DNA of 64,000 bases, taken from IMG/VR virus record IMGVR_UViG_3300045988_107309. One strand, given 5' to 3'. Shown here piece after piece: positions 1-64,000 of the stretch. How positions within the stretch are numbered: position 1 is the stretch's first letter; the number at the start of each line of letters is the position of its first letter. The DNA comes from a virus. Below the pieces are notes generated by a model, which was given only the letters and a program-made list of their open reading frames with translations, made no database searches and had not been told where the DNA came from. A program made the translations under genes and the position numbers.

Positions 1-4
1 ACCT

Positions 5-277
5 ATGTTTCCACCAGTGAGATTTTTGGTGCGTGAGTATGCTTCTTTTAAGAATCCGTCTAAGGTAGTGAAAGATTACATTGAAATCAGTGTAAAAAGG
101 TGGGATGATGATGAAGCACCTGCTTGTTGTTTTATGACTATGTACAGAGAGTCAGAAGCATACACTGGGTACTTAAAGGGGAAGACAGTTTACTTCCCGA
201 TTGAAATGTTCGCAGATGTGATTGAGCATTTGCAGGACACTGATGAAGAGTGTGAGAAAAGGAAGATAGAGTATTGA
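5..277 (+). CDS. hypothetical protein (frame open to left window edge, possibly 5'-truncated)
   Basis: ORF from track; followed by hairpin+T-tract terminator 287-318; no recognisable motif. Confidence 0.4.
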   Translation: MFPPVRFLVREYASFKNPSKVVKDYIEISVKRWDDDEAPACCFMTMYRESEAYTGYLKGKTVYFPIEMFADVIEHLQDTDEECEKRKIEY

Positions 278-286
278 TGTGAATGG

Positions 287-318
287 AGAGGTGTTAGAAA
301 TAGCACCTCTTCTTTTTT
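287..318 (+). terminator. rho-independent terminator
   Basis: AGAGGTG (287-293) / CACCTCT (304-310) stem followed by TCTTTTTT. Confidence 0.7.
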
Positions 319-339
319 GGTTATGTGTCTGTGACTGTA

Positions 340-523
340 GTGAGAGGTGTGCCTAAAAGGTGAATATAGGTATTGGTGTCTGTGAGTGAGAAATGCCCGA
401 AAGAGTGTTTAGTGATTTTGTGAGGTTATATAAGAAAACACTAAAAGAGGTGAGTGAGGTTCTGGAAAGACACTGAAATGAAAATATTCCGCATGAGATT
501 TAGTGATGTGAGAAAGAGGTGAG
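340..523 (+). repeat. left cluster of same-orientation GTGAG repeats (iteron-like)
   Basis: GTGAG at 340, 382, 386, 420, 450, 454, 508, 519; region G-rich and C-poor; non-coding. Confidence 0.5.
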
Positions 524-599
524 GGTGGAAGGTTATAATAAAGACATATATAAAGGAATATGCAGGTAGGCAGTACCTATATATCCGCATAAAAATTGG

Positions 600-840
600 T
601 AATGTATATGAGTGTATTATATGTGGTCTTTTAATAGTCCTATGTATATTATATGTATAATCACTGTGAATAAGTAATAATTATTCATTTATTTTATTGT
701 ACTATCCTATACTATATATTGTATATACACATACTATATACACACTATACATACTACATATAGTATATACACAACACATAACACAAGTGATACACAACAC
801 TATACACATGATGTATAAATATAAATCTTTTGAATAAAAA
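600..840. repeat. AT-rich low-complexity core (TATAC/ACACA repeats), nearly G-free on + strand about 700-812
   Basis: runs such as actatatacacactatacatactacatatagtatatacacaacacataacac; CACAACAC occurs twice; no ORF. Confidence 0.5.
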
Positions 841-1061
841 TTTTTGTGATTTCATTCATAACACAAGAAAATTATTGATTAAAACAGTGTGGTTTGAAGA
901 TTGGTGAAGAAAATTTGAGTTTGACAGTCATTTCTACCCAAAATAGAAGTACACCCACCCTTAAATGGTCTGTGGACTGCTGAGACTGCACCAAGTACCT
1001 CACAACTGGAACTCAAAAAGGCAAAGGTAGTGTATAAAATTACCCCTATACCCCTGTATGT

Positions 1062-1124
1062 GTGAGGTGTTGTGAGAAAAGGTGAGAAAGTGAGGTGTAA
1101 AAATTCTGTGAGGTATTTTGTGAG
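1062..1124 (+). repeat. right cluster of same-orientation GTGAG repeats, about 10-bp phasing
   Basis: GTGAG at 1062, 1072, 1082, 1090, 1108, 1120 (spacings 10, 10, 8, 18, 12). Confidence 0.55.
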
Positions 1125-1158
1125 AGTGGAAAAGTGGTCCTTAAAAGCAGGATTGGTC

Positions 1159-1231
1159 GCATTACGTCAATAACAATTATATTATATATTATATAAATAA
1201 TATTAAAGATTTATTGTTACAGATGTAATGC
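1159..1231. repeat. bipartite inverted repeat around an AT-only spacer
   Basis: GCATTAC(1159-1165)-5nt-TAACAAT(1171-1177) ... ATTGTTA(1213-1219)-5nt-GTAATGC(1225-1231); 35-nt A/T-only loop. Confidence 0.55.
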
Positions 1232-1248
1232 CGGACTGAGGACTTGAG

Positions 1249-1276
1249 TTGACTCTTTTAATGACTGTGATATAAT
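1249..1276 (+). promoter_or_regulatory. sigma70-type promoter with extended -10
   Basis: TTGACT (1249-1254), 16-nt spacer ending TGa, TATAAT (1271-1276). Confidence 0.55.
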
Positions 1277-1309
1277 AGAGCCATGCTAAAAAGAAAGCGA
1301 GGAAGAAAC

Positions 1310-1513
1310 ATGAGATTTATTTTAACAGTACTTTTAGTGTTCATGTTGGTCTGTTGGTTGTGTTGTTTAATCTATATGATGGCAAGAGAGAAGAACTTAC
1401 AGACAGCAGTGCTTGACTTGAAACACAAGTGGTTCTATTTAGTCCTGTTCATTGTGTTGACAGTGTTCATTGGTGGAATGTTCTATGTTCTGTATTTTGG
1501 AGGTGTGTTATGA
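1310..1513 (+). CDS. small membrane protein (2 predicted TM helices)
   Basis: ATG 1310 preceded by GAGGAAG RBS; track ORF start 1283 lies only 7 nt after the -10 box; hydrophobic stretches FILTVLLVFMLVCWLCCLIYM and FYLVLFIVLTVFIGGMFYVLYF. Confidence 0.5.
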   Translation: MRFILTVLLVFMLVCWLCCLIYMMAREKNLQTAVLDLKHKWFYLVLFIVLTVFIGGMFYVLYFGGVL

Positions 1514-1851
1514 TACATACTTCTGTTGAAGTGTTAGGCACTGAATATGATGTGCAGGTTGGTAAGCGAAAAGAGTTGCCAATTACAAAAGGGAACATGG
1601 GTGAGTGCAGAGTGTATGGAAAAGAGATTTACTGTGTTCACAATAGAGAGGATAACTGTTCTAAACAGGAGCGTGATGAAAGAACCAGTGAGATTGTGGC
1701 ACATGAAATGTTCCATGCGTTTGCAAATGAAGCCGGACTTGATTTAGATGATGACACTGAGGAAAGAGTTGCTATCTTTTACATGAAAGTGTGGAGGAAG
1801 ATGAACAACGCAATCTTGCAGGTGTTGGACGATAATCAGCTTTTGGAGTAG
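1510..1851 (+). CDS. small HExxH zinc-metallopeptidase-like protein
   Basis: ATG 1510 after GGAGGTG RBS (track ORF 1429 N-terminus overlaps previous gene); motif AHEMFHAF. Confidence 0.5.
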   Translation: MIHTSVEVLGTEYDVQVGKRKELPITKGNMGECRVYGKEIYCVHNREDNCSKQERDERTSEIVAHEMFHAFANEAGLDLDDDTEERVAIFYMKVWRKMNNAILQVLDDNQLLE

Positions 1852-1879
1852 TTGACACAGTTTTAAGCTGTGATATACT
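1852..1879 (+). promoter_or_regulatory. promoter of the tRNA/ncRNA array
   Basis: TTGACA (1852-1857), 16-nt spacer ending TGa, TATACT (1874-1879). Confidence 0.6.
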
Positions 1880-2018
1880 CTGAAATGTCTTCAAGAGAAG
1901 ACAGCTATTCCACCACTGGATAGACAGTCAATCGAAAGGTGGATATTGAAATGAAAATTCTATAAGGGTTAATAGTGCAGGTCATGTGAGTACCCTAACG
2001 AATGAAACCTGCACACAA

Positions 2019-2107
2019 GGAGTGTTACTCAAGTTGGTGAAGAGGAGAGATTGCTAATCTTTTAGTACGTTATATGCGTAGCACAGGTTCGAGTCCTGTA
2101 CACTCCG
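2019..2107 (+). tRNA. tRNA-Ser (anticodon GCU), type II with long variable arm
   Basis: acceptor GGAGTGT/ACACTCC, anticodon arm AGAGA-TTGCTAA-TCTTT, variable arm TACG..CGTA, T arm ACAGG-TTCGAGT-CCTGT. Confidence 0.85.
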
Positions 2108-2109
2108 TT

Positions 2110-2385
2110 TAGTGGTAATGAGACCATACACATTATGCAGTAATGCGTGTACCTACAAAATTCACCCGATAATAACAGGGCGAGGTGATAGTGTCCTTTA
2201 CCACTATTGGTAAGTGAAATGAGTTATACAGCCTATATTCCCATGTGGTAAGACTGTGTAGCAATAGTCAGTGGAAACAAATTCCGTAAGGTTACTGTTC
2301 TTTTGAAACAGTGTAAAAGAGTTCGGTGGACGGAACAGGCAGTCACCAAACCTGCAAGTAGGTGGAAAGCCTACAGACACTTACC
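2110..2385 (+). ncRNA. two helix-closed structured RNA modules of unknown function in the Ser to tRNA-like spacer
   Basis: TAGTGGTAA(2110-2118)/TTACCACTA(2198-2206) closes module 1; GGTAAGTG(2209-2216)/CACTTACC(2378-2385) closes module 2. Internal hairpins include ACTGTT-CTTTTGA-AACAGT and GTAGG-TGGAAAG-CCTAC. Confidence 0.3.
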
Positions 2386-2389
2386 TTAA

Positions 2390-2465
2390 TGAGTAGCTTT
2401 ATTGTGGAAGAAAACATCTGTGTTGCAACAGTGTTGTAAAGGAGGTTCGATACCTCCCTACTCAG
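2390..2465 (+). ncRNA. tRNA-like element with non-canonical anticodon arm (pseudo-tRNA?)
   Basis: perfect 7-bp acceptor TGAGTAG/CTACTCA and T arm GGAGG-TTCGATA-CCTCC. The central arm is a 7-bp bulged stem with a 6-nt loop GTTGCA, so there is no 7-nt anticodon loop. Confidence 0.5.
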
Positions 2466-2492
2466 TTCATAGAGTGCCGGAATGCTCTATGG

Positions 2493-2560
2493 TTAGACAC
2501 TCAGTTGTGCAGAAACCAATGACGTCAAAGGAAGAACAGAAACTACATGAGTGTATCTAA
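2493..2560 (+). ncRNA. helix-closed leader module abutting tRNA-Asn
   Basis: TTAGACACTCA(2493-2503) pairs with TGAGTGT-AT-CTAA(2548-2560); TTGTGCA follows the 5' strand (2505-2511); the module ends exactly at tRNA-Asn position 1. Confidence 0.35.
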
Positions 2561-2633
2561 TGGCTAATAGTTCAGTTGGTAGAACGTCTGACTGTTAATC
2601 AGAAAGTCACAGGTTCGAGTCCTGTTTAGCCAG
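2561..2633 (+). tRNA. tRNA-Asn (anticodon GUU)
   Basis: TGGCTAA/TTAGCCA acceptor (U1-A72 as in E. coli tRNA-Asn), D arm GTTC-AGTTGGTA-GAAC, anticodon loop CTGTTAA, T arm ACAGG-TTCGAGT-CCTGT. Confidence 0.9.
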
Positions 2634-2863
2634 TTTAGTCTTGTCAGCCGACTAAGTGAGGTATTCCAGTTTAAGTACGGAGGACTCACAATAAAAACGC
2701 TGATAGTCACAAACTCATAGTGTGAAAAGGGAAAGGTGCAGATAGCTTGTACGGATATGTACTGATTAACCTGTGAGGAGATAGTTGCCGAAACCACTCT
2801 AAGCTATCCAATGGAGTGTGAACGAAGTATAACAGCCGGACTTTCCTATCATAGTGACTTTAA

Positions 2864-2936
2864 GGGAATGTAACTCAGTTGGCAGAGTAGTAGACTTTTA
2901 ATCTATGAGTCGCACGTTCAAATCGTGTCATTCCCA
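2864..2936 (+). tRNA. tRNA-Lys (anticodon UUU)
   Basis: GGGAATG/CATTCCC acceptor, D arm ACTC-AGTTGGCA-GAGT, anticodon loop CTTTTAA, T arm GCACG-TTCAAAT-CGTGT. Confidence 0.9.
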
Positions 2937-2940
2937 TTTT

Positions 2941-3025
2941 CGGTGAGTGTGTCCAGATGGCGAAGACAAGTGACTGTAAATCACCCACATTAGAAACAAC
3001 GTAGGTTCGACTCCTACCTCACCGA
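2941..3025 (+). tRNA. tRNA-Tyr (anticodon GUA), long variable arm; ends +/-1 nt
   Basis: acceptor CGGTGAG/CTCACCG, anticodon loop CTGTAAA, long variable region, T arm GTAGG-TTCGACT-CCTAC, discriminator A. Confidence 0.8.
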
Positions 3026-3185
3026 CTTCTCTGGTAGTAATGTGCCGGAGAAAACACTCTCACTTTCATGTGTTAGAGATAAGCCAAGTAGGTGTGCTGA
3101 CAGCCCCTCCACTCGACTAACCGCCAGTGGAAACTAAGAAGTACCATTGACGGAAGGTAAATGCGTGAGAAAATGTCAGCTTTAT

Positions 3186-3257
3186 GCTGAGATAGCACAA
3201 TGGTAGTGCGACTGATTTGTAATCAGTAGGTTGTGGGTTCGACTCCCACTCTTAGCT
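3186..3257 (+). tRNA. tRNA-Thr (anticodon UGU)
   Basis: GCTGAGA/TCTTAGC acceptor, D arm GCAC-AATGGTA-GTGC, anticodon arm ACTGA-TTTGTAA-TCAGT, T arm GTGGG-TTCGACT-CCCAC. Confidence 0.9.
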
Positions 3258-3265
3258 TTTATTAT

Positions 3266-3337
3266 TGCCCTTTCGCCAAGCGGTAAGGCACAGGACTTTG
3301 ACTCCTGTATTCATTGGTTCGAGTCCAATAAGGGCAG
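3266..3337 (+). tRNA. tRNA-Gln (anticodon UUG)
   Basis: TGCCCTT/AAGGGCA acceptor (U1-A72), TCGCCAAGCGGTAAGGCAC D region as in E. coli tRNA-Gln, anticodon arm CAGGA-CTTTGAC-TCCTG, T arm ATTGG-TTCGAGT-CCAAT. Confidence 0.9.
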
Positions 3338-3338
3338 T

Positions 3339-3367
3339 TTGACAGCTTTTAGAAAGTGTGATATAGT
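3339..3367 (+). promoter_or_regulatory. internal promoter driving the Y-RNA-like module array
   Basis: TTGACA (3339-3344), 17-nt spacer ending TGa, TATAGT (3362-3367). Confidence 0.6.
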
Positions 3368-3396
3368 GTAAACACGCTGAAAGCAGTGTTAAAGAG

Positions 3397-3528
3397 AATA
3401 AGGAATGTGTAGTAAAAGATTACATCATGTTTAGCTCAATAGGTAGAGCATTATTTTTGGGAAATAAGTGTAGTTGGTTCGATTCCGACAATGTGAAAAA
3501 GAAGTCTTTTACGTTTTTCTTCCTTATT
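3397..3528 (+). ncRNA. Y-RNA-like module 1 (closing helices plus embedded canonical-order tRNA-like domain)
   Basis: P1 AATAAGGAA(3397-3405)/TTCCTTATT(3520-3528); TGTGTA facing GTTTTTC; P2 GTAAAAGAT(3412-3420)/GTCTTTTAC(3504-3512); TTACATCAT motif; upstream of the Ro60 gene. Confidence 0.6.
3425..3497 (+). tRNA. tRNA-Pro(UGG)-like domain inside module 1
   Basis: acceptor TCATGTT/AATGTGA (two G-U pairs), D arm GCTC-AATAGGTA-GAGC, anticodon arm TTATT-TTTGGGA-AATAA, T arm GTTGG-TTCGATT-CCGAC. The 5' acceptor strand overlaps the conserved TTACATCAT. Confidence 0.6.
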
Positions 3529-3542
3529 GATGAAAAGTAAAT

Positions 3543-3669
3543 TAAGTGGTTGTGCAGATAAAGTTTACATCATATTGTCAAGTGGTTAAGACAATTCCCT
3601 GCAACGGAATTAACGTGGGTTCAAATCCCACTATGAAAACAAAAAGACTTTATCGTTTTACTCCACTTA
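3543..3669 (+). ncRNA. Y-RNA-like module 2
   Basis: P1 TAAGTGG(3543-3549)/CCACTTA(3663-3669); TTGTGCA facing GTTTTACT; P2 GATAAAGTT(3557-3565)/GACTTTATC(3646-3654); TTACATCAT motif. Confidence 0.6.
3568..3639 (+). tRNA. tRNA-Cys(GCA)-like domain inside module 2 (acceptor only 5 of 7 paired)
   Basis: anticodon arm ATTCC-CTGCAAC-GGAAT, T arm GTGGG-TTCAAAT-CCCAC, D arm GTC-AAGTGGTTAA-GAC. Acceptor CATCATA/TATGAAA has two terminal mismatches and the discriminator is A, not U. Confidence 0.5.
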
Positions 3670-3684
3670 TGACAAGAATATAAT

Positions 3685-3832
3685 ATTTGGGTTGTGTACA
3701 TTTAGCTTACATCATAAATATCGGTTCGACTCCGATAATTTCCGCATTGGGAATTTGGCGAAATTGGAAAACGCAGAAGTCTTGAAAACTTCCTTATAAA
3801 AGGTTTACAGCTAAATGGCTTTGCTCCTAAAT
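3685..3832 (+). ncRNA. Y-RNA-like module 3 with circularly permuted tRNA-like domain (capped acceptor stem)
   Basis: P1 ATTTGGG(3685-3691)/CCTAAAT(3826-3832); TTGTGTA facing GCTTTGCT; P2 CATTTAGCT(3699-3707)/AGCTAAATG(3809-3817); T arm 3720-3736, acceptor AATTTCC-GCATT-GGGAATT 3737-3755, D arm, anticodon-like arm 3776-3792. Confidence 0.6.
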
Positions 3833-3848
3833 TTAACGAAGAACTAAT

Positions 3849-4001
3849 TGTAGCAGGATTGTGTAGTTATTGTTTACATCATAATTGTAGGTTCGATTCC
3901 TACTTTGTCACCCAAATTTGACAAATCGCCTAAATGGTAGGGCACTTCACTTTTAATGAAGCATAACGATTTCATACAATGGCGATTTTCTTCCTGCTAC
4001 A
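3849..4001 (+). ncRNA. Y-RNA-like module 4 with circularly permuted tRNA-like domain (capped acceptor stem)
   Basis: P1 TGTAGCAGGA(3849-3858)/TCCTGCTACA(3992-4001); TTGTGTA facing GATTTTCT; P2 GTTATTGT(3866-3873)/ACAATGGC(3976-3983); T arm 3887-3903, acceptor TTTGTCA-CCCAAATT-TGACAAA 3904-3925, D arm, anticodon-like arm 3945-3961. Confidence 0.6.
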
Positions 4002-4021
4002 TTTGAATAAGTTAAGTAAAG

Positions 4022-4056
4022 GACTTCACATCTTCCCGAATGTGAGGTCTTTTCTT
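4022..4056 (+). terminator. rho-independent terminator ending the RNA array
   Basis: GACTTCACAT(4022-4031)/ATGTGAGGTC(4040-4049) 10-bp stem, then TTTTCTT. Confidence 0.8.
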
Positions 4057-4089
4057 ATATAAACACATGAAAGAATGGAGGAATTTATT

Positions 4090-5772
4090 ATGGCAACAAT
4101 GAACAACAAACGTGGTAGTGTGAACATGAAACCAGACACCAGAAAGACAGTGAACCATGAGGGAAGTGTGGTACATAAGCTGAATACTCTTGAGACTTTA
4201 TTCAGTAAAGTACTGGGTAGCTTTTTCGGTGAGAAGTCTTTCTACGAGAAAGGGAAGACTGCTGAGAGTGATTTTAAAGAAATTCAAAAGCTGATTGCAG
4301 AAATCCCGGAGGAAGATATTGAGTATGCTCTTAAAGTAGCCAGAATTGGTAGAGAGTATAACATGATTCAGTATCCTTTGGCAGTACTCACAGCTTGTTT
4401 TAATGATGACAGATTCAAGGGTGAGAACTTCCTTGATGAAGAGACTGGTAAGAACAAGTTGCAGACCTACAGTGATTACATTATCCGCAGGGGTAAAGAC
4501 ATTACTGATGTTATGGCTATGCAGATGAATGTGTTTGGGTTTGATGTTGTTACAAAAGGTCGGGGCAAGAATAAGACCTCTCACAGAAATCAGCCACTTC
4601 CTATGCAGTTGAGAAAGGCTTTACAGCATAAGTTGGAGTCCTTTAATGAGTACCAGTTGTCTAAAGCACTGGGAGATAACAGAGAGGTGTCTATGGCTGA
4701 CTGTGTGAAGCTGTTGAGACCGAATCCGTCTAAGTCCAGAGTAGGAAGAGACTTCTTTAAGCAGATTATTGAGGGTACTGTTGTTTTTGGTGGAAGTGAA
4801 GAAGTAAAGCAGGTGCAGAGTGAACTTGCAAAGTCCAACAATAAGAACAGTAAGTCTACAAAGGCTGATGTTAAGAAGTCCATTGATACCTCTACAGTCA
4901 TGGCTATTGTTAAAAACCTTGTTGCACTTGATAAAGCAGGAATGTTTGAGGATAAAGAAGCTGTTGACAGCATTGTGGCTAAACTCACTAACAAGAAAGA
5001 GGTTGAGAAGTCCAGACTGTTACCTTTCCGCTTTTACAGTGCATATATGGAGGTTTCCAATCTGAGTAATTCTGCCGGAAAGAGAAGAGTCTTGGACGCT
5101 TTAGTAGAAGCACTTGACCTGTCTATTGATAACTTGCAGGATATTGAGGGTTACAGTGCTATCCTCATTGACAGAAGTGGAAGTATGAGTCACCCTGTTT
5201 CTGGTGCTTCTAATGTGACAGCAGACATTGTAGCTTGTATGTTAGGTGCTATCTGCTTTAAGAAAGGTATTGCAGACGTATATGTGTTTGCGAATGAGTG
5301 TAGGCAGGTGACTAATATCTCTAAGAAGTCTACAGTCATGGACATTATGAATGAGATTCAGAGACATAATGTTGGAGGTGGAACTTATCTTGATGTTGCA
5401 CTTCATCACTTGAACAGCCAGAGGACAAAGTATGACAATCTGATTGTTTTGTCGGATAATGACTGCTACAGTTCCAGTGGAAGTACTTTCAGACTGAGAG
5501 ACGGGTATGGTTGGGGCAGAGAGTCCTATAGCTGTGACAGTGAGTTGAATAAACTCTTTAACAATAAGGTTATTAAGAAACTTTATATTGATAACCTCTT
5601 AGGTAACAGCTTTGCTATTGCAAACACTGATGACTACAGGAAGAATCTTATCACTGGTTTTTCTGAAAGAGTCATTGATGTTATCAATGTGTACAGTTCT
5701 ATTGGTACAGGTGCGAGTGATGTGAGAAAGGTTATTGACTCCATTGTGGAAACTTTACCTACAAGAAAATAA
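4090..5772 (+). CDS. rsr: Ro60-related protein (TROVE-like helical domain plus vWA domain)
   Basis: GGAGGA RBS 7 nt before ATG 4090 (track start 4075). A roughly 370-aa helical region is followed by a vWA domain with MIDAS residues ILIDRSGSMS, GGGT and LSDND. Size and architecture match Ro60/Rsr, and it lies next to tRNA-like ncRNAs. Confidence 0.75.
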   Translation: MATMNNKRGSVNMKPDTRKTVNHEGSVVHKLNTLETLFSKVLGSFFGEKSFYEKGKTAESDFKEIQKLIAEIPEEDIEYALKVARIGREYNMIQYPLAVLTACFNDDRFKGENFLDEETGKNKLQTYSDYIIRRGKDITDVMAMQMNVFGFDVVTKGRGKNKTSHRNQPLPMQLRKALQHKLESFNEYQLSKALGDNREVSMADCVKLLRPNPSKSRVGRDFFKQIIEGTVVFGGSEEVKQVQSELAKSNNKNSKSTKADVKKSIDTSTVMAIVKNLVALDKAGMFEDKEAVDSIVAKLTNKKEVEKSRLLPFRFYSAYMEVSNLSNSAGKRRVLDALVEALDLSIDNLQDIEGYSAILIDRSGSMSHPVSGASNVTADIVACMLGAICFKKGIADVYVFANECRQVTNISKKSTVMDIMNEIQRHNVGGGTYLDVALHHLNSQRTKYDNLIVLSDNDCYSSSGSTFRLRDGYGWGRESYSCDSELNKLFNNKVIKKLYIDNLLGNSFAIANTDDYRKNLITGFSERVIDVINVYSSIGTGASDVRKVIDSIVETLPTRK

Positions 5773-5780
5773 GTGATAGA

Positions 5781-5819
5781 ATAGCTTGTGTGAGAAATCA
5801 TGCAAGCTATTTTAATTTT
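5781..5819 (+). terminator. rho-independent terminator
   Basis: ATAGCTTG(5781-5788)/CAAGCTAT(5803-5810), then TTTAATTTT. Confidence 0.6.
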
Positions 5820-5835
5820 AGGAGGTAATAATGAA

Positions 5836-6477
5836 ATGAAAAAGGAACGTGTCTATCAAGGTGTTATCCTTTTCATGCTTGTGGCTTTTGTAGCAGTGTT
5901 TGTGATTTCTAATCATCAGTTTATGGATTTGGTAGAAGTCAATGACGAACTTACTGCATTAGTAGACAAGCAGAGAAGTGATAATGAGGAGATAGTTAGT
6001 AAGTGGAAGAGTAGTTATGAAGACCTACAATCTGATTATGGAGAGTTGTTAAAAGAAAATTCCGAATTAAAGGAAGTAGAGATTGCAGACTATTATTTCA
6101 CAGAAGCAGAGGTGTATCTCTTATCACAAGTTGTTGAAGCCGAAGCAGGTTATTATGAGGGGCATGAAAAGAGTCAACAATGGGTTTGTCAAGTTATTTT
6201 AAATAGACTACATAGCAGTAAATTTCCTAACACTGTTGAGGAAGTAATTTATCAGAAGAGTGGTAATGTTCCTCAGTTTAGTGTAGCCTATAATGGAATG
6301 ATTGATGATAGAGAAGTACAGCCGGAGACTTTAGCGAATGTGTATCACGTTATTTGTCATGGAACTGATTTGCCGGAATATGTGTTGTACTTCTACAGTG
6401 CCAGTGTTGAAGAAAACTGGGTGAACACTCTTAATACACATGAAGTTGTACAAGGAACAGTGTTTGCTTATGAATGA
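5836..6477 (+). CDS. membrane-anchored SleB-type cell wall hydrolase
   Basis: motif EAEAGYYEGHEKSQQWVCQVILNRLHSSKFPNTVEEVIYQ...QFS typical of the SleB/Hydrolase_2 family; N-terminal TM helix plus coiled coil. Start set to ATG 5836 (GGAGG 5821-5825) because 5800 lies inside the terminator hairpin. Confidence 0.7.
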   Translation: MKKERVYQGVILFMLVAFVAVFVISNHQFMDLVEVNDELTALVDKQRSDNEEIVSKWKSSYEDLQSDYGELLKENSELKEVEIADYYFTEAEVYLLSQVVEAEAGYYEGHEKSQQWVCQVILNRLHSSKFPNTVEEVIYQKSGNVPQFSVAYNGMIDDREVQPETLANVYHVICHGTDLPEYVLYFYSASVEENWVNTLNTHEVVQGTVFAYE

Positions 6478-6490
6478 AAGGAGATAAACA

Positions 6491-7066
6491 ATGAATGAGC
6501 CGAGTGTAAGAATTGGTTTGTACAGACACTTTAAAGGAGATTATTTTTATGTTACTGGTATCACAAAAGCCAGTGAGGACTACTCTTACAGAGTGACATA
6601 CTTTAATGTGTGCAGACCAGAGTTAGGTCAGTATTCAAGACCTATGTGGGATTTTCTTGCTGAAAATAGTGACTATGAGAAAGATGACGCAGGTGTTTTG
6701 TTTCCAGTAGGAGAGCCTATTAAAGACAGAGAGGATAACATCACAGGTCAGAGTTGTCGTTTTGAGCGTGTGAAAGACCTCAATTTCCAATTAGGAAGTG
6801 TGTCTACAGAGCAGTTGTTTAGGGAATTGCTTTCCAGAGAGGATAGTCCTATCAGAGACTTTGATTTAGAGGGTGCTGAAAGTACTGTTTTCTTGAGAGA
6901 CTATATATGTGGTGTTCCTGTACATGACGAAGTGCATGGAGACTATTTGCAGAACTGGGTACAGTTTGATGAAAGAGAAGAAGCGGTGAAGTATGCAAAG
7001 AGTAAGTCTCTGCCGGGAAGAGTAATGCAGGTATTTAAGAGAATATTACTGAAAGAATCTATGTAA
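6491..7066 (+). CDS. DUF1653-like domain protein
   Basis: N-terminal YRHFKGDYFYV...VTYFNV pattern resembling DUF1653; RBS AAGGAGA. Confidence 0.5.
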   Translation: MNEPSVRIGLYRHFKGDYFYVTGITKASEDYSYRVTYFNVCRPELGQYSRPMWDFLAENSDYEKDDAGVLFPVGEPIKDREDNITGQSCRFERVKDLNFQLGSVSTEQLFRELLSREDSPIRDFDLEGAESTVFLRDYICGVPVHDEVHGDYLQNWVQFDEREEAVKYAKSKSLPGRVMQVFKRILLKESM

Positions 7067-7070
7067 AAGT

Positions 7071-7116
7071 AAGAGAGGTTGAAGCAAGTGGTGTTTTGAC
7101 CTCTCTTCTGTTTTAT
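7071..7116 (+). terminator. rho-independent terminator
   Basis: AAGAGAGGT(7071-7079)/ACCTCTCTT(7099-7107), then CTGTTTTATCTT. Confidence 0.65.
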
Positions 7117-7164
7117 CTTATAATAAGAGTACAAGCTGATAGCCACTAAGAAAGGAGAATTACA

Positions 7165-8229
7165 ATGAGATTGATGAAGAAGCCACCACAGGTTGTGACA
7201 CCAGAGGTAGTTAATGAAGAAGACAACAGAGAGTTACTTGACTTGGGGGAAGTGTCCTTTAAGATGTTACTGGATAAGTCTTATAACATTCAGAGTTTGT
7301 GTGAGGACTTTACGATAGACAAGGTTACTGATGAAACTCTAAGATTGAATAACTTTGCAGGTATTACCTACATGACGAAAGAAGGAGAAATCAGAAATCT
7401 TTCCATTTCCAGACACGCTATGGGTCAGTTGTGTAGTAAAGTGGGTGTTCCACATGACTACATGAAGAAGTGCATTGGTTCTGGAAGAATTGAACTTGCA
7501 CAAGATAACTTGAACTCATGGCTGAGTGATTTTAAGAAAGACTTATTCATTCGTGAATATGATGGAAGAATTAGAGGTGTTCTCACTCCCAGATATTCAG
7601 TATGTGATACACCAAAAATTCTTGAAGCGGTGCAGGACGCTGTTGATTTAAACAAGTTTAAGATTAAGGGTTCATTCCTTAATGAAGAAAGACTTCACAT
7701 CAGACTTGTTGGTAAAGAAATGTTGCCGATTGATGGCGAAGATTTATTTGCCGGACTGTTTTTAGACAGTAGTGATGTTGGTAGAAATATCTTGACTGTG
7801 AAGTTTGGTATCTATAAGCAAGTGTGTACCAATGGACTTGTTATAGCAAGAGCAGGAGGAACATTGTTTGAGCAGAAACACGTTGGTATCACAGCAGAAG
7901 AGTTTCACAGTGGTCTCACTTCTTCCTTACAGAATATTGACCTGTTGATTGATAATGCTGTTGAGTGGGTGCAGAGAGCGAAACATAAAGAAAATCATTG
8001 GAGTGCCTTGAGTGAGTATGAGGACGATATTAACGAGTTTATCTCTTATATCAGACAGAAAACGAATCTTTCACAGAACAGTGCAGGTAAGGTCATTGAT
8101 TTGATGAAGACTAAGTACGAAGACAATCGTTGGGGTCTTATCAATAGTATCACAGAAGTTGCACAGGACTTCACTCTTGAGAGAAGACTCGAACTTGAGA
8201 AAATTGCCGGAGGACTTTTAGTTGCATAA
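7165..8229 (+). CDS. DUF932-like phage/plasmid protein
   Basis: about 350 aa with ISRHAMGQLCSKVGVPHDYMKKC-type N-terminal motif characteristic of DUF932/DUF945 proteins. Confidence 0.5.
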   Translation: MRLMKKPPQVVTPEVVNEEDNRELLDLGEVSFKMLLDKSYNIQSLCEDFTIDKVTDETLRLNNFAGITYMTKEGEIRNLSISRHAMGQLCSKVGVPHDYMKKCIGSGRIELAQDNLNSWLSDFKKDLFIREYDGRIRGVLTPRYSVCDTPKILEAVQDAVDLNKFKIKGSFLNEERLHIRLVGKEMLPIDGEDLFAGLFLDSSDVGRNILTVKFGIYKQVCTNGLVIARAGGTLFEQKHVGITAEEFHSGLTSSLQNIDLLIDNAVEWVQRAKHKENHWSALSEYEDDINEFISYIRQKTNLSQNSAGKVIDLMKTKYEDNRWGLINSITEVAQDFTLERRLELEKIAGGLLVA

Positions 8230-8231
8230 GT

Positions 8232-8260
8232 TTGACAGCAGAGAATACCTGTGTTATACT
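8232..8260 (+). promoter_or_regulatory. sigma70-type promoter
   Basis: TTGACA (8232-8237), 17 nt, TATACT (8255-8260). Confidence 0.55.
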
Positions 8261-8290
8261 CTTTCTTGCAAAGTAAGGAGGTTGTTTAAT

Positions 8291-8671
8291 ATGCTTAGTG
8301 AGGAAGAGTTACAACACAGGTTATTCACTGACCTGCAAAAGCTAAAACTGCCAGTGGAAGAATTTGATATTGTGATTAGACCTTACAGCAAATCGTTCTA
8401 TGGCAGATATTTTCCAGAGTATGAGGGTAAAATCGCAGAGGTGAGAATTTATCCTTATAAATATAAAAAGATGAAGATTATGTTTTCTTATTCAACGGTG
8501 CTTTATCATACAATACATGAGGTGTGTCACCACCTCCAATACACAAATCCTAACTATGTTCGGAGAAAGGGTGTTATGCACGACCCTCAATTTTATACTC
8601 TTTTAGAGAGATATACGAACCGAGCAGTAGATATGGGGTTATTATCTATGAAGGAGGTGATTGCAGTATGA
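8291..8671 (+). CDS. SprT-like zinc metallopeptidase
   Basis: ATG 8291 after AAGGAGG; HExxH motif TIHEVCHHLQY. Confidence 0.55.
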   Translation: MLSEEELQHRLFTDLQKLKLPVEEFDIVIRPYSKSFYGRYFPEYEGKIAEVRIYPYKYKKMKIMFSYSTVLYHTIHEVCHHLQYTNPNYVRRKGVMHDPQFYTLLERYTNRAVDMGLLSMKEVIAV

Positions 8672-8910
8672 AGTACTTCTTTAGGAGAGTAGAACTGTTT
8701 GTTGTTGACAAGTTTATACCTTTCTGGGTGAACTTGTTGAACACTATACGGAAGATTACTATGCTTGCTACATTTTTCTGCATGATTGCAGGTCTTGTGT
8801 GTGTAGTGTATTATCAATTCTTCTGTGAGGTCTATCTTCCAGTTAAGATTATGGTGAGTTGTGTTTTTGTGCTGACAATGATACACTTAAATCTGAAATT
8901 ACAAGATTGA
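8668..8910 (+). CDS. small membrane protein
   Basis: start overlaps upstream stop (ATGA); two hydrophobic helices. Confidence 0.4.
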   Translation: MKYFFRRVELFVVDKFIPFWVNLLNTIRKITMLATFFCMIAGLVCVVYYQFFCEVYLPVKIMVSCVFVLTMIHLNLKLQD

Positions 8911-8923
8911 GGAGGTGATACCA

Positions 8924-9220
8924 TTGAAGTCAAAAAGCAGTTTGGGAGTTCTTATTGATAGTCCTATGGAAGACTTTATCAAAGAAGTTTCTAATGAAAA
9001 TGTCGGTGTTCTGAATAACCTTATTTTAACACTGACAGGTACTTATGAAGAATTACAAGCAAGACACGAAGCAGTTTTAGGTTCTGACACTATCCCTTTT
9101 GATGAAAAGGGCGAAGCAGTGAAAGGACTGTTCTCTGAAATGCTAAAGATTGAGGAGAAAGTAACGTATTTAAAGAAACGTGTTGGAGACCTTAAACCAA
9201 AGGTGTTTGACACTCACTAA
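8924..9220 (+). CDS. hypothetical protein
   Basis: TTG 8924 lies 6 nt after GGAGGTG; the track start GTG 8915 lies inside the RBS. Confidence 0.4.
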   Translation: MKSKSSLGVLIDSPMEDFIKEVSNENVGVLNNLILTLTGTYEELQARHEAVLGSDTIPFDEKGEAVKGLFSEMLKIEEKVTYLKKRVGDLKPKVFDTH

Positions 9221-9303
9221 CACCAGTGATATACTGTGTTTACAGAGCAAGAGAAACGCTTAAAAATAAAACATATTAAAGAATTTATGGAGGTAAAAAT
9301 CAC

Positions 9304-10401
9304 ATGAAGAACGAGAGAATTATCGAAGGACTTAACGCAATTATTGAAGGTGCTACTATTCTGAGAGACGAACTTGCAGGTGGAGCAGAGAAGAGAAATG
9401 CAGTGGAGTCTAAGTCTGCAACACGCAGACAGGCAGTACAGAAAGAACAGCCTGCTATGAATGAGCCGGAAGAGACAGAAGCAACAGTTGAGGGTAAGTT
9501 CTCAAGAGAACAGCTTATGAGCATGAAGTTTAATGAACTCAAGAAACTGGGTGCAAGTGTTGGTGTTTCCTGCAAGGGTACAAGAGACGAGATTGTTGAG
9601 AGAATGTTACAGGTAACTGTTACTGCCACAGTTGAGAATGGCGAAGAGCCGGAAGAGACAGATGAAGCACCTGCAAAAGATGATGGCAAAGTTGTTTCCA
9701 TCAACAAGAAGAAAGGCGGTCTGAAAAAGTCTGCAAAGACCGAAGAGCCGGAGGAAGAGGAAGTAGACGAGCAGTACATTCAGATGGCTACAGACGCTAC
9801 CGAAGATATGTCTGCAAAGGAAATCATTGAGTACCTTGCAGAGTTTGACATTGAAGCGAAGGGCAAGAAGTCTGATGTTGTCAAAGTTTTAGCGAAAGCA
9901 ATCGCAGACGGTATTGTTCAGCTTGAAGATGATGAAGAGGAAGAGACAGCCGAAGAGGTTGAAGCAGAGACAGAGGACGCAGAAGATGGCGAAGCCTTTA
10001 ATGCTGAGTCTTACTTCCCAGAGTATGACCCGGAGGGAGTAAACAATCCCGACAATATGACTGAGGAAAGAGCAGAAGCAGTTAAGACCATGATGGAGGA
10101 AATCCTTGAGGGTGTTGAGAATGAATCTCTGACAGAAGAGGATATTCAGACCTTTGTTGAGACCTTTGCTTCTGAGGACGAAATTGAGTCTCTGGGTGAT
10201 GACTATGACTTTGAAGACTTGGTTGCTATGTACTGCGAAATCAGAAAGCGTTTCATTGATGACGAGGGAGAAGAGCATGACCCGGAAGACCCTTATGAGA
10301 TTGGTGATGATAACTTCTGCTGTGGACGCAAACTCAAGTATGAGAAGAAGTCCAAAAAGTTCATCTGTGAGATTTGCGGAGAAGAGTACGAAGCTGAATA
10401 A
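9304..10401 (+). CDS. highly acidic protein with SAP/Rho_N-like helix-extended-helix motifs and C-terminal zinc ribbon
   Basis: FSREQLMSMKFNELKKLGASVGVSCKGTRDEIVERML; long D/E-rich tracts; C-terminal CCGRK...CEICGEEY. Confidence 0.5.
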   Translation: MKNERIIEGLNAIIEGATILRDELAGGAEKRNAVESKSATRRQAVQKEQPAMNEPEETEATVEGKFSREQLMSMKFNELKKLGASVGVSCKGTRDEIVERMLQVTVTATVENGEEPEETDEAPAKDDGKVVSINKKKGGLKKSAKTEEPEEEEVDEQYIQMATDATEDMSAKEIIEYLAEFDIEAKGKKSDVVKVLAKAIADGIVQLEDDEEEETAEEVEAETEDAEDGEAFNAESYFPEYDPEGVNNPDNMTEERAEAVKTMMEEILEGVENESLTEEDIQTFVETFASEDEIESLGDDYDFEDLVAMYCEIRKRFIDDEGEEHDPEDPYEIGDDNFCCGRKLKYEKKSKKFICEICGEEYEAE

Positions 10402-10432
10402 GTTGAACCTTGCAGGTAGATGTGTTAAGATT

Positions 10433-10464
10433 AGGGAGCAGAGAAATCTGTTCCCTATTTTTAT
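10433..10464 (+). terminator. rho-independent terminator with GAAA tetraloop
   Basis: AGGGAGCAGA(10433-10442)-GAAA-TCTGTTCCCT(10447-10456), then ATTTTTAT. Confidence 0.75.
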
Positions 10465-10481
10465 ATAAAGGAGGTATCAAT

Positions 10482-11036
10482 ATGATAGCGTGTTTAAAAA
10501 AGGACTTGCTGAAACAAAATCTTAAAGTACAGAAAAACATTGAGTTGGATAGAGTGCTTGATGATTTAAAGTACTTTAACACCAGAGAAGAAGCCTATGC
10601 GGAAGAGTGTGTTCCTGTGTGCTTTGTTACAGCGGTACGAACTGCCTACACTAATTTAGTAGTAGAGCATGAAACAGAACATGGTAGCAGAAACTATGTG
10701 TCTTTGAATTTAGGTCAAGTCTTACCACATAAGGGATATGACCTTGTAACTTATATGTCCAGTCTTGCGGTAGCAAAGTTAGTAGACTGTACAAACCATG
10801 AGAGTCAGAGGTTGATGTTTAACTCACAGTTTATTCCGATTGGTTTGTATAACCCAGACCCCGGAGTATGTGACCCTGTTATTTATAGTTATGTTGTAGT
10901 AAATGACGATAAGGTAGAGACTCTCAGAGAGTTGTTATTGCCGGGGAATAGACTTGTGCCAATAGAAAGCATGAACACACAGGGAAACCTTAAAGAACTG
11001 TTAAATGAGTTGATTGTAGTAAAGGAGGAAAAGTAG
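10482..11036 (+). CDS. hypothetical protein
   Basis: ATG 10482 after AAGGAGG; the track N-terminus (10410) spans the terminator. Confidence 0.5.
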   Translation: MIACLKKDLLKQNLKVQKNIELDRVLDDLKYFNTREEAYAEECVPVCFVTAVRTAYTNLVVEHETEHGSRNYVSLNLGQVLPHKGYDLVTYMSSLAVAKLVDCTNHESQRLMFNSQFIPIGLYNPDPGVCDPVIYSYVVVNDDKVETLRELLLPGNRLVPIESMNTQGNLKELLNELIVVKEEK

Positions 11037-11037
11037 T

Positions 11038-11364
11038 ATGCCACACATTCCGGGAAAACACACAGTAGTTGACTGCACCTTTAGGGGTGGGAGAAAGCAG
11101 AGTGATATTTTAAAAGAAGCTGATATTCCAGAGGTAGAAGAGAAAGAGCCGAATCCTCCGGCTTCACTTACTTCTGAACAGTTGGAGAATTATTGTATTC
11201 AGCAGATTGCTTCTACAGGTAATCAGCAGAAGAGGAGAGTCTTTGCAAAGCTGATTCAGATTATTAAAGAGCATGGAGAAATGAAGACGGAACTCAGAGC
11301 CTATAAGTTAAGAGAGTTAAGAGACAGTGAGATTGAAGAAACCTCGGACGATATACAGGAGTGA
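11038..11364 (+). CDS. hypothetical protein
   Basis: tightly coupled ORF, RBS AGGAGGAAAAG. Confidence 0.5.
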   Translation: MPHIPGKHTVVDCTFRGGRKQSDILKEADIPEVEEKEPNPPASLTSEQLENYCIQQIASTGNQQKRRVFAKLIQIIKEHGEMKTELRAYKLRELRDSEIEETSDDIQE

Positions 11365-11365
11365 T

Positions 11366-11394
11366 TTTATAGTATCTTTGTTATGTGATATAAT
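11366..11394 (+). promoter_or_regulatory. possible promoter with extended -10
   Basis: TTTATA (11366-11371), 17 nt ending TGa, TATAAT (11389-11394). Confidence 0.4.
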
Positions 11395-11427
11395 AGAGAT
11401 ATAGAAAAAGAAAGTGAGGTATAGTCA

Positions 11428-12990
11428 ATGAAGCAGGAAATGTTTCCAACACTTCATAGAGGTTCTGACAATAGACTGTATGCAGTGAATGAAGACGGTG
11501 AGAGTGAAGAACTTCTCCCTATGTTCCCTTTAGAAATGTGGAACAGTCCAGAAGCATTTGAATTTGCAGGTGTCAGAGGTTATGAACCAATGACAGCAAA
11601 AGAACTTGAGACAGAGGAAGAGCAGGACGAACAGTTTTCTAATACAGAGAATATCATTGAAGAGAAATTTGACGGAACAAGAGGAATCAATCAGTACTTT
11701 AGTCAGCCAAGTGTTGACGGACCGGAAGTAGGTTATTCCAGAGTATTCAGCAGAAGAATAAGTAAGAAGAGTGGGTTCTATGCAGAGAATACAGACAGCG
11801 TTCCGCACATAAGGGATATTGATGTTCCCGAACTTGATGGTACTGTTCTTGATGGCGAAATGTTCATTAACAATCAGCCTTTTAAAGAAGTATCAAGCAC
11901 ATTGAATTGTCTGTGGGATAAAGCTGTAGACAGACAGCTTGAGAAAGGGTTTATCTCTCTCCATGCTTTTGATATTATCAAGTATAAAGGTATCGACCTT
12001 AGAAAAATGTCTTTGATAAAGAGAAAGCGGTATTTAAAGCAAGCAGTAGAAGAGACTGGCAGTAAGTATGTAGAGTTTGTTCCCTTTTATGTTTGTGGAG
12101 AGTATATCACTGACCCAGTAACAGGTGATAAAGTATATGCTCATGGTATGTTAATGAGTAGAATTACAGAGTTTGAGGAAGACCAATTCTTTGATGAACT
12201 TGAAGAGAAAAAAGAGGTGTACCCTAATCTGTATCAGTGCTTGCATAGTGAGCCGGGATATATGACTCCAAGAGGTTACTATGAGTTGATTGTAGCCACT
12301 GGTGGAGAGGGAGTTATTTTAAAATCCAAGAATGGTAAGTATTATCATAAAAGAGGTTGGGAGTACTCTAAAGTCAAGAAGTTCTTAACAAGAGAGTGTG
12401 TCATTATGGGATTCACAGAACCTACAGACCAGTATGAGGGTAAGTTCCCACATGACAGATGGAGTTATTGGATTGATAAAGAAGACAGAAGACAGAAGTT
12501 GGAGGTTATGAGTAACACCTCTGCAAAGAGCCTTTTAAGTCAAGGTCTTATCCCAGTAACCAGATTCCACTATTACAACATGATAGGTAACATTCGTTAT
12601 GGTGTTGTAATCACTCAAGAGGAAATTGAGAAACTTCCGAAGAGCAAGAAATTTAATATCCAGACTATGACACTTGAGGGAGAAGAGTGTCAAGTTGTAG
12701 AAGTAGGAGACTGTTCTGGTTTCAATGATGATATGAGAAACACTTTCTCATTCTCATGGATAAACAAGAAGACTGGTGAAGTAGTTAAGATTTTGCCGGG
12801 AGAAGAGTCTAATAACAAACACATAATTGAGAGCAAAGATTGGGAGAAATATACCTTTGAAGGTGAAGTAGTAGAGATTAAAGCAAATGAGTTGTTTAAG
12901 GACACAGGTAAAATGAGACACCCTCGTTTCTTTAGAATGAGACCAGACAAGTCTGCATTAGATTGTACATGGAGAGACCATGTTATTTAA
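11428..12990 (+). CDS. ATP-dependent DNA ligase
   Basis: nucleotidyltransferase motifs: I EEKFDGTRG, III LDGEMF, IV LHAFDI, V EGVILKSKNGKY, VI MRHPRFFRMRPDK. Confidence 0.85.
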   Translation: MKQEMFPTLHRGSDNRLYAVNEDGESEELLPMFPLEMWNSPEAFEFAGVRGYEPMTAKELETEEEQDEQFSNTENIIEEKFDGTRGINQYFSQPSVDGPEVGYSRVFSRRISKKSGFYAENTDSVPHIRDIDVPELDGTVLDGEMFINNQPFKEVSSTLNCLWDKAVDRQLEKGFISLHAFDIIKYKGIDLRKMSLIKRKRYLKQAVEETGSKYVEFVPFYVCGEYITDPVTGDKVYAHGMLMSRITEFEEDQFFDELEEKKEVYPNLYQCLHSEPGYMTPRGYYELIVATGGEGVILKSKNGKYYHKRGWEYSKVKKFLTRECVIMGFTEPTDQYEGKFPHDRWSYWIDKEDRRQKLEVMSNTSAKSLLSQGLIPVTRFHYYNMIGNIRYGVVITQEEIEKLPKSKKFNIQTMTLEGEECQVVEVGDCSGFNDDMRNTFSFSWINKKTGEVVKILPGEESNNKHIIESKDWEKYTFEGEVVEIKANELFKDTGKMRHPRFFRMRPDKSALDCTWRDHVI

Positions 12991-13004
12991 GCAGGAGGAG
13001 TGTA

Positions 13005-13478
13005 ATGAGTAAGAAAGACAGACCAAATAAATCAGCTTATGGATTTACTAAGAAGTGTCCTTATTGTGGAGCGAAAGTAGTTTTAAGGGATTCTCATTAT
13101 GTGTATCATAACAATAAGAATTACGGTAAGATGTGGGTGTGTAGTAACTTCCCTCAGTGTGATTCTTATGTAGGGTGTCACCCCGGAACAGATATTCCTC
13201 TGGGAAGATTAGCTGATAGTGTTTTAAGAAGAGAGAAACACAAAGCACATGACGCTTTTGATACTCTTTGGAAATCCGGTTTGATGACACGAAAAGAAGC
13301 CTATATCTGGCTGTCTGCTATGTTACATATTTCTCAAGAAGAGTGCCACATTGGTATGTTTGATGTTAAAACGTGCCGGAGAGTAGTTGAGATATGTAAG
13401 AAGCAGGACAATAAAGTGTTGAGTGAGTATAGAAGAAAGAACACCACACCACGATACACAAGAGGATATAAGAGATAA
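13005..13478 (+). CDS. zinc-ribbon protein (DUF3268-like)
   Basis: ATG 13005 after AGGAGGAG; CPYCGAKV...VCSNFPQCDSYVGCHPGT...PLGRLAD pattern. Confidence 0.5.
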   Translation: MSKKDRPNKSAYGFTKKCPYCGAKVVLRDSHYVYHNNKNYGKMWVCSNFPQCDSYVGCHPGTDIPLGRLADSVLRREKHKAHDAFDTLWKSGLMTRKEAYIWLSAMLHISQEECHIGMFDVKTCRRVVEICKKQDNKVLSEYRRKNTTPRYTRGYKR

Positions 13479-13515
13479 TATCCTTATGGACAACTGAAAA
13501 CAAATAAGCTATAAT

Positions 13516-13550
13516 GGGTAAAGATTGAAAAGTCTTTACCCTTTTATTTT
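13516..13550 (+). terminator. rho-independent terminator before the morphogenesis module
   Basis: GGGTAAAGA(13516-13524)/TCTTTACCC(13533-13541), then TTTTATTTTT. Confidence 0.8.
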
Positions 13551-13573
13551 TATATAGAGATTGAGGTGAGAAA

Positions 13574-15304
13574 GTGAATAGGATTGTAAAAATCGTGTTA
13601 TTTAATGTGAGACTGATTTTAGCATTTTTCACGGACTGGTTTTATGAGTTTTTTGTAGAGACAGTTCATGCAGGAAGAATAAGCACTACAGAGTTGGTAG
13701 ATAGAATCTATAACTTCTGTGAAGCATATTCTGGAAGGGTAATGTATAAATACCAAACTCAGTTTTCAAAACGTATCATAAGGTCAGTACTTGAAAATGA
13801 TGGTGCAGAGATTACCGCACTGTTCGCTCGTCAGAGTGGTAAGACAGAGACGATTGCTATTACTGTAGGTGGTCTTATGATTATTCTGCCACAGTTGGCG
13901 AATATGCCTATGTTTGCAGATGACCCAAGACTGTCTATGTTTAAAGATGGTTTCTGGGTAGGAATTTTTGCTCCAAGTCAGAGACAGGCACAGATTACTT
14001 ACCGAAGAATGAAGTCAAGAATCCAGTGTAAAGAGAGTATGGCTATTCTGGAAGACCCAGACTTTAGGTTAGAGTTTACAACTTCTAACGGTCAGACAGT
14101 AGCCTTGAGTAACGGTTCTTTTGTAACTGCTATTTCTGCCAGTGATGGTAGTAACATTGAGGGTGAGTCCTTTAAGTTCATTATTTGTGAAGAAGCACAG
14201 GATATTAGTAATTACAAAATCAGAAAATCTATTCACCCTATGGGTGCGGCTTACAATGCTACTATCTGTAAGATTGGTACAGCAACCACTTTTAAGGGTG
14301 ATTTTTATGAAGCAATACAGAGAAATAAAAAAGACTATGAGAATAAGCGTATCAAGGTTAGAAATCACTTTGAGTATAACTACAAGGTAGTACAGAAGTA
14401 CAATCCGAGATACGCTAAATATGTGGATAGAGAGAAACGAAGTCTGGGAGAAAATAGTGACGAGTTCCGTATGTCCTATAATCTTGAGTGGATAATCTCA
14501 AGAGGTATGTTTGTTGATATAGATGAATTTGAAACAAACTGTGGTGACAGTTTCCTTGACCGAGTAAGCAGAGACCTCCAAGCAAATCATGTTGGAGGTA
14601 TTGATGTTGGTGGAGGTAGTGACAAAAAGAGTAAAGACGCAGATAGTACTATCATCACTATAGTAGAAGTTGACTGGGAGAATCCTGTTTTAATGGAGTC
14701 TGCCTACAATGAAGAAACACAAGAAGAGGAAGTGTATTTAGCCTATAATTCATACATTAAAGACTGGTTAGAGATTAACCCAGAGATAGCAAAAGACTAT
14801 GAAGAACAGTATGCAATCATTATGGACTATCTGAAAAACTTCCGAATTGCTAAGTTAGTGGTAGACGCTACCAGAGAATCAAGTCTGGGGCAGAGAATTA
14901 GAGCCAATGTAAATTATGAGGTTGAGTTGTTTGTCTTTAGTACTAAGAGTAAGTCAGAACTTTATAAGAATCTGGATAAAGAGATAAACACTGGCAGAGC
15001 GAAATACCCTAACAGTAAAGAGACACAGAAGACAAAGGAACATCAGAAATTCATTCAGCAGATTACAGACTTGCAGAAAGGTTACAGTGGTAGTAATCTT
15101 GTAGTAAGCCACCCAGACGAAAGAGGGGCACATGATGATTACCCCGACTCATGGGCTTTAGCACTGTGGGGAGCAAGAGAGCCGGGTATAAAAGATGATA
15201 CTGAGACAAAAGACAGAAGCAAGTTATTTGGTAACAAGCCACTCACACAGTATGCTAAACAGCAGAGGGGCAGAAACAGATTTACAGGAAAAAGAAGGAG
15301 GTAA
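13574..15304 (+). CDS. terL: terminase large subunit
   Basis: GTG start after GAGGTGAG; Walker A FARQSGKTETIA; position directly upstream of portal; C-terminal nuclease-like acidic motifs. Confidence 0.8.
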   Translation: MNRIVKIVLFNVRLILAFFTDWFYEFFVETVHAGRISTTELVDRIYNFCEAYSGRVMYKYQTQFSKRIIRSVLENDGAEITALFARQSGKTETIAITVGGLMIILPQLANMPMFADDPRLSMFKDGFWVGIFAPSQRQAQITYRRMKSRIQCKESMAILEDPDFRLEFTTSNGQTVALSNGSFVTAISASDGSNIEGESFKFIICEEAQDISNYKIRKSIHPMGAAYNATICKIGTATTFKGDFYEAIQRNKKDYENKRIKVRNHFEYNYKVVQKYNPRYAKYVDREKRSLGENSDEFRMSYNLEWIISRGMFVDIDEFETNCGDSFLDRVSRDLQANHVGGIDVGGGSDKKSKDADSTIITIVEVDWENPVLMESAYNEETQEEEVYLAYNSYIKDWLEINPEIAKDYEEQYAIIMDYLKNFRIAKLVVDATRESSLGQRIRANVNYEVELFVFSTKSKSELYKNLDKEINTGRAKYPNSKETQKTKEHQKFIQQITDLQKGYSGSNLVVSHPDERGAHDDYPDSWALALWGAREPGIKDDTETKDRSKLFGNKPLTQYAKQQRGRNRFTGKRRR

Positions 15305-16960
15305 ATGATGAACACTTTTAAACACAGATACAACGCAGGATTGGAAGAGAGTCTTAACATTGGTGGTCTTGTAAGTGAAGGAGACCTTACAAACCTTGAA
15401 GTGTTGAGACTTGAAAAGATTAAAGAAGCATGGAACTTCTATGAGGGTTATCACTGGGAAGGTATTGATGACCTTGATAGTCCACAGGTGACTTTTAACT
15501 ACTGTAGACCCTTTGTTAATAAGTTTGTGTCCTTTGAGTTTGGTAAGGGATTCTCTATTAAGACACCTATGGCACTTGATGGAAAAGGTGTTACAGTGGG
15601 AGACACTAAGATTGATACCACTGTCAGAGACCAGAATGGTGATGGTGTTATTGACCCAGAAGAACTTGAGAATAAGCCGGAGAAGATTGTTGAGAAAACA
15701 GTCAATGACTTCTTAAATGCAGTGTGGAACTCCAATAAGAGAGACGAACTGTGTGTTGAAATCGGTCAGACTAAGAGTATTACGGGTGAAGCATGGGTGA
15801 AAGTGTCCTTTGAGTCACCAGAAGATTTAGATGACCCATTTGAGGAATATCCAGATGGAAAGATTAGACTTACGGTACTTCCTACACAGTATGTCTTCCC
15901 GACTTTCAATCCACATGACAGGGATAGACTGGATTCTGTTCTTATCATGTACCCGATTGAGAAGAGAGTAAACACTGGTATTCTCTTTAGAAGGTCAAGC
16001 CTTACCACTGTGATTTATAAAGAGTTGTGGACAAAAGATGAAATTATCGTGTATGAAGACAAAGAAGAGATTGACAGAATGGATAACCCTTATGGTATTA
16101 TTCCTTTTGTCCAGATTAAGAACTTCCCGATTGCCGGAAGAACTTATGGTATGGGAGACCTCGAAGATATTATTCCTTTGAACGTGGAGTTGAACACTAA
16201 GAGGAGTGATATTTCTGAAATCATTGATTATCATTCAGCACCTATTACCTGTGTGTTTGGAGCAAAGATTGGTAATCTTGAAAAAGGTGCTAATAAAGTG
16301 TGGGGTGGTCTTCCAAAAGACGCTAAAGTAGCAAACCTTGAGTTACAGGGAGATTTAGGAGCAAGTACTAATTACACAGAGTCTTTAAAGACAGCTATGT
16401 GTGAGATTGGAGGTGTTCCAGAGACAGTTTTAGGTGGTGCTAATGCCATCAGTAACACAAGTGGTGTTGCTTTACAGTACATGAACCTGCCACTGATTGA
16501 AAAAACGAGGATAAAGAGACAGTGTACAAAGACCAGTCTTGAGACGGTGAATAAGATGATTCTTCATATTGCACTTTTAGAAGGATTGATTGAGAAGCCG
16601 GATAACATCAGTAAGAAAGACTTTCTGTATAATGAGGTTACTCTTCCAGACACTCTTCCAAAGGATGAACTTCTTGAGTTACAGAAACTTGAAGCAGAAA
16701 TGAAACTGGGTCTTGAGTGTAGACATGGTGCTATGGAAAGAATCGGTAAAGAAGATATTAACCAGAAACTTGCAGAGATTGATAAGGAAAGAGAGGAACA
16801 CCCAGAACTCTTTAATCCTATGTTACAGCAGATGTGGTATCAGAATCAAATGCAAGGTCAAGCACCCCAAATTAACAGTGGTATGACTAATGGACAAACA
16901 CCTATTGAACAAGTTCGTACAGAAATTACTGGACAAAATGGTGGTGGAACTGTACAATAG
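15305..16960 (+). CDS. portal protein
   Basis: 551 aa, immediately follows TerL and precedes scaffold and capsid; start ATGATG (15305 or 15308). Confidence 0.75.
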   Translation: MMNTFKHRYNAGLEESLNIGGLVSEGDLTNLEVLRLEKIKEAWNFYEGYHWEGIDDLDSPQVTFNYCRPFVNKFVSFEFGKGFSIKTPMALDGKGVTVGDTKIDTTVRDQNGDGVIDPEELENKPEKIVEKTVNDFLNAVWNSNKRDELCVEIGQTKSITGEAWVKVSFESPEDLDDPFEEYPDGKIRLTVLPTQYVFPTFNPHDRDRLDSVLIMYPIEKRVNTGILFRRSSLTTVIYKELWTKDEIIVYEDKEEIDRMDNPYGIIPFVQIKNFPIAGRTYGMGDLEDIIPLNVELNTKRSDISEIIDYHSAPITCVFGAKIGNLEKGANKVWGGLPKDAKVANLELQGDLGASTNYTESLKTAMCEIGGVPETVLGGANAISNTSGVALQYMNLPLIEKTRIKRQCTKTSLETVNKMILHIALLEGLIEKPDNISKKDFLYNEVTLPDTLPKDELLELQKLEAEMKLGLECRHGAMERIGKEDINQKLAEIDKEREEHPELFNPMLQQMWYQNQMQGQAPQINSGMTNGQTPIEQVRTEITGQNGGGTVQ

Positions 16961-17055
16961 AAGTGCAAAACACATAAAATAATCTGTGAGACTACTGGAC
17001 TTGCAGATTATTATGTGTTAGTATAAAGAAAATCAAAAAGTATGGAGGTACACTT

Positions 17056-17859
17056 ATGACTAAGAAACGTGGTATTATTGTAGGACCTATGAGTACAGAA
17101 GCAATCGTGAGAAAACTTTTTAATAGTCTGACTCTTAAAGCATTTGCAGAAGAGAAACCGGGTGATGAAGGTGGTGAGGGTAATGACCCTACAGTAACAA
17201 AGCCTACTATCAACTATGAGGATTTGATTGCGAAAGCAAGAAAAGAAGAGAAAGACAAACAGTACAAGAAGATTGAGAAACTTCAAACACAGGTCAACAC
17301 ACTGACAGAACAGCACAACACCGACCTTCTGGCAAAAGCTGATTTAGAGAAGCAGTTAAAAGAAGCACAGGATAAGTTGAAGACTGCCGGACAGGGTGAC
17401 AGTGAGGAAGTTAAAACTCTGAAAGCAGAGATTGACAAGCTCACGAAAGAGAAAGAAGCTCTTGACACTAAGGTGAAAGAGTTTGAAGGTCAAAAGCCTG
17501 TGAACAGAGAAGAGGTAGAGAAAGAAGTCCGAGCAGAACTTGAGAAAGAGTATGAGGTTAAAACTCATAAGACTCAAATTCTGGCAGAACACAAAGAAGA
17601 CCTTTTAGTTCCAGAGTTAGTGTTTGGTGACACTGTTGAGGAACTTGATAAGAGTCTTGAGTCTGCACTGGCAAGAAGTGAGGAGATTAGAAAGCAGATG
17701 GGAGTTACTACTAAGAAAGATAAGAGAACTCCTAAGAATCCTACAAATCCTCCGGCTTCTCCACAGCAGGACAATGAATACTCTCTTGAGTACTTAGCTT
17801 CTTTAGACCCTGCTTCACCGGAATACAAAGAGTTCCGTAGAAAACAGGGATTGAGATAA
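17056..17859 (+). CDS. scaffolding protein
   Basis: coiled-coil, K/E-rich, located between portal and major capsid. Confidence 0.6.
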   Translation: MTKKRGIIVGPMSTEAIVRKLFNSLTLKAFAEEKPGDEGGEGNDPTVTKPTINYEDLIAKARKEEKDKQYKKIEKLQTQVNTLTEQHNTDLLAKADLEKQLKEAQDKLKTAGQGDSEEVKTLKAEIDKLTKEKEALDTKVKEFEGQKPVNREEVEKEVRAELEKEYEVKTHKTQILAEHKEDLLVPELVFGDTVEELDKSLESALARSEEIRKQMGVTTKKDKRTPKNPTNPPASPQQDNEYSLEYLASLDPASPEYKEFRRKQGLR

Positions 17860-17914
17860 AGGAGAACCTTTACTGCAACCACACACATTAAAAATAAATC
17901 AAGGAGGTAATCGT

Positions 17915-18952
17915 GTGATGAACAAAGCAAAAAAGAACATTTTTGCAAGTTTTATTAGAAAAGCCAGTATGAAGGCTTTTGCGGCAGGTAGTGTAACTAC
18001 TGCTACGACAAACGAAAATGGTGGTGTAAAACTTACAGACGCAATCCGTATGGTGTATTCCAAAGAGATTGAGTTTAAGGCACTGCCTGTTATGCGTTTT
18101 GCACAATTCGCAACAAGAAAGACTGAGTTAGGTGTAGAACCGGGTCTTACTATTTCCATGATGACTTATGCCAATCTGAAACTTGGTGGTAAGCTGACTG
18201 AAATGGTAGATATGACTACACAGGCACTCAGCAGTTCCATGAAACAGATTACTGTTACCGAGCATGGTAACGCTGTATCTAACAGTAGACTTCTGATGGA
18301 GTCCAGTTTTGATGATATTATGGCAAGTACCACAACTCTTCTGGGTCGTGACTATGCTATGGTTCTTGACTGTGAACTTCGTGACACAGCACTGTCTGGT
18401 ACAAACATTGTGTTTGCTTCTGATGGTACTACTGCTGTTACAGAGCGTTCCGGTCTGACAGCAAACAGTAAGATGAAGGTCAGCACTATTAAGGACGCTA
18501 TTGAAATCCTTGCTACCAACAACGCTCCGAAGCGTGAAGGTGCTTACTGGATTTGTTTCGTTCACCCTCACCAGAGTAGAGACCTGCGTGATGACAGTGC
18601 ATGGATTAACGCTTCTAACTACGGAAATCCAGAGCAGTTGTTTAACGGTGAGATTGGTCGTATTGATGACACTCGTTTCATTGAGACAACTCTTATGAAG
18701 AACGGTGTTGCTCCGGCTACTGACCCGGCTTATGACGCAGACCTTGTTAAAGGTGCTGATGGAAACCAAGTTCCTGTATATCAAGCTGTTATTTTCGGTG
18801 ACGAGTACTACGGTATTGCATGGTCTCTCCCTGTTGAACTTCGTGACAACGGTGTTGAAGACTTTGGACGTAAACAGTCTCTTGCATGGTACGCTATCTG
18901 GGGTACTGGTATTCTGAATAACGAGTACGGTGTTGTTATCGAAACAGCTTAA
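17915..18952 (+). CDS. major capsid protein
   Basis: 345 aa after AGGAGG RBS; position after scaffold; followed by strong terminator 19353-19398; start GTG 17915 or ATG 17918. Confidence 0.75.
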   Translation: MMNKAKKNIFASFIRKASMKAFAAGSVTTATTNENGGVKLTDAIRMVYSKEIEFKALPVMRFAQFATRKTELGVEPGLTISMMTYANLKLGGKLTEMVDMTTQALSSSMKQITVTEHGNAVSNSRLLMESSFDDIMASTTTLLGRDYAMVLDCELRDTALSGTNIVFASDGTTAVTERSGLTANSKMKVSTIKDAIEILATNNAPKREGAYWICFVHPHQSRDLRDDSAWINASNYGNPEQLFNGEIGRIDDTRFIETTLMKNGVAPATDPAYDADLVKGADGNQVPVYQAVIFGDEYYGIAWSLPVELRDNGVEDFGRKQSLAWYAIWGTGILNNEYGVVIETA

Positions 18953-18973
18953 TTCATTCCCGGAGGTGTGAAT

Positions 18974-19345
18974 ATGAGTAAGAAGTTTGAAGCTATTAAA
19001 CAGGCAGTCTTCTATGCACATGAGACACCAGAGAAACTTGCAGGAATCCTTGAAGGGTTAGTTGATGATGTGTTCACAGGTGTAGTTTTTAAAGATGGTC
19101 CGAGTGAAGTGAAGATTCCCGAAAGTGGAAATGCAACAGCTACTTATGTGGCTAAAGCAGTATCACAGTTCGGTGATGAAATGACAAACAGTGTGACTTA
19201 TACTTTGAAAGCAGAACATACAGGTGCAACCATTACCACAGCAGGTGTTTTAACTGTTGCAAGTACTACACAGGCAGGTACAATTACGATTGTAGCCACC
19301 TCTGGTGCTAAGACAGCAGAAATGGAAGTTCAGCTTGTAGCCTAA
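18974..19345 (+). CDS. Ig-like (Big_2-type) domain protein, probable head decoration
   Basis: ATG 18974 after GGAGGTG; TYTLKAEHTGATITTAGVLTVASTTQAGTITIVATSGAKTAEMEVQL resembles a bacterial Ig-like group 2 domain. Confidence 0.6.
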   Translation: MSKKFEAIKQAVFYAHETPEKLAGILEGLVDDVFTGVVFKDGPSEVKIPESGNATATYVAKAVSQFGDEMTNSVTYTLKAEHTGATITTAGVLTVASTTQAGTITIVATSGAKTAEMEVQLVA

Positions 19346-19352
19346 GAAAGAA

Positions 19353-19398
19353 AGGGAAGGAAGACACTTGTTATCTTCCCTCCCTTATTTATTTTTTT
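19353..19398 (+). terminator. rho-independent terminator
   Basis: 12-bp stem AGGGAAGGAAGA(19353-19364)/TCTTCCCTCCCT(19374-19385) with one mismatch, then TATTTATTTTTTT. Confidence 0.8.
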
Positions 19399-19418
19399 AA
19401 ATTAAGGAGGAAAATATC

Positions 19419-19787
19419 ATGGCAGTAAAGAAAGCAGTAAAGAAGGACACTACACCAGAAGTTGAAGTACAGGAGACTCCTGTAGTTGAGACTGAGGTAA
19501 CTGAGGAAGTATCTGTTGATACAGAAGTTGAAGACAAGACCGAAGAGGTAGAAACTGACGTTGAAGTGTCTGTTCCAGAAGAGGAGAAAGAGCCGGAGGT
19601 TGAGATTGACAGCAAAGCAGTTGAAGACAAGACCGTGGTTCATAAGAATGTAAGAGTGAGAGCCAACAGAGACCACAGATGTTTCATTGGTGGCGAACTC
19701 TATGACTTGAAGGAAGGTCAGTGCTATAATGTGCCGGAGTTTGTTAAGAAGACACTTAACAGAGCAGGAGTTTTAGCACCACTGTAA
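19419..19787 (+). CDS. hypothetical protein with E/V/T-rich acidic N-terminal half
   Basis: RBS AAGGAGGAAAA; low-complexity EVEVQETPVVETEVTEEVSVDTEVED. Confidence 0.5.
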   Translation: MAVKKAVKKDTTPEVEVQETPVVETEVTEEVSVDTEVEDKTEEVETDVEVSVPEEEKEPEVEIDSKAVEDKTVVHKNVRVRANRDHRCFIGGELYDLKEGQCYNVPEFVKKTLNRAGVLAPL

Positions 19788-19811
19788 AAGAAATGAAAGG
19801 TGGTAAGTGTT

Positions 19812-20666
19812 ATGATTTTTACAGTCAATGAACTGATAACTCTTTTAAGGAGTGCAGTGAATGTACAGAATGAAGAAGCTGAGGTTAATGACCCGGCTTT
19901 CTTGACTATGACTGATGAAGAACTTACCATGTTCCTTAAACTGGGTATGTCAAAGGTCTATCCGTCTATGGAAGACCTTACTGACTTACCACCGGGTTCT
20001 GATTATCCAGTGATTTTAGTGTCAAAGAAAGAACTGTATTTGAAACTGGCAGTTACTTCCGCACCTTTGTATGACCTTACAGCGGATAATAATAACCAGT
20101 TGAAACGTAACCAGAGATTTCAACACTATATGGCACTTGCAGAAAACGCTCAAGAAGAGTATGAAGACTGGGTAGAAAATGGTGGAGGAGCAACAGTAGA
20201 CCCAAACACAGGTATTCAAGGTGTAACCACTTATGACACAATTCGTTCAAAGAACCACTACTCACTGAGGAATTATGAACATGGTCCTATTCCTATTGTG
20301 AGAATTAAAGTAGGAGAGATTACCACTGATTCAGTAGCCTTTAGTTGGTCTTCCTTTAATAACGACCACTTTGGTAAATATCTGGTGTATGTGAGTGAGA
20401 GTCCTATTATTGATATTTACAAGGAGGGAACAAAAGCAGAAGATAAAGTTCTGGAAGGTGCTGAACTTGTAATGTCCACAATGAATTTTAGAAATACACA
20501 CAAAAGAGTCACTGGACTCCAACCAGAAAAAGAGTACTATTTGGCAGTGTTTTCTATTGAGAGAAATCAGTTGTTTGGATATAAGCAAGTCACAATCCAG
20601 ACCCCTCCTGTAATGACCGAAGAGGAAATCAATATTGATTCTTTCGGAGGTGGTGCTAATGGATAA
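19812..20666 (+). CDS. head-tail connector-region protein with fibronectin type III domain
   Basis: ATG 19812; ITTDSVAFSWSSFNNDHFGKYLVYVS...VTGLQPEKEYYLAVFSIE is FN3-like. Confidence 0.45.
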   Translation: MIFTVNELITLLRSAVNVQNEEAEVNDPAFLTMTDEELTMFLKLGMSKVYPSMEDLTDLPPGSDYPVILVSKKELYLKLAVTSAPLYDLTADNNNQLKRNQRFQHYMALAENAQEEYEDWVENGGGATVDPNTGIQGVTTYDTIRSKNHYSLRNYEHGPIPIVRIKVGEITTDSVAFSWSSFNNDHFGKYLVYVSESPIIDIYKEGTKAEDKVLEGAELVMSTMNFRNTHKRVTGLQPEKEYYLAVFSIERNQLFGYKQVTIQTPPVMTEEEINIDSFGGGANG

Positions 20667-21180
20667 AGAGATTCAAGACGCTTTCGTAGATGGATTGAAT
20701 GAAGTTTACTCTATCATGTTCACAGATGGTGTGAGTGATGGAGTAAATCTTTATCTGTTAAATCCAGATACAGATGGTGGTTTTTATGGAGAGTCAAAAG
20801 TCAAAAGGTATAAAAAGCCTGTCTTACTTGTGGCAAAGACCCAGAGTAATATGAAAGCCAGAAGTGAAGAGGTTGTAGAAGCGGAATTTAAAGACCTCCC
20901 AAAATTCACAGTGCCTTATAAGTCTTTAAGAGATAAAGGTGTTGCTTGTCAGACTGAGAAAGACTGGGAGTATCTTAGAAGAGGTTACATTGAGTTTCAT
21001 GGTGCTTACTATGAGATTAAGAGTGTAAAGCCTATGACCTTTGTGGAAGATGTGTTCTTGACTATTGTATTTGAGTGTGAGTACAGGTCAGATATTACTT
21101 CCATTTTTGTCACTGATGACAATGAAGAGGAAGGTGGTTTGAATGTCACTGAAACTTCAAATGACAGGAGATTGGAATAG
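20659..21180 (+). CDS. hypothetical head-tail joining protein
   Basis: ATG 20659 after GGAGGTGG; position only. Confidence 0.4.
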   Translation: MDKEIQDAFVDGLNEVYSIMFTDGVSDGVNLYLLNPDTDGGFYGESKVKRYKKPVLLVAKTQSNMKARSEEVVEAEFKDLPKFTVPYKSLRDKGVACQTEKDWEYLRRGYIEFHGAYYEIKSVKPMTFVEDVFLTIVFECEYRSDITSIFVTDDNEEEGGLNVTETSNDRRLE

Positions 21181-21619
21181 AGCAGGTATTCATTTACGCA
21201 ATATGGCGGTTAAATTGAAACCTGCTTTTGAAGCAAGATTCTATGAAGACGGTCAGATGGTTCTTGAAAAGATGAAAGGACACATCTATAACCAAGATTT
21301 AGGTTGGACACCTTTGACAGAACACACGATTGAATTGAAAGGTGGAGATACCACTATTATGATTGAGAAAGGTCAGTTAGTGAATGGTCTTGAGGTTAGA
21401 CGTATCAAGTCAAGTGCTACTGGCAGTACAATCTTTGTAGGTGCTTCACCGTGGAAGTCGCATGAAGGTGGAATGAAAATGAGTCAGCTTATGATATGGC
21501 TTGAGTATGGTACTGATAAGTTACCTCCAAGACCATTGGTGAGACCGACTTTTGAAGAAGTAAAAGACCTGTTACAGAAAAGTTGGGAAGAGTTATTTAA
21601 AGAGATTATTGAGCCATAA
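21143..21619 (+). CDS. hypothetical head-tail joining / tail completion protein
   Basis: position between head and sheath genes; RBS GAAGGTGG. Confidence 0.4.
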   Translation: MSLKLQMTGDWNRAGIHLRNMAVKLKPAFEARFYEDGQMVLEKMKGHIYNQDLGWTPLTEHTIELKGGDTTIMIEKGQLVNGLEVRRIKSSATGSTIFVGASPWKSHEGGMKMSQLMIWLEYGTDKLPPRPLVRPTFEEVKDLLQKSWEELFKEIIEP

Positions 21620-21632
21620 GGAGGTGTGAGAA

Positions 21633-22229
21633 ATGTCGGCTAATGTTTGGTTTGAAGAAGTTGAAAAAGGACTGAAAGAAGAAATTCTGAATACAGTTAA
21701 GTACCTTACAACTATGGGTACAGTAGAACCAGTAACAGATAAGATGGTGTTTGTCAGAGACCCAGAAGAAGATTTAAGGGAAGAGCAGATTCCATGTGTG
21801 ACGATTACTCACATCTTTAACAGGTTTGACGCAAAGCGGTATAACCCTAACCCAGTGATTATGAGTAAGAATGAGGAAGAGAATTTACTCAATGTGCAGG
21901 ATTCAGCAGTACCCTTTAATCTCACATACCAGATTGATTTCTGGTCGAGATATAAAGAAGATATAAACACTATGACACGAACATGGCTTATGAAACACTT
22001 CCGACAATTCAATCTGAAAGTGATTGATGACGGAGGTGTTGAAAGGTCTTCTAATGTGTTACTTAATGAGAGTATGAAGTCTTCGGACTTGATTAAAAAT
22101 CAAAAAAGATTATTCCATTCTGTAATTTCTTATGTGATATGGGTAGAATTAGATGACGAAGTAGGTTATAATGTTCACATGGTTGCAGATAGAGTGTTGA
22201 AAGCAGACTCTTCCGAAAGTTCGGAGTAA
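21633..22229 (+). CDS. hypothetical tail completion/terminator-region protein
   Basis: position upstream of sheath; RBS AAGGAGGTG. Confidence 0.4.
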   Translation: MSANVWFEEVEKGLKEEILNTVKYLTTMGTVEPVTDKMVFVRDPEEDLREEQIPCVTITHIFNRFDAKRYNPNPVIMSKNEEENLLNVQDSAVPFNLTYQIDFWSRYKEDINTMTRTWLMKHFRQFNLKVIDDGGVERSSNVLLNESMKSSDLIKNQKRLFHSVISYVIWVELDDEVGYNVHMVADRVLKADSSESSE

Positions 22230-22277
22230 TTGCTTTAAGTTACTATTAACAGGTGATACTTGTAAAGGAGGAAGAAA

Positions 22278-22520
22278 ATGTCCTACATCATTAAAAATAT
22301 GAGTACTAATAGACCTATTGTTTGTACTCTCGGTGATGGAAAGACACTGAGATTGTTTCCGGGTAGAGAGAAACAGATTAGTGATAGACAGTACACCGGA
22401 TATTTAAAAAATCTGTCGGAACAAGAACTTCTGACAGTGAGAGAGGTTGTCGAAAGAAAGACACCTAAAAAGCCTACTGTTGAAAAGACAGTTGACAATA
22501 AAGAAAGTAAGGAGGAATAG
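22278..22520 (+). CDS. hypothetical protein
   Basis: RBS AAAGGAGGAAG; 80 aa. Confidence 0.45.
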   Translation: MSYIIKNMSTNRPIVCTLGDGKTLRLFPGREKQISDRQYTGYLKNLSEQELLTVREVVERKTPKKPTVEKTVDNKESKEE

Positions 22521-22523
22521 ACT

Positions 22524-23963
22524 ATGGATTTCAATAGACCAGACGTTTATATTCAAGACGTATCAACTGGTGCAAGTCCTATTCAGCAAGCAAGTTCCAC
22601 AATCGGTATTCTGATTGGTGCTATGAAAAGTGGTCCTGTAGGTGAGCCTGTTTTAGTATCATCTTGGACAGAGTTCATTCAGAATTTCGCAAACGGTCTT
22701 GAGACACCTTTTATGAAGGACAGTGACCTTCCGTATTCTGTATATGGATTTTTTGCTAACGGTGGAAGTTCTGTGTATATTGTTCGTGTTGCTTCTAACA
22801 CAGCAAAGAAAGCAAAAGCCACAGGTACTTTAAACACTGGGTTACAGATTGAAGCAAAATATCTGGGAGCGATTGCACCTACCATTCAGATTAAGAAAAA
22901 TGCTGACTGGGCTGAGAACACCAATGAGGTGTTTGATGTAATTGTTACTATGAGTTCTTCTGATGAAGGAGTGGCAACAATTACAGAAGTAACAAAAGAT
23001 ACCATTGTGGACGCTATCAACAGTAACATTACCACACAGAACTGGATTGTTGCTAAAGCTGAAACAGCACTGACAAAATTGCAGGAGGAAACAATTACTC
23101 TTGCTGATGGAGCAGATGGTATTGAAGATTTAGCTGACAGTAACTACATTTCTGCACTTGAGGTTTGCAGTACCATTGATGACGCAAGTTTCCTTGCTAT
23201 TCCGGGGCAGACTTCTACAGCAGTTAATGACGGAATTTTAACCTACTGTGACGCACATATGTTATTCCCGATTCTGGATATGCCGATTGGTTCTACTGTT
23301 AAAGAGACCAAAGAGTACAGAAAGAGTATCAGTGCTTATGGCGGTTGTCTTGCTTATCCGTGGGGTGTTGTGTCTGACCCTCTTACGAATGGTACAAAGA
23401 CAGTTCCAACAGCAGGTCATGTGATGGGTGTATATTCCAGAGTAATCGGTCAGCAAGGTATCAAGAAAGCACCTGCCGGAGTTGACGCAGTAGTTAAAGG
23501 TTTCCTGTCTATGGAGAAGAAACTGACTGACGCTGAAATGGGTCAACTTAACCCTGTAGGAGTTATCTGTATTGTTTCCAGAACAAATGCAGGTATTGTT
23601 ATCTGGGGTGCAAGAGGTTTGAATCCGAAAGCGGATATGAGATATGTGACTGATGTAATCATCAATTACAATATCAAGAAATCTCTGTACACAGGAACAC
23701 AGTTTGCGGTGTTTGAACCGAATGATGAAACACTGTGGAGTAGAGTGACAGCTACTTGTCAAGACTTCCTTGAGACACTTCGTTTAAATGGAGTTTTGAA
23801 GGGTACAGCAGACCAAGCGTACTACGTTACTTGTGACGCTACAAACAACACGGACGCTACTATCAACAACGGTTTCCTCTATGTTGAGATTGGTTACGCT
23901 CCTGTTAAACCTGCTGAGTTTGTGGTTATCAAACTTGCTCATTCTATGACAAGCAATTCTTAA
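22524..23963 (+). CDS. contractile tail sheath protein
   Basis: 479 aa directly upstream of the tube protein; N-terminal PDVYIQDV...G and C-terminal LNPVGVICIV...GIVIWGARGL, YVEIGYAPVKPAEFVVI patterns typical of phage sheath proteins. Confidence 0.8.
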   Translation: MDFNRPDVYIQDVSTGASPIQQASSTIGILIGAMKSGPVGEPVLVSSWTEFIQNFANGLETPFMKDSDLPYSVYGFFANGGSSVYIVRVASNTAKKAKATGTLNTGLQIEAKYLGAIAPTIQIKKNADWAENTNEVFDVIVTMSSSDEGVATITEVTKDTIVDAINSNITTQNWIVAKAETALTKLQEETITLADGADGIEDLADSNYISALEVCSTIDDASFLAIPGQTSTAVNDGILTYCDAHMLFPILDMPIGSTVKETKEYRKSISAYGGCLAYPWGVVSDPLTNGTKTVPTAGHVMGVYSRVIGQQGIKKAPAGVDAVVKGFLSMEKKLTDAEMGQLNPVGVICIVSRTNAGIVIWGARGLNPKADMRYVTDVIINYNIKKSLYTGTQFAVFEPNDETLWSRVTATCQDFLETLRLNGVLKGTADQAYYVTCDATNNTDATINNGFLYVEIGYAPVKPAEFVVIKLAHSMTSNS

Positions 23964-23979
23964 TAAGGAGGAATAAAGC

Positions 23980-24456
23980 ATGAATAAGTTATACAGTATG
24001 TTTAAGGGGATTGCTTTAAACGCTATGGCTTCAAGGACCATTGAAGCTGACCCCTTGCAGTCTTTCATGTTCAAGGTCTCTATTCCGGGTCTTCCTACTG
24101 GTGTAGGCTTTCAGAAAGTTGGAGGTCTCAGTAGAGAGGTAGAGGTAGTTGAGTACTTTGAGAATATGTACGACCATGCACATAAACTTCCGGGTAGAGA
24201 ATCTGTAAGTGAAGTAACCTTTGAAAGAGGTATGTATGCAGATGACTACCTGCAAGGTATTTACGAGACAGTGTTTAACAATAACACAGTTCGTAATACA
24301 GTGGTTATCCAAGTTTGTGACAGATTTGGAAAAATCCGTAGAGAGTTTAAATGTGCAGAAGCATGGTTCAGTAAGTATGAATGTGCTGATTTGGACGCTA
24401 CAAGCAGTGATGTAATCATTGAAACGCTGACAATGGTATTTGAGTACTTCCTGTAA
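23980..24456 (+). CDS. tail tube protein (T4 gp19-like / TIGR02241-type)
   Basis: FMFKVSIPGL...GFQKVGGLSREVEVVEY...KLPGRESVSEVTFERGM pattern; position after sheath. Confidence 0.75.
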   Translation: MNKLYSMFKGIALNAMASRTIEADPLQSFMFKVSIPGLPTGVGFQKVGGLSREVEVVEYFENMYDHAHKLPGRESVSEVTFERGMYADDYLQGIYETVFNNNTVRNTVVIQVCDRFGKIRREFKCAEAWFSKYECADLDATSSDVIIETLTMVFEYFL

Positions 24457-24478
24457 TCACACAATAAAATTGACACAG

Positions 24479-24510
24479 AAACCTTCCTATTGCATTAGGG
24501 AGGTTTTTGT
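24479..24510 (+). terminator. rho-independent terminator/attenuator after sheath-tube
   Basis: AAACCTTCCT(24479-24488)/AGGGAGGTTT(24497-24506), then TTGTTG. Confidence 0.6.
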
Positions 24511-24560
24511 TGTATTATAGAGGTAGCAATTTTCAAATAAAAATAATGGAGGAATTGATT

Positions 24561-25403
24561 ATGGCATTAAAGAAAGCAAAAGACGAAAGTATGGCAAATG
24601 TTGTTGAGCAGATTGAGCAGGAGAATATCCGGCACTTGAATGATAATGTTGTTGATGAAGATGGCATTGTCAGAGACGAACCTCTTTTAGCAGGTATCGA
24701 ATATGAGGGTGAACACCTCAGAACTTTCTCTTACCGTGAAATGAATGGTAAAGATGAAGAAGCAATTAACAAGCCGGAGATTAGAGCGAATGGCGGTAGA
24801 TTAGTCAATGTACTGTTAGAGAGAACAGTAATGGACATTGGTGGAAAGACCAGAAAAGAACTCGGTCCTAAAAAGTGGGGAGAGTTGATTAGAAAACTTC
24901 TGGGAGCAGACCTTGACTACATGGCTATGAAAGTCAGACAGCTTTCAAAGGGTAATGAGATTACCTTTACTCACAAGTGTCCAAACTGTAAGGCAACTTT
25001 AAAGACAGTAGTAGGCATTGACGAATTTGATGTTACACCTTTCAATGGAATGTACACATATCCTTTTGAATTGCCGGGAAGAGGTTACAGAGACTCTAAG
25101 GGAGTGATTCATAAGACAGGTACACTCAGACAGATGAATGGTGAAGACAGAGAGATTGTGTTCCCTCAGTTCAAGAAGAATATGGCTTCTGCCACCACAT
25201 TACTTCTGACTCGGTTAATGAGTTTTGATGACGGAACACCTGTATTTAATGACAGAGTGGCAGATATGAGTTTAAGAGACAGAGAGTACTTGCAGGAGTT
25301 AATCAAAGAAAATGTTTTCGGCATTGATACCAACCTTGAAATCACCTGTGATGTGTGTGGTGAAGACATTAGTGGACAGGTAGGTAGTTCTGATTTTTTC
25401 TAA
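24561..25403 (+). CDS. tail assembly chaperone (G-like product), zinc-ribbon containing
   Basis: ATG 24561 lies 7 nt after GGAGGA; lies between tube and tape measure; CPNC...CDVC; ends at slippery site TTTTTTC. Confidence 0.6.
   Translation: MALKKAKDESMANVVEQIEQENIRHLNDNVVDEDGIVRDEPLLAGIEYEGEHLRTFSYREMNGKDEEAINKPEIRANGGRLVNVLLERTVMDIGGKTRKELGPKKWGELIRKLLGADLDYMAMKVRQLSKGNEITFTHKCPNCKATLKTVVGIDEFDVTPFNGMYTYPFELPGRGYRDSKGVIHKTGTLRQMNGEDREIVFPQFKKNMASATTLLLTRLMSFDDGTPVFNDRVADMSLRDREYLQELIKENVFGIDTNLEITCDVCGEDISGQVGSSDFF
25394..25400 (+). promoter_or_regulatory. programmed -1 ribosomal frameshift slippery heptamer T_TTT_TTC
   Basis: zero-frame codons are gaT TTT TTC TAA. A -1 slip reads CTA ATG GAG..., which is exactly the frame of ORF 25403-25642. 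Confidence 0.6.
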
Positions 25404-25642
25404 TGGAGTTTGTTGCATTTTTGGGGGAAGAGATATTGATTCTCTCCCCCATTGATGTAACAGTCATGGAAATTCATAATCTTGCTTATTTCTATCACTG
25501 GGGAAGAGAAGAACTCTGGAATATGCCATGCACTGAAAGAGGTGTGTGGAATGATAGAATAAAACAGCAGATTAAAGCCGAAAGTAAAAGTGGCAATAAT
25601 AGTGGTAATACTCCAAAGTCTTCTTATAAAGAAAGTAGATAA
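25403..25642 (+). CDS. tail assembly chaperone frameshift extension (GT-like C-terminal part)
   Basis: lies in the -1 frame relative to 24561-25403 with no good RBS of its own; canonical position upstream of the tape measure. Confidence 0.55.
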   Translation: MEFVAFLGEEILILSPIDVTVMEIHNLAYFYHWGREELWNMPCTERGVWNDRIKQQIKAESKSGNNSGNTPKSSYKESR

Positions 25643-25662
25643 GAAGAAAGGAGGTTTACCTC

Positions 25663-28600
25663 ATGGATTTTGGTTTAGGTCTTATTTTGTCCTTCACCGA
25701 TAATGCTTCTGCCGGAATAAATAATGCGGCTAATCAGTTAATGAGATTGTCTCAGATGGCAGAGCAGTCAACATCACAGATAAATAGAATGGCAGACTTG
25801 ACTGCTCTGAGTTCCCTCTCAGTTATGTCCGGGCAGTTAGGTGACACCTTTCTAAGTATGGGTACTTCCATTATGGGAGTATTTCAAAAGTTAATACAGG
25901 GAACGATTGATACAGGTAGCCAATTTGAGAATCTCCGTATTACAGTGAACGCTTTAACAGGTGACGCAAAGAAAGGTCAAGAAGCTGTAAGTAAGTTAAT
26001 GAGTTTTGCGGCTAAGACACCTTTTGAAATCAATGACCTGTCTGGTATGTTCACTACGATTACAGCTAATGGTCTTGACGCTTTTGGTACTATTAGAAGT
26101 GCTAAGAACGGATATGAGCAAGAGTTGATGGGATTCATTGGAGACCTTATGGCATTTAGACCAGATGTACCTGCTATGCAGTGGGGTACTGCTATCCGAA
26201 ATGCCTTTTCTGGTGAAGTACGTTCTCTTAAAAATGCACTTGACGTTGATGTTACTGGAATCTTGGGAAGAGACTGGGGTGACACACCAGAACAGATTGC
26301 ACAGGACTTTGCTGACCTTGCTGACAATCTTGGTGTTGCAGGTCTTATGATGTCAAACATGGGTACATGGTCTCAGACACTCTCTAACGTGTCCGACCAG
26401 TTCACCAGACTTTTCCTTGCAGTAGCAGACGCAGGTGTATTTAATGATTTAAAAGCGGCACTGATGGGTGTAACAGAAGCCATATTTGAAATTGATGACG
26501 CAAGTATGGCTACTATAGCGAAAGTAATTGCGGATAGTATAAGTTTTATTATAAAGCCTTTAGTGAGTGCAGGTAAAGCCATTGGTAACTTTATTAGATG
26601 GATTACGAAACTCACTACAACACAACCTAAACTTGCGAAGTTTGTGATTCAGATGGTGGCATTTGCAGGTGTTCTTTTAACCTTAACAGGTATAGCACTT
26701 AAAGTAGTTTCCTCATTGTCCGGTCTTGCCACTGTGTTTATTGCTATGGGTGGTAGCTTTGCTTCAATGAAGAGTATTCTCGTTGGAGGTTTGAAAGCAA
26801 TCACCACAAGACTACTTCCATTAGGTCTTGCCATTGGTGGTATGTATCTTGCATGGAAGACAGACTTTGCAGGTATCAGAACCTTGATTACAGGATTTGT
26901 TCAAAACCTCTCAAATTCATTTAGTACTGCCAGAAGTGCTATTGATATGAGTGTTGGTGGAATGATGAATGTAGTAACGAACCTACAGAGTAAAGGTGGT
27001 TTTTGGAATAACCTTACTGTAGGTCTTATGAAATTGATGATAGTGTGTCGAGCCTTATCAGAATTGTGGAATAGTGAAGATGGATTTACGTTAAGTGAGG
27101 ACACATTCTTAAAAGCGAAAGAGTTAGGGGTACTTCCTTTGATTGAAGCTATCCTTGACCTTAAATATAGATTCGGTTTATTCAAAGAAGGATTTATTGC
27201 AGGATTTAGAGAGGTAAGTGACAGTATCAAAAACTTCATCAGTGGTTTACAGACCAATCTTGAAGGAACATTTATTGACTCTGCACTTGATAAGCTGACC
27301 GACTTCTTTAGTCTTCTGTCCAGTGGTGACGCAGACGCATGGTATGAGTTCGGTAGAAGTTTTGGAAAATTTGCTACGAAAGCAGTGATTTTCTTTGGTG
27401 CTTTTAAAGTGTTAGACAGTGTGTTTGGTAAAGTCGCAAAAGTAGTAGGTATTGTAGGAACATTAGCGAAAGCCTTTGGTGGTGTAGGTAAAGCTATCGG
27501 TGGTATTGGAAAGTTTGTTACTAAACTCTTCCCTACCTTTACAAAACTCGGTGGTTTTATCAAATCCGCTTTTTCTGTGTTAATGTCTCCGGGCAGTTTG
27601 ACAAGTAAGTTGGGAGCAATCTTTCCTAAACTGGCAGGTATAGCTTCAAAGATTGTGCCTATCTTTACACAGACTATCGGACCTGCATTAGCAAATTTCG
27701 GAAGTACAGTTATTATGCCAGCTTTGCAGAGTATAGGTAGTGCTATCGTAGGATTCTTTAGTGGTTTATCAGCACCAGTGATTGCGGCTATTGTTGCAGT
27801 CCTCGCACCTATTATTACTTATGCAGTGACACATTGGGAGGAATTTAAAGCGAAAGTGTCTGGCATTTGGAATACACTGAAAGAAGAGGGAATGAATATC
27901 TGGAACTCCTTGAAAGACGGACTCAGTTCTATCTGGGAGAATCTCAAGACAGCAGTTCAGCCAGTGATTGACGCTTTCTTAAATCTGAAAGACAAGGTTG
28001 TAGAAGTTGCCGGAATGATTGGTAGTGCTTTTGGTAAAGTGAAAGACTTCATTGTACAGAAAGCACAGGAGATTGCAAGCAGTCCAGTGTTCCAAGCTAT
28101 CATTGGTGTACTGTCCTCTATCGGAGAGTTCCTTGTTGATACTTTAGTACCTCTGATTCAAGGTGTTGTAAGCACAATTTCCACATTCATTCAAGGTGTG
28201 TGGAATGTCATTGTCACAGTAGTTAATTCTATTGTGAACATTATAAGTTCTGCTTTAAGTGGTATTATGAACATCATCAGCGGTATTCTTGATATTATCG
28301 TGGGAATCTTTACTGGTGACTTAGATAGAATATGGCAAGGTGTTCAGAGTGTGTTTGGTGCTATCTTTAACTTTATTGGCACTATACTACAAAGTATCTG
28401 GAATGTGATTTCCTCTATTTTCAGTGCTATTGTAAACACTATCGGTACTGCTTTACAAGCAATCTGGAATGTTGTACAGGTGATTTGGAACGCAATCAAA
28501 TCTGTAGTAACTACTGTGGTAAGTGCGATTGCAAGTTTCATTAGTTCAGCATGGAATGGTATTAAAAACACCATTTCAAGTGTATTAAACGCTATCTCAA

Positions 28601-29496
28601 GTGTTGTGAACTCTATCTGGAACGGTATCAAGAACGTAATATCTAATGTGGTAAATGGTATCAAGAATGTAGTGACTACTGGATTCAATGCAGTTAAGAA
28701 TACAGTGACCTCTATCGGTTCTGGAATTAAGAGTGCAGTGTCAAGTGTGTTTAATGCAGTTAAGAACACAATCAGTAATGTAATGGACGGAGCAAAGAAT
28801 ATTGTATCTGGTGCAATCAATAAGATTTCTGGTTTCTTTACAGGTGCAAATCTTACTCTTCCAAAAATCAAATTACCTCACTTTAGTATTAGTGGTTCTT
28901 TTAGTCTGAACCCTCCGTCAATTCCTCACATTGGAGTTGAGTGGTATGCTAAAGGTGGTGTGTTTGAGAAACCAAGTGTAATCGGTGTAGGTGAAGACGG
29001 TCAAGAAGCTGTTATGCCACTTGAGAGAAATACTGGGTGGATAAGTGTACTTGCTTCTAAAGTAGGAAACCTTATTAACAGTAACAGTTCTTCAAACAAT
29101 ACACTAATCAGCAGTGTAACAGGTGCGTTTACAAGTGCTTTAAGTGGAATCTCTTCCGCAGTAAGTTCTCTCACACCTTTCCTGCCGGAAGTAAGTGTGG
29201 ATTCACCAGAACCTTTTAAACCTACTCCAACACCTCCTACTGATGGTGGAAGTCCTGTTGTTCCGGGTAACTATTACACGAATAACAACACGCAGACAAC
29301 CACTCAAGGTGGAGACACAGATAATTCAGTAACCTTTAACTCTGGTGCTATTGTAATTCAAGCAAATGGAGCGTCCGAAGCAGAAGCGGAAAGACTTGCA
29401 GACCTTATCATGGATAAGATTGCAAGAAGACAGCAGATTAAGAAGATGGCTCACTACAAGAATATCAATGCACCAGACCCAGAGTTAGCTTATTAG
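25663..29496 (+). CDS. tail tape measure protein
   Basis: 1277 aa; hydrophobic central segments; long periodic W-x-x-I/V repeats (e.g. SIWNGIKNVISNVVNGIKNVV); position. Confidence 0.85.
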   Translation: MDFGLGLILSFTDNASAGINNAANQLMRLSQMAEQSTSQINRMADLTALSSLSVMSGQLGDTFLSMGTSIMGVFQKLIQGTIDTGSQFENLRITVNALTGDAKKGQEAVSKLMSFAAKTPFEINDLSGMFTTITANGLDAFGTIRSAKNGYEQELMGFIGDLMAFRPDVPAMQWGTAIRNAFSGEVRSLKNALDVDVTGILGRDWGDTPEQIAQDFADLADNLGVAGLMMSNMGTWSQTLSNVSDQFTRLFLAVADAGVFNDLKAALMGVTEAIFEIDDASMATIAKVIADSISFIIKPLVSAGKAIGNFIRWITKLTTTQPKLAKFVIQMVAFAGVLLTLTGIALKVVSSLSGLATVFIAMGGSFASMKSILVGGLKAITTRLLPLGLAIGGMYLAWKTDFAGIRTLITGFVQNLSNSFSTARSAIDMSVGGMMNVVTNLQSKGGFWNNLTVGLMKLMIVCRALSELWNSEDGFTLSEDTFLKAKELGVLPLIEAILDLKYRFGLFKEGFIAGFREVSDSIKNFISGLQTNLEGTFIDSALDKLTDFFSLLSSGDADAWYEFGRSFGKFATKAVIFFGAFKVLDSVFGKVAKVVGIVGTLAKAFGGVGKAIGGIGKFVTKLFPTFTKLGGFIKSAFSVLMSPGSLTSKLGAIFPKLAGIASKIVPIFTQTIGPALANFGSTVIMPALQSIGSAIVGFFSGLSAPVIAAIVAVLAPIITYAVTHWEEFKAKVSGIWNTLKEEGMNIWNSLKDGLSSIWENLKTAVQPVIDAFLNLKDKVVEVAGMIGSAFGKVKDFIVQKAQEIASSPVFQAIIGVLSSIGEFLVDTLVPLIQGVVSTISTFIQGVWNVIVTVVNSIVNIISSALSGIMNIISGILDIIVGIFTGDLDRIWQGVQSVFGAIFNFIGTILQSIWNVISSIFSAIVNTIGTALQAIWNVVQVIWNAIKSVVTTVVSAIASFISSAWNGIKNTISSVLNAISSVVNSIWNGIKNVISNVVNGIKNVVTTGFNAVKNTVTSIGSGIKSAVSSVFNAVKNTISNVMDGAKNIVSGAINKISGFFTGANLTLPKIKLPHFSISGSFSLNPPSIPHIGVEWYAKGGVFEKPSVIGVGEDGQEAVMPLERNTGWISVLASKVGNLINSNSSSNNTLISSVTGAFTSALSGISSAVSSLTPFLPEVSVDSPEPFKPTPTPPTDGGSPVVPGNYYTNNNTQTTTQGGDTDNSVTFNSGAIVIQANGASEAEAERLADLIMDKIARRQQIKKMAHYKNINAPDPELAY

Positions 29497-29512
29497 GAAG
29501 GAGGAATTGACA

Positions 29513-29968
29513 GTGAGCAGAAAGTTTAATGCTAACAGTCCGGCAAAGACAAAGTGTTACTTTATCAACAACTCAACCAATGCAAAACTGGTATGTCAGT
29601 TCAATCCTACCAGTGTTCCTTATGAGAGGGAGTCAATGTTTAGTGACATTGACTCTCCCGGCATGAGTTATCCTTTAACACAGTATTCTGGTGGTAAAGT
29701 CAGAGAGTTTACAGTGGAAGTGTTTATGTATGATAAACCTTATAGTGGAAAGATTAACACAGCAAGGAAATTCTTTGAAGCACTTATGCCACCAGAATAT
29801 AATACAAGCACTTTTAAAAAGCCACCTACGGTTACTTTTGCTTATGGTTACTTTGTTAAGGTATGTGTGCTGAAAAAGTTGAAAGTAAATGACGAGTGGC
29901 TTGACAGCTACGGTAGACCTATTATGACAAGATTCACATTAACATTAAGGCAGGTGGGGAAAGTATGA
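29513..29968 (+). CDS. tail/baseplate-associated protein
   Basis: GTG 29513 lies 7 nt after GGAGGA (track start TTG 29507); position after the tape measure. Confidence 0.45.
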   Translation: MSRKFNANSPAKTKCYFINNSTNAKLVCQFNPTSVPYERESMFSDIDSPGMSYPLTQYSGGKVREFTVEVFMYDKPYSGKINTARKFFEALMPPEYNTSTFKKPPTVTFAYGYFVKVCVLKKLKVNDEWLDSYGRPIMTRFTLTLRQVGKV

Positions 29969-30261
29969 TGTACGAAAATTCAAGATACCTGCAAACACCA
30001 TTGTACACAAGGAATGGTAACTCAAGTCCGATACTGAAAATGCGGAGCAGATTTAGTTTTAATATTGCTAATGCTACAGTGCATGAGTGGGTAGAAGGTG
30101 ACACCTTAGATGGTGTTGCCTATAAGTATTATGGAGTATGTGCTTTAAGATGGGCGATTTTAGACGCAAATCCTAAATACAGGACAGAGTTTGATATTGA
30201 GTATGGTGACAGAATCTTTATCCCGGCTTATGATGAAGTCTTAGAAATCGTAAACGTGTAG
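29965..30261 (+). CDS. LysM-like tail protein (P2 gpX-like)
   Basis: EGDTLDGVAYKYYG...WAILDANP...GDRIFIP LysM-like motif; about 98 aa as for gpX. Confidence 0.55.
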   Translation: MMYENSRYLQTPLYTRNGNSSPILKMRSRFSFNIANATVHEWVEGDTLDGVAYKYYGVCALRWAILDANPKYRTEFDIEYGDRIFIPAYDEVLEIVNV

Positions 30262-30271
30262 GAGGTGTTCT

Positions 30272-31111
30272 ATGTCAAGCTATAAAAATGGAGAACTTCT
30301 TGCAATCGAATATGGTGTATGGATAAGTGGTAAAAAGTTGGGAATGGATAAAAAGCAGTGTATCAATAACATTCAGATAACAGAGACAGTGGACGGTTCT
30401 GATATGTGTGTTATTAAGATTGCTGACCCGGAGTTTCTTTACATTGAGGATAATATCTTCATTGAAGACAACAAGATAAAAGTACAGTTAGGTTGGGTGG
30501 GAGTTTCCTACAGAGTTAAATTTGAGGGATATATCTCTGCTATTGATATTATCTTTCAAGAGAGTGGTCTTCCTCTTTTAACAGTTACCTGTATGGATAA
30601 CACTCACTTAATGAACCGGAAGAAAAAGAGTAACACTTTCAAAGACACCACCAGTGCAAAAGTGGTTCAAAAAATCGTGAAAGAATACGGTTTTAAGTGT
30701 GTGATTGAAAGTGGATATGATTTTGAGAAGCAAGAGACTATCACACAATCAGACCAGACGGATATTGACTTTATTACTCAGTTAGCAGGTAATGAAGTTT
30801 ATCCATTTACAGCAAGACTTGTGGGGAACACCTTTTACTATGTGAAGAAAGGTCACTTGGAGAATCCTAAAATGACCTTGACCTATTTAAGTTATCCGCA
30901 TGACCTTATCAGTTTTAGTCCGAAGATTAACAAGGAATCTGCTCAAGTCGAAGTTGGTTCTTCTGTGGTTAAATCTTCTAACAAGAAGCTGAGTTCTACG
31001 AAGGTTACTTCTACAAGAACAACAGACAGTAAGACAAAGAACACTCCAAGCGGAGGTTCTTCCAGTGGTAAGACGTACACTTATGACCCTAACAAGAAAA
31101 CGTGGAGTTAA
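30272..31111 (+). CDS. baseplate hub protein (late control gpD-like), S/T-rich C-terminus
   Basis: position between gpX-like and spike; weak similarity by eye only. Confidence 0.4.
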   Translation: MSSYKNGELLAIEYGVWISGKKLGMDKKQCINNIQITETVDGSDMCVIKIADPEFLYIEDNIFIEDNKIKVQLGWVGVSYRVKFEGYISAIDIIFQESGLPLLTVTCMDNTHLMNRKKKSNTFKDTTSAKVVQKIVKEYGFKCVIESGYDFEKQETITQSDQTDIDFITQLAGNEVYPFTARLVGNTFYYVKKGHLENPKMTLTYLSYPHDLISFSPKINKESAQVEVGSSVVKSSNKKLSSTKVTSTRTTDSKTKNTPSGGSSSGKTYTYDPNKKTWS

Positions 31112-31127
31112 AAGGAGGTGAGATTTA

Positions 31128-31796
31128 ATGGCTCGAAGTGGTTCAATGACCTATGACCCGACTACAGGTAAATGGTCTTCCAGTGGTGGAGGTACTTCTT
31201 CCTCTAACAGTAGCAGTGGTAACAAACAACCCTCTTCTGGAAGTGGTAATACAAAACCGTCCTCAAGTAGTGGTGGAAATATGACCTCAAGTAATTCTGA
31301 CCCGAACTCTTCTACAGGTAGTGCGGAGAAGAAATACAACACGATTGAGTACAATATTCTCACAGGTCAGCTAAAGTTTATTGCTACACCAGAGACCATT
31401 AAACTCACAGCCGGAGACACTGTAAAGTTGAATGGTTTAGGTAAGTATTTGTCCGGTCTGTATTATGTGCAAGATGTAACCAGACAGATAAGTAAAGAGG
31501 GATATTCCCATACAGCCACAGTTATTAAGACAGACTTTGGAAACTCTTTAAAGAAGACTTCTACAAGTACTGTGGATAAGAAAGTTCCAGAGAAGAAAAA
31601 GGAAACACAACCTGCTAAGAAACCTACACAGACTTCACAGCGTATTCATTACCTTAAAGCCGGAGAATGTTTGTGGAGTGTTGCTCAGAAATATTATGGA
31701 AGTGGGGCACAATATCCTAAGATTGCAAATGCAAATAATATCAGTCCATCACAGTATAGGAGACTTCCTATTGGTTTGAAACTGATTATCCCATAA
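31128..31796 (+). CDS. Ser/Gly-rich protein with C-terminal LysM domain
   Basis: C-terminal YLKAGECLWSVAQKYYGSGAQYPKIANANNISPSQYRRLPIGLKLIIP is a LysM domain. Confidence 0.6.
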   Translation: MARSGSMTYDPTTGKWSSSGGGTSSSNSSSGNKQPSSGSGNTKPSSSSGGNMTSSNSDPNSSTGSAEKKYNTIEYNILTGQLKFIATPETIKLTAGDTVKLNGLGKYLSGLYYVQDVTRQISKEGYSHTATVIKTDFGNSLKKTSTSTVDKKVPEKKKETQPAKKPTQTSQRIHYLKAGECLWSVAQKYYGSGAQYPKIANANNISPSQYRRLPIGLKLIIP

Positions 31797-31811
31797 GGAG
31801 GTGAAATAGAA

Positions 31812-32360
31812 ATGTCCACAACGTATGCAGGATTTTATAAGGGTATTGTCAGTAATACCAATGACCCAGAAAAGAGGGGTAGAATAAAATGTTTGATACC
31901 AGATGTTCTTGGTGATAAAATAGAAAGTGCATGGTGTGAGCCTTGTGTTCCAGTAGCTTATGACACAGGTGGAGATTTCTGTCTCCCTCAACCAAAAGAA
32001 ACAATTTGGATTGCCTTTGAAAAAGGAGACCCAAATTTTCCTGTGTATTTAGGTAATTGGTGGCAGAAAGAGACCACTCCTTTAGGAAAGAGTTATGGTT
32101 CTTCTAAAGACAAGGTTAGAATTATCAACTATGCAGACTGCACTATCACTATGAAAGATGGTGAGATTGTAATAAATGTTGGAGCAGGAGTTAGTGATTT
32201 AAAGATTGTTCATAATCAAGTAACCATTGATGGTGCTTTAGTAGTGAATGGAAATATCTCCTGTTACAATCTTAGTGCAGGAAATGTCGGTGCTTATGTC
32301 GGTAAGAATGGTGGAGGTATTGTTCATGCAGATGTAAGAGTTGACGCACCTAATGTATAA
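31812..32360 (+). CDS. baseplate spike / assembly protein V (gp5 OB-fold type)
   Basis: FYKGIVSNTNDPEKRGRIKCLIPDVLGD...WCEPCVP...IWIAFEKGDPNFPVYLG typical of Phage_base_V. Confidence 0.7.
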   Translation: MSTTYAGFYKGIVSNTNDPEKRGRIKCLIPDVLGDKIESAWCEPCVPVAYDTGGDFCLPQPKETIWIAFEKGDPNFPVYLGNWWQKETTPLGKSYGSSKDKVRIINYADCTITMKDGEIVINVGAGVSDLKIVHNQVTIDGALVVNGNISCYNLSAGNVGAYVGKNGGGIVHADVRVDAPNV

Positions 32361-32374
32361 AGGAGGAATCAGTT

Positions 32375-32785
32375 ATGCCTACAAGTGGTTTTAGAGGTAT
32401 CAGTTATCCTTTCAGAATTGGACCTCAAGGTGGTGTAGTAATGTCAACCACAAGTGCTACAGACCCAACACATATTGTGGAAAGTCTGAGACAGATATTT
32501 GGAACTCATTACTTACAGAGAGTAATGGAAGCTGAAATCTATTCAGAACTTATCAATGTGGTGTTTGAACCGAATGATGAAACACTGCAAGCAATAGCAA
32601 AGACAAGAATCATGGACGCTATTGAAAGACTTGAGGATAGAGTAGAGTCTTCTGAGGACAATATTCAATTCACAGTAGAAACAACAGACAGAGGTAGCTT
32701 TCTCTTTGCTACCATAACTTTTAAAATTATCAAGTATGAGACTTGGTACACAGCAAAATTTGAGGTAGGTGAGGTAAATGAGTAG
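32375..32785 (+). CDS. baseplate wedge protein (GPW/gp25-like)
   Basis: GISYPFRIGPQGGV N-terminal motif; about 136 aa; upstream of baseplate J. Confidence 0.6.
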   Translation: MPTSGFRGISYPFRIGPQGGVVMSTTSATDPTHIVESLRQIFGTHYLQRVMEAEIYSELINVVFEPNDETLQAIAKTRIMDAIERLEDRVESSEDNIQFTVETTDRGSFLFATITFKIIKYETWYTAKFEVGEVNE

Positions 32786-34256
32786 AAAACCAACACAAGG
32801 TATTGATTACACAAGTAGAGACTATGAAGCATACAGAACCCTTTTAATACAGGAGTTACAGAAACGTATGCCGGAGTACACTGATACAAGCCAGACTGAC
32901 GCAGGTATTGTCATTATTGAGTGCCTTGCTAACGGTCTGGATATTTGTAGTTTATACAGTGATGTGATTGCAAATGACTGTTTCTTGCCTACCACACAGG
33001 ATAGAAGAATTGCGGTGTTGTTAGCAAGACAGTTAAGGTATATCGCAAAGAATCAAACAGCCAGTGTTATCCAACAGGTATTTGTTTTAGGTAATGTGAT
33101 GGACAGAGACATTATCATTCCTAAAGGTAGTGTTGTTCACACAGCCGAAAGCACTGATATGGTTATTGTTTATTTTGAGACTACAGATGACCTTATCATT
33201 CCTGCCGGAGAACTTGGTGATGAAAAGACAGAAGACGGTGAGTATAAGTATATGATTACTGTACAGCAAGGAACTTCTGTCAATGAAGACCTTTTAGGTA
33301 CTTCAAACGGTCAACCTTATCAGTCCTTTAAACTGAATTATCAAGAGGTGCTTACAGACTCTATTCAGTTGATGATTGATGAAGGTAATGGATTTGAGTT
33401 GTGGACTCAAGTGAACACCTTTATTGACAGTGATGAAACAAGTAAACACTACACTGTGATAGTGGACGAATTTGATAACTGCTATGTTGAGTTTGGTAGT
33501 GGTGCAAGGGGTAAAATTCCTGCTATCTTTGACAATGGTATTATTGCTTCATATAGAACTGGTGGAGGAACTATTGGTAACGTGAAAGCAAACACTATCA
33601 TTGAACTGTCAGAGAGTGTAGCTTATGTGGAGAAGACTTTTAACCCTTATCCACCTTTAGTACTCGGTCACGAAAAAGAAAGTATTGAGGAGATTAGAGA
33701 AAATGCTCCTGCCGCTTTTAGGACTCAAGACAGAGCAATCACAGCACAGGACTATGCAGACCTTTTAAGAATCAATTTCTATGAGGTGTTGTCTGCTAAA
33801 GGTGTTCCAGATGAAACCACAAAACTGAAAATGAATGTGTTCTATCTTATGAGACAAGATTATGAAATGACGGAGGAACTTCTGGAAAAGATTGCAGTGT
33901 TCTTTGACTCAAGAATTATTCCGGGAACTTCTTATCAGTTTAAAGACCATGAGGAGTACAAAGTTAATCTTACTGCTAACCTTATCATTGATGATGACTA
34001 TGACAAGGCTACTATTACAGACTATGTGGAAGACTATGTGAAGAACACTTTCTTTGCTTATGGAAACATGAAGTTTGACACTAAGTTTGCAAAGTCTGAA
34101 TTGGAGAGTCAAGTGAGAGAAACTTTTGCCGGAGTTGAGTCCTTTAGAATAATCTCCCCGGACAGTGATATAATCTCCCCGGATAGTGAAAGTAAGATTA
34201 TCACTTTAGGAACACTCACATTAAATGTAACAGGTGGTAAAGTGAAGGAGGTGTAG
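32778..34256 (+). CDS. baseplate J-like protein
   Basis: DYTSRDYEAYRTLLIQELQKRMPEYTDTSQTDAGIVIIECLA start typical of the Baseplate_J family; size and position. Confidence 0.7.
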   Translation: MSRKPTQGIDYTSRDYEAYRTLLIQELQKRMPEYTDTSQTDAGIVIIECLANGLDICSLYSDVIANDCFLPTTQDRRIAVLLARQLRYIAKNQTASVIQQVFVLGNVMDRDIIIPKGSVVHTAESTDMVIVYFETTDDLIIPAGELGDEKTEDGEYKYMITVQQGTSVNEDLLGTSNGQPYQSFKLNYQEVLTDSIQLMIDEGNGFELWTQVNTFIDSDETSKHYTVIVDEFDNCYVEFGSGARGKIPAIFDNGIIASYRTGGGTIGNVKANTIIELSESVAYVEKTFNPYPPLVLGHEKESIEEIRENAPAAFRTQDRAITAQDYADLLRINFYEVLSAKGVPDETTKLKMNVFYLMRQDYEMTEELLEKIAVFFDSRIIPGTSYQFKDHEEYKVNLTANLIIDDDYDKATITDYVEDYVKNTFFAYGNMKFDTKFAKSELESQVRETFAGVESFRIISPDSDIISPDSESKIITLGTLTLNVTGGKVKEV

Positions 34257-34259
34257 TAT

Positions 34260-35885
34260 ATGTCAAAAGTAATGGACAGCAAAACATTCAGTGGAAAATT
34301 ATATAATACACTTCCTGTTATGTACCACAATGCTGACAGTATGGTTGACTATGCCCTCAAGAGATATTTACAGGTGTTATCTGACGGAGGATATTCCTTT
34401 GTAGTAGATGAACTGAATGGTATCTTAAATCTGAATGACCCAGAGAGAACTCCGTCCGAAGTGTTAGGTATTCTCTTTGAGCAGTATGGTTTACCTCTGT
34501 TCAATGGTATTCCAGAAGTATATCTGAGAAAGTTACTTCCTATCCTCGGAGACCTGTATGCCAGAAAAGGTGCTACTACAGTTATTGAATACCTTACTTC
34601 TATTATTTCTGATGTAAAAACGGATATTGTGATTAGTCCAGATTTTTTGAATGACTATCACATTGACCTTAAACTGGAAATGGACTACGACCAGACAGGT
34701 GCAAGAGACTTACCAGATAGAGAACAACTCCTTAGAATTATTAAGGAGTTTTTGCCGTTCTTTATTGAGGTTACTATTGTCTTTGTGTATATGTTCTATG
34801 AGTCAGCAAAACTTCAAGGGAGAGAGAGTTTTGAGGACTATGTTACAGAAGTGAGAAGTGAGCATAGCAGACTTCTTAGTGGTAATAAAGAAGGACTGTT
34901 CCCCACTCTCAATAACTTTGATTTAGGACTTAACAAAAGTATTTATCTGAATGAGTCTTATTACTATGATGTAGAGGTAGACTGGTTTAAAGACCACATT
35001 CTTACACACATTCTTGAGACTGGAACTCTTAACAGAAGCAAGTCTTGTGAGTACTACACTGGAACTTTAAACAATCCGGTGAAAGTGTTGAACCAGAGTG
35101 TTATTCTGAATGAGTGTATGGATTCTGATGAACTGGTTTCCACTGACATTGTAATTAAGCCACAGTTGGATAAGGTTAATCTCAAGCCTATAGAGTTTGC
35201 AGAGAATACCATGACCGAAATTTTGGAGGAAGAGACTGGTGTTCCGTCTGTAGGTATTCCAGATGAATATAATGCCCGATTTAAGATAGGTGCTACATTT
35301 GGTACAGCAGTATTTGGTAATGATGACTTCATTGTAGAAGTTGAAGAGTATATGGATAAGGTCACTTTCATTCAAAGTGATTCCGCAACTCTTAAACATG
35401 ACTCTTCTACAGGACTCTTTAAGGGTGTTCTTAACAATTACACTATCCGAATGAATGATAACCTGTACACTAATGAGGGTGTTGATACTGATGATGTGGT
35501 TGACAGAGTAAGTCTTAGTGATGTTGCTGAACTTGGTGCTACAGAGAAGAAGACACTGTACATGGTTCTCAATCCATTCAGTTATTATGCTACACTCAAC
35601 ACTGGTTTTCTTCTCAATAAAGACCTCATTACAAATGAGAGTCATACTGATATTGGTGAAGTAGTCTGTGCGGAGAATTTTGAAGATGTTCCAATGGACT
35701 CCTATTCTGACACAGAGACTTTCAGTTCCAGTGAGAAAGATGAAGAAATCATGGCATTTACTAATTTAGGTGTCTGTGCTTTAAATCACATGATATTGAA
35801 TAGTATTCCGGCTTATGATAAAATCATTGTGGGTGGAAAAGAAACAGTAGTGTACCCAACACAATACGGTTGTATATCAACATAA
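34260..35885 (+). CDS. baseplate/tail fibre-attachment protein (gpI-like)
   Basis: position after baseplate J; N-terminal LYNTLPVMYHNAD...LKRYLQVL pattern. Confidence 0.45.
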   Translation: MSKVMDSKTFSGKLYNTLPVMYHNADSMVDYALKRYLQVLSDGGYSFVVDELNGILNLNDPERTPSEVLGILFEQYGLPLFNGIPEVYLRKLLPILGDLYARKGATTVIEYLTSIISDVKTDIVISPDFLNDYHIDLKLEMDYDQTGARDLPDREQLLRIIKEFLPFFIEVTIVFVYMFYESAKLQGRESFEDYVTEVRSEHSRLLSGNKEGLFPTLNNFDLGLNKSIYLNESYYYDVEVDWFKDHILTHILETGTLNRSKSCEYYTGTLNNPVKVLNQSVILNECMDSDELVSTDIVIKPQLDKVNLKPIEFAENTMTEILEEETGVPSVGIPDEYNARFKIGATFGTAVFGNDDFIVEVEEYMDKVTFIQSDSATLKHDSSTGLFKGVLNNYTIRMNDNLYTNEGVDTDDVVDRVSLSDVAELGATEKKTLYMVLNPFSYYATLNTGFLLNKDLITNESHTDIGEVVCAENFEDVPMDSYSDTETFSSSEKDEEIMAFTNLGVCALNHMILNSIPAYDKIIVGGKETVVYPTQYGCIST

Positions 35886-35900
35886 AGGAGGTAAAAGTAA

Positions 35901-36782
35901 ATGGCTTATAAGAGAATAGTAACACAAGACGGTGTTACAGTAATGAATAAAGACCTGTATGACAATCTGCAAGATGGTATTGATGAATCTAAACAGGCAG
36001 TGCAAGACCTTGAAGACAGTGTAGAGGAAAGTTTTAAAGAAGTAGACACTAAGTTGCAAGATTCTGGTGGTATAAAGTTTGATGGTGAAAGAGATATGAT
36101 TATGATTAAGAATCCTTTCACTGGTGAATGGATTGACTGGCAAAGTTCTGGGAAGATTATACTCCCTTCAACTATTACCATTACTACAAATACTCTGGGT
36201 GGTAAACAAGTGACTTGTTTAATAGGAGGTAAAACTTATACCTCAGAGTTCTCTATCATTAGTGGTACTCAAGGTGTTGCAGTGTTTACTGTCTACGAAG
36301 ATGGTGAAGCAGTGATTACCTGTGAAAGCTATACTACTTCTGTCACTATACAGGAAAAAGGTGGAGGAACTTATTCTTTAAATTTAGAAGAAGTAACAGA
36401 ACTTTTATTGTGGGATGGAGAAAATTTTCATAATGGTGCTGAATGGTATAATGGACCAATATGGGGAATAAGATTGGAAACTAATGATTTGCAAAATAAG
36501 AAATTTATTATTCAGACTGGTTCTTCTACAATATCCAATGTTAATTTTGAGTTATTTTTATATAAAGGACCTAATGGATTTATTACTTATTTTGCAGAAG
36601 GAAAATATAGCACCTCTGAAATAACTAATGTTCAAGTATGGTCTAATACAAGATATGAAATATCCATAGAGAAGTGTGTTGAACTTAAAGGAGTAACATC
36701 TGATGGTTTAACCTCATTCTTATTGGGAATGACAGATGAAGTTGACCTTAGAAGGTATGTTACATCTGTTTCGTTAGTGTAA
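35901..36782 (+). CDS. tail fibre protein with compositionally distinct C-terminal domain
   Basis: position; N-terminal coiled segment. GC drops from about 43% to about 25% after roughly 36370. Confidence 0.45.
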   Translation: MAYKRIVTQDGVTVMNKDLYDNLQDGIDESKQAVQDLEDSVEESFKEVDTKLQDSGGIKFDGERDMIMIKNPFTGEWIDWQSSGKIILPSTITITTNTLGGKQVTCLIGGKTYTSEFSIISGTQGVAVFTVYEDGEAVITCESYTTSVTIQEKGGGTYSLNLEEVTELLLWDGENFHNGAEWYNGPIWGIRLETNDLQNKKFIIQTGSSTISNVNFELFLYKGPNGFITYFAEGKYSTSEITNVQVWSNTRYEISIEKCVELKGVTSDGLTSFLLGMTDEVDLRRYVTSVSLV

Positions 36783-36807
36783 AGTTTACAGTTGCTAAAA
36801 GCAAGAA

Positions 36808-36843
36808 AAGATGGTATTCTTAATGGAAGAGTATCATCTTTTC
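36808..36843 (+). terminator. rho-independent terminator
   Basis: 14-bp stem AAGATGGTATTCTT(36808-36821)/AAGAGTATCATCTT(36827-36840) with two G-U pairs, then TTTTC. Confidence 0.7.
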
Positions 36844-36876
36844 AAACTCTAAAATATAAACAGGAGGTAATACAAA

Positions 36877-37458
36877 ATGAAAGAAAACGCAAAAGTCTAT
36901 CAAAAGGACTCTGAGAACCTTGTCTTGAATATGGGTAGTGAGTGTCTTTCTGATGTTCACATGACTGGTGAAATCATTGACACAATCCATTACAAAGACG
37001 GTAGAGTAGAGAAGAGAGTTGGACACAACCTTGTAGTCAACAACTTCTTGAAACTGGTAATGAGTCTTTTAAAGGGCGAAACTGGTTACAAAGGTATTCA
37101 GTACTGGGCTGTTGGTAGTGGTGCTTCAAGTTGGGATAACAGTATGCCGAGTCCTACTATTGATTCCACAAAACTGACTGCTGAGTTAGGAAGAGTGGCA
37201 ATCACAGCAGGTGAGATTAAATTCCTCACACCAGAGTATGAGGTGTCCAGTGTTCCGACAAATATCATTCAGATTACACACACTTTCGGTCCGTCTGATT
37301 GTAATGGTGTGTGGAGAGAGTTTGGTATCTTCGGTGGTAATGCTACTGCTACAAAAGATTCCGGTCTGATGATTAACAAACGTCACCATGCAATTATCAC
37401 TAAGACCGAGGAAATGACGATTGAGCGTGTAATGCGTTTCACTCTGAATTTAGTATAA
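36877..37458 (+). CDS. hypothetical structural protein upstream of the DGR target
   Basis: RBS CAGGAGGTAA; no motif recognised. Confidence 0.45.
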   Translation: MKENAKVYQKDSENLVLNMGSECLSDVHMTGEIIDTIHYKDGRVEKRVGHNLVVNNFLKLVMSLLKGETGYKGIQYWAVGSGASSWDNSMPSPTIDSTKLTAELGRVAITAGEIKFLTPEYEVSSVPTNIIQITHTFGPSDCNGVWREFGIFGGNATATKDSGLMINKRHHAIITKTEEMTIERVMRFTLNLV

Positions 37459-37477
37459 TTAAAGGAGGAAATATAGA

Positions 37478-39370
37478 ATGGCAAGTTTTGATAAGTATTC
37501 AAACTACAAAGACAATGCCGGAGTGTCTGGTGTTGTTTTTGGTGCTGAAAAACCTATCCTTGAAGTAGAAATGAATGAGGTGCAGGAAGTTCAGAAGAGT
37601 ATGCTCCGCAAAGCCATTAAGAATCTTATGGGTGATGGTATCACTGACCTCAGTAAGATTGTGTATGAGGGTGGAGCAGTAAAAGTAAAAGAGGGTTGTG
37701 CTTTAGCAGTTGATGGTTACATGATTGAAAGCACTGGACTCTCTCTTACAGCTTCAAGCGGAACTGTTTATCTTCAAGTGTGGGAAGAGACAGCTACTTA
37801 CAGTGACACACTGAAAGAGGAAGGAAATCAGCAGGATAGTGTTACTGTAGCAAACTGGTTTAAAGACAATCGTTCTGACGCAGAGACTTCCAGACGTAAG
37901 GTTGTTAAATACAATCTGGCTTCTTCTACAGACAGTAATAAACATAATCTGGCTATTGCAAGTGTAGCTGATGGTGTTATGACAAGACTGTGTAAGGAGA
38001 TTAGCTTTAGCAGTCTTTCCAGTCAAGTGATTGACCTTAGAGTACAGATGGGTACTTACGGTGAGGGTGTTCTGGGTGTTGAAGTAGACCTTGAGAATAA
38101 CTCTGTTGTAAGAACAGGTGACAATCAGTACTGGTCTCCGGGAGCAGATTATGACAACTCTCCTATCTATGGTGGTAGAAAAAGATGTGTTGTAAAAGAT
38201 GACGGAACGATTGTAGCTTTCTATGGTGAAGAGGGTTACACAGAGACAGGTGCTTTGACTGTAGCAGTAGGAGAAAATGTAGTAGGTACTAAAGTACAGT
38301 GTATGGTTATGCAACCTGCTTTCTACTACAAGAGAATCCCTCTCAAACTTGAGAAACAGGTTGATGACACCTATCAAGTTAAAGGCTATCACATGACTAA
38401 GTGGGTTGACCTTATCAGTCCTGTAAGCAGAGACGGATTTAGTCTTCACCCGGCATTTAAGAAAGGTGACACAGAGATTGCTTACTATCTGATTGGAGAG
38501 AATGATGGCTGTCTTGAGAACTCAAGCGGTTATGATATGAATGACAACACTGTTACTCTTGGTTCTTCTCCTTACAGTGGTATTAAGATGGCTTCTATTG
38601 CAGGTGCTAAACCTGCCAGTGGTGCTTCTGCCGGAAGTACTAAGAACAACAGTCTTACAAGAGACGCAGTAAGAAAAGTGTGTGCAAACAGAGGAACAGG
38701 TTGGCAACAGCTTGACTTCACTATTGCAAGTGCAGAGCAGATGTTATTCGTGGTAGAGTATTCTACTTTTAACATTCAAGCTATCACTACTTTCGGCAGT
38801 GGTGTTACAGATATGCCTTATGTAACTAATGTAAATGACTCCATTCCTAACCCGACTAACACAGCACTGGGTAATGGAAGTGGTAAGATTGAAGTTACTT
38901 ACACACACTCCAATGGAACAGAGTACACAAAGTATGTTCCTGTTTACAGAGGTGTTAAGAATCCTTTCGGTAACATCTGGAAGTTTGTTGATGGTTTCCT
39001 TAGAAAACATTCTGCCGGAACTGATAAGAACGAAGCATTTTGGCAGGACGGAAGTAAAGCCTTTTCTGACGCTATTGCAGACTATATTGCCTGTGGATTT
39101 AGCTGTGCTACAGCAGAGGGTTATGTTAAAGCATTTGGTTATGATGAAAATTGTGACTGGTGCTATATGACCTCTTTAACAGGTGGAGACAGTAGCAAAC
39201 CTGTAGGTGATTACTATTGGGTTAATATGAGTAGTAATAACCTCTATATTGCCCTATTGGGTGCGTATTGGGATAATGGTGCGCAGGCTGGGTTGTTCTA
39301 TTGGACTCTGCATGATGTGGCTTCTTATCGTGATTGTATTATCGGCGGCCGCTTGTGCAGAAAAGCGTAA
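37478..39370 (+). CDS. DGR target (variable) protein, probable receptor-binding tail fibre with C-terminal C-type-lectin-fold variable region
   Basis: the last 40 codons contain the VR, and the matching TR codons are AAT-rich (TLLGTNWNNGTNTELFYWNLNNVASNRNCNISDH). The C-terminal ...IIGGRLCRKA ending is typical of CLec-type DGR targets. Confidence 0.8.
   Translation: MASFDKYSNYKDNAGVSGVVFGAEKPILEVEMNEVQEVQKSMLRKAIKNLMGDGITDLSKIVYEGGAVKVKEGCALAVDGYMIESTGLSLTASSGTVYLQVWEETATYSDTLKEEGNQQDSVTVANWFKDNRSDAETSRRKVVKYNLASSTDSNKHNLAIASVADGVMTRLCKEISFSSLSSQVIDLRVQMGTYGEGVLGVEVDLENNSVVRTGDNQYWSPGADYDNSPIYGGRKRCVVKDDGTIVAFYGEEGYTETGALTVAVGENVVGTKVQCMVMQPAFYYKRIPLKLEKQVDDTYQVKGYHMTKWVDLISPVSRDGFSLHPAFKKGDTEIAYYLIGENDGCLENSSGYDMNDNTVTLGSSPYSGIKMASIAGAKPASGASAGSTKNNSLTRDAVRKVCANRGTGWQQLDFTIASAEQMLFVVEYSTFNIQAITTFGSGVTDMPYVTNVNDSIPNPTNTALGNGSGKIEVTYTHSNGTEYTKYVPVYRGVKNPFGNIWKFVDGFLRKHSAGTDKNEAFWQDGSKAFSDAIADYIACGFSCATAEGYVKAFGYDENCDWCYMTSLTGGDSSKPVGDYYWVNMSSNNLYIALLGAYWDNGAQAGLFYWTLHDVASYRDCIIGGRLCRKA
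39249..39354 (+). repeat. DGR variable repeat (VR)
   Basis: 106-nt gap-free alignment with TR (offset 336 nt); 18 mismatches, 17 at TR adenines. Confidence 0.85.
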
Positions 39371-39407
39371 TCACTAAAAATATTGAAGAAAGGAGAAGCT
39401 ATTCTTC

Positions 39408-39436
39408 TTTACAAAACACTTCATAAAGGTTATAAT
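39408..39436 (+). promoter_or_regulatory. promoter for the TR-RT transcript
   Basis: TTTACA (39408-39413), 17 nt, TATAAT (39431-39436), 38 nt after the target stop codon. Confidence 0.55.
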
Positions 39437-39584
39437 GTAGTCGGTGAATGTAACGAAACACTACACCACCAAAACAGGTAAAGATTTGGGTTATAAGCGG
39501 TCAAGACATTACACAGATATTCTCTTGCCACCAACAGTACACATGGAATACTTGGACACTCAGTAATTTGGGTGTTCCAAGTAT

Positions 39585-39690
39585 TTACCCTATTGGGTAC
39601 GAATTGGAATAATGGTACGAATACTGAGTTGTTCTATTGGAATCTGAATAATGTGGCTTCTAATCGTAATTGTAATATCAGCGACCACTT
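39585..39690 (+). repeat. DGR template repeat (TR)
   Basis: non-coding copy of the VR containing about 31 adenines, 17 of them substituted in the VR; located 230 nt upstream of the RT ATG. Confidence 0.85.
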
Positions 39691-39919
39691 CACGGCACTG
39701 TACTCAGTTTCGGAAGTGTTTACTTTTGAAATAAATTAAAATCCGTGTAACTTCTTTACCTTACCTCTCTAACGTGGGTTAGGTCATTAGTGTTAAATGA
39801 CACAAGTATGATGGTAGAACATATAGTGTTTCACGACAGCAATAAGTCTTGTTGGTAGCTGATGAAAGATTGTACACCTTTATAAGCGTTTGAAGATTAG
39901 ACTTTGGAGTACATGGAAA

Positions 39920-41071
39920 ATGAAGCGTCACCTGTACCCTTTAGACCCTGTGACTGGGAAAGAAGATAGGACGCTTACAATATGGGAGAGAATTTGTTCC
40001 ATAGAAAACTTGAGACTTGCACACAAAAATGCGAGTAAAGGTAAACATTGGTACAAAGAGGTTCGTGACTTTGATAAAGACCCAGAGAAGTACTTGAAAC
40101 AGATACAGGATATGTTAGTGTCAAGGACTTACTCACCACTTCCTTATGAGAGATTCACAAGAAAAGAACGTGGTAAAGAAAGAGTTATCTACAAGTCACG
40201 ATACTTCCCAGAAAGAGTTATACAGTGGGCTGTCTTACAGGTTATATCTCCTATCCTCTTGAGACAACTTATCTATGACACATACTCGGCAATTCCAGAT
40301 AGAGGTATTCATCTGGCATTTAAAAGAGTTAGGAGTGATATACAGAGTGATGTTGAAGGAACGAAGTACTGTTTAAAGATGGACGTTAAGAAATTCTATC
40401 CGTCAATAGACAGAGAAATTCTTCTGAATGATTATCACAGGATATTTAAAGATGAAGGACTACTGTGGTATCTCGATTTAAACATTACAAAGTCTCCCGA
40501 TACTGGTATTCCGATTGGTAACTACTTATCACAATTCAGTGGCAACTTTTATTTATCACCTTTCGACCACTGGATAAAAGAAGTTAAGGGTGTGAAGTAC
40601 TATTACAGATATATGGACGATATTGTTATCCTCCATTCCTCAAAAGAGTACTTGCAAGAACTAAAATGGGAGATTATAAAATACATGAGGGAAGAAAGAC
40701 ACCTTACAATCAAGGACAATTATCAAGTATTCCCTGTAGCAAAAAGAGGAGTAGATTTTGTCGGGTACAGAGTGTTCCCGGATTTTGTGTTATTAAGAGC
40801 GTCTACTGCTAAGAACATGAAGTCAAAGATGGCTAAGATTCTCAGAAAAGTAGAAAGCGGAACAGAAATGTCTTACTCTGATTATTGTTGTATCAATTCT
40901 TATAAAGGTTGGCTGTCATATTGCAATAGTTACAGATTGTACACTAAGTACTTTAAACCTTTAGAGAAACCTGTGGAGGAGTATTACAATAAACACTTAA
41001 AGAATGGAGGAAAGAAAGCCAATGAAAACAATGGAAAATGTTCAGTCAACAGTAAAACCAAAGGAAGTTGA
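39920..41071 (+). CDS. DGR-type reverse transcriptase
   Basis: RT motifs including YRYMDDIVIL (YxDD) and the DGR-typical IGNYLSQFSGNFYL (SQ motif). ATG 39920 is the first ATG; the track ORF starts at TTG 39890. Confidence 0.85.
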   Translation: MKRHLYPLDPVTGKEDRTLTIWERICSIENLRLAHKNASKGKHWYKEVRDFDKDPEKYLKQIQDMLVSRTYSPLPYERFTRKERGKERVIYKSRYFPERVIQWAVLQVISPILLRQLIYDTYSAIPDRGIHLAFKRVRSDIQSDVEGTKYCLKMDVKKFYPSIDREILLNDYHRIFKDEGLLWYLDLNITKSPDTGIPIGNYLSQFSGNFYLSPFDHWIKEVKGVKYYYRYMDDIVILHSSKEYLQELKWEIIKYMREERHLTIKDNYQVFPVAKRGVDFVGYRVFPDFVLLRASTAKNMKSKMAKILRKVESGTEMSYSDYCCINSYKGWLSYCNSYRLYTKYFKPLEKPVEEYYNKHLKNGGKKANENNGKCSVNSKTKGS

Positions 41072-41315
41072 GTATGATGGCAACCATGTGTATGTGAATA
41101 CCAACGTCAAAGAAGTTCCAGAGAGTGAAAGAGTGGCTGAAAAAGAGCAGTTGGAAGACGGTCAAGAATTAGTTCCTCTGTACTCTTACACTGTGCAGGA
41201 GTATGAGAAAGACGAGTTTTTAACCGCACTATCCGCAGGGCAGGTTACTCTTAATGAGAGAGCAACTGCTATGGAGGATATGATTTTGGAAATGAGTGAG
41301 GTTGTCTATGCTTAG
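41022..41315 (+). CDS. hypothetical acidic protein
   Basis: ATG 41022 after GGAGGAAAG; overlaps the RT 3' end. Confidence 0.4.
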   Translation: MKTMENVQSTVKPKEVEYDGNHVYVNTNVKEVPESERVAEKEQLEDGQELVPLYSYTVQEYEKDEFLTALSAGQVTLNERATAMEDMILEMSEVVYA

Positions 41316-41367
41316 TGTATTAGACCGACTTCGCCTTTTCATAACTTTTGGAAAGGAGGGAGACACC

Positions 41368-41511
41368 ATGATTGCAATGCTTTGGGCACAGAGAATTATG
41401 AATGGCAAGAAGACTTATGATGAAGTTCCAAGACTGTTAAAAGAGCAGGTTAAGGAAATTCTGATTGAGAGTGGTGTAGAGTTTCTGATTACAGAAACAC
41501 CTGCACAGTAA
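41368..41511 (+). CDS. small phage protein (CD1375/XkdX-like), paralogue 1
   Basis: ATG 41368 after GGAGGGAG; MIAMLWAQRIMNGKKTYDEVPRLLKEQVKEIL. Confidence 0.5.
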   Translation: MIAMLWAQRIMNGKKTYDEVPRLLKEQVKEILIESGVEFLITETPAQ

Positions 41512-41541
41512 CACCACAACAGCATAAGGAGGTAAATACCT

Positions 41542-41679
41542 ATGAAGACTATTTCAATCCTTTGGGCTGATAAGATTATCGCAGGAGACAGGACTTATGC
41601 TCAAGTTCCTGCACAGCTCAAAGATGAAGTAAAACAGGCTTTGACAGAGAAAGGTCATGCCAAACTTGCTAAAGCCTAA
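41542..41679 (+). CDS. small phage protein (CD1375/XkdX-like), paralogue 2
   Basis: 45-aa ORF not in the track; AGGAGGTAAATACC RBS; ILWADKIIAGDRTYAQVPAQLKDEVKQAL aligns with paralogue 1. Confidence 0.5.
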   Translation: MKTISILWADKIIAGDRTYAQVPAQLKDEVKQALTEKGHAKLAKA

Positions 41680-41685
41680 GTGCAT

Positions 41686-41723
41686 AAAGACCTTTGAATT
41701 TTAATAATTCAGAGGTCTTTTTG
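41686..41723 (+). terminator. rho-independent terminator ending the structural/DGR operon
   Basis: 14-bp stem AAAGACCTTTGAAT(41686-41699)/ATTCAGAGGTCTTT(41707-41720), then TTGTG. Confidence 0.8.
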
Positions 41724-41786
41724 TGTAGACATAGCTTTCTTAATGTGGTATTATTTAATAAGCAACTTAAAGAGAGGAGAACTGTG

Positions 41787-42389
41787 ATGGATAAATCTTT
41801 GTTAGATTTACTTTCAGAAGTAACTGGTGTTCAGTTACTCATGGCTATTCTCTTGATAATTGCTCTTATTGTTCTGGCTCTAACACAAAAGCAGAAAATA
41901 TCGAAGTATTTAAACAAGTGGAGAAAGACTAAAAACGAAGAAGAAGACTTTCATGCTCTGGTTTATGAATTGAAAAACTCTATGATAGAGTTGGGGAAGA
42001 AGATTGAGGAAAATCGTACTGAAAGAGAAAATGAGAGAACTCACGACAGAGAGGACTCAAGAAAAATTCGTAAAGAAATGTATGAGGTAATGAACAGACA
42101 GTCACAACAGATTGAAAAACAGTCTGGACAGATTGAGGAATTAAAGAACATTACCCTCGAAATTCAAAAGAAAAATTCAGAAACAAAAAGGGCAGAAATC
42201 AAAGAGAAGATTGAGCGTATTTACAGGGAGTGCCACCCGGCTATGTGTTGTACAGATATGCAGTTTGAGACATTAAAAGACCTCATAGAACAGTATGAGA
42301 AACATGATGGGGATAACTCTTTTGTACATAGCACTGTACAGAAAGAAATGTACTCATGGCAGATTATCAAAGAAATAAAGAGTCTTTAA
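41787..42389 (+). CDS. membrane-anchored coiled-coil protein (lysis module)
   Basis: ATG 41787 after GAGAGGAGAA; the track N-terminus spans the terminator; N-terminal TM LLMAILLIIALIVLAL. Confidence 0.5.
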   Translation: MDKSLLDLLSEVTGVQLLMAILLIIALIVLALTQKQKISKYLNKWRKTKNEEEDFHALVYELKNSMIELGKKIEENRTERENERTHDREDSRKIRKEMYEVMNRQSQQIEKQSGQIEELKNITLEIQKKNSETKRAEIKEKIERIYRECHPAMCCTDMQFETLKDLIEQYEKHDGDNSFVHSTVQKEMYSWQIIKEIKSL

Positions 42390-42423
42390 GACCTTTATAA
42401 ATTAAGAAAAGGAGGTAACTATC

Positions 42424-42783
42424 ATGGCAAATGTAATGGAAATGATTATTCAGTATTCTTCGGTGATTTTAGCAATTATCGCAGGTATCTGTATTCTTGT
42501 TTCTGTCATCACCGAATTTACTAAGGAGATTGGTTTCTTGAATAAGATTCCGACTACCTTACAGGTACTCTTCCTGTCCTTAGTAATTTGCATTGTGGGA
42601 TTCTTCGCTTATATCTCTTATGCGAACATCACTTTTGTCTGGTACTATTTAGTGGCTGTTATTTTTGCAAGTTTCATTGTAGCCATTATCTGTGCTAAAG
42701 GGTGGGATTATTTTATGGACATTGTGAAGAGATATTATAGAAAAGAACTGCCGGGAGATACAGAAGAGAAACCGACTGAATAA
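42424..42783 (+). CDS. holin
   Basis: 119 aa, three hydrophobic helices, charged C-terminus, immediately upstream of the endolysin. Confidence 0.65.
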   Translation: MANVMEMIIQYSSVILAIIAGICILVSVITEFTKEIGFLNKIPTTLQVLFLSLVICIVGFFAYISYANITFVWYYLVAVIFASFIVAIICAKGWDYFMDIVKRYYRKELPGDTEEKPTE

Positions 42784-42854
42784 TAAATACAGACACATGA
42801 GGGCAGACTTAACGGTTTGCCCTTTTGTAAATACAAATAAAGGAGGATAACACA

Positions 42855-44294
42855 TTGACAAAACAGGAATTTATTCAACAAATTGCAAAGTATGTCAAAA
42901 AGTATGCTAACTCTTATGGAATCAAGGTACACAGTCCTATTATTGCACAGGCAATCTTAGAAAGTGGTTGGGGTGAGAGTAGACTTGCTTCTCAATACCA
43001 TAACTACTTTGGTTTAAAGTGTGGTACTAAGTGGACTGGAAAGAGTGTGAACATGACTACTCAAGAAGAGTATGAACCGGGAACACTTACCACAATCAAA
43101 GACAATTTCCGTGTGTATGATAACATGGAAGAGGGTGTTAAAGGTTACTTTGAGTTCATTCAGTTAGCGAGATACCAGAATCTTAAAGGTATCACTGACC
43201 CGAAAAAGTATCTTGAGACAATCAAGGCTGATGGGTATGCAACAAGTAGTTCCTATGTAACTAACACTTACAAATTGGTGGAACAGTATAACTTAACTCA
43301 GTATGACACAGAAGGAGGAAGTAGTGTTATGGGTAAGACAGCACAAGACATTTTGAACGTAATGAGAAGTTGGCTTGGATTTAGTGAGTCCAATGGTAAA
43401 TTCAAACAGATTATTGACCTGTACAACAGTGTGAAACCTTTGCCGAGAGGTTATGCTGTAAAGTACACAGACGAGTGGTGTGACACTTGTGTTTCAGCCG
43501 CAGGAATTAAAGCAGGGTGTTCTGATTTAATTAGTAGAGAGTGTGGTTGTGAACAGCACGTTAAAATCTTCAAAGAAAAGGGAATCTGGATTGAAGATGG
43601 TACAATTACACCTAAACCGGGTGATGTTATTCTTTACAACTGGGATGACGCAACTCAGCCTAATGATGGTTATTCAGACCACATTGGTTATGTAGAAGCT
43701 GTTTCTGGCAATACTATTACTGTCATTGAGGGTAACAAGAATGAAGCAGTAGCAAGACGTTCCATTCCTGTAGGTTGGGGTTATATCAGAGGTTATGCAA
43801 GACCTAAGTATGCGTCTGGTGGTTCTTCTGTTACTCCTACACCTCCGAAAAAGACTATTGATGAAATCGCTCAAGATGTTATCAAGGGTGTTTATGGTAA
43901 TGGTGACGCTCGTAGAAATGCTTTAAAAGCACTTGGTTATGACCCAGACGAGGTACAAATCAGAGTTAATGAGATTCTCAAAGGTAACTCTTCTAAACCG
44001 TCAATGAGTATTGTAGAAGTAGCTAAAAAAGTTATTGCCGGAGAATACGGTAATGGTTCTGAACGCAGAAAGAAACTTGCTTCTGAGGGATATGACCCTG
44101 ATGAAGTACAGGCAGAAGTAAACAGACAGTTAGAGAACAAAGGTACTTCTGTTCAGTATTACACTGTACAGCCGGGAGATAATCTCACTGTGATTGCTAA
44201 AAAGTATGGCACTACAGTTAATAAACTTGTTAGCTTGAATGGTATTGCTAATAAGAACCTTATCTATGTAGGTCAGAAACTCAGAGTTAAATAA
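42855..44294 (+). CDS. multidomain endolysin (GH73 glucosaminidase + CHAP + 2x CW_7 + LysM)
   Basis: [26 protein letters not shown] (GH73); [12 protein letters not shown]...SDHIGYV (CHAP Cys/His); two [24 protein letters not shown]-type repeats; C-terminal [29 protein letters not shown] (LysM); TTG start after AAGGAGGA. Confidence 0.85.
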
Positions 44295-44370
44295 GGAGCG
44301 TGGCTCTGCATTACCTCTGTAATAATAGTTATTTAATATATTATATAATTAAATAGTTATTTATATTAAA

Positions 44371-44410
44371 GACGTTATGGACTGTGGAAGTCTGTAGCGT
44401 CTTTGTCTTT
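44371..44410 (+). terminator. rho-independent terminator after the lysis module
   Basis: 12-bp stem GACGTTATGGAC(44371-44382)/GTCTGTAGCGTC(44390-44401) with G-U pairs, then TTTGTCTTT. Confidence 0.6.
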
Positions 44411-44465
44411 TAGACTGAATTATGATATAATATGCACAGTGTTTAAAGAAAGTGAGGTGCAAGTA

Positions 44466-44924
44466 GTGATATGTGATATGGACTGTCTTCACTGTAAATT
44501 TAGTGATTGTGTTAATGACAGTGATTTCATAACGGATAGTGAAAGAAGAATTTTAAGAGTGGTTGAAAACTCTATTAAAAGAGAAAGACAGCCACACCCA
44601 GACATGACAAGGTATATTCATAATCGAATTGATAAGGAAGAGTATGAGAAAGCCAGAAATAGAGAATATGAACAGAAGAGGTCATATAAGAACAGTCCTA
44701 AAAGACGGAGACAAAAGAAAGAACAGTATCATAGACATAGAGAGGAGAAATTAGCTTATCAGAAAGGTTACTATGAAAGAAACAGAGAAGAGGTTATTGC
44801 CAGACAGAAAGCCTATTATGAAGCTAACAAAGAAGAGATAAACAGGAAGAGACGAGAAAAGAGAAAGGAGCGTAAGAGAATTGAAAGTTTACAAGTCATG
44901 CAGACAGGTGTTAATGAATCTTAG
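44466..44924 (+). CDS. basic protein with N-terminal Cys cluster and repeated YY-x-x-N-x-EE motifs
   Basis: GTG 44466 lies 6 nt after GTGAGGTG (alternative ATG 44478); CLHCKFSDC; AYQKGYYERNREEV / AYYEANKEEI repeats. Confidence 0.4.
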   Translation: MICDMDCLHCKFSDCVNDSDFITDSERRILRVVENSIKRERQPHPDMTRYIHNRIDKEEYEKARNREYEQKRSYKNSPKRRRQKKEQYHRHREEKLAYQKGYYERNREEVIARQKAYYEANKEEINRKRREKRKERKRIESLQVMQTGVNES

Positions 44925-46437
44925 TGAAGACCAGATAAGGAAATTAAAAGAAGCACTCACTTTTAACAATCCGGCTTATCAGTCTGCTAAAAGATATTCA
45001 AGGAGCAAGTATATTTCTATTCCACCTTATCTTGAGTACTTTAATGAGGGAGTACATAGAGATAGAGAGGGGAAGAAGAGATACCTTTCTGTTCCTGTAG
45101 GAGTCAATTTAGAGAAGTTACTGGGTGTGTCTATAAAAGACATAGCAGATAATAGAGTGGTACAGAATGTGGAGTACCCACCTTTTGTTTTTACACTTAG
45201 GGAAGACCAAGAGAGTGCTAAGTCAGCATATATTGACAGTCAGAAAAAGGAGCAGTTTTCAAAGAGTCTTATTCAGTTACCTACAGGTAAAGGTAAGACT
45301 ATTCTTGCTTTAAATATTGCTTGCACACTTAAACAGAGGACTCTTGTGTTAGTACATAAAGATGACCTTGTTACTGGGTGGCAGAATGATATTGAAGACT
45401 GTTTTGGAGGTAAGTTAGAGCCGGGTCTTATTAAAGCAAAGAAGAGAAACGTGGGTAAGCAGATAACTATTGCTACAGTACAGACATTAAGTAGAATGAG
45501 TGAGGAAGAGTTGAGTTCCTATTTAGATAAGTTTGGCTTAGTCATTCAAGACGAGTGCCACCATGTAGGACTCAACATTTTTAATGTCATAGATAAATTC
45601 CAGAGCAGATATAAATTAGGACTCACTGCTACACCAGTCAGAGGTGATGGTCTTGATTTTGTGTTTGACCTGTTCTTTGGAGGTATTGTGTTTAAGAGTG
45701 AGTACACAGCAGAGGACACAGATATTCTTCCGGTTGAAGTTAAAGTGAAAGAATCAAAGGCAGTGTATGAACCTTTTCTATATGAGAATCAAGTCTTTAA
45801 TAAGAGAGACTTTACTGAGGAAGAGTTGCCGGATAAATTAGTCTTATTGAGAGATTTATCTTATGAGGATAGACCCAGAGTTCCCTTTCTGGTGATTGAT
45901 GATGTTTTAGTGAGCAATAAGAAACACATGATAGGTGTGTGCAAGGATATTATTAGTGAGTATCGAAAAGGTCATAGTTGTATTGCTTTTTTCACCCAGA
46001 AAGAACACATTGTTTCTTATTATAGATATTTGAAACTCTTTGTGCCGGAAGATACTATTCTTCTGTATTATGGTGATAATAAAGAAAAGTCAGATGTTAT
46101 GATAGAGAAAGCGGAGTCAAGAAAGTGTTTAATCACACTTGCTACTTATGCGAAAGCTACAGAAGGTACTAATGTAAAATCGTGGGAGTGTGGTTTTCTT
46201 GTGTCATCAGTAAATAGTGAGAAGAATGTAGAACAGGCAGTAGGTAGAATCAGAAGACGAAAAGAGGGCAAAATAAATCCTGCATTACTGTATGACTATA
46301 GATTTTCAGATAGTTATTCTATATCAGCACATGGAAAGACCAGAGATAAAGTGTATAGAAAGTTGAAATTTAATATCACTGGTAAGAGTAAGTCTAATAA
46401 GAAAAGCGGAGGTCTATTTAGTCGTGGATATAGATAA
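44914..46437 (+). CDS. superfamily 2 DEAD/DEAH-box helicase (ResIII-type)
   Basis: Walker A LPTGKGKT, DEAH box IQDECHHV, motif III TATP, motif VI QAVGRIRR. Confidence 0.75.
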   Translation: MNLSEDQIRKLKEALTFNNPAYQSAKRYSRSKYISIPPYLEYFNEGVHRDREGKKRYLSVPVGVNLEKLLGVSIKDIADNRVVQNVEYPPFVFTLREDQESAKSAYIDSQKKEQFSKSLIQLPTGKGKTILALNIACTLKQRTLVLVHKDDLVTGWQNDIEDCFGGKLEPGLIKAKKRNVGKQITIATVQTLSRMSEEELSSYLDKFGLVIQDECHHVGLNIFNVIDKFQSRYKLGLTATPVRGDGLDFVFDLFFGGIVFKSEYTAEDTDILPVEVKVKESKAVYEPFLYENQVFNKRDFTEEELPDKLVLLRDLSYEDRPRVPFLVIDDVLVSNKKHMIGVCKDIISEYRKGHSCIAFFTQKEHIVSYYRYLKLFVPEDTILLYYGDNKEKSDVMIEKAESRKCLITLATYAKATEGTNVKSWECGFLVSSVNSEKNVEQAVGRIRRRKEGKINPALLYDYRFSDSYSISAHGKTRDKVYRKLKFNITGKSKSNKKSGGLFSRGYR

Positions 46438-46444
46438 GTTTCTG

Positions 46445-46473
46445 TTGACAACTTTCTCATAAAATGATAGACT
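46445..46473 (+). promoter_or_regulatory. possible promoter
   Basis: TTGACA (46445-46450), 17 nt, TAGACT (46468-46473). Confidence 0.4.
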
Positions 46474-46504
46474 TTTACCAAGTAAAACTAAAGGAGGAAT
46501 AATC

Positions 46505-46996
46505 ATGGCACTTAAAGTAGTCAAGGGTAAAAAGCAGAAATATACTGCTAAAGAAGTGGTTCAAATGTCACAAGAGTATTCAGAGGTGTCTTCCCAGATT
46601 AAATTACTGGAAACCACAAAAAAGACACTTGCTGACAGACTGAAAGAAGCGTCTGAACTGATTGGAGTAAAAGACTCTAAGGGAAGTTATTATTATGACG
46701 CAGGAGACTTCATGGTAGGAAAAGTCGCTAAGAAGTCTGTATCTTTAAAGCAGGAGGACACTATTAAACTCTTAAAAGAGAAAGGTCTCTATAAGAAGTG
46801 TGTTGAAGTGCAGAAAGTTGAGGTTATCAATGAGAAAGCACTTGAAGACGCAGTTAAAGACGGAACTATCTCACAGGAAGAGTTTGAGTCTCTTTGTAAT
46901 GTTAAGGTTACTTATTCTGTTTCTGTACAGAAAGTTGAAGAAATGCCGGAGGTTGATACCTCTCATGCTTTAAAAGCGGCTTCAAGAAAGAAGTAG
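46505..46996 (+). CDS. hypothetical protein
   Basis: strong RBS AGGAGGAATAATC. Confidence 0.5.
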   Translation: MALKVVKGKKQKYTAKEVVQMSQEYSEVSSQIKLLETTKKTLADRLKEASELIGVKDSKGSYYYDAGDFMVGKVAKKSVSLKQEDTIKLLKEKGLYKKCVEVQKVEVINEKALEDAVKDGTISQEEFESLCNVKVTYSVSVQKVEEMPEVDTSHALKAASRKK

Positions 46997-47008
46997 GAGG
47001 TAGTCTGA

Positions 47009-47353
47009 ATGAGTTTAGAGTTATCTCCGTGGGATAGAACAGTTCCTTATACAAATAAAAAGACTGGCTATTCTACCACACTGTACAATATCAATGTAGT
47101 TGCTTCTCATTTAGGGAGAACTTCACAGACTGTAAGAAAGTGGGAGATAGCCGGAACAATTCCTAAGACACCTTTTTCTATTCAAGGAAGAAGATTGTAT
47201 TGTACAGAACAGATTGAGATACTTGTGGAGTGTGCTGAGAAAGCTAAAATCTCTACAGGTAAGAAAATCTCTCAAACCAATTTCACACGCAACGTACAGT
47301 TGCGTTGGAATAAACTTTTTACAGAAATATTTGGTAATGAACAGGAGGAATAA
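47009..47353 (+). CDS. MerR/excisionase-type helix-turn-helix DNA-binding protein
   Basis: YNINVVASHLGRTSQTVRKWEIAGTIPK...GRRLYCTEQIEIL. Confidence 0.5.
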   Translation: MSLELSPWDRTVPYTNKKTGYSTTLYNINVVASHLGRTSQTVRKWEIAGTIPKTPFSIQGRRLYCTEQIEILVECAEKAKISTGKKISQTNFTRNVQLRWNKLFTEIFGNEQEE

Positions 47354-47355
47354 TC

Positions 47356-47697
47356 ATGGCACTTAGAAAGAAAGTGAAAGACGAGACGAAGATTGAGCAG
47401 ACAGAACAGGCTGTAGAAGAGACAAAAGCTGTTGCGGAAGAGAAGAACGTGACAAAAGCAGAGAGTGAAGCTATTATTGCACAGCAGGAGAAAGACAAAG
47501 AAGCAGGAGCGTCCACTAAGAAGTTGGAGAAAGTCACAGCACTTGTGTCCGGCAAGTTTAATCTTGATGATAACTATGCAGTGACGAACTTTAAAGATGG
47601 AGGAAAGACCATTGACCTCACTTTAGAGAATAAGGACTTTGTTTTGTCTGTTAAAGTGAAAGATTCTGCCAGACACGGTTTAGTGTTTGAAGAGTAG
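47356..47697 (+). CDS. hypothetical protein
   Basis: RBS AGGAGGAATAATC identical to that of 46505. Confidence 0.5.
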   Translation: MALRKKVKDETKIEQTEQAVEETKAVAEEKNVTKAESEAIIAQQEKDKEAGASTKKLEKVTALVSGKFNLDDNYAVTNFKDGGKTIDLTLENKDFVLSVKVKDSARHGLVFEE

Positions 47698-47719
47698 TCT
47701 GTAGAAAGGAGCATTTATT

Positions 47720-48034
47720 ATGGCATTAAAGAAGAAATCATTGAAACAGCAGGTGGAAGAGAACACTACAGTAACAAAGGGAACAAAGAGTAATCAGCAG
47801 ACACTTAAACAGGGTACGCCAAACGACCATCATAGAAAGCAGGAGTCACCTGCTCAGACTGTGGGAGTCAATCTGGGTATCACTAAGAACATGGATAACT
47901 ATGAGTCTTTAAGAGTTGACTGTTGGGGAACAGATACAGTACAGCCGGGAGAAACAATGGAACAGGCTTATGAGCGTCTTATTGGAGTCGTTGACAGTGT
48001 ACTTCAAGATACTGTACAATCTTATATAGAGTAA
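47720..48034 (+). CDS. hypothetical protein
   Basis: RBS AAAGGAGC; followed by a terminator. Confidence 0.5.
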   Translation: MALKKKSLKQQVEENTTVTKGTKSNQQTLKQGTPNDHHRKQESPAQTVGVNLGITKNMDNYESLRVDCWGTDTVQPGETMEQAYERLIGVVDSVLQDTVQSYIE

Positions 48035-48039
48035 CAACT

Positions 48040-48070
48040 AAGAAGACCTTGAAACACAGGTCTTCTTTTA
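48040..48070 (+). terminator. rho-independent terminator
   Basis: AAGAAGACCT(48040-48049)/AGGTCTTCTT(48058-48067), then TTAAAT. Confidence 0.7.
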
Positions 48071-48089
48071 AATAGGAGGTTTATCACAC

Positions 48090-48632
48090 ATGAAACGTAT
48101 TACAACTAAAGTAGGAGACAATGACCTTGTTTCAATTATGAGACAGAGAAGAGGTCAGTCCACAGTCAGAACAAAGAGGGAGTCTGAGACACCTCCAAAA
48201 AAAAAGAGCCAGAATAGAGGTGGAATGTATGAACAGTTTCTTGAGAAATACGCAAATCTGGATAAATACATTGACACCTTTAAGACAAGAGATTTAGTGT
48301 ACTATTTTAGAAAGGTAGCAGAAGACGCAGGATATAAGTATGTCATTAGTAACATTCAGAAAGATATGCACATTTTTAAGGTTCTCTTACAGAGTTATGA
48401 TGTAAGGGAAATTTGTGGCATGATTGAATTTCTGTATAACAGTGAACAGGACTATCTTGAGAAAGAGAGAATCAGCCCGAATATTTTAGCAAGCAGATGG
48501 GTGAATACTGTGTATGCAGATTTTAAGCTGTGGGTTGATGATGAATATGTTCCTAAGTCTAAAAGAAAATACCAGAAGAAAGAGTGGACTGGTTCTGTTG
48601 AAGAGAGCAGTACAAAGATTGGAGAGTGGTAA
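48090..48632 (+). CDS. hypothetical protein (possible replication initiation/organiser, by position only)
   Basis: precedes the DnaC-like loader; basic N-terminus. Confidence 0.4.
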   Translation: MKRITTKVGDNDLVSIMRQRRGQSTVRTKRESETPPKKKSQNRGGMYEQFLEKYANLDKYIDTFKTRDLVYYFRKVAEDAGYKYVISNIQKDMHIFKVLLQSYDVREICGMIEFLYNSEQDYLEKERISPNILASRWVNTVYADFKLWVDDEYVPKSKRKYQKKEWTGSVEESSTKIGEW

Positions 48633-48634
48633 GT

Positions 48635-49246
48635 ATGAGAAGACCTATCAGACCTGTAGTTTCAGAGTCAAGCCTTATCCTTATGGGAGTGCCAAAGCAC
48701 TTCTGTAAGGTTACACTTGATGATTTTAAAGTGTATGAGGGTGTAAGAGAAGTGAAAGTGTTTGTGCAGGACTACATAAATAGACTGTATGAGAATATTG
48801 AAGAGAATAGAGGTATTTTCTTTTGTGGTTCTAATGGTGTGGGTAAGAGTATGTTGTCCTGTATCATTCTGAAAGAAGCCTATAGGAGAAGATATTCCTG
48901 CCGGAGAGTAACTTTTAGTCAGTATATCAATTACTACACAGAAGCGTGGAATGTAAGAGATAAGAATGAAAAGGACGCTTTAGAGACTGACTTCTATGAA
49001 CAGTACAAAGGTGTTGAGTTTCTTGTACTTGAAGAGATTGGAAAAGAGATTGACAGTAAGATTGCAAAGCCTATACTGGAAGACCTCTTGAGATATAGAG
49101 AAGAACATGGTCTTGTCACTATTATTTGTAGTAACATACCTATGAAGGTGGTTGAAGAGACTTACGGACCATCTGTAGCCAGTCTTTGTAAAGGACACAT
49201 GACACCTGTAACGATTGTGGGGAAAGATATGAGGTATTCCAAATGA
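48635..49246 (+). CDS. DnaC/IstB-like AAA+ helicase loader
   Basis: Walker A FCGSNGVGKSML, Walker B FLVLEEIG; ATG 48635. Confidence 0.7.
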   Translation: MRRPIRPVVSESSLILMGVPKHFCKVTLDDFKVYEGVREVKVFVQDYINRLYENIEENRGIFFCGSNGVGKSMLSCIILKEAYRRRYSCRRVTFSQYINYYTEAWNVRDKNEKDALETDFYEQYKGVEFLVLEEIGKEIDSKIAKPILEDLLRYREEHGLVTIICSNIPMKVVEETYGPSVASLCKGHMTPVTIVGKDMRYSK

Positions 49247-49497
49247 TGAATGAGTTTCAGAATGATACAGTTATAAAAGTGAGTAAAGCAACTGCCCGGA
49301 AGTTATTTAGAGAGGGTAAGAAAGTGTATGTGTTGCCTTGCAAAGTTCGGTATGATAATCAGTGGATAAAGCCTTTCTTGTTGCAGAAAACAAATACTTT
49401 TGATAGAATTGTTTCAGAATATGAATACCATAATTGCAACGCAGAGTTAGGTTATTACTGTTCTTATTATGTAGAAAAGATGGAGGTAGAAAAATGA
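49243..49497 (+). CDS. hypothetical protein
   Basis: overlapping start/stop coupling (ATGA). Confidence 0.45.
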   Translation: MMNEFQNDTVIKVSKATARKLFREGKKVYVLPCKVRYDNQWIKPFLLQKTNTFDRIVSEYEYHNCNAELGYYCSYYVEKMEVEK

Positions 49498-49877
49498 AAA
49501 ATGTAACAATCAATGGAAAGAAGTATGAAAGAGACGGTGAGACTCCTGTTAAGTTGAACAATGGTTCATTAGTAGTTCACTATAACAAAATGGGTGATGT
49601 GTTAGGAGCATATATTGTCACCTCTTTCAGAGATTCAAAGGGCAATTACAGTGGACAGCAGACAACCACTTACTGTTCTTTAATCAATCTTGATAATGGT
49701 TATATTGCTTTTGAAGAGAGGGCAAGTAGAAGTACCACAGTCAAGAGAGTTCTTAGTCATTTGAATAAGGGTGATTACTATGGACAGCAATCAGTAAAAG
49801 AAGGTCAGTACATTGAAGTGTATGCTCCGGGTGATTTTAAGATTGACCTGTCTTTTGACAGAAAGGTGGGTAACTAA
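49494..49877 (+). CDS. hypothetical protein
   Basis: ATG 49494 after GGAGGTAGAAAA. Confidence 0.5.
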   Translation: MKNVTINGKKYERDGETPVKLNNGSLVVHYNKMGDVLGAYIVTSFRDSKGNYSGQQTTTYCSLINLDNGYIAFEERASRSTTVKRVLSHLNKGDYYGQQSVKEGQYIEVYAPGDFKIDLSFDRKVGN

Positions 49878-49878
49878 T

Positions 49879-50241
49879 ATGGCATTAAAGAGAACTGTAA
49901 CAAAAAGACCACCTGTTGAGAAAACAGGCAGAATTGAGGAGATTAAAAATCTTATCTCTTCCATTGACAAGCAGGTTACAAGTCTGTTAGTAGAAAAGGA
50001 AGAGTTGCAGAAAGAACTTCTTGAGATTAGCATTAAGCCTTTTAAAATTGGTGATTATTGCATGGCAGAGGTTAATGCCGGAAAGACTAAGAAAGTACAG
50101 AAGTGCTTGCTTGAGAATGAGGGAGGTACTCTTTATCTTAGACCTGTTAAGAATGACGGAGAGTTATCTGGAAGACATTTCAGTTTAGTTCTTGTCAGTG
50201 GAAAAACATATAGTGATTATCTTAAACCTGTGGAGGAGTAG
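49879..50241 (+). CDS. hypothetical protein
   Basis: ATG 49879 (MALKRTV...) after AAGGTGGG. Confidence 0.5.
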   Translation: MALKRTVTKRPPVEKTGRIEEIKNLISSIDKQVTSLLVEKEELQKELLEISIKPFKIGDYCMAEVNAGKTKKVQKCLLENEGGTLYLRPVKNDGELSGRHFSLVLVSGKTYSDYLKPVEE

Positions 50242-50244
50242 AAA

Positions 50245-50703
50245 ATGTTACACGGTGATATATCCAATAAAAGAAGTTTTATAATTGGTGTTCGCTGTGA
50301 AGACTGTCTCCTCAAGTTTAAGAATAAAGGTGTGAAAGACAAGTTCCTAAACTTATGGAAAGGCAAATCCCACAATGCCGAAGTAGATAAGCAGGTCTTG
50401 TCTCTCATTCGTTATATCTATGAGAACACAGATTACACAGTGAGCCTTATTGTGGACAAAGAGAATTACACGGAGGAAATGAAAGACGCTTTAGAGTCTA
50501 TGCAAGTTCCTTTTAACCAAGTAGGTCTTGTACTCACTAATATCTCAGAGGTAACTATGATGTTAAATACAGGAGAGTTGTCTTTGTATGTTGACTCATG
50601 CTATAATAGACGAGCATTAGTAAACAGTCAGTATGCGGTAGATGTGGACACCTTCAATACCATGCTGAGAAGAAAGGTGAGACATTATGAAGTTAAAAAA
50701 TAG
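50245..50703 (+). CDS. hypothetical protein
   Basis: RBS GGAGGAGTAG. Confidence 0.5.
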   Translation: MLHGDISNKRSFIIGVRCEDCLLKFKNKGVKDKFLNLWKGKSHNAEVDKQVLSLIRYIYENTDYTVSLIVDKENYTEEMKDALESMQVPFNQVGLVLTNISEVTMMLNTGELSLYVDSCYNRRALVNSQYAVDVDTFNTMLRRKVRHYEVKK

Positions 50704-52036
50704 CAAGAAGAATAAGAATTACAATGTAGAGAGAGGGTTCATGTCTAAGTTGGTTGAAGACAAGGATATGAAATTACTGAAAGACCAACAGATAAGACCT
50801 TCTTTCTTGACTGGTGAAAATAGGAGAGTGTTTTCTTTTATTCAGTCACAGTTTAAAGACACTGGTGAGATTCCTACACCAAGAGTGTTGGCTCAAAAAT
50901 TTCCTAACTATGAGTTAGAAACACATATTGTTGAAGGTATCGAAGTAGTTGGTACTGACGAAACTCTTCTGTACTGGTGTAACCAGTTACATATTAAGTC
51001 AATGCACAATAGAACTGCTGATGTGGTGGAAGAAGTTGCAGAGAAACTTGAAGAGGGTGAGTCAGAAGAAGCCTTTGCCTTATTAAAACAAGGTGTGTGG
51101 AAGATTGAAGATGAAGTAGTTATTTCTTCATCAGTGGATATTACAAAAGATACAGAGTCCAGAAAGCAAGCCTATTTAGAGAGAAAAGAGAAGAAAGGTA
51201 TGGTGGGTATTCCTATGGGTATTCCACACCTTGATTACATTCTGAAAGGTTTGATTAAAGAGACACTTACTACACTGATTGCAACATCTGGTGTAGGTAA
51301 AACTTGGTTTCTTGTTTTAGTAGGTGCTTATGCACAGCTTAACAATTATAAGGTGTGTATCTTCATTACAGAAATGAGTACAGACCTTATGCGTGACCGT
51401 TTTGAAGCTATGCTTTTCGGTATGATGTATGGAGACTTTGACTACAACAACTTTAAGTCTGGTACACTCTCACTCGATACAGAACAACAGTATTTTGAAT
51501 TTTTGGAAGAGGATTTACCAAAACTTGAGCCTTTAGTGATTGAGACAGCTACAGGTGTTTCAAGTGTTGTTTCTGTAGTAGAAAGAGAGAAGCCGGACTT
51601 AGTTCTCATTGATGGTGTTTATCTTATGGAAGATGAACAGGGAGCGAAAGATGACTGGTTAAGAGTAACACATATCACCAGAGATTTAAAGAAAGTTGCA
51701 AAGAACTGGCATATCCCTATTATGGTAAACACACAAGCAGATAAGAATACCAGTAAGAAGACCGGACCAGAGTTGGGAAGTATTATGTACTCTCAAGCTG
51801 TAGGTCAAGATAGTGACAATGTTTTAGCTTTATTTCGTGATGAAGTTATGATAAATGACAAAGAAATGGGAGTTAAAGTATTGAAACAGCGTGAAGGTGT
51901 TCTTGGTAAAGTACTCATTCAGTGGGATTTCCATAGAATGAACTTTAACAGTATTTACAGTGAAAATTCTGGTGATGTTGGAACAGAAGGTTATACTGAT
52001 GAAGAATACGAAGAAAATATTATGAATGTGGATTGA
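50687..52036 (+). CDS. DnaB-like replicative DNA helicase
   Basis: Walker A IATSGVGKTWF, Walker B DLVLIDGVYLM, RecA-fold C-terminal domain; alternative start ATG 50741. Confidence 0.8.
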   Translation: MKLKNSKKNKNYNVERGFMSKLVEDKDMKLLKDQQIRPSFLTGENRRVFSFIQSQFKDTGEIPTPRVLAQKFPNYELETHIVEGIEVVGTDETLLYWCNQLHIKSMHNRTADVVEEVAEKLEEGESEEAFALLKQGVWKIEDEVVISSSVDITKDTESRKQAYLERKEKKGMVGIPMGIPHLDYILKGLIKETLTTLIATSGVGKTWFLVLVGAYAQLNNYKVCIFITEMSTDLMRDRFEAMLFGMMYGDFDYNNFKSGTLSLDTEQQYFEFLEEDLPKLEPLVIETATGVSSVVSVVEREKPDLVLIDGVYLMEDEQGAKDDWLRVTHITRDLKKVAKNWHIPIMVNTQADKNTSKKTGPELGSIMYSQAVGQDSDNVLALFRDEVMINDKEMGVKVLKQREGVLGKVLIQWDFHRMNFNSIYSENSGDVGTEGYTDEEYEENIMNVD

Positions 52037-52047
52037 GGTGAGTGATT

Positions 52048-52527
52048 TTGTCTAAATTAAAAAGACTTACAGAGGAAGACCATTTTAGAAAATTCCATGA
52101 TGACCCATATCATTGTTGTAGATGGTGTCATTGGTCCAAAGTAGAAGACCCTTTTGAAGGTAGAAAGTGTTTTTATCATCACAATCCTACTGTAGAAGCG
52201 GAGGGTAATATTCAAGACGTTTATAAAGTCGCAGAAGATGGTTTACTTTCACAGGCTTTGGAGGAAGTGTTGAATGAAGAGCCTTTAGTGAATAAACTCA
52301 TGTTGAGGGTAGAACATATTCTTGATAAGTGGAACATATCCCAGAAGAGAAAACAGGAGTTTGAGAAGCACTTTAGAGAAGTGTGGGGAGAATTTGCTGA
52401 TAATGATTTAAAGGAAAAACTTGATGACAAAGTAAGTGTTCTGTATCAGACAAAAGTTGAAGAGTTTGGTAATGAGTCAGAGGGTATTTCTGTTAGTGAT
52501 GATTTCTGCTGTAAGTATTTTGAATGA
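52048..52527 (+). CDS. hypothetical Cys/His-rich protein
   Basis: TTG 52048 or GTG 52042 after GAGGTGAG; HCCRWCHW motif. Confidence 0.45.
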   Translation: MSKLKRLTEEDHFRKFHDDPYHCCRWCHWSKVEDPFEGRKCFYHHNPTVEAEGNIQDVYKVAEDGLLSQALEEVLNEEPLVNKLMLRVEHILDKWNISQKRKQEFEKHFREVWGEFADNDLKEKLDDKVSVLYQTKVEEFGNESEGISVSDDFCCKYFE

Positions 52528-52538
52528 GGTGACTGTTT

Positions 52539-53567
52539 ATGGGAATGTCACTATCTAAAGAACAAATAGAAGACCTTGTACAATACTGTGGTTCTAAACC
52601 TACACAGTGGAGAGACGAAGATATGTTAATCTGTTGTCCTGTACATGGTGAATCAAACCCCTCATGTGGTGTATCTGCTGAGAAGCAGATATTTCATTGT
52701 TTTGCGTGTGGTGCAAGTGGTAACTTTGCAAAGTTTTTGTACTTGTCATTACCAGATGAATTTGGTTATGACCCCAGTACAGATGACACTATAAAAAAGA
52801 CTTGGTTTAAAGCTGACCGAAAAGCAAGACAGTTTTTAAAAGACAGATATGAACTTGAGTACAGAGAACTCGGTAAAAGAGTTAGGTCTGTAAAGAGATT
52901 TGAGGACTTGAGAAAAAATGTCATTGAATTAGAAGAGTCTGAAAAGACTATTCCTATCTGGAAGATTGCACCTTACCAGTCTGGCAAGAGTACTTATAGG
53001 TATTTCTTTGACCGTGGATTTGATAAGTCTGATATGAAGAAGTTTATGATTGGGTATGATGATGTTAATAAGACAATCACTATCCCAGTTTTTAATCAAG
53101 AGAATAAACTTGTCGGAGTAATCGGCAGGTATATTAGTAAGAATAGAAAGAAGAATCAGAGGTATAAGATTTACGACCACTTTAATAGGAGTAATTTCTT
53201 ATATCCATTACCTCATTTTAAGGTTAAAGATGACACTATCATCTTAGTGGAAGGTCAGTTTGACTCTATATGGTGTCATAAAAATGCCCTTGAAAATACT
53301 TTATCCATTATGACTGACTTACTTAGTGAGGAACAGGCAGATTTTATTGAGAGTCATTGTTCCAGAGTTATCTATATTGGAGACAATGACGATAGAGGAC
53401 TTGAAGCCAGAGATAAGAACAGAGAGATTTTAAAGGGCAGAGTAGAGTTCTTTGTTGTAGACTATCCTAATCATGGTAAAGACCCTTGCGATTGGTCTTA
53501 TGATGAATTACACACTATGATTGATAATGCACACAGCATTGTTAATAGAAAATTAAGGAGGATTTGA
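52539..53567 (+). CDS. DNA primase (DnaG-type zinc finger plus TOPRIM)
   Basis: CHC2 zinc finger CCPVHGESNPSC...FHCFACGASG; TOPRIM ILVEGQFD ... YIGDNDDRG. Confidence 0.8.
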   Translation: MGMSLSKEQIEDLVQYCGSKPTQWRDEDMLICCPVHGESNPSCGVSAEKQIFHCFACGASGNFAKFLYLSLPDEFGYDPSTDDTIKKTWFKADRKARQFLKDRYELEYRELGKRVRSVKRFEDLRKNVIELEESEKTIPIWKIAPYQSGKSTYRYFFDRGFDKSDMKKFMIGYDDVNKTITIPVFNQENKLVGVIGRYISKNRKKNQRYKIYDHFNRSNFLYPLPHFKVKDDTIILVEGQFDSIWCHKNALENTLSIMTDLLSEEQADFIESHCSRVIYIGDNDDRGLEARDKNREILKGRVEFFVVDYPNHGKDPCDWSYDELHTMIDNAHSIVNRKLRRI

Positions 53568-53569
53568 GT

Positions 53570-53782
53570 ATGAAGTCTAAAGAGGTAGCAAAGCAGTTAT
53601 TTATCAATCTGGCTCAGTGTGAGCCTTGTGTTCAAAGTGATGTTATCCGAAGAGTGACAGACTGGCTTGAAAGCGGAGGTGAATTGAATGACCCTTATGT
53701 TGAAGGTCAGTTAAGATACACTCAGAGACATTTGGACTTGTTGACAGCCCAGAAGAAGTTTGACAACAAGCATGGTGTGTGA
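53570..53782 (+). CDS. hypothetical protein
   Basis: ATG 53570 lies 7 nt after AAGGAGGA (track start TTG 53564). Confidence 0.45.
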   Translation: MKSKEVAKQLFINLAQCEPCVQSDVIRRVTDWLESGGELNDPYVEGQLRYTQRHLDLLTAQKKFDNKHGV

Positions 53783-53847
53783 TACACTGTTACTGCCATA
53801 ATTTAGATAGAATTTATGAATTTATGTATGAAAGGAGACAGAGAATT

Positions 53848-54705
53848 ATGGGAATGTTTAAAAAAGGATTTGAAGCAAACAGACAAGAGAAAGCAAGACA
53901 GGAAAAACTTGCAGAGAACAGAGGTAAGAAGCTGTTCCGTTTCTTCTTAGGAAAAGACGGAGAAGAAGCTGACCTTATCTTTTTAACAGAAGAGCCAGTA
54001 AATTTCCATGAGCATACAGTGAAAGGCTCAAGAAATGGAAAAGAGGTGTTTGACACCTTTACCTGTACAGGTGATGATAACTGTGAGTTATGTAATGATG
54101 GTGACAGACCTTCCTTTAAAGGTGCTTTCCTTGTGTACGACCAGAGACCATTTGAGTACACTGATAAGAATGGAAAGAAGCAGAAAGCTGACGGAAGTTT
54201 AAAGCTGTTCGTATATGGAACTAAAGTAGTTTCTCAGCTTGACCGTATCAGCAGTAAGTATGGTCTCACCGGCAGAGAGATTACAATGGTTCGTCTGGGT
54301 TCTGGTACATCAACTAACTACACCTTTGAGAGAGGTGACAAGATTTCTCTTACAGAGAAAGAGATTACAAATATGTTGCCGGAGAAACTTCGTGAGGAGT
54401 ATGACGGAACAGAAGACAGTCTCTATTCAATCATTGAGAGACAGCTTGAAATGAGTGTGAAAGGTTACACTGGTGAAGAGTCTGACAGTGATGATGAAGA
54501 TGATGACAGCTATGACGGAAGAGACGCAGTTATGGGTGTTGATGATGACGAAGAAACAGGTGAAAAACCTGCCAGAAAACTTTCTGGTGGAAAGAAGCTG
54601 AACTCTTCTAAGAAGAAAACACTCTTTAAGAAACCTGCGGAGAACAGTGTTAAGAAACCACAGAACAAGGCTAAGTCACTTATTAAAAGAAGTGTTAGCA
54701 AATAA
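53848..54705 (+). CDS. putative ssDNA-binding protein (gp32-like zinc motif, acidic tail)
   Basis: H...C-x5-C-x2-C (FHEHTV...FTCTGDDNCELC) and the acidic tract ESDSDDEDDDSYDG followed by a basic C-terminus; position in the replication module. Confidence 0.45.
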   Translation: MGMFKKGFEANRQEKARQEKLAENRGKKLFRFFLGKDGEEADLIFLTEEPVNFHEHTVKGSRNGKEVFDTFTCTGDDNCELCNDGDRPSFKGAFLVYDQRPFEYTDKNGKKQKADGSLKLFVYGTKVVSQLDRISSKYGLTGREITMVRLGSGTSTNYTFERGDKISLTEKEITNMLPEKLREEYDGTEDSLYSIIERQLEMSVKGYTGEESDSDDEDDDSYDGRDAVMGVDDDEETGEKPARKLSGGKKLNSSKKKTLFKKPAENSVKKPQNKAKSLIKRSVSK

Positions 54706-54725
54706 AAACAAGGAGGACAAGTGAA

Positions 54726-54992
54726 ATGTCTGGAATTAAAGATTTTATTGAAGCGTATGCCATGAAACGAGGTATCAGCAAAGTTCAAGCAGAACAGGAA
54801 GTGAAAGCATTTCTTGATGTTATGAAAGACAAGCTGAAAGCAGGTGGGGTATCATTTAAGGGTATCTTCACAATCAAGAAAGTTGTTAAGAAAGGTCGTT
54901 CTGGTAAGTGTAATGGTCGTGAATACACTACAGAAGATAAGAACAGCTTGAAGCTGACTGTAGGTGCTGACTTAGAGCAGGAACTCAACTAA
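54726..54992 (+). CDS. HU/IHF-family DNA-binding protein
   Basis: 88 aa; ...KVQAEQEVKAFLDVMKDKLKAGGVSFKGIFTIKKVVKKGRSG.N.R...T....L pattern of bacterial histone-like proteins. Confidence 0.7.
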   Translation: MSGIKDFIEAYAMKRGISKVQAEQEVKAFLDVMKDKLKAGGVSFKGIFTIKKVVKKGRSGKCNGREYTTEDKNSLKLTVGADLEQELN

Positions 54993-55013
54993 AGGTCATT
55001 TGCAGTAATTGAG

Positions 55014-55059
55014 TGAGTAGTTTATACTTATACCAGAGTATGAACTACTCATTATTTTT
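55014..55059 (+). terminator. rho-independent terminator
   Basis: TGAGTAGTT(55014-55022)/AACTACTCA(55043-55051), then TTATTTTT. Confidence 0.7.
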
Positions 55060-55076
55060 AAGAAAGGAGAGTGCAG

Positions 55077-57446
55077 ATGAAGCTGAAAAGAGTAAAGCCG
55101 ATTGAAGGGAAGAAAAAGTTAAAACCTATTCCCAGAAAAAAGCCGAAACTTAAAGCACCTTATTCTAAGGAATATATAGATAAGTCCTTGAAGGACGTTT
55201 TAAGTGAAGCATACACTGGTAAGTATCATAACAACTTCCCTTTTGAGCCGGAAATGATAGAGTATGAAGTCATTACTGATGAAGAAAGACTTGAGTGGTT
55301 GTCAGATGTGATGATGGATATTCCAGAGTTTGCTTTCGATACAGAGACTAATACGCTTGATGTTTTAGGTCCGAATAAGAATTTCAAGTGTGTTGGTATC
55401 AGTATTTCATGGGGCGAAAGAAATAACTACTACATACCTGTAGGTCACATAAGAGAAGAGGACATTGATAATCAGATTGACCTTGATATTGTGGTAGAGT
55501 ATTTGAAACCAGTGTTTGAGCGTTTAGATGTAAGAATCATTGGACATAACCTTAAATTCGATATGCACGTTATGAAACGTATCGGTATTGAGATTAAGAC
55601 AAAAGACCTGTTCGACACAATGTTAGCGTCATGGTTGTGTAATGAGAATACACCTAACGGTTTGAAAGATAACTCACTTGAGAAGATGGGTCTGAAACAG
55701 ACTCACTTTGCAGAAGCAACAGCAACAGTGCCGAATGAGGTGAAGAAGCAGTTTGGATTCAAGGCTAATTCCAGAGTGACCTTTGATTTAGTGCTTATTG
55801 AAGATGGTGCTCCTTATGCTTTAGCTGACGCATTTTACACCTACTGTCTGTATCTTGGATTCACACAGGAACTTGTTGATGAAAAGATGGATAAGATTTA
55901 TTACAAGATGTACATTCCATTCTTGATTGCATTGTATAGAATGGAGGAACAGGGTGTTACCGTTGATGTAGACAAGCTGAGACAGATGGGTGTTGATATG
56001 CAAAATGACCTTGATGAACTCACTTATAAGATTTATGAGATTGCCGGGGTAGAGTTTAATATTGGTTCAAGTCAGCAGAAAGCAGAGATTTTATTCGGGT
56101 GGGAGAAGCCAGACGTACCAGTTAAGAGAGATAAAGTACCTGCACAGGTGACTAAAATTATCCAGAACTATAAGAGTGGTGAACTTGATTTAAAAGAGAC
56201 TCAGAAAGCATTGAATGAAAAGGGTTATTACTTTGATGAAAAAGGTAACATCTGGAAAGAGTCAAATAAAAACAGAGCCATTCTTGATAAGTCTTTTGGA
56301 TTCAGAAGTACCAGTGAAACAAATTCCGGCAATCCAAGTACAGATAGTGATACTATTTGGAGATTGTCACAGTTGACCTTTAAGACTAACAGAAGAAAGC
56401 AACAGGGAGTTGAAATGTGTAAGCTGATGTTGGAGTATTCCAAGTTAGCGAAACTGAAAACAGCTTTTGTTGATGGTATTCTTGAGAAATTGTATGAAGA
56501 CGGAAAAGCACACCCGTCCTTTAACCAGATTGGTACTGATTCTGGAAGACTTTCATGTAGTAACCCGAACTTGCAACAGTTACCTAAAGCAAACGAGGAC
56601 GATAAGTACCAGATTCGTTCTGTGTTTATTGGTAGTATTGACCCCAAGACTGGTAAGAGAAAGAAGATTATCGCACTTGACTACCACAACCTTGAAATGG
56701 TGTGCTTGACTTACTTTAGTAAGGATAAGAACTTGACTGAAATGTTTGCGAATGATGATGACGCACATGGTTCTACTGCTGTGAATATGTTTAATCTTGA
56801 ATGTACCCCGGTAGAAGCAAAGAAACTTTATCCTCATTTGAGACAAGCGGCTAAGACTATCAACTTCATGTTGATGTATGGTGGAGGAGCAGGTAAACTC
56901 TATGAGAGTTTGAAGTCAGACCACTATTCACCACTTGATTTAGGAGCGAAAGAGTATCTTGACTTGTATCACTGTAAAAATGGTGTGGACGTTGCACAGC
57001 AGTTCATTGATAAGTACTTTGACTCATACAGTGGAGTAGCAAAATTTATTTCCGGTCAGAAGAAGTATGCACATAGAAATAAGTGTGTTTACACAATTTT
57101 GGGTAGAAAGAGAAGACTGCCAGATATAAATTCACATGACAGAAAGGTGTCAAGTTATTGTGAGCGTTTAGCTGTCAATAGTGCTATTCAAGGAACTGCC
57201 GGAGATATATGTATCAATGCTCAGATAAGAGTGGACGCAGATGAAAGACTGAGAGAACTCGGCTGTAATATGATGATTCAAGTACATGATGAATTGGTGT
57301 TTGAGTGTCCAGAAGAACATTTGGAAGAAGCAATTCCATTGATTAAAGACTACATGGAACACCCATTTGGTGACAGTGAATCAAGACAAGTTCCATTCTT
57401 GAGAGCAGACTACGACACTGGTGACAGTTATCAAGACGCAAAATAG
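55077..57446 (+). CDS. polA: family A DNA polymerase with 3'-5' exonuclease domain
   Basis: Exo I FAFDTETN; pol motif A LDYHNLEM, motif B RQAAKTINFMLMYGG, motif C QVHDELVFE; ATG 55077 lies 6 nt after GGAGA. Confidence 0.9.
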   Translation: MKLKRVKPIEGKKKLKPIPRKKPKLKAPYSKEYIDKSLKDVLSEAYTGKYHNNFPFEPEMIEYEVITDEERLEWLSDVMMDIPEFAFDTETNTLDVLGPNKNFKCVGISISWGERNNYYIPVGHIREEDIDNQIDLDIVVEYLKPVFERLDVRIIGHNLKFDMHVMKRIGIEIKTKDLFDTMLASWLCNENTPNGLKDNSLEKMGLKQTHFAEATATVPNEVKKQFGFKANSRVTFDLVLIEDGAPYALADAFYTYCLYLGFTQELVDEKMDKIYYKMYIPFLIALYRMEEQGVTVDVDKLRQMGVDMQNDLDELTYKIYEIAGVEFNIGSSQQKAEILFGWEKPDVPVKRDKVPAQVTKIIQNYKSGELDLKETQKALNEKGYYFDEKGNIWKESNKNRAILDKSFGFRSTSETNSGNPSTDSDTIWRLSQLTFKTNRRKQQGVEMCKLMLEYSKLAKLKTAFVDGILEKLYEDGKAHPSFNQIGTDSGRLSCSNPNLQQLPKANEDDKYQIRSVFIGSIDPKTGKRKKIIALDYHNLEMVCLTYFSKDKNLTEMFANDDDAHGSTAVNMFNLECTPVEAKKLYPHLRQAAKTINFMLMYGGGAGKLYESLKSDHYSPLDLGAKEYLDLYHCKNGVDVAQQFIDKYFDSYSGVAKFISGQKKYAHRNKCVYTILGRKRRLPDINSHDRKVSSYCERLAVNSAIQGTAGDICINAQIRVDADERLRELGCNMMIQVHDELVFECPEEHLEEAIPLIKDYMEHPFGDSESRQVPFLRADYDTGDSYQDAK

Positions 57447-57456
57447 AGGTGATGTA

Positions 57457-57621
57457 ATGAAACAGTACAGTTGTCCTAAATGTGGTAGTAAAGATTTATT
57501 CCTCAAAGAGTCCGGTAATCATACTGGACTCTACTGTGGAGATTGTGGTAGTTGGTTAAAATGGGTGAGCAAGAAAGAGAAGCCACTCATTGAAAGATTC
57601 ATAGAAAAGGAGAGTAAGTGA
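57457..57621 (+). CDS. small zinc-ribbon protein
   Basis: CPKCGS...CGDCGS; ATG 57457 after AGAGGTGA. Confidence 0.5.
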   Translation: MKQYSCPKCGSKDLFLKESGNHTGLYCGDCGSWLKWVSKKEKPLIERFIEKESK

Positions 57622-57622
57622 T

Positions 57623-58270
57623 ATGCAGTATCAGATTTTTAAGACAAACGGAGAATTAGTTGCATGGATTGACACAGAGACAGAAGACGCAGTTTTAAAG
57701 AGAGGTTATGAAGTGCAAAAAGGTGAGAATCTTTCAGTACAGGAAGTACTTGAGAAAGGTGTTAAACCTTGTGTTGCAGAGTTTGAGAAAGTTAGTTGGG
57801 GTCAGTATTGTTATGACAGAAAGTGTGACCCGGCTAATGTGTTTACTGAACCTCACTCTAAGGAGTATGACAGAATCAAACTTCCTAAGAGAGCAACTAA
57901 AGGTTCTGCTGGATATGATTTCTACGCACTGTTTGATATTACACTGAATCCGGGAGAAACAATTCAGTTCCCAACAGGTATCAGATGTAAGATGAAAGAC
58001 AATGTAGTTCTTATGCTTTATCCGAGAAGTGGTCTTGGATTTAAGTATCGTCTGAGACTTGAAAATACTGTGGGAGTAATTGACAGTGATTATTATAACA
58101 GTAAGAATGAAGGTCACATTCAAGTGAAGATGACAAATGAGGGTAATCGTCCTGTTACAATCAAAGCCGGAGAAGCCTATATGCAAGGTATCTTCACAGA
58201 GTATCTTTTAGCTGATGAAGAAGAAGTTACAGAAGAGAGAGACGGTGGATTTGGTTCTACCACAAAATAA
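57623..58270 (+). CDS. dut: dUTP diphosphatase with about 80-aa N-terminal extension
   Basis: trimeric dUTPase motifs: KGSAGYDFYA, PRSGLGFKY, GVIDSDYY, GGFGSTTK. Confidence 0.8.
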   Translation: MQYQIFKTNGELVAWIDTETEDAVLKRGYEVQKGENLSVQEVLEKGVKPCVAEFEKVSWGQYCYDRKCDPANVFTEPHSKEYDRIKLPKRATKGSAGYDFYALFDITLNPGETIQFPTGIRCKMKDNVVLMLYPRSGLGFKYRLRLENTVGVIDSDYYNSKNEGHIQVKMTNEGNRPVTIKAGEAYMQGIFTEYLLADEEEVTEERDGGFGSTTK

Positions 58271-58279
58271 GAGGTGAAC

Positions 58280-58319
58280 ATAGGCAGTCTGAGATATGAC
58301 TGCCTATTACTATTCTTTT
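58280..58319 (+). terminator. rho-independent terminator
   Basis: ATAGGCAGTC(58280-58289)/GACTGCCTAT(58298-58307), then TACTATTCTTTT. Confidence 0.75.
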
Positions 58320-58346
58320 GACAATCTTCTGGATATATATTATAAT
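58318..58346 (+). promoter_or_regulatory. consensus sigma70-type promoter
   Basis: TTGACA (58318-58323), 17 nt, TATAAT (58341-58346). Confidence 0.65.
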
Positions 58347-58398
58347 AAAGTCATACAATCTAAAAAGTATGAATTTATGTAGAAAGGAGATATTAAGA

Positions 58399-58602
58399 AT
58401 GGCAAGAGATACCTTAGTTCCGAAGAAAGAACGGACTACAGTAGTAGCAAGTAAGACTCTTCTGGATAGAATTAGTGTTCATGTAGCAAAGAATGGTGAT
58501 AACCAGACTAACTTTGTTACCAGAGCATTAGTTAATCAGCTTGAGCGTGAGGGTGATATTGGAATAAGAAGCATATTGGAGGAAGAAGAGAATGGCGATT
58601 AA
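58399..58602 (+). CDS. ribbon-helix-helix (Arc/CopG-like) protein
   Basis: ATG 58399 after AAAGGAGA; ...[26 protein letters not shown] pattern. Confidence 0.45.
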
Positions 58603-59746
58603 GAAAAAGACAGCAGTAAAGACTCCTGTAAAATCACAGGCTACAAAGACAGTTTCACAGAAAGGTGATTCTGCCAGAGATTCCAGACTCAACAAACTGG
58701 TAGATGACATTAACAAGAAGTATGGTACTAATGCTGTAATGAGGGGATTCCCTAAAAAGATTACAGATGATGAAGACGATTGGTACACTATTCAGAGATT
58801 CGGCACTTCTATTCCGTCTTTAGATATTGCTGTTGGTGGTGGTATTCCTATTGGACGTTACACTGAAATTCAAGGAGCGTTTTCTTCCTTTAAAACTACT
58901 GTTACACTTCATTGTATGAGAGAGTTCCAGAAGAGATTTGGTAAGACTGTTCTCCTGTGTGACGCAGAGGGTACTACTACAGACAGTGACAAATACCTCA
59001 CACAGCTTGAGATTGACGGAGACCTTTTCATGTTCAATCCGAGTTCTGGTCTTGAAGAGACTACACAGTTGATTCTTGATACTATGGATAACCCAGAAGT
59101 AAAACTGGGAGTGATTGATTCTATTGAAGCACTTGTACCTACAAAAGAGTATGAGAGTGGAATGGACGATACTGTTCAGATGGGTATTAAACCTAAGTTA
59201 CTGGCTGAGTTCTTTAGAAAGTTTCAAGCAAAGAATAACAAACTCAGAAGACAGGGTGAAATGCCTTTCACACTTATCGGTATTAACCAGTTGAAAGATA
59301 AGATTTCTCTTTATGGTGGTGAGTTTGCTCCCGGAGGAAAAGCAAAAGACTTTGCACAGTCTTTGTGTATTAAGTTCCGAAAGGGTGACACAATCACTGA
59401 GGGAACAGGTGAGAATAAAGTAGCAGTAGGACAGACTGTGAAGTTTAAAGTTGAGAAGAACAAGACGTTTCCATCTGGTAAACAGGGTGAGTTTGATATG
59501 TACACAGAAGATAACAGTGCAGGTGTTAAGAAAGGATTCTGTGATATTTATATGTCCATTATCCTTGAAGCTAAGTCTTTTGGTCTTATTGAACGTGCCG
59601 GAAGTTATTTCTATCTTTCCAGTGACCCGACTAACAAATTTCAAGGACAGGAAAAACTTATTGATTACCTCATGGATAACCCAGATATTATTGAGAGTAT
59701 GAAAGATGAAATTCTTTCTATTGCCAATAAGAAAGTGGGAATGTAA
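58592..59746 (+). CDS. RecA-family recombinase with atypical Walker A
   Basis: [20 protein letters not shown] aligns with RecA [20 protein letters not shown]; [24 protein letters not shown]...[13 protein letters not shown] match the RecA core. Confidence 0.7.
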
Positions 59747-60006
59747 TGAAGTTCAGTAAAGGTTATAAAGAAAGTCGGGATAAAGTAAAAAAGAGTGCCA
59801 AGTTCACAAGGTCATGCTTTAATTGTGACTACTTCTTTAAGACTATGAGTGATAAAGAAGAGGTGTGTCAGAATCCGAATGTCACACAGTTTGACCTTGT
59901 GACGGACGAGAATAATATTTACTGCTGTTATTGGAGACAGAGTGAAAGAAAGAGTGATAACGATTCTCTGTTTAAAGGTGGCACAGGAAGGAATAGAACA
60001 ATATGA
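59746..60006 (+). CDS. hypothetical Cys-rich protein
   Basis: CFNCDY...CQNP...YCCYW. Confidence 0.45.
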   Translation: MKFSKGYKESRDKVKKSAKFTRSCFNCDYFFKTMSDKEEVCQNPNVTQFDLVTDENNIYCCYWRQSERKSDNDSLFKGGTGRNRTI

Positions 60007-60485
60007 AGACAGTAAAGAAACGCTCCCAGATACAGGAGAAAAGTGTTGCTAAAGGTATGGGTGCTAAGACAGTAGTTGCCAGTGGTGCTTTATGGAGTGC
60101 CAAAGGTGATGTGAGAAATGACAAGTTCCTTATTGAGTGCAAGACTACTGAAAAGGACTTCTATCCTATCACTACAAAAGTGTGGGAGAAGATTTCTCTT
60201 GAAGCAGATAAAGACGGAATGAGAATACCTCTTCTGTTTGTAGATTTAAGAGATACAGACAGATATGTGGTGTTCAATCCGAATGACTTTTCCATACAGG
60301 TTAATACTTATGAGATTGTTCCTCATGTTCATGGTGGATTTAAGTCCTATCGTTTTAAGGGATATACAGAAGAGGAACTTCCTTTGCTGTTTAGTTTAGT
60401 ACCTGTTAAAATGAATAAGAAAAATCATATTCTTATGGTGATGAAGTATGAGGACTTTAGAAGTCACTTTGAGGAGGAATTGTAA
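60003..60485 (+). CDS. PD-(D/E)XK nuclease (possible Holliday junction resolvase)
   Basis: GALWSAKGDVRNDKFLIECKTTEK contains a D...E-x-K catalytic arrangement. Confidence 0.5.
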   Translation: MKTVKKRSQIQEKSVAKGMGAKTVVASGALWSAKGDVRNDKFLIECKTTEKDFYPITTKVWEKISLEADKDGMRIPLLFVDLRDTDRYVVFNPNDFSIQVNTYEIVPHVHGGFKSYRFKGYTEEELPLLFSLVPVKMNKKNHILMVMKYEDFRSHFEEEL

Positions 60486-60700
60486 TGAAACTTGTGAAAG
60501 TAGATATGGGTAAGAATATCTGTGAAAGGTACGAGTGTGGCAAGTGTGGTTATAGATTTCCTATGTACCTTGTTGATAAAGAGGGAAATTATAACCCTTT
60601 TAGTAACAGTAGCTTTTTCAAACCGGGAACTCATTATAACTACTGTCCTATGTGTGGTGAGAAAGTAGATAAGGAGGAACAGAAAGTTGAGTCTAAATAG
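60485..60700 (+). CDS. small zinc-ribbon protein
   Basis: CGKCGY...CPMCGE. Confidence 0.45.
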   Translation: MKLVKVDMGKNICERYECGKCGYRFPMYLVDKEGNYNPFSNSSFFKPGTHYNYCPMCGEKVDKEEQKVESK

Positions 60701-61577
60701 TTTATTCCAGTCAGTGAAGCAGGAGGGGTATATTATCAAACCCCTCGACTTCTTTTTAGAGAAACAGGCAAATGCAGATAATGACCGGGCAGTAGATGTA
60801 AATGCTCCATCACAAGCAGGTCAGTGTATGCGACACAATTATTACATGAGAAAGAGATATGACTCAGATGGTGATATTGGTGCAAGAACACAGCGTATCT
60901 TTGATAATGGTACATACACACATGAGAGACTACAGGCTTATCTTCTGGAAATGTTTTTGCTGATATGTGATGAAGTACCTCTGTTAGATGAAGAGTACAA
61001 TATTCAAGGACACACTGATGGTTTTCTGGATTTGCCAGATGATGAAATAGCAATACTGGAAATTAAGTCAATCAATGACAATCAGTTTAACCAGTTGAAA
61101 GACGCTAAAGAGGAGCATAAGCAACAGGGTCTTATCTATCTTTATTGTGCAGAGCAGAGAAGACTTGCTTTAAGGAAGAAGTATAAGACTCTGAAAGATT
61201 TCTATGCTTCACAGGAAGAGAGAGCAGAGTACTACAGGTCTAAGTATCAACACATGAAAGGTGGAAGAAAGTTTACCAGAGAACAGAAGATTCAGCATGA
61301 GGTAGACCTTAACTTGATTTGTGATGATATTCTGTACCAGACGGATAAACCTATTACAAAGGTTATTTTTCTGTATGAGAATAAAAATAACCAAGAACTG
61401 AAAGAGTATGTTGTGGAGAGAAATAAGGTGACAGAACATATTCTTACAGGTGTTCTTAACAGATATGAAGAGTTGAATGAGTACTGTGAGGAAGAGGAAG
61501 TTCCACCAAGAGAGGGTACAAGCAAGTCTTGTCAGACCTGTAGATGGTGTCAGTATTCTCTTGAATGTTGGAGGTAA
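60687..61577 (+). CDS. Cas4/RecB-like PD-(D/E)XK exonuclease with Fe-S cysteine cluster
   Basis: GHTDGFL...ILEIKS (D, E-x-K); one N-terminal Cys (QAGQCMRH) plus C-terminal CQTCRWCQYSLEC; TTG start. Confidence 0.65.
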   Translation: MSLNSLFQSVKQEGYIIKPLDFFLEKQANADNDRAVDVNAPSQAGQCMRHNYYMRKRYDSDGDIGARTQRIFDNGTYTHERLQAYLLEMFLLICDEVPLLDEEYNIQGHTDGFLDLPDDEIAILEIKSINDNQFNQLKDAKEEHKQQGLIYLYCAEQRRLALRKKYKTLKDFYASQEERAEYYRSKYQHMKGGRKFTREQKIQHEVDLNLICDDILYQTDKPITKVIFLYENKNNQELKEYVVERNKVTEHILTGVLNRYEELNEYCEEEEVPPREGTSKSCQTCRWCQYSLECWR

Positions 61578-61582
61578 TTCCT

Positions 61583-62104
61583 ATGAGTGTGCTTAAAGAA
61601 TGTCCTTCATTTAAAGGAGTCATATATGCTTCTAACAAAGGCAACATTTATAAGAAGAACTCTAAAGGAGTGTTGAAACCTTTGAAGCAGAGATATGATA
61701 AAGATGGGTATTTGCTTGTGTCCTTTAGAATAAATGGTGTTCCTTATACCAAAAAATCACATAGACTTGTGGCAGAAGCATTTATTCCTAATCCTAAAAA
61801 TCTTCCCTATGTAAATCATAAGAAAGGTAAGAAGGATAAAAATGTTCCAAGTAATCTTGAATGGTGTACTGCAAAATACAACAGGATTCATGCACATAAA
61901 AATGACTTAACTTTTCACTATAAAATAACAGTGGTGAATAATTTAACTCTGGAAGTTTCGGTGTTTAACAGTTATTCAGAAGTTAAAAAGTTTATAGGGT
62001 GTAAAAATGAGTCAATGGTGAAATACCTCTGTGATGTTGTTCGACCAGTTAGGGGTAAATATAAACACTTATCTTTTATAAGAGAGGAGGTTCATCATAA
62101 ATGA
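61583..62104 (+). mobile_element. free-standing HNH homing endonuclease (NUMOD4 + HNH_3 type)
   Basis: IYASNKGNIYK (NUMOD4-like), GYLLVSFRINGVPYTKKSHRLVAEAFIPNPKNLPYVNHKKGKKDKNVPSNLEW (HNH_3); ATG 61583 lies 7 nt after GGAGGTAA. Confidence 0.7.
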
Positions 62105-62652
62105 AACTACAGAAAAAACAAAAGCTGGGGAAAGTTAGTCCTTTAAAGACTCTGAAAGAGAAGAAGAGTTATGTGGACTCTATGCACGAAGAGTTAGAAC
62201 TTAAAGGTGTTGACTTTTTCTCACCAGAAGGGTCATTGAATATTGACACTGATTATCTGTCTCTTCCGGCTAATATCACTGATGTTCCTGCTAAAGACTT
62301 AGGGGAATATCTCAACGCTTTCACACAGCAGAAAATGTATATGAGGACTCTTTTAGGTTATGCTGAGTGTATTCTTGAAGAAGCACAGAGAGAGTACCAG
62401 AAGGAAAGCCAGTACTTGTATAAGAAGTTGTCGGAAACCAAAATGTCTGAGAAAGCAAAAGAAAGAGAGTTAAACTCTGAACCGGAAATCTTCCCATACT
62501 ATGAGAAGTACATGGACTGCAAGAAGAAGTGTATGCTTTTAGAGTTGAACATTTCCAACATTGAGGATGCTATCTTTATGATAAGCCGAGAAGTCAGCCG
62601 GAGAACAGGAGACTTCAATAACGAGAACAGAAACTACAATGTAAACAGGTAG
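62101..62652 (+). CDS. hypothetical protein
   Basis: start overlaps the HNH stop (ATGA). Confidence 0.5.
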   Translation: MKLQKKQKLGKVSPLKTLKEKKSYVDSMHEELELKGVDFFSPEGSLNIDTDYLSLPANITDVPAKDLGEYLNAFTQQKMYMRTLLGYAECILEEAQREYQKESQYLYKKLSETKMSEKAKERELNSEPEIFPYYEKYMDCKKKCMLLELNISNIEDAIFMISREVSRRTGDFNNENRNYNVNR

Positions 62653-62659
62653 TGCAGAA

Positions 62660-62691
62660 AGACAGGTGTTTTACAATGCCTGTCTTTTGTT
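62660..62691 (+). terminator. rho-independent terminator
   Basis: AGACAGG(62660-62666)/CCTGTCT(62679-62685), extendable to 9 bp, then TTTGTTG. Confidence 0.65.
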
Positions 62692-62698
62692 GTATAAT
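62670..62698 (+). promoter_or_regulatory. promoter overlapping the preceding terminator
   Basis: TTTACA (62670-62675, in the terminator loop), 17 nt, TATAAT (62693-62698). Confidence 0.5.
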
Positions 62699-62743
62699 AT
62701 TCATAAAGTAATAAAAGTGTGAAAGTAAGAAAGGAGAATAACA

Positions 62744-64000
62744 GTGGCAGTAAAACTTAAAAGAAAATCCATGTTCAAGAGAGGATTTGAAAAGAGGGAG
62801 AAAGAGACTCCCATTACATTAGACCAACAACAGGATTTAGCTGTTCATGCTAAAGACAGTAATGTTTTAGTCGTTGCCGGAGCAGGTTCGGGAAAGACCA
62901 GAGTACTTACAGAGAGAATCAAGTTTCTTTTAGAAGAGGGTGTTCCACCTTGTAATATAGTTGCAATTACTTTCACCAACATGGCGGCAGAGGAAATGAA
63001 AGAAAGACTGTATGATGTGGAGGGAATAGGTGACGCTTTCATTGGAACTATTCACTCTTTTGCAAATAGAGTGATGAAGTTGTCGGGAGAGAATTACAGA
63101 ATTTATGATGACGGAATTGACAATGACTTCCACCGGGAACTTATTACAAAGTACTGTAAGTCTTTAACTTTTGACAGATACCTTGAGTACAAGGATATGA
63201 AGACACAAGAAATGATGGGTAAGATTTCTGAAAAGGAACTCAATGAGTATCTTCTTCCGAGTGAACAGGGTGAGTTAAGACTTATTGAAAGAACTGAGGA
63301 CGCTATTGAGTATGAAATCAGTGTTGCCGGAAGTACCCAGTTTCCAGAAAGTATTGATACCTTATGCAAGGCAAGAAATGTTATCACCTTTGAGGAATTG
63401 CTGAAAAGAGCAGAGACATACTTTAGGAGTATCAATGCTGAGATTGAACACGTTCTGGTAGACGAGTTCCAAGATGTAGGCTCACTTGAGTTTAACTTCA
63501 TTGACTCACTGCAAGCAGACAACTATTTCCTTGTAGGTGATGACTGGCAGAGTATTTACAGCTTTAAAGGTGGTAATGTTAAAATCTTTATGAAGCTGAT
63601 TGAAGATGGACTGTTTCATGTGTATTATCTCACTAACAACTATCGAAACAGCAGGTCAGTGTTGGAGATTGCAGACACCATTATTTCACAGGTGTACAGT
63701 AAGATTGACAAGACTATTGTTCCAATTTCAGAAGAAGAGGGTTCTGTACAACTTCTTTCTAAGAGGACAATGCCAGTAGTCCTTGACTCCATTAAGAAAG
63801 ACGGAAACTTCCGGGATTATTTTATCCTTGTGAGAACTAATAAAGACCTCTTTAAAGTGCAGGAGATTTGTGAGGAGAATGAAGTACCCTTTACCACTTT
63901 TAAAAGAGAGGGTATGTCACTTGCAGACTTAAAGAGACACATGGACTCCAACAGAGTAAAGATACTGACTGTTCATGTATCAAAAGGTCTTGAAGTGAAG
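62744..64000 (+). CDS. UvrD/PcrA-type superfamily 1 helicase (3'-truncated by window end)
   Basis: not in the track because no stop lies in the window. GTG 62744 after AAGGAGAA; motifs VVAGAGSGKT (I), VDEFQDV (II), GDDWQSIYSFKGG (III), NYRNS (IV), TVHVSKGLE (V). Confidence 0.8.
   Translation, partial: MAVKLKRKSMFKRGFEKREKETPITLDQQQDLAVHAKDSNVLVVAGAGSGKTRVLTERIKFLLEEGVPPCNIVAITFTNMAAEEMKERLYDVEGIGDAFIGTIHSFANRVMKLSGENYRIYDDGIDNDFHRELITKYCKSLTFDRYLEYKDMKTQEMMGKISEKELNEYLLPSEQGELRLIERTEDAIEYEISVAGSTQFPESIDTLCKARNVITFEELLKRAETYFRSINAEIEHVLVDEFQDVGSLEFNFIDSLQADNYFLVGDDWQSIYSFKGGNVKIFMKLIEDGLFHVYYLTNNYRNSRSVLEIADTIISQVYSKIDKTIVPISEEEGSVQLLSKRTMPVVLDSIKKDGNFRDYFILVRTNKDLFKVQEICEENEVPFTTFKREGMSLADLKRHMDSNRVKILTVHVSKGLEVK

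Follow-up and report, generated by a model that had tools for sequence, protein, structure and literature searches.

Organization of the locus upstream of the phage Ro60 gene

In the 64-kb DNA of an uncultivated phage analysed here (the window), four tandem modules (M1 to M4) lie on the plus strand between a near-consensus promoter and a hairpin terminator, upstream of a gene encoding a Ro60 (TROVE and vWA) protein. The promoter (3339–3367, plus strand) is of the sigma-70/sigma-A type and matches 11 of 12 consensus positions (TTGACA, a 17-nt spacer, a TG ahead of the -10 hexamer, and TATAGT), in agreement with the near-consensus promoter proposed in the initial annotation of this DNA. Its -35 and -10 hexamers are constant in the related loci L001–L005, while the spacer varies. 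The array is followed by an intrinsic-terminator-like hairpin with a 14-bp stem and an 8-nt loop (4018–4057, plus strand; hairpin 4018–4053 and a U-rich tail). Folding of the hairpin and U tract gave -19.6 kcal/mol (z = -4.9), in line with the strong terminator previously claimed at this position, and the stem carries compensatory changes in relatives; a simple terminator scan did not include this hairpin in its list. The terminator ends 34 nt before the Ro60 gene, and 89 nt separate the end of M4 from the Ro60 start codon, an interval in which no separate promoter-like site was seen. The minimum free energy (MFE) fold of the whole array also placed a short 5' leader hairpin (3372–3390, plus strand) before M1, which recurs in relatives and is present in two copies in L003–L005.

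The downstream open reading frame (ORF; 4090–5772, plus strand) is preceded by a GGAGG ribosome-binding site (4077–4081, plus strand) and encodes 560 amino acids comprising a TROVE ring and a vWA domain. It matched the Pfam families TROVE (4e-14, 53 bits, cut-off 23) and vWA_Ro60 (1e-10, 42.1 bits, cut-off 27.7) and PHROG 850 ('RNA-binding protein'). A search against profiles of solved structures (matching entries 9KOP, 1YVP, 9NEN and 2NVO) returned Ro60 of phage phiLo (2.8e-18), Xenopus Ro60 (4.5e-9) and Deinococcus Rsr (4.8e-7). Judged by these profiles, the ORF is a genuine Ro60 homologue, which bears out its earlier description as Ro60-like. More than 370 metagenomic relatives (protein clusters) begin with MATMN and are found on phage genomes of ~80–90 kb. 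Megablast of the locus against GenBank phages gave zero matches, and identity of the protein to any deposited phage protein was 26% at most. No RtcB, RNA ligase or Pnkp was detected among the large window ORFs scanned.

A conserved, covarying shell encloses all four modules

The four modules share a shell that consists of a helix P1, an internal loop (5' UUGUGYA facing 3' RNUUUNCU), a 9-bp helix P2 and then an invariant UUACAUCAU. In M1 (3397–3528, plus strand), P1 is formed by 3397–3405/3520–3528 and P2 by 3412–3420/3504–3512, with TGTGTA at 3406–3411, TTACATCAT at 3420–3428 and the 3' loop GTTTTTC at 3513–3519. The corresponding elements of M2 (3542–3670, plus strand) are P1 at 3542–3549/3663–3670, TTGTGCA at 3550–3556, P2 at 3557–3565/3646–3654, TTACATCAT at 3565–3573 and the 3' loop GTTTTACT at 3655–3662. 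M3 (3685–3832, plus strand) has P1 at 3685–3691/3826–3832, its 5' loop at 3692–3698, P2 at 3699–3707/3809–3817, TTACATCAT at 3707–3715 and the 3' loop GCTTTGCT at 3818–3825. For M4 (3849–4001, plus strand), P1 spans 3849–3858/3992–4001, the 5' loop 3859–3865, P2 3866–3873/3976–3983, TTACATCAT 3874–3882 and the 3' loop GATTTTCT 3984–3991. The spacers between modules are A/U-rich and 12–17 nt long. The sequence claims made for this region all checked out, including the shared blueprint of the four tandem modules and the pairing of the quoted P1 and P2 strands, except that the exact module limits given above are slightly wider than had been implied.

The pattern TGTGYA-N8-TTACATCAT occurs exactly four times in the window (3406, 3551, 3693 and 3860); at up to two mismatches the chance expectation was 0.71, and none of 100 shuffles reached four. 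P1, P2 and the tRNA arms were recovered in the MFE fold of every single module. Across ~15 related loci, 94.8% of the cells in the shell alignment were paired (40–53% in slid controls), and P1 and P2 showed double, compensatory changes at 17 of 17 pairs, with no equally good result in 500 shuffles. The claim that compensatory versions of these helices reflect a real RNA structure was thus upheld. Over the same ~15 loci, pairing also extended along the full length of the modules, both in the permuted type described below (92.6% against 34–45% in slid controls) and in the normal type (93.7% against 42–53%), and the cargo helices of both topologies covary, among them all four helices of the M3/M4-type cargo. 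Covariation was seen at five of five pairs of the anticodon-arm stem in the permuted and normal alignments alike. Two further helices were considered and rejected. A 3-bp P3 (AUC/GAU) in M3 and M4 was 73% paired with zero covariation, and an alternative hairpin between the invariant UGUGUA and UACA(U)CA, which would exclude P2, was never compensated in the variants UGUGCA, UGUAUA, UUCCAUCAU and UUUCAUCAU.

tRNA-like cargos in normal and permuted order

As noted in the initial annotation, the shells enclose tRNA-like domains (cargos) of two topologies, namely normal cloverleaves in M1 and M2 and permuted domains in M3 and M4. ARAGORN called tRNA-Pro (UGG) at 3425–3497 in M1 (anticodon arm 3451–3467) and tRNA-Cys (GCA) at 3568–3640 in M2 (anticodon arm 3594–3610), and the Rfam tRNA model RF00005 scored them at 56.3 and 54.5 bits, both above the gathering score of 29. 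In M3 and M4 the order is T arm, closed 7-bp acceptor hairpin, D arm and a complete anticodon arm. These elements lie at 3720–3736, 3737–3755, 3758–3774 and 3776–3792 (anticodon loop CUUGAAA) in M3, and at 3887–3903, 3904–3925 (loop beginning C-CCA), 3928–3943 and 3945–3961 (anticodon loop CUUUUAA) in M4. All four modules therefore carry a closed anticodon arm of 5 bp and 7 nt.

The elements surrounding the anticodon in the normal-order cargos were compared with established tRNA identity rules, by which the acceptor stem and discriminator are expected to agree with the anticodon. The 7-bp acceptor stem of M1 is fully paired (U1-A72) and its Pro-type anticodon loop UUUGGGA is strictly conserved; that of M2 is mismatched at 1-72 and 2-71. 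By these rules, the acceptor stem and discriminator did not agree with the amino acid that the anticodon implies. Across normal-order cargos, the 5' acceptor strand (C)AUCAU recurs beside anticodons for Pro, Cys, Gly, Asn, Asp, Val, Ile and Tyr. A C1-A72 mismatch is present in most of these cargos, and 20 of 23 have A as discriminator, also where the anticodon is that of Cys or Gly. The M2 anticodon, GCA in the window, reads UCC in a phage with a 98%-identical Ro60, on a body that is otherwise near-identical, and some relatives have anticodon loops of 8 or 6 nt or a decayed cargo. On these sequence features we consider that the normal-order cargo is not an ordinary decoder, because the acceptor strand is the same whatever the anticodon, the anticodon switches from GCA to UCC, and loops can be odd or the cargo decayed. 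M1 could nevertheless double as a tRNA, given its score above the tRNA gathering threshold, its paired acceptor stem and its conserved Pro-type loop.

Across eight W-clade loci, the 24-nt anticodon arm of M4 changes only at positions 34 and 35 of the anticodon, where UUU, GUU and GCU variants occur. Anticodon differences were enriched between the closest pairs of loci (W/L001, P = 0.01; L002/L127, P = 1.6e-4; the tests are non-independent), and this enrichment was absent in other locus pairs.

Modules accompany Ro60 in related phage loci

All of the ~20 related metagenomic phage loci (Ro60 57–99% identical) had two to five modules on the same strand as Ro60. The modules were mostly directly upstream of Ro60, although in distant clades some were located at the start of the tRNA cluster, and some modules of relatives were ~2.4 kb upstream, at the cluster's far end. 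Because these loci all belong to one phage lineage, their synteny does not amount to independent co-occurrence. When relatives lacking Ro60 were sought through the neighbouring DUF932 gene, four loci were returned and all four had Ro60. The cargo in relatives can also have a YrlA-like order or be almost missing; the contents of one shell type thus range from a normal cloverleaf through two distinct permuted tRNA-like domains to no more than 22–49 nt. The modules adjoin ordinary tRNAs and are interleaved with them in relatives; the shell was absent from the ordinary tRNAs of the same cluster. Besides M1 and M2, the window has no other tRNA-Pro or tRNA-Cys.

Relationship to YrlA and other Y RNA systems

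We compared the modules with YrlA-type Y RNAs (Rfam RF02553; Chen et al. 2014, PMC4201824; structure in bioRxiv 10.1101/312249). Like YrlA, they lie within a few hundred nucleotides of Ro60 (the criterion being 4 kb) on the same strand, often more than one per locus, and their 5' and 3' ends pair into a stem with conserved unpaired nucleotides around a tRNA-like domain. In M3 and M4 the resemblance to YrlA extends to the interior order of T arm, closed acceptor hairpin and D arm, with T and D arms that are near-canonical, and the T, acceptor and D helices covary. The Rfam YrlA model nonetheless matched only M4 (24.6 bits over 3863–3973, with E = 0.0037 when 341 nt were searched; gathering score 69), with the T arm, acceptor hairpin and D arm aligned to the model; M1–M3 gave no match, and no module reached the gathering score. 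The motif GNCGAAN0-1G, which is the presumed Ro60 contact near the YrlA 5' end, does not occur in the 5' part of any module. The only GNCGAA string, GGCGAA in the D arm of M3, was treated as coincidence, since it is misplaced for this motif and has no G after it. Moreover, YrlA has no anticodon loop, and its anticodon stem runs into the Ro-binding stem, whereas the modules keep the complete arm. The anticodon hairpin of M3 and M4 follows the D arm, whereas YrlA instead has a V hairpin before the T arm; M1 and M2 differ from YrlA in their normal, unpermuted order. The earlier suggestion of YrlA-type RNAs needs correcting on these two points, the missing canonical GNCGAA and an Rfam YrlA score confined to M4 and far below threshold.

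A closer link came from the RNAs of Xanthomonas phage Tabio, which served as a positive control and were recognised by the Rfam YrlA model at 52.1 and 37.3 bits (E = 8.5e-11 and 1.6e-6). Their shell reads GCUGG / UGGUG(A/U)A / 8-bp P2 / UUACUUC ... UUCC / CCAGC, so that P1 / UKGUGNA / P2 / UUACWUC is common to them and the modules. In the Rfam alignment of the Tabio RNAs, the YrlA motif CgaAUGC falls on the end of P2 plus UUAC, a position at which the modules have, for example, AGAUUACAUC. A proposed equation of UUAC with the YrlA 'YUAY' was dropped, as the same alignment puts UUAC on the AUGC of the GNCGAAUGC region. Together with covariation and Ro60 synteny, the shell shared with Tabio supports the Y-RNA-like, YrlA-kind reading at sequence level.

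The initial annotation could match this arrangement to nothing described, which overstated its novelty given that several Y RNAs upstream of Ro60 have been published (PMC4201824, PMC12135203). In Deinococcus radiodurans, several small RNAs likewise lie upstream of rsr, where Yrn2, tRNA(Asp) and Yrn1 share a single precursor, and the tRNA-like part of Yrn1 resembles M1 and M2 in its D, anticodon, T order inside a Ro-binding stem (PMC4201824). However, the D features of Yrn1 are only partial, its 'anticodon' loop has 6 nt and its conserved Ro-binding helix is metazoan-like, whereas M1 and M2 form complete cloverleaves accepted by tRNA models, within a shell of different sequence. The Rfam Y_RNA and other Y families gave no match at E ≤ 10 in 300–4100. 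Both orientations of the tRNA-like domain are already published, in YrlA and Yrn1, as are species with one tRNA-like Y RNA and one simple hairpin Y RNA (PMC4201824); the two-part plan of the modules (shell and variable cargo) corresponds to the way in which Y RNAs are built from two modules.

Among solved structures, the closest relative of the window protein is the Ro60 of Thermus phage phiLo, albeit through a match to partial sequence only (E = 2.8e-18). This phage Ro60 was shown experimentally to bind two Y-like RNAs, Yrl1 and Yrl2, encoded directly upstream, and to form a RYPER-like complex with host PNPase; its RNAs differ from the modules in being defined by CGAA motifs in stem-bulge-stem folds, with tRNA-like cargo unreported (PMC12135203). 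In the crAss-like phage csAssE-Sib (GenBank OR575929; L166), an annotated 'tRNA-Tyr' and 'tRNA-Lys' lie directly upstream of a Ro sixty-related gene. Their cloverleaves are enclosed by P1 / UGGUGAK / 9-bp P2 / UUACUUCGAA ... NGCUUUUCC / P1', as checked by folding and eye only; the shell is clear around the second cloverleaf and was traced by manual pairing around the first. The design is the normal-order one of M1 and M2, but the RNAs carry no annotation other than tRNA, the Ro60 shares 24% identity with the window protein, and the motif variants are UGGUG and UUACUUC.

M3 and M4 also recall permuted tRNA genes in that their T arm and 3' acceptor strand, which make up the 3' half, come ahead of the 5' half with its acceptor strand, D arm and anticodon arm. 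In permuted tRNA genes of the Cyanidioschyzon merolae type, the splicing machinery closes a circle at a bulge-helix-bulge, and ordinary tRNAs result. In M3 and M4 it is instead the Y shell, located at the position of the variable arm, that holds the halves together; neither a bulge-helix-bulge motif nor a ligase gene was seen for this array. Listeria phage P100 was dropped as a parallel: highly transcribed regions lie upstream of an Rsr-like gene in its relative CKA15 (PMC12282133), but P100 itself lacks the shell and has only three different short repeats.

Proposed Y RNA function and alternative explanations

Considering the RNA structures, their conservation and covariation, the synteny with Ro60 and the shell-level similarity to RNAs recognised by the Rfam YrlA model, all of which were observed directly, we regard it as probable that the four modules form a polycistronic array of divergent Y RNAs of the YrlA type, acting as non-coding partners of the phage's own Ro60. 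M1–M4 most likely dock on this protein and present tRNA mimics, docking being a prediction from sequence. Multi-Y arrays beside Ro60 are already described; what is new here is a divergent, previously unmodelled branch of Y RNAs with rearranged tRNA mimics.

We infer transcription, processing, Ro60 binding and an effector role for the modules along the following lines. Transcription would start at the strong promoter (3339–3367) and mostly stop at the terminator hairpin (4018–4057), read-through of which would provide the Ro60 mRNA. The precursor may be cut in the A/U-rich spacers into units of ~130–155 nt, each with a docking shell that is conserved and a tRNA mimic as its variable effector cargo. 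The shell, comprising P1, the U/G-rich asymmetric internal loop, P2 and a single-stranded UUACAUCAU, would bind Ro60. The tRNA-shaped cargo could then tether Ro60 to, or compete for, host factors that recognise tRNA, for which RNase P, the CCA-adding enzyme, modification enzymes, PNPase and anticodon nucleases are candidates. YrlA of M. smegmatis has reportedly been shown to be an RNase P substrate, and by analogy the closed 7-bp acceptor hairpins of M3 and M4 are likely substrates as well.

Alternatively, M1 and M2 might be real phage tRNA genes, as might M3 and M4 once cleaved, with the shell as a leader-trailer stem for processing or stabilisation, as around rRNAs, and with Ro60 nearby incidentally or only for quality control of the precursor. 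The Rfam scores and ARAGORN calls, anticodon loops that keep U33 and a purine at 37 (with UUUGGGA conserved in M1), the lack of a second tRNA-Pro or tRNA-Cys and the adjoining or interleaved ordinary tRNAs all fit such genes. We nevertheless hold this explanation to be unlikely, as ordinary tRNAs of the same cluster do without the shell, some shells hold little or no tRNA and the acceptor stems of M3 and M4 are closed. The 5' acceptor strand that stays identical over eight anticodons, the common mismatches of C1-A72 or worse, the A discriminator even for Cys and Gly, the switch of M2 from GCA to UCC on an unchanged body and the anticodon loops of other than 7 nt in some relatives also argue against decoding. 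A role as cis-acting leader, in which the array attenuates read-through of the terminator into Ro60 and yields no trans-acting RNAs, would suit the strong terminator between array and gene and the lack of a separate promoter-like site there. It appears very improbable, however, in that each module is closed on itself by P1, the module number varies from two to five and some modules of relatives lie ~2.4 kb away at the far end of the tRNA cluster. In addition, no alternative pairing with the terminator was seen in the whole-array MFE fold, and the single alternative hairpin considered was uncompensated in variants.

The YrlA tRNA-like domain has been proposed to inhibit anticodon nuclease (Hughes et al., PMC7790460). 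This proposal, the complete anticodon arms in all four modules, the M4 arm that varies only at positions 34 and 35 in eight W-clade loci and the enrichment of anticodon differences in the closest pairs would agree with anti-defence RNAs that work independently of Ro60, as tRNA or anticodon-stem-loop decoys for host anticodon nucleases or other tRNA-targeting defences, with a shell serving only for protection from exonucleases. Such protection would, however, need far less conservation than the shell loop sequences show, and the shell is common to YrlA-type RNAs beside distant Ro60 genes and can be cargo-less. The enrichment, moreover, came from non-independent tests and was absent in other pairs. 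We therefore give Ro60-independent decoys little credence, and a decoy function would in any case be compatible with, rather than exclusive of, Ro60 binding.

Returning to Y RNAs that dock on Ro60, a broader version seems rather unlikely: the shell might be a general phage Ro60-docking cassette with swapped and permuted tRNA-derived cargos. The anticodon stem-loops would be its business end, as decoys, sensors or substrates against host tRNA-targeting defences (e.g., anticodon nucleases), with the triplet retargeted between near-identical phages, from GCA to UCC in M2 and from UUU to GUU to GCU in the M4 arm. If so, some Ro60-adjacent phage 'tRNA genes' (e.g., in crAss-like phages) would be Y-RNA cargos and not decoders, and tRNA counts in Ro60-encoding phages may be inflated accordingly. 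With anticodon arms that vary in the triplet alone, the proposal that Y RNAs serve as tRNA-mimic decoys for nucleases can be put to a direct test. The occurrence of an unpermuted tRNA, two circular permutations and near-nothing in one shell provides natural intermediates that bear on the proposed origin of Y RNAs from tRNA transcripts.

These loci also point to a gap in detection, with a large Y-RNA lineage falling under the Rfam YrlA threshold and half of the modules called tRNAs by tRNA finders. The shell P1 / UKGUGNA / P2 / UUACWUC ... UUUNCY / P1' lies beside very distant Ro60 genes (Xanthomonas phages, crAss-like phages and the window lineage) and provides a defined candidate Ro60-binding site for mutagenesis as well as an improved model for searches. 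Among the IMG/VR matches listed for the loose pattern TGTGYA-N8-TTACATCAT, most were single chance matches, and a tighter pattern that includes the T arm is useful.

A conserved shell with covarying helices

The motif TGTGYA-N8-TTACATCAT occurred exactly four times in the 64 kb of the window, once in each of the tandem modules M1 (3397-3528), M2 (3542-3670), M3 (3685-3832) and M4 (3849-4001) (chance expectation 0.71 matches at ≤2 mismatches). Single-module folds gave an outer helix (P1), an internal loop, a second helix (P2) and tRNA-like arms in all four. The resulting shell runs from P1 (8-10 bp) through a 5' loop N-U-G-U-G-Y-A, P2 (9 bp) and a conserved single strand, UUACAUCAU, to the enclosed tRNA-like domain (hereafter cargo), and returns through P2', a loop R-N-U-U-U-N-C-U and P1'. 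The sequences of P1 and P2 were unrelated among the four copies. In an alignment of 35 distinct shell rows, where (as in the full-length alignments) sequences are mutually related and the P2 3' strand was set by best pairing with its register fixed by invariant loops, 94.8% of cells were paired (40-53% in slid controls), all 17 pairs had changes on both sides, and none of 500 shuffles was as good. Over their full length, modules with permuted cargo had 92.6% of cells paired (34-45% in slid controls) and both-side changes in 29 of 42 pairs, and those with normal-order cargo 93.7% (42-53%) and 27 of 31, again with 0/500 shuffles as good in either set. The four Y-RNA-like modules proposed in the initial annotation are therefore real, and the compensatory nature of P1 and P2 that it claimed holds across homologues. 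A 3-bp helix pairing UUACAUC with the 3' linker in M3 and M4, taken from the minimum free energy fold, was unsupported by the permuted-module alignment and was rejected.

Genomic context and the Ro60 gene

The window covers most of a ~86-kb myovirus-like phage genome, encoding portal, major head protein, tail sheath, tape measure, baseplate, LysM endolysin, DnaB, primase, PolA and UvsX; no close relative was found among GenBank phages. It also holds a diversity-generating retroelement (37478-41071, + strand), in which the variable repeat (39249-39354) lies at the 3' end of a tail protein gene (37478-39370) and is followed by the template repeat (39585-39690; 17 of 18 mismatches at template adenines) and a reverse transcriptase (39890-41071; PHROG 1423, 6e-117). 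A/T-rich degenerate short repeats (tatacacata/tatatac variants) lie upstream of early small ORFs at 600-830.

A promoter and six ordinary tRNA genes (1852-3338) precede a near-consensus promoter (TTGACA-17-TATAGT, 3339-3367), a small leader hairpin, the four modules, and a 14-bp hairpin with a U tail (4018-4057; -19.6 kcal/mol, z = -4.9). Downstream is an ORF of 560 aa (4090-5772) preceded by a GGAGG ribosome-binding site; we placed its start at 4090, as homologues begin MATMN, while the mechanical ORF list gave an ATG at 4075 that overlaps GGAGG. As initially annotated, the product is a Ro60 homologue (Pfam TROVE 4e-14, vWA_Ro60 1e-10), and its family profile matched phage phiLo Ro60 (2.8e-18), Xenopus and human Ro60, and Deinococcus Rsr.

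Three non-coding spacers of the tRNA cluster (2108-2560, 2634-2863 and 3027-3185) are unusually long (453, 230 and 159 nt), with stable structures predicted by folding. The first, between tRNA-Ser and tRNA-Asn, contains an additional tRNA-like element (2391-2464, + strand), called by neither ARAGORN nor Rfam, in which GAGTAG/CTACTC forms an acceptor-like stem, GGAGGTTCGATACCTCC makes up a canonical T arm, and an 'anticodon' stem of 8 bp carries a 6-nt loop, UUGCAA. It is kept in three related metagenomic phage loci (L001, L002 and L127), where the T stem shows a compensatory change, and ARAGORN reported 'tRNA-???' at a similar place in two others (L129 and L132).

More than 370 relatives of the Ro60 protein were found in metagenome assemblies, many on ~80-90-kb contigs. 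Each of the ~20 loci fetched for comparison (Ro60 identity 57-99%) carried two to five modules with the common shell on the Ro60 strand, mostly directly upstream of Ro60; in more distant clades some were also at the tRNA cluster's far upstream end (L154, L160-L163). Ordinary-looking tRNAs lie between modules in some loci, namely tRNA-Glu between M1 and M2 in L003-L005 (about 3366-3440) and, separating M2 from M3 of L005, tRNA-Asp (3468-3541). Together, these placements indicate that Y modules and tRNAs form one mixed array.

Exchangeable tRNA-like cargo

In M1 and M2 the cargos are cloverleaves in normal order (ARAGORN Pro-UGG and Cys-GCA; Rfam tRNA 56 and 54 bits). Those of M3 and M4 are permuted, running from the T arm through a closed acceptor hairpin of 7 bp and the D arm to an anticodon arm that is complete (loops CUUGAAA and CUUUUAA, respectively), and all four of these helices covaried. 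Relatives with 62-65% identical Ro60 have a third order, in which an anticodon-like hairpin precedes T arm, acceptor hairpin and D arm in turn; this is the canonical YrlA order including the YrlA 'V' hairpin, and some relatives' shells enclose just 22-49 nt. The shell is thus constant and its cargo exchangeable. In the M4 hairpin (3904-3925), N-CCA comes immediately after the 3' acceptor strand in 6 of 13 orthologues (the window, L001, L004, L127, L129 and L131); CCA is not encoded by the ordinary tRNA genes of this phage.

Judging from sequence, M1 and M2 are probably not ordinary tRNAs. All 23 distinct normal-order cargos share the 5' acceptor strand (C)AUCAU while carrying Pro, Cys, Gly, Asn, Asp, Val, Ile or Tyr anticodons; most have a C1-A72 mismatch (two mismatches in the window's M2), and the discriminator is A in 20. 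Some relatives have anticodon loops of 8 or 6 nt, or decayed cargo. M1 stands apart: all 7 bp of its acceptor stem are paired and its Pro-type loop is strictly conserved, so it could have a dual role, as Y cargo and tRNA. The anticodon is constant in M1 (UGG) and M3 (UGA), and variable in M2 and M4. For M2, the window's GCA is UCC in a phage with 98%-identical Ro60, the module otherwise differing once, and the 24-nt arm of M4 is invariant across eight loci of the window's clade except at positions 34 and 35, giving UUU, GUU or GCU. Anticodon-triplet differences exceeded expectation in the two closest pairs (2/8, P = 0.01; 5/30, P = 1.6e-4), with no excess in the other pairs compared. It has been proposed that in a Y RNA the tRNA-like domain could compete with tRNAs for an anticodon nuclease (PMC7790460); the enrichment fits this proposal and is suggestive, not proof, and we regard this explanation as unlikely.

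Proposed mechanism

By analogy with characterised systems, we read the array as a polycistronic Y-RNA precursor, a view backed by three published precedents. Yrn2-tRNA(Asp)-Yrn1 of Deinococcus forms a polycistron, and Mycobacterium smegmatis YrlA undergoes RNase P cleavage and acquires CCA (both PMC4201824). Two Y-like RNAs encoded upstream are bound by phiLo Ro60, which also forms an assembly with host PNPase (PMC12135203). Here, Ro60 would be docked by the shell, and the tRNA-shaped cargo would tether it to tRNA-recognising host factors or compete for them; RNase P cleavage of M3 and M4 is predicted from their closed 7-bp acceptor hairpins. Beyond structure, conservation and synteny, we infer these steps from the analogy.

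Relationship to known Y RNAs and other phage loci

The resemblance to YrlA was recovered in part: the Rfam model, whose gathering score is 69 bits, gave M4 24.6 bits over its T arm, acceptor hairpin and D arm and left M1-M3 unmatched. The GNCGAAN0-1G motif (Chen et al., PMC4201824) is absent from M1-M4. Xanthomonas phage Tabio (LR743528), with ~25% identical Ro60, links the modules to YrlA. Upstream of its Ro60 (2340-2950) are three to four UGGUGNA-N8-UUACUUC motifs (2354, 2516, 2588 and 2820, the unit at 2588 being uncertain), of which Rfam YrlA detects just two RNAs (52.1 and 37.3 bits, both below the gathering score). The Tabio shell (GCUGG / UGGUG(A/U)A / 8-bp P2 / UUACUUC ... / ..UUCC / CCAGC) is present in both and in at least one further cargo-poor unit; the cargo at 2516 measures 23 nt. 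Its architecture is that of the window modules, and the loop motifs are nearly the same (UUGUGYA, UUACAUCAU and UUUNCU in the window). In the Rfam alignment of the Tabio RNAs, the model's outermost helix falls on P2, and the GNCGAA region, conserved in the model as CgaAUGC, falls on the P2 end together with UUAC, which places UUACAUCAU at YrlA's presumed Ro60-contact site; P1 and the UGUGYA loop fall outside the model.

In the crAss-like phage csAssE-Sib (OR575929), tRNA-Tyr (2595-2735) and tRNA-Lys (2742-2872), annotated immediately upstream of a 'Ro sixty-related protein', each lie, tRNA-Lys clearly and tRNA-Tyr as judged by hand pairing, within a Y-type shell (P1 / UGGUGAK / 9-bp P2 / UUACUUCGAA ... 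NGCUUUUCC / P1') and are probably Y-RNA cargos instead of plain tRNAs, extending the tRNA-inside-Y-shell design beyond the window lineage.

These comparisons support the initial Y-RNA interpretation, with Ro60 as the predicted partner, and narrow its suggestion that the arrangement was undescribed. Tandem Y-RNA arrays beside Ro60, their mixing with tRNAs, and both tRNA-like orientations are already known. New are the divergent Ro motif missed by current models, the complete anticodon arms, the occurrence within one conserved shell of three or more circular arrangements of the tRNA mimic as well as of cargo-poor units, and a shell consensus that, from sequence comparison, appears common to distant phage Ro60 loci.

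At 3930-4650 in Bacteroides phage PhiCrAssBcn24 (OQ221559), an unannotated gap of 880 nt lying downstream of the TROVE gene contains T-arm-like hairpins and several G(G/U)GUA-N8-UUAC(A/U)UC motifs, one of which (GUGUA-N8-UUACAUCAA) is nearly identical to that of the window; the automatic helix parse was unconvincing. No Y-type shell was found upstream of the Rsr-like gp165 of Listeria phage P100 (DQ004855; 33200-33500, minus strand), where a TTGACA...TATCAT promoter is followed by three repeats of about CTAACAGCAATTACTA. These may correspond to highly transcribed unannotated regions of the P100-related phage CKA15 (PMC12282133).

Follow-up and report, generated by a model that had tools for sequence, protein, structure and literature searches.

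Circularly permuted tRNA-like domains in a tandem array of putative YrlA-type Y RNAs upstream of a phage Ro60 gene

The stretch of DNA analysed here, referred to below as the window, comprises 64,000 nucleotides of a virus (IMG/VR record IMGVR_UViG_3300045988_107309). Four tandem RNA modules, M1 to M4, lie on its + strand in an array at about 3370-4056, upstream of a Ro60 gene (Table 1). The array is preceded by a predicted sigma-70-type promoter, which can also be read in the sequence 5' of module 1 in relatives, and it ends in a terminator-like hairpin. This hairpin was not flagged by a consensus terminator scan and was revealed by folding (14 bp in the minimum free energy (MFE) fold, core stem GGACTTCACAT/ATGTGAGGTC, 8-nt loop; -19.6 kcal/mol, z = -3.5). 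The Ro60/Rsr ortholog, for which the likely start is the ATG at 4090 with GGAGG just 5' of it, lies on the same strand ~90 nt downstream of the end of M4 (3999-4001), and its best PDB relatives are the Ro60 of Thermus phage phiLo (9KOP/9L5Y, 5e-18), D. radiodurans Rsr (2NVO) and Xenopus Ro60 (1YVP). In every relative with both on the contig, the array is found directly 5' of rsr on the same strand. A cis-acting leader of rsr was ruled out, since the array is modular and has its own promoter and terminator, and an attachment-site tRNA fragment was ruled out because an integrase was not seen among 24 ORFs scanned. The minus strand of M4 folds nearly as well as the + strand, and energy alone is thus not decisive, but a minus-strand gene was ruled out because the + strand is favoured by the T-loop and D-loop motifs, by the promoter and rsr, and by the G.U pairs.

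Table 1. Positions of the array, its elements and the adjacent Ro60 gene in the window.
Feature	Position	Strand	Description
Sigma-70-type promoter (predicted)	3339..3367	+	TTGACA, 17-nt spacer, TATAGT, TG-extended -10; 11/12 consensus matches
Module 1	3397..3528	+	Scaffold with normal-order tRNA-Pro(UGG)-like domain 3425-3497, 56.3 bits
M1 stalk		+	P1 3397-3404/3521-3528; internal loop 3405-3411/3513-3520; P2 3412-3419/3505-3512
Module 2	3542..3670	+	M1-type scaffold with normal-order tRNA-like domain 3568-3640, Cys-GCA
Module 3	3684..3833	+	Permuted tRNA-like domain 3716-3794
M3 stalk		+	P1 3684-3691/3826-3833; internal loop TTGTGTA 3692-3698 / GCTTTGCT 3818-3825; P2 3699-3706/3810-3817; TTACATCAT 3707-3715
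M3 T arm	3720..3736	+	ATCGG-TTCGACT-CCGAT
M3 capped acceptor	3737..3755	+	AATTTCC-GCATT-GGGAATT, 7 bp, without CCA; 3' strand 3737-3743, cap GCATT 3744-3748, 5' strand 3749-3755, then TG
M3 D arm	3758..3774	+	GCGA-AATTGGAAA-ACGC; A14, A15, G18, G19, A21
M3 anticodon-like arm	3776..3792	+	A at 3775, then GAAGT-CTTGAAA-ACTTC, triplet TGA
Module 4	3851..3999	+	Permuted tRNA-like domain 3883-3963
M4 stalk		+	P1 3851-3858/3992-3999 (extendable to 3849-4001); internal loop TTGTGTA 3859-3865 / GATTTTCT 3984-3991; P2 3866-3873/3976-3983; TTACATCAT 3874-3882
M4 T arm	3887..3903	+	GTAGG-TTCGATT-CCTAC
M4 capped acceptor	3904..3925	+	TTTGTCA 3904-3910, cap C-CCA-AATT (CCCAAATT) 3911-3918, TGACAAA 3919-3925, 7 bp, then TC
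M4 D arm	3928..3943	+	GCCT-AAATGGTA-GGGC
M4 anticodon-like arm	3945..3961	+	A at 3944, then CTTCA-CTTTTAA-TGAAG, triplet TTT
Terminator-like hairpin	4018..4056	+	Followed by TTTTCTT; end of array
Ro60/Rsr ortholog	4075..5772	+	TROVE 4e-14, vWA_Ro60 1e-10

The modules are built on a common stalk, in which a conserved 7x8-nt internal loop (WUGUGYA / GNUUUNCU) separates two 8-bp helices, P1 and P2, and P2 is followed by UUACAUCAU. UUAC, a YUAY sequence, lies inside TTACATCAT in all modules gathered from the window's clade by scaffold pattern, while the site varies in some modules elsewhere (TCTACATCAT in relative L132, ATACATC in L065 and L159, TTCCATCAT in L232 and L234). The stalk motifs TTGTGTAG-N7-TTACATCA match those of the YrlAs of Xanthomonas phage Tabio, TGGTGTAG-N7-TTACTTCG, and the motif common to phage YrlA scaffolds is TGGTGTAG-N7-TTAC. 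At the 5' motif position WTGTGYAS is conserved and aligns with TGGTGTAG/GGTGAAG of Rfam-detectable phage YrlAs; the exact GNCGAAN0-1G is absent. Judged by these motifs, the M1-M4 scaffold is homologous to the YrlA scaffolds of other phages. Across this one scaffold family we found normal tRNAs, two different permutations and non-tRNA inserts, with four points at which the tRNA body is inserted, namely the acceptor end, the anticodon loop, 26/27 and the variable region. A search pattern for the third topology, TTACATCATN{18,32}GGTTC..., matched 52 stretches, and the scaffold was present only on the L173 contig; those of the recurrent matches with a 48-nt span that were inspected belong to the coding sequence of an unrelated, abundant phage, and the remaining ones were discarded solely for the absent scaffold motif. 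With the loose scaffold pattern TGTGYA-N8-TTACATCAT, chance matches swamped the result.

M1 and M2 were both called as tRNAs by ARAGORN, in line with the initial annotation, which had described them as normal-order Pro-TGG- and Cys-GCA-like domains in the scaffold of M3 and M4. The anticodon loop of M1, TTTGGGA, is invariant in 15 copies. M2 carries the mismatches C1.A72 and A2.A71 in the window, and its anticodon among relatives is GCA, TCC, AAC, GTT, GTC or TCA, as well as TTT in L132. That one scaffold bears two topologies, as had been proposed, is also conserved among relatives. Some "tRNA genes" annotated beside phage Ro60 are probably Y RNA payloads, examples being Pro and Cys in the window and the Tyr and Lys genes of csAssE-Sib.

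In M3 and M4 the T arm comes first; a capped acceptor of 7 bp, the D arm, A26 and an anticodon-like hairpin (5-bp stem, 7-nt loop) follow in that order, and every element listed for these modules in the initial annotation was found where it had been placed. The D arms are present, but with a stem of 4 bp rather than the 3 bp originally assigned (13:22 is A.A in M3 and U.G in M4). All parsed M3/M4 copies have the nucleotides of the tRNA tertiary structure (U8, A14, A15:U48, G18, G19, A21) and of the T loop (T54, T55, C56, R57, A58, G53-C61). Compensatory variants were seen both in the M3 acceptor (AATTGCT/AGCAATT, AATTCTC/GAGAATT, ATTCGGC/GCCGATT) and in the M4 T stem (GAAGG/CCTTC, GTGGG/CCCAC, GTTGG/CCAAC). 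The C-CCA at the start of the M4 cap, pointed out previously, is real and recurs as N73-CCA in 9 of the 13 distinct M4 variants of the first sample, while several lineages have lost it (GCGTT, GCATT, GCCG..., GTAAT, GTGTT, ACAGG). The free-standing tRNA genes of the window have no encoded CCA. The chain break falls at the variable-arm position, as had been suggested, and does so among relatives as well; a complete anticodon arm is therefore retained. This combination, a break in the variable region with the full anticodon arm kept, is new relative to canonical YrlA.

The secondary-structure prediction proposed in the initial annotation gave MFE folds that reproduce the whole layout, including P1 and P2. 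The M4 fold is strong (z = -3.8; none of 200 shuffles fold as well); the M3 fold alone is weak (z = -1.4). Plain MAFFT put the variable loops out of register and was replaced by an alignment of equal-length sequences with N-padded variable loops. With 23 distinct M3/M4 copies placed in register in this way, standard pairs make up 95.7% of the pair cells, as compared to 67.3 +/- 1.2% in shuffles (0/500 reach the observed value) and 34-45% with slid partners, with the qualification that the pair counts depend on our own parse of the module copies. Both sides have changed in 25 of the 37 pairs, although much of this covariation is the contrast between M3 and M4 combined with related sequences, and the cells are not independent events. 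The anticodon-like helix, P2 and the T helix are 100% paired, all 5 pairs of the anticodon-like helix show changes on both sides, and in the acceptor, with its 7-bp complementary strands, six pairs do.

With a covariance model of the permuted core (R1), M3 scored 84.9 bits and M4 82 bits. R1 also detects ordinary tRNA-tRNA junctions, and adjacent tRNAs in the same window reached 29-38 bits; the difference between 82-85 and 29-38 bits, together with the complementary acceptor strands, rules out that M3 and M4 are such junctions. Conventional searches did not see the domains: ARAGORN made no tRNA call in 3684-4001, and the Rfam tRNA model (RF00005) returned only a chimera spanning M3 and M4, at 25.7 bits and under the 29-bit threshold. 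The permuted order, for which absence from related phages had been named as a ground for doubt, is preserved in relatives. Relatives with a Ro60 identity as low as 67% still have it, new compensatory stems included (TACCT/AGGTA in L159, for example), and it occurs in more than 20 distinct sequences from independent metagenomes. The number of existing Ro60 relatives is much larger. A search for DNA similarity among GenBank phages gave no matches, and of the isolate and MAG genome scans one returned nothing and the other a single 2.8-kb fragment binned as Spirochaetia. Taken together, the permuted tRNA-like layout of M3 and M4 is real and beyond chance.

As for the class of these RNAs, the initial annotation had preferred a non-aminoacylatable tRNA mimic of the YrlA type. 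The YrlA part is supported by the adjacent Ro60, an Rfam match on M4 and the scaffold motifs matching Tabio, while "non-aminoacylatable" is not established for M4, which has a 7-bp acceptor, N73-CCA and T before +1. The YrlA family was described by Chen et al. (2014; PMC4201824), who use adjacency to Ro60 as a criterion, and the array is indeed on the same strand as Ro60 and within ~4 kb of it. The structure was reported by Wang et al. (2018; 10.1101/312249), where the idea of YrlA as a tRNA in circular permutation whose acceptor is closed can already be found; the model of its origin from dimeric or tandem tRNAs is published as well. Like YrlA genes, M3 and M4 are tandem copies encoded upstream of rsr, and they share with YrlA the stalk with a putative motif of the Ro60-binding type, followed by YUAY (UUAC) between stalk and tRNA-like domain, the placing of a closed acceptor stem-loop after the T arm and before the D arm, and the nucleotides U8, A14, G18, G19, U54, U55, C56, A58 and 15:48. 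The Rfam YrlA model (RF02553) gives a weak match on M4 (24.6 bits, E 0.0086; gathering score 69) and none on M3, while the same model scores 52 and 37 bits on phage Tabio and 38 on L173. Since the array is upstream of Ro60 in every relative and its scaffold appears homologous to YrlA scaffolds, the assignment of M3 and M4 as YrlA-type Y RNAs is supported.

The differences from known members are nevertheless considerable. Canonical YrlAs function without an anticodon loop (10.1101/312249), and their chain enters and leaves via the equivalent of the anticodon stem, whereas in M3 and M4 the stalk leaves at the variable-loop position and a complete 5-bp/7-nt hairpin follows A26; the Rfam YrlA alignment marks this would-be anticodon stem of M4 as non-pairing. 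The 5' motif is WUGUGYAS instead of the canonical GNCGAAN0-1G. YrlA of M. smegmatis likewise has a 7-bp acceptor, is cut by RNase P and gains CCA (Chen et al., PMC4201824), while the M4 cap encodes it. The counterpart of M1 and M2 is D. radiodurans Yrn1, with normal D - anticodon-like - T order and the stalk at the acceptor end, although Yrn1 lacks a full D arm and its "anticodon" loop is 6 nt long. Yrn1 was judged to have evolved independently of YrlA (PMC4201824), in contrast to the present array, where both orientations occur in one homologous scaffold. Thermus phage phiLo has a comparable arrangement, with two tandem Y-like RNAs (Yrl1/Yrl2) directly upstream of a phage Ro60 that binds both of them and host PNPase; these are described in the accessible text of the source as stem-bulge-stem RNAs with a CGAA motif, and that text reports no tRNA-like domain (PMC12135203). 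More distant parallels are class II tRNAs, whose fold accommodates a helix emerging between positions 45 and 48, and two-piece tmRNA, a permuted two-piece tRNA-like RNA in bacteria, of which we found an Rfam tmRNA_permuted match in phage Domovoi. The "variable arm" of M3 and M4, however, is open-ended and bears the chain termini, unlike that of class II tRNAs, and the modules have no evident mRNA-like part or SmpB link, unlike tmRNA.

Lastly, we compared the anticodon triplets of the modules. Among close relatives the M4 triplet is TTT, GCT, GTT, TGT, ACG or TGA, while TGA of M3 is nearly invariant. Between near-identical relatives, positions 34-36 differ by 33% in both M4 and M2, as compared to 1.1% and 1.25% elsewhere in the respective modules, and by 0% in M1 and M3. 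The M2 and M4 triplets thus switch ~30-fold faster than the remaining positions, whereas M1 and M3 have frozen triplets. Within a single cluster, variation affects 2 of the 3 anticodon columns and none of 112 others (Fisher p = 0.0005), and loop positions 32, 33, 37 and 38 stay fixed while 34-36 change. The M4 triplets of the close clade all match the phage's set of free-standing tRNAs (Lys-UUU, Ser-GCU, Asn-GUU, Thr-UGU). The variability of M2 and M4 could partly reflect relaxed constraint and not selection, but unpaired fixed-length positions elsewhere change ~30-fold less than these anticodons, which counts against relaxed constraint.

We consider it probable that M3 and M4 are two of four tandem YrlA-type Y RNAs that serve the phage's own Ro60 as Ro60-tethered tRNA look-alikes. 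Transcription of the array would run from its own predicted promoter to the terminator-like hairpin, and the transcript is presumably cleaved into individual modules, each with a stalk that is the likely counterpart of the Ro60-binding module of YrlA and most likely binds the phage Ro60. The payload of M3 and M4 would be a complete tRNA-shaped domain from which the stalk exits like an oversized, open-ended variable arm, the exit strand supplying residues 44-45 and the entry strand 46-48, with U48 placed opposite A15. Bound to Ro60, the domain most likely offers a tRNA look-alike, anticodon loop included, to tRNA-recognising proteins, and the anticodon, frozen in M1 and M3 and quick to switch in M2 and M4, may be part of what the partner reads. 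M4, given its 7-bp acceptor, N73-CCA and U(-1), is probably nicked in the cap by RNase P and trimmed to CCA, and would then be a two-piece RNA joined by acceptor stem and stalk, as described for M. smegmatis YrlA.

One alternative is that the tRNA fold serves only to make the Y RNA more stable or to bring in PNPase, as in RYPER complexes, or a factor that binds the elbow; the anticodon hairpin would then be an inherited leftover, and its triplet would drift neutrally where unread. Stability is one role that Chen et al. proposed for the fold (PMC4201824), Ro60 of phage phiLo and its Y-like RNAs bind host PNPase (PMC12135203), canonical YrlAs do without the anticodon loop (10.1101/312249), and some relatives' scaffolds hold non-tRNA inserts. 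We regard this as rather unlikely, however, in view of an anticodon arm that is fully paired with compensatory changes in all five pairs, of positions 32, 33, 37 and 38 that are fixed while 34-36 change, of triplets frozen in M1 and M3 but ~30-fold faster than other positions in M2 and M4, and of close-clade M4 triplets that all match free-standing tRNAs of the phage. The same mirroring of real phage tRNAs might suggest that M4 is a working two-piece tRNA, cut in the cap by RNase P, trimmed to CCA, charged with an amino acid and active in translation, its stalk serving as a giant variable arm. Its 7-bp acceptor, prevalent N73-CCA, T at -1 and complete loop with U33 and A37 would fit, and M. 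smegmatis YrlA, which is cleaved and CCA-tailed, "could potentially be aminoacylated" (PMC4201824). We still find such a role improbable, as CCA is lost in several lineages, M3 has short 4-5-nt caps without CCA, all modules have A73, and the ~16-bp stalk, with a Ro60 ring bound to it, would take up much room on the ribosome. Moreover, one unchanged body bears Lys, Ser, Asn and Thr anticodons, with which the identity rules of several synthetases conflict.

[quoted passage not shown] This junction is common to modules with normal tRNAs or non-tRNA inserts and seems homologous to YrlA scaffolds; joining at P1 would leave ~60 nt of stalk within the tRNA, and among the 24 ORFs scanned RtcB was not found, only a DNA-ligase-family protein. 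M3 and M4 resemble the permuted genes of C. merolae, green algae and T. pendens in having the 3' half first and the acceptor closed by a short insert, which in the known genes is removable by RNase P and a 3' nuclease, and some of these, including two in T. pendens, encode CCA (Soma, 2014; PMC3978253). The known cases, reported only from algae and one archaeon, nevertheless need a bulge-helix-bulge at the leader/trailer junction and the tRNA-splicing endonuclease, and they pass through a circular intermediate (PMC3978253), whereas M3 and M4 have a bacterial host and a protein-binding-type stalk. Hardly any credence can be given to a chance resemblance, a junction of two decayed tRNA genes or a functionless relic of tandem duplication. 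R1 does detect ordinary junctions, and in the published model YrlA descends from a tRNA dimer (10.1101/312249), but real junctions score far below M3 and M4, and the complementary acceptor strands with their two-sided changes, the covariation at large and the persistence of the layout across independent metagenomes contradict it.

Returning to the Ro60-tethered look-alikes, the fast-changing anticodon hints at a role in phage-host conflict over tRNAs, and we tentatively extend the model to a possible, though far from assured, function of the array as anticodon-arm baits in such conflict. The modules would display anticodon stem-loops of the kind attacked by host anticodon nucleases or other tRNA-targeting defences, and a change of hosts would be followed by rapid re-tuning of the triplet; hence M2 and M4 would switch anticodons while the body stays constant, and the mirroring of the phage's spare tRNAs by M4 would be explained. 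Ro60 might hold the nicked look-alike and thereby titrate the nuclease, shield the ends, or pass the pieces to a nuclease or ligase.

What is new at this locus is a scaffold family that carries normal tRNAs, two permutations and non-tRNA inserts, with fast-changing anticodons in M2 and M4 and an M4 cap that is usually N73-CCA. The layout of M3 and M4 supports the tandem-tRNA origin of YrlA, because a tandem duplicate of one tRNA gives exactly that order: T arm, 3' acceptor strand, N73-CCA, spacer, 5' acceptor strand, D arm, anticodon arm. Several circular permutations on one Ro60 stalk also amount to a natural experiment on which tRNA surfaces need to be exposed. The reason for tRNA mimicry by the Y RNAs of bacteria and phages has been a question since 2014, and attention has been on the tRNA elbow because canonical YrlAs have no anticodon loop. 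This gut-phage clade keeps a complete anticodon arm, in which the triplet is a variable cassette in two modules and fixed in two, and the behaviour of the cassette points to the anticodon loop as a read-out surface. The bait reading, if true, would for the first time explain in functional terms why Y RNAs imitate tRNA.

Every element coordinate that the initial annotation had given for modules 3 and 4 was confirmed when we read the window and indexed each segment (see table). The MFE folds of the two modules give the proposed layout (T arm, closed acceptor stem, D arm, anticodon arm) together with two outer helices; the module 4 fold clearly beats shuffles (z = -3.8), and the module 3 fold by itself is not clearly above them (z = -1.4). 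ARAGORN and Rfam yield no tRNA call in 3684-4001, and eight ordinary tRNAs are found elsewhere in the window. In the folds, AUC of TTACATCAT pairs with the 3' linker at a GAU or GGU, and the tRNA-like body sits between these partners. Residues 44-45 (C-A) exit on the 3' side and 46-48 come in on the 5' side, where the entry strand ends with U48 facing A15. We conclude that the chain is broken within the variable region, and the anticodon arm therefore stays intact.

Relatives were gathered by Ro60-based searches, by a pattern that targets the permuted topology, and from relatives of the Ro60 of L173, a sister-clade contig; their sources are IMG/VR and metagenome assemblies of ENA and Logan, and some carry a human-gut label. 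Every permuted copy among them parses into identical fixed-length stems. In a registered alignment of 23 distinct module 3 and 4 sequences, 95.7% of pairs in the full structure are standard; shuffles give 67.3 ± 1.2% (0/500) and slid partners 34-45%. Of the 37 pairs, 25 have changed on both sides. By helix, pairing is 100% in P2, the T arm and the anticodon arm, 92.9% in P1, 92.5% in the acceptor and 87% in the D arm. Additional compensatory variants appear at more divergent loci, whose Ro60 is 67-79% identical; among them are the acceptor TCCGTGC/GCACAGA and two anticodon stems, TACCT/AGGTA and ACAGT/ACTGT. Our core covariance model scores 82-87 bits for modules 3 and 4 of the window and the corresponding modules of three relatives (L157, L160, L161), 75.6 bits for L159 and 50-57 bits for the partly degenerate copies of L158, while ordinary tRNA-tRNA junctions and canonical phage YrlAs reach 29-49 bits. 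An origin of the layout by chance or from a tRNA-tRNA junction is excluded by the covariation and the model scores; the layout is a real, conserved feature.

Each module runs from P1 (at least 8 bp) through the 5' loop WTGTGYA, P2 (8 bp) and TTACATCAT to the payload, and back through the P2 3' strand, the 3' loop GNTTTNCT and the P1 3' strand. Pairing of P1 and P2 is kept while their sequences vary from module to module; both internal-loop strands and TTACATCAT are near-constant. Four kinds of payload occur within this one scaffold family. Modules 1 and 2 hold tRNAs in normal order, as had been proposed, and are called by ARAGORN and Rfam as Pro-TGG (3425-3497) and Cys-GCA (3568-3640). Their 5' acceptor strand includes part of TTACATCAT, the module 1 acceptor has 7 bp, neither module encodes CCA, and A73 is present in all four module types. 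A C1.A72 mismatch is conserved in module 2-type domains (window 3568-3574/3632-3638 and the relatives' copies); elsewhere it is typical of bacterial initiator tRNA. The window's module 2 additionally has A2.A71.

The permutation of modules 3 and 4 is restricted to the window's clade, in which the module proximal to rsr, the Ro60 gene, always carries it. A sister clade whose Ro60 is 62% identical (L173, L232, L233, L235, L236) has a second permutation, which runs anticodon arm, 5-nt variable loop, T arm, 7-bp closed acceptor and D arm and is broken at 26/27; the MFE fold backs it, and it is 98.1% paired, with 13 of 21 pairs compensatory (0/500 shuffles). The fourth kind comprises non-tRNA inserts, in module 1 of L157 and L158, module B of L159 and the sister clade's last module. 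In L173 the second module holds a single hairpin, CTCC-CTGCTAA-GGAG, whose loop is anticodon-like. Many copies of both permutations have a non-Watson-Crick pair, C.A or A.A, at acceptor position 5:68, for example module 4-type acceptors (TCCGTCA/TGACAGA) and those of L232 and L233; this recurrence suggests that both permuted bodies share ancestry.

Anticodon-loop positions 32, 33, 37 and 38 keep the pattern C/A-U ... A-A. The triplet is invariant in module 1 (UGG) and nearly so in module 3 (UGA); module 2 shows GCA, TCC, AAC, GTT, GTC and TCA, plus TTT in L132, and module 4 shows TTT, GCT, GTT, TGT, ACG and TGA. Between near-identical phages, positions 34-36 differ in 33% of cases in modules 2 (13/39 vs 13/1040 elsewhere) and 4 (11/33 vs 14/1232), compared with about 1% elsewhere, and are unchanged in modules 3 (0/30) and 1 (0/27). 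Within one module 4 cluster, two of the three anticodon columns are variable and none of the 112 other columns is (Fisher p = 0.0005). All four module 4 triplets of the close clade equal anticodons of free-standing tRNAs in the cluster (Lys-TTT, Ser-GCT, Asn-GTT, Thr-TGT); the chance of this agreement is ~2e-5 under a uniform model, a post hoc figure that takes no account of base composition. Loops of 8 or 6 nt occur in some module 2- or module 1-type domains: module 2 of L134/L146 has the 8-nt loop CTTTCCAC, and ARAGORN reports a 4-base anticodon (tgac) at L157 2423-2496 and a 2-base anticodon at L161 2502-2573. The TCA of module 2 in L154 and L161 would read UGA.

The CCA noticed at the start of the module 4 cap recurs as N73-CCA followed by 3-7 A/T in 9 of 13 distinct variants, spanning lineages with differing acceptor sequences (C-CCA, G-CCA, A-CCA); it is lost in other lineages. 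L235, a second-permutation contig, has A-CCA-C, and encoded CCA is absent from all free-standing tRNA genes of the window. With its 7-bp acceptor and T at -1, module 4 resembles the YrlA of M. smegmatis: RNase P cleaves that RNA both in vivo and in vitro, it acquires CCA, and its two halves remain bound to Rsr. By analogy, module 4 is probably nicked to a two-piece form ending in CCA. An encoded CCA could alternatively shield the loop from RNase Z.

YrlA is a Ro60-linked RNA with a 5' GNCGAAN0-1G motif, YUAY and an optional 'V' stem-loop, followed by T arm, closed acceptor-like stem and D arm (PMC4201824). [quoted passage not shown] Module 4 matches Rfam YrlA weakly (24.6 bits, E 0.0086), and the expected anticodon-stem pairs fail in that alignment. 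Upstream of its Ro60, Xanthomonas phage Tabio has two Rfam YrlA matches, scoring 52 and 37 bits, with TGGTGTAG-N7-TTACTTCG where the window's modules have TTGTGTAG-N7-TTACATCA, and by sequence comparison the window's scaffold is homologous to YrlA scaffolds. We conclude that modules 3 and 4 are YrlA-type Y RNAs, the simpler of the two readings in the initial annotation; they add a new topology to the YrlA class and do not form a class of their own. The bolder alternative in that annotation was a permuted tRNA gene maturing through circularisation. Such genes, known from algae and one archaeon only, need a BHB junction, a splicing endonuclease and a circular intermediate (PMC3978253); none of these fits modules 3 and 4, and we reject the alternative.

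Tabio's second YrlA match (2828-2936) has a 'V' region, TTCGA-CTGTTAA-TCGAG, then AGGTC and the T arm; hairpin and 5-nt spacer have the geometry of an anticodon arm, and on this ground, what has been published as the 'V' stem-loop may in some YrlAs be an anticodon arm. YrlA-like scaffold motifs (GGTGAGG...GGTTACTTCG) also flank tRNA-Tyr and tRNA-Lys of csAssE-Sib (OR575929.1), a distant gut phage whose Ro60 is 24% identical to the window's; these are probably Y-RNA payloads, not free tRNA genes. Brevundimonas phage Domovoi has a 60-bit Rfam permuted-tmRNA match near its Ro60 gene and three or four tandem YrlA-like modules upstream of that gene or match, one with a 4-bp/5-nt hairpin immediately 3' of the D arm.

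The four modules lie between the tRNA cluster and rsr; among solved structures, the best relatives of the rsr product are Thermus phage phiLo Ro60, D. radiodurans Rsr and Xenopus Ro60. Since a promoter precedes module 1 and a hairpin with U-tract follows module 4, the modules are predicted to form their own transcription unit. Some relatives have free-standing Glu-TTC and Asp-GTC tRNA genes interposed between scaffold modules (L003-L005 2263-2440; L157 2533-2602), so array and tRNA cluster intermingle. The 160-450-nt spacers between free-standing tRNA genes upstream of the array (2108-2560, 2634-2863, 3027-3185) hold no convincing ORF. The remainder of the window belongs to a tailed phage whose large ORFs all lie on the + strand, including terminase, portal, capsid, PolA, primase, DnaB, RecA, dUTPase and an ATP-dependent ligase-family protein; RtcB was not found among the 24 ORFs scanned.

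Coordinates of features in the window and in relatives (L numbers denote relatives' contigs)
Feature	Sequence	Position	Detail
Promoter, near-consensus	window	3339-3367	TTGACA-17 nt-TATAGT with TG; directly before module 1
Module 2 anticodon loop	window	3599-3605	relatives compared: L001-L005, L065-L161
Module 3 T arm	window	3720-3736	
Module 3 3' acceptor strand	window	3737-3743	AATTTCC, then cap GCATT
Module 3 5' acceptor strand	window	3749-3755	GGGAATT, then TG
Module 3 D arm	window	3758-3774	then A 3775
Module 3 anticodon-like hairpin	window	3776-3792	GAAGT-CTTGAAA-ACTTC
Module 4 T arm	window	3887-3903	
Module 4 3' acceptor strand	window	3904-3910	TTTGTCA
Module 4 cap	window	3911-3918	CCCAAATT
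Module 4 5' acceptor strand	window	3919-3925	TGACAAA, then TC
Module 4 D arm	window	3928-3943	then A 3944
Module 4 anticodon-like hairpin	window	3945-3961	CTTCA-CTTTTAA-TGAAG
Module 4 anticodon loop	window	3950-3956	relatives compared: L001-L005, L065-L161
Strong hairpin and U-tract	window	4018-4056	after module 4
Ro60 ortholog, 565-aa ORF	window	4075-5772	likely start 4090; Pfam TROVE 4e-14, Ro60-vWA 1e-10
ATP-dependent ligase-family protein, 520 aa	window	11428-12990	5.7 kb downstream of rsr; DNA_ligase_A_M 1.7e-15
Second-permutation module	L173	2105-2250	
Second-permutation module	L232	~1505-1650	
Second-permutation module	L233	~1620-1760	
Second-permutation module	L235	~1690-1830	
Second-permutation module	L236	~1695-1830	
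Short non-tRNA hairpin insert (YrlB-like)	L157	~2270-2395	
Short non-tRNA hairpin insert (YrlB-like)	L158	~195-305	
Short non-tRNA hairpin insert (YrlB-like)	L159	~2685-2790	
Short non-tRNA hairpin insert (YrlB-like)	L173, L232-L236		last modules
Annotated tRNA-Tyr	csAssE-Sib	2621-2693	region 2440-2900, just upstream of Ro60
Annotated tRNA-Lys	csAssE-Sib	2766-2839	region 2440-2900, just upstream of Ro60
Domovoi entry	Domovoi	6790-7045 and 2300-2950	

The most likely account is that the Y RNAs bound by Ro60 would display a complete tRNA look-alike, with the anticodon loop forming part of the surface recognised by a partner. Phage tRNAs have been proposed as a counter to host anticodon nucleases (PMC10264068, PMC11555353), and published work connects Ro60 with RNA repair platforms (PMC7824862). 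On this basis the array might act as bait or decoy in phage-host conflict over these nucleases, the most interesting reading allowed by the data and one that we consider unlikely. Several unexpected properties, namely the intact anticodon arm, multiple permutations on one scaffold, anticodon switching and an encoded CCA, make the function of tRNA mimicry by Y RNAs accessible to experiment.

Follow-up and report, generated by a model that had tools for sequence, protein, structure and literature searches.

We analysed a 64,000-nt stretch of DNA from the virus record IMGVR_UViG_3300045988_107309 (hereafter the window), in which the gene for a tail-fibre-like protein is followed on the same strand by a pair of imperfect direct repeats and a reverse transcriptase (RT) gene (Table 1). 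The repeats, 39249-39354 and 39585-39690, are the top direct repeat returned by a repeat finder (106 nt, 83% identity, spacing 336). When the two copies are compared base by base without gaps, they differ at 18 positions, 17 of which fall on adenines of the downstream copy, the template repeat (TR), exactly as an earlier sequence-only reading of this DNA had claimed. The adenines of the TR, given there as about 31, number exactly 31 of 106, placing the bias far beyond chance (hypergeometric p = 2.1e-10), and the in-frame translations of both repeats came out the same when recomputed. The sole mismatch not involving an adenine is T>G at 39622/39286. All 17 changes at adenines affect codon position 1 or 2 of the ORF 37478-39370, and the TR holds ten AAT codons. 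The stop codon of this ORF follows 16 nt beyond the variable repeat (VR), which thus forms the 3' end of the target gene. This repeat pair is the TR/VR signature of a diversity-generating retroelement (DGR). Six related loci show this A bias as well, each independently (14-21 mismatches per locus, of which 14-21 at A), as do about 55 of the 80 more distantly related RT loci; a second VR was found neither in the 64-kb window nor in the next 8.6 kb.

Other claims of that reading concerned the surroundings of the repeats. The YMDD motif and the DGR-type LSQ block of the downstream ORF were both located (40610-40621 and, within IGNYLSQ, 40514-40534), and the placement at the end of the tail gene cluster agrees with a target gene that comes directly after baseplate and tail genes. 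The proposed bounding terminators stood only in part: both hairpins are present and the downstream one is terminator-like, but the upstream one (36805-36843, -20.7 kcal/mol) is a hairpin without a clean U tail, and a consensus terminator scan flagged neither of them.

Table 1. Features of the DGR locus, with positions in the window.
Feature	Position	Strand	Evidence or remark
DGR target gene, tail-fibre-like protein, 630 aa	37478..39370	+	phrog_5302 'tail protein' 4e-74; phrog_10588
C-terminal domain (residues 225-630), modelled FGE-type C-type-lectin fold, carries VR	38150..39367	+	AF2 model
Variable repeat (VR)	39249..39354	+	repeat finder, alignment, variants of relatives
Hypervariable VR codons (residues 597, 599, 600, 603, 608, 610, 612, 613, 617, 619, 621, 622)	39266-39343	+	
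IMH-like GC-rich VR 3' end (GGCGGCCGCTTG)	39344..39355	+	near-invariant in relatives; three A positions always unlike TR
Conserved hairpin after target stop codon	39385..39410	+	-10.3 kcal/mol; 3' arm overlaps -35 hexamer
Sigma-70-like promoter, TTTACA-17-TATAAT, 11/12	39408..39436	+	predicted to serve the TR-spacer-RT transcript
Invariant 19-nt block (TTGCCACCAACAGTACACA) in DGR RNA leader	39525..39543	+	lineage comparison
Strong RNA hairpin adjoining TR 5' end	39546..39586	+	candidate stop for cDNA synthesis
Template repeat (TR)	39585..39690	+	31 A, mostly in AAT codons
IMH*-like TR end (AGCGACCAC)	39680..39688	+	alignment with VR, relatives
Hairpin, last TR bases paired with spacer nt 16-28	39686..39718	+	helix 1 of consensus fold
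Spacer of DGR RNA, 229 nt	39691..39919	+	
DGR-type reverse transcriptase, 383 aa	39920..41071	+	Pfam RVT_1 4.6e-17; phrog_1423 2e-117; 8ub7_A E 7e-34
Intrinsic-terminator-like hairpin	41686..41723	+	hairpin 41686-41720 at -22.7 kcal/mol, then UUUUGUGU; closes tail/DGR/XkdX-like gene block

Target protein and its tail context

The target gene lies downstream of a baseplate-J gene (32778-34256) and upstream of XkdX-like, holin and lysin genes. Homologues of its product carry PF12571 (phage tail-collar fibre), one of them being named 'tail collar fiber protein', and the homologue g27 of Yersinia phage fEV-1 is annotated as 'putative tail fiber protein'. The protein itself gave no match in Pfam or NCBIfam and none in a single-sequence PDB search. 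Its family profile, however, matched the variable protein TaqVP of a Thermus aquaticus prophage DGR (5vf4_A, E 1.7e-4) with the VR segments aligned, and the AF2 model of the C-terminus (pLDDT 89.3, pTM 0.92) led to the same protein: Foldseek against the PDB returned TaqVP (E 1e-8, TM ~0.5) together with Mtd (1yu0-4, E 3e-3), with no further match under E 0.1. The only significant PDB neighbours are DGR variable proteins, and the modelling supports the C-type-lectin fold that had been proposed for this region. TaqVP, to which the target domain comes nearest among solved structures, shares the FGE-type fold and the VR at the extreme C-terminus, yet is only 13% identical, consists of a single domain and stems from an Avd-containing cassette, whereas the target in the window has an additional N-terminal part of about 225 residues and a location in the tail module.

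The designation as a tail fibre and the suggested tropism switching draw on gene position, PHROG and BFVD annotation and analogy, and by the same analogy the protein may bind a receptor. There is a minor but appreciable probability that the diversified protein is instead another virion-surface or adhesion protein, e.g. a binder of mucus or host glycans, and that the DGR tunes something besides host range. Hoc-like decoration proteins or tentaclins are indeed targets of some gut-phage DGRs (PMC5883640, PMC10743442), and the missing Pfam match would fit such a protein as well. However, the gene is enclosed by baseplate/tail genes on one side and XkdX-like, holin and lysin genes on the other, its PHROG category is 'tail', its structural neighbours are annotated as tail fibre or tail collar fibre (in BFVD, tail collar fiber proteins rank first with TMq 0.87 and E 1e-40), and its domain order with a C-terminal C-type lectin is unlike that of tentaclins. 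We thus favour a tail-fibre-like target.

Cassette architecture and RNA elements

Neither Avd (PF05635) nor HRDC was matched among the 99 window ORFs of 75-200 aa on both strands, and neither appears in the precomputed Pfam annotations of the 8.6 kb beyond the window; together, the search covers 72.6 of the ~86 kb of the phage scaffold. Just 214 nt separate the target stop codon from the TR, and this compact VR-TR-RT layout, which leaves no room for avd, is common to the whole RT clade. The cassette has architecture A1, a TR-RT core on one strand with the target upstream and without avd, HRDC, MSL or CH1; since no avd gene was found, it is not of the Bordetella type. One acidic ORF (41004-41315, 97/103 aa, pI 4.35) was considered as a CH1-like accessory and rejected, because its conservation is limited to close phage relatives plus two others, with XkdX-like genes beside it every time, and because it is shorter than CH1; the CH1 accessory described by Wu et al. 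(160-169 aa, acidic; PMC5758913) has no counterpart in the window.

Wu et al. (2018, NAR 46:11; PMC5758913) assign 29% of 372 DGRs to architecture A, describe A1 and avd-less DGRs with the TR-RT core, upstream target and lack of an accessory gene seen here, report no distal avd in such genomes and propose Avd-independent retrohoming. By analogy, the DGR in the window may work independently of Avd. Avd is essential for the Bordetella DGR (PMC5758913, PMC6182149), the only one dissected biochemically, and one could argue that an Avd-like or other accessory is supplied in trans by the remaining ~13 kb of the phage or by the host, in which case the system would be a canonical DGR that depends on Avd and has merely dispersed its gene. 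In favour of this, the search is limited to 72.6 of the ~86 kb of the scaffold, and poor conservation could hide avd genes from Pfam. Nevertheless, we consider such a supply improbable in view of the empty search of these 72.6 kb, the clade-wide layout and the observations of Wu et al.; moreover, most relatives have a conserved hairpin 22-59 nt into the spacer (Bordetella: Sp71), leaving little room for the 31-nt Avd-binding stem-loop.

The promoter upstream of the TR is the best promoter-like site within 36500-42000. The four lineages do not differ in either hexamer, although the intergenic DNA around them is just 57-79% identical. The hairpin that precedes it and overlaps its -35 hexamer may be a weak terminator, or else a DNA structure of the target site. 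Because conservation is lowest in the intergenic region, a 40-aa ORF (39444-39566) and a 55-aa ORF across the TR were regarded as non-coding. At the repeat ends, GGCGGCCGC in the VR stands against AGCGACCAC in the TR, and residues 623-625 are fixed as GGR in VRs versus SDH in the TR. This difference is fixed across relatives and fits the IMH/IMH* pattern of Bordetella (PMC5758913), by analogy with which the GC-rich VR end may act as IMH. A conserved GC-rich inverted repeat directly downstream of the VR was not found, and a small hairpin at the VR end (CGCTT/AAGCG) was rejected as it is not kept in relatives.

Two hairpins flank the TR in the predicted RNA. For the one at its 5' end (39546-39586), the energies predicted in four lineages range from -21.5 to -22.6 kcal/mol, with z-scores of -5.1 to -7.6 and none of 200 shuffles equally stable, and its pairing is kept although upper stem and loop vary between lineages. 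The one at the 3' end (39686-39718; -13.5 to -14.9 kcal/mol, z -2 to -3.2) is a candidate template:primer duplex for cis-priming, by analogy with the Bordetella RNP (10.1101/2023.10.23.563531). Further into the spacer, a stem of TTACC (39761-39765) and GGTAG (39813-39817), followed by AACAUA, carries an insertion of ~47 nt where relatives have a tetraloop, and a clade-wide YUGGUAG motif lies at 39848-39859. Pairing of this latter segment with 39527-39537 is possible but weak (z -1 to -2.8), and a pairing partner of the motif across the clade found no support. Compensatory changes were seen in 4 of 61 spacer pairs, a count also reached by 19 of 500 shuffles, so that covariation in the spacer is only suggestive. 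In about 30 of 44 avd-less relatives, the RNA combines three features of the Bordetella cPRT Stop: an upstream:spacer duplex that shows covariation, a hairpin with a tetraloop, and an A-run. This upstream:spacer duplex was not found in the window's own subfamily (z about 0), and an unconstrained RNA duplex search of the long flanks was uninformative; the window has an expanded homologous hairpin with an A-rich tail, and the local hairpin 39546-39586 sits where the long-range duplex would be. By analogy, these elements may serve in priming and in stopping cDNA synthesis.

Sequence variation and the reverse transcriptase

Another gut-metagenome contig (L086) differs from the window over 11,823 nt by one indel and 14 substitutions only. 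All 14 substitutions lie inside the VR, 13 of them at A-templated sites. A comparison of 37 protein variants of at least 95% identity gave an entropy of 1.69 bits for A-templated codons, against 0.11 for the remaining codons of the VR and 0.044 for the rest of the protein, and 13 variant pairs are identical in residues 1-590 and differ in the VR. The sequence-only reading had asked whether VR heterogeneity is confined to A-templated positions; such heterogeneity was found between otherwise identical genomes, in assembled contigs from different samples rather than in reads within one population. Each of six relatives has a different VR, their TRs being 0-3 nt apart, and changes at bases other than A in the TRs of three loci (L001-L003) are mirrored in their own cognate VRs. 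Between lineages, TRs are 97-99% identical, compared to 82-89% for VRs and 75-83% for flanking genes. Information is thus transferred unidirectionally from TR to VR, and the DGR has recently been active in nature. The TR adenines at residues 592, 596 and 605 are replaced by G in every or almost every VR, which points towards strong selection against most retrohoming products if these positions are inside the copied tract.

That the element is a relic, with A-biased differences of old date and a DGR no longer operating in this genome, is very improbable. It is true that 7-9 of the 17 A-site differences of the window are fixed across relatives and that in one relative, a MAG (L082), the RT is called as two ORFs (76 and 317 aa), possibly due to a frameshift. 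In the window, however, RT ORF, TR, promoter and IMH are all intact, and neither the 14 VR-restricted substitutions in a genome identical over 11.8 kb nor the 13 variant pairs identical outside the VR would be expected of a relic.

The RT finds its best PDB match in the Bordetella phage DGR RT 8ub7 (E 7e-34, compared to 2.5e-13 for group II intron RTs). Its IGNYLSQ block follows the [I/V/L]GxxxSQ of DGR RTs, which replaces QGxxxSP (PMC7826257), and alignment with the Bordetella RT revealed counterparts of R74 and I181. Scores against NCBIfam models of other classes remained far under their cut-offs (group II TIGR04416, 91 bits against 300; retron St85, 56 against 235; Drt3a, 63 against 200), PADLOC returned only generic RT matches, and an Rfam scan of 36000-43000 at E up to 1 detected no group II intron or retron RNA, nor any other Rfam family. 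Sequence comparison hence supports membership of the DGR class. An RT of another class (group II intron, retron or defence-associated), combined with ordinary duplication under diversifying selection, has a practically negligible probability: its weak matches to generic group II, Drt3a, retron and UG models stay far below curated cut-offs, and point mutation with selection cannot yield adenine specificity, codon-position bias, TR invariance and mirrored TR changes.

Proposed mechanism and comparison with known DGRs

RT class, target fold and VR heterogeneity support the earlier interpretation as a DGR. We are highly confident that the locus is an active DGR of target with VR, TR and RT, lacking accessory genes, which ends the tail module of a ~86-kb contractile-tailed phage with a Gram-positive host in the human gut. 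In the mechanism we propose, the conserved promoter would give rise to an RNA with leader, TR, spacer and RT message. The RT would turn the TR into cDNA, with priming probably in cis, from the strand of the spacer paired to the TR 3' end, and would misincorporate opposite template adenines. The cDNA would then replace the VR at the 3' end of the target gene, anchored by the GC-rich IMH-like end; since the TR is devoid of this end, information would flow only from TR to VR. As a result, about 12 codons (mostly AAT in the TR) of the C-type-lectin domain would be randomised with scaffold codons fixed, leading to phage variants that differ in binding specificity.

The system resembles the DGR of Bordetella phage BPP-1 (mtd-avd-TR-brt), which is likewise phage-encoded and directed at a C-type-lectin domain at the C-terminus of a tail-fibre protein. 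Both have TR codons rich in AAY, mutagenesis specific to A, a GC-rich VR end (IMH, or IMH-like in the window) versus an IMH* or IMH*-like end in the TR, the order VR, TR, spacer, RT, and an RT with IGxxxSQ and the R74 and I181 positions. In contrast to BPP-1, the window has no avd gene and only the short gap between target and TR. Its spacer is longer (BPP-1: ~140 nt), as is its RT, with ~40 extra C-terminal residues (BPP-1: 328 aa); its TR 5' boundary duplex is apparently a local hairpin instead of the long-range avd:Sp duplex, and similarity of the target to Mtd is restricted to the fold level. Human-gut phages of Gram-positive hosts are also the carriers of the DGRs described from gut Firmicutes, Faecalibacterium among them (Cornuault et al. 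2018, PMC5883640), and of the viral gut DGR clades (Roux et al. 2021, PMC8144416); these DGRs share TR/VR lengths of 100-135 bp, tail or FGE-like targets and VR variability in sequence data, and several are without detectable Avd. Unlike those phages, the one studied here has ~86 kb and its own DNA polymerase. Megablast found no nucleotide match to the element in deposited phage genomes, and the best protein match among GenBank phages is 35% (Clostridium phage CS266P3).

Somewhat short of an even chance, we give credence to the idea that this RT lineage performs cis-primed adenine-mutagenic retrohoming by RT and RNA alone, without Avd. Most members would keep a Bordetella-like cPRT Stop (covarying upstream:spacer duplex, YRCC-NNUU-GGYR hairpin, A-run) with no room for an Avd-binding stem-loop, and the window's subfamily would be further re-wired, with a local 18-bp hairpin as TR 5' boundary duplex, the ~47-nt insertion in the tetraloop hairpin and YUGGUAG perhaps as RT contact. 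If RT and RNA suffice, the DGR would be reduced to a minimum of two components and appealing for engineering, as directed-evolution tools based on DGRs would become simpler with an RT that requires nothing beyond its own RNA. Concrete constructs for testing this follow from the RNA comparison, with its stop-like element kept in avd-less relatives and re-wired here.

The type of system is well known and is present here in a simple form without the helper protein Avd; its wider value is modest, since tens of thousands of DGRs have already been catalogued. What the locus provides is a clear record of a DGR active in nature, in a gut phage that is abundant but uncultured and whose VR occurs in dozens of alleles across samples from humans; it is thus useful for illustrating how a putative receptor-binding protein is hypervaried in the gut virome.

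Variation between the repeats and among relatives

The largest direct repeat that a repeat finder reported for this region is the VR/TR pair (106 nt, ungapped, 83% identity), and base-by-base comparison bore out the adenine-biased differences claimed in the sequence-only reading: 17 of the 18 mismatches fall on TR adenines, which make up 31 of the 106 nt (hypergeometric p = 2.1e-10 for mismatch bias toward A), the remaining one being T>G. All 17 adenine-site changes lie at codon position 1 or 2 of the target ORF, AAT accounts for ten of the TR codons concerned, and the earlier translations of both repeats were reproduced. No further TR-like sequence was found in the window or in the 8.6 kb past its end.

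Seven relatives from IMG/VR, ENA and NCBI, with RTs 81-99% identical, carry TRs that are 0-3 nt off the window's TR; their VRs are all different, with 14-21 deviations from their own TR, 14-21 of them at A. Because the non-A changes of the TR in three related loci (L001-L003) recur in the cognate VRs, copying runs from TR to VR. Between lineages, TRs are 97-99% identical, flanking genes 75-83% and VRs 82-89%. For 37 distinct full-length target variants (at least 95% identical), Shannon entropy was 1.69 bits at codons with A at TR position 1 or 2, 0.11 at the remaining VR codons and 0.044 across residues 1-590; 12 VR codons show 4-13 amino-acid types, and 13 variant pairs are identical over residues 1-590 and different in the VR. 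A contig from another ENA gut assembly (L086) differs from window 32479-44300 (11,823 nt) by one 1-nt indel and 14 substitutions, all within the VR and 13 of them at A-templated positions. Two further contigs, L087 and L088, differ by 58 and 57 substitutions over 11.6 and 9.7 kb, with two 1-nt insertions each; 15 substitutions per contig fall within the VR, namely 14 at A sites and one at a site with the TR base where the window differs. The population check proposed in the sequence-only reading was thus made across samples, rather than within one sample: VR heterogeneity at A-templated sites was seen both in L086 and in the variant set.

The indel of L086 lies at window 36463 and is the sole difference outside the VR; it turns a 293-aa tail-module ORF into ORFs of 194 and 116 aa (L086:3423-4305).

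The rare non-adenine VR changes are mostly T>G, which accounts for five of five within the aligned repeats of the close family (one extra T>C in the related locus L006 lies just beyond the end of its repeat) and for 15 of 33 over 41 TR/VR pairs. The sites (window 39262 and 39286; residues 593, 594, 606 and 614; related loci L003, L004 and L081) yield L593R, L594W, L606W and V614G at the protein level. These changes may be a secondary misincorporation signature of the RT (dC opposite template U), or may reflect selection. The internal TR adenines matching window 39251, 39263 and 39291 (residues 592, 596 and 605) are G in all or nearly all VRs of the 37 variants and of every relative; Thr/Thr/Glu is therefore encoded in the TR against the protein's constant Ala/Ala/Gly, and Gly605 is invariant throughout the whole family. 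The TR keeps A at these residues, where most outcomes must be lethal; distant relatives show the same contrast, e.g. TR Ser or Arg versus VR Gly. Within the P0001 cluster (residues 591-630), some variants have a common 3' VR part, including the non-templated A615V, and differ in the 5' part, suggesting recombination between VR alleles; others have a common 5' part and differing 3' parts, which fits 3'-anchored partial cDNA tracts.

The reverse transcriptase and its compact surroundings

Both motifs claimed for the RT, YMDD and the 'LSQ' block (here IGNYLSQ), were located. Among solved structures its top match is 8ub7_A, a 328-residue reverse transcriptase (E = 7e-34), with group II intron RTs at 2.5e-13 and retron RTs at 1e-10; we assume that 8ub7_A is bRT, the RT of the Bordetella phage DGR, as its length and residue numbering agree with the bRT literature. 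The RT scored far under the cut-offs of the NCBIfam group II, retron, Drt2 and Drt3a models, and Rfam yielded no intron or retron RNA. In the alignment, the DGR signature [I/V/L]GxxxSQ takes the place of the QGxxxSP of other RTs, and there are counterparts of Arg74 and Ile181, the pair of bRT residues for which promotion of adenine mutagenesis has been shown (PMC7826257). MAGs of many phyla contain related RTs; the closest, 58% identical, is from a Clostridiales MAG. In MAG GCA_905216595.1 (L082:5376-6528) the RT is called as two ORFs of 76 and 317 aa; the split stems either from an error of assembly or from a frameshift that may have inactivated the RT.

Between the stop codon of the target and the TR there are only 214 nt, and no gene for HRDC or for Avd, the helper protein of the Bordetella phage BPP-1 DGR, was found: a Pfam scan of all 99 ORFs of 75-200 aa on both strands of the window returned no PF05635, and none appeared in the following 8.6 kb of the scaffold. 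By self-comparison, about 55 of 80 RT-related loci have the same compact layout, with the VR starting 170-610 nt before the start of the TR and the TR lying about 60-250 nt upstream of the RT. This layout is architecture A1 of Wu et al., who assigned 75 of 372 DGRs to it and proposed Avd-independent retrohoming for it (PMC5758913). The acidic ORF at the RT 3' end was considered as an accessory gene and rejected, because it goes with the phage's XkdX-like genes and is missing from distant DGRs.

The hexamers of the promoter-like site are invariant in four lineages. The VR 3' end, GGCGGCCGC, is fixed in relatives and always unlike the TR's AGCGACCAC, as expected by analogy with IMH and IMH*, the 3' ends of VR and TR in the Bordetella DGR. 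The palindrome in this IMH-like end is invariant in relatives except L003 (GCGGCCAC).

In the Bordetella RNP, cDNA synthesis is primed by a strand of the spacer paired with the TR 3' end, and the 'cPRT Stop' element is a duplex of upstream RNA and spacer followed by a short stem-loop and adenosines (10.1101/2023.10.23.563531). About 30 of 44 avd-less relatives have a 12-17-nt spacer strand complementary to the sequence next to the 5' end of the TR (z -2.7 to -8.5; sequences vary between lineages); immediately after it come the 4-bp hairpin YRCC-NNUU-GGYR and a run of A, for example AAAACA. Since this hairpin starts 22-59 nt into the spacer, little room is left for Bordetella's 31-nt Avd-binding stem-loop. 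The window's subfamily differs from these relatives in that the homologous stem carries an insertion of about 47 nt; an upstream:spacer duplex is not detectable in it, and a strong local hairpin abuts the TR in its place (-21.5 to -22.6 kcal/mol and z -5 to -7.6 in four lineages, with compensatory changes). A second hairpin pairs the TR's last bases with the spacer and is, by analogy, a candidate primer duplex. Covariation is weak in the remainder of the spacer, and the roles of the window's RNA elements are partly inferred, as analogies rather than demonstrations.

Most spacers of the RT clade (loci L008-L077) carry YUGGUAG(G/C) or UUAGUAG some 25-45 nt 3' of the tetraloop hairpin; a search for a conserved pairing partner of this motif, which may be an RT contact, gave none. 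In the consensus fold, an invariant spacer block (CCGUGUA...) pairs with the invariant GGAGUACAUGG, in which the ribosome-binding site of the RT lies. Translation of the RT might therefore be under the control of RNA folding; all pairs of this helix are invariant.

Coordinates of features in and around the element
Feature	Window position	Remarks
Tail-module ORF	35901-36782
Target ORF	37478-39370	630 aa
VR	39249-39354
VR-end palindrome	39345-39352	GCGGCCGC, 8 bp
Promoter-like site	39408-39436	TTTACA-17-TATAAT; region's best-scoring; in intergenic DNA
TR-abutting hairpin	39546-39586
TR	39585-39690
TR-spacer hairpin	39686-39718
Spacer	39691-39919
Invariant spacer block	39743-39754
Homologous stem	39761-39817	TACC...GGTA
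YUGGUAG-type motif	39848-39859
Partner of spacer block	39906-39916
RT	39920-41071	383 aa; Pfam RVT_1 4.6e-17; PHROG 1423 'reverse transcriptase' 2e-117
IGNYLSQ	40514-40534
YMDD	40610-40621
Acidic ORF	41004-41315	97/103 aa; phrog_18126; overlaps RT 3' end by 68 nt
Tandem small CD1375/XkdX-like genes	41368-41511, 41542-41679	PF23792, phrog_1382; after acidic ORF

The variable protein and its phage

Pfam gave no match for the target, which belongs with the PHROG 'tail protein' families 5302 (4e-74) and 10588. A search with a profile built on the last 260 residues of 21 diverse DGR targets gave a single significant match, the Thermus aquaticus DGR variable protein TaqVP (PDB 5VF4, E = 1.7e-4), with VR aligned to VR; the CLec fold of TaqVP has been confirmed by crystallography (PMC6328139). 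Residues 225-630 were modelled with AlphaFold2 on an input of 114 sequences from three sub-families (mean pLDDT 89.3, pTM 0.92); in the PDB the model matched at E < 0.1 only TaqVP (1e-8) and five variants of Mtd, the variable protein of phage BPP-1 (3e-3 to 9e-3). Profile, model and structural neighbours therefore support the C-type lectin fold predicted for the C-terminus. The accompanying tail-fibre assignment draws on gene position and annotation, which suggest a tail-fibre-like protein. Matches among viral models are headed by entries named 'tail collar fiber protein' from uncultured gut phages (TMq 0.87, E = 1e-40), other top matches being crAss-like tail fibres, a TvpA-annotated protein and a sulfatase-modifying-factor-like protein; g27 of Yersinia phage fEV-1, annotated 'putative tail fiber protein', is among the cultured-phage homologues. 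A baseplate-J gene and other tail-module ORFs lie upstream of the target, and XkdX/CD1375-like genes and an endolysin downstream, whose Glucosaminidase, CHAP, CW_7 and LysM domains point to a Gram-positive host.

In reverse complement, the window corresponds to the first 64 kb of ENA scaffold ZELL14-1_SAMEA2467036 scaffold_255 (85,916 bp), and there is no difference between its DGR region and locus L083 of the same scaffold. Contractile-tail genes are present in the phage; no close relative was found among deposited phage genomes, and hundreds of related contigs occur in gut metagenomes. Past the window end, the same scaffold (L084:10644-20552) encodes a UvrD-like helicase, ThyX, the anaerobic ribonucleotide reductase NrdD, SpoVS and a Tad2-like (anti-Thoeris) protein, as well as PTPS and radical-SAM genes that are suggestive of 7-deazaguanine DNA modification.

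The interpretation as a diversity-generating retroelement stands: we consider the element a genuine DGR, carried by a phage and currently active, which diversifies a tail-fibre-like protein of the C-type-lectin kind. DGRs are a well-catalogued kind of element (PMC8144416, PMC5758913), and what goes beyond routine here is solely the avd-less architecture together with the re-wired flanking RNA.
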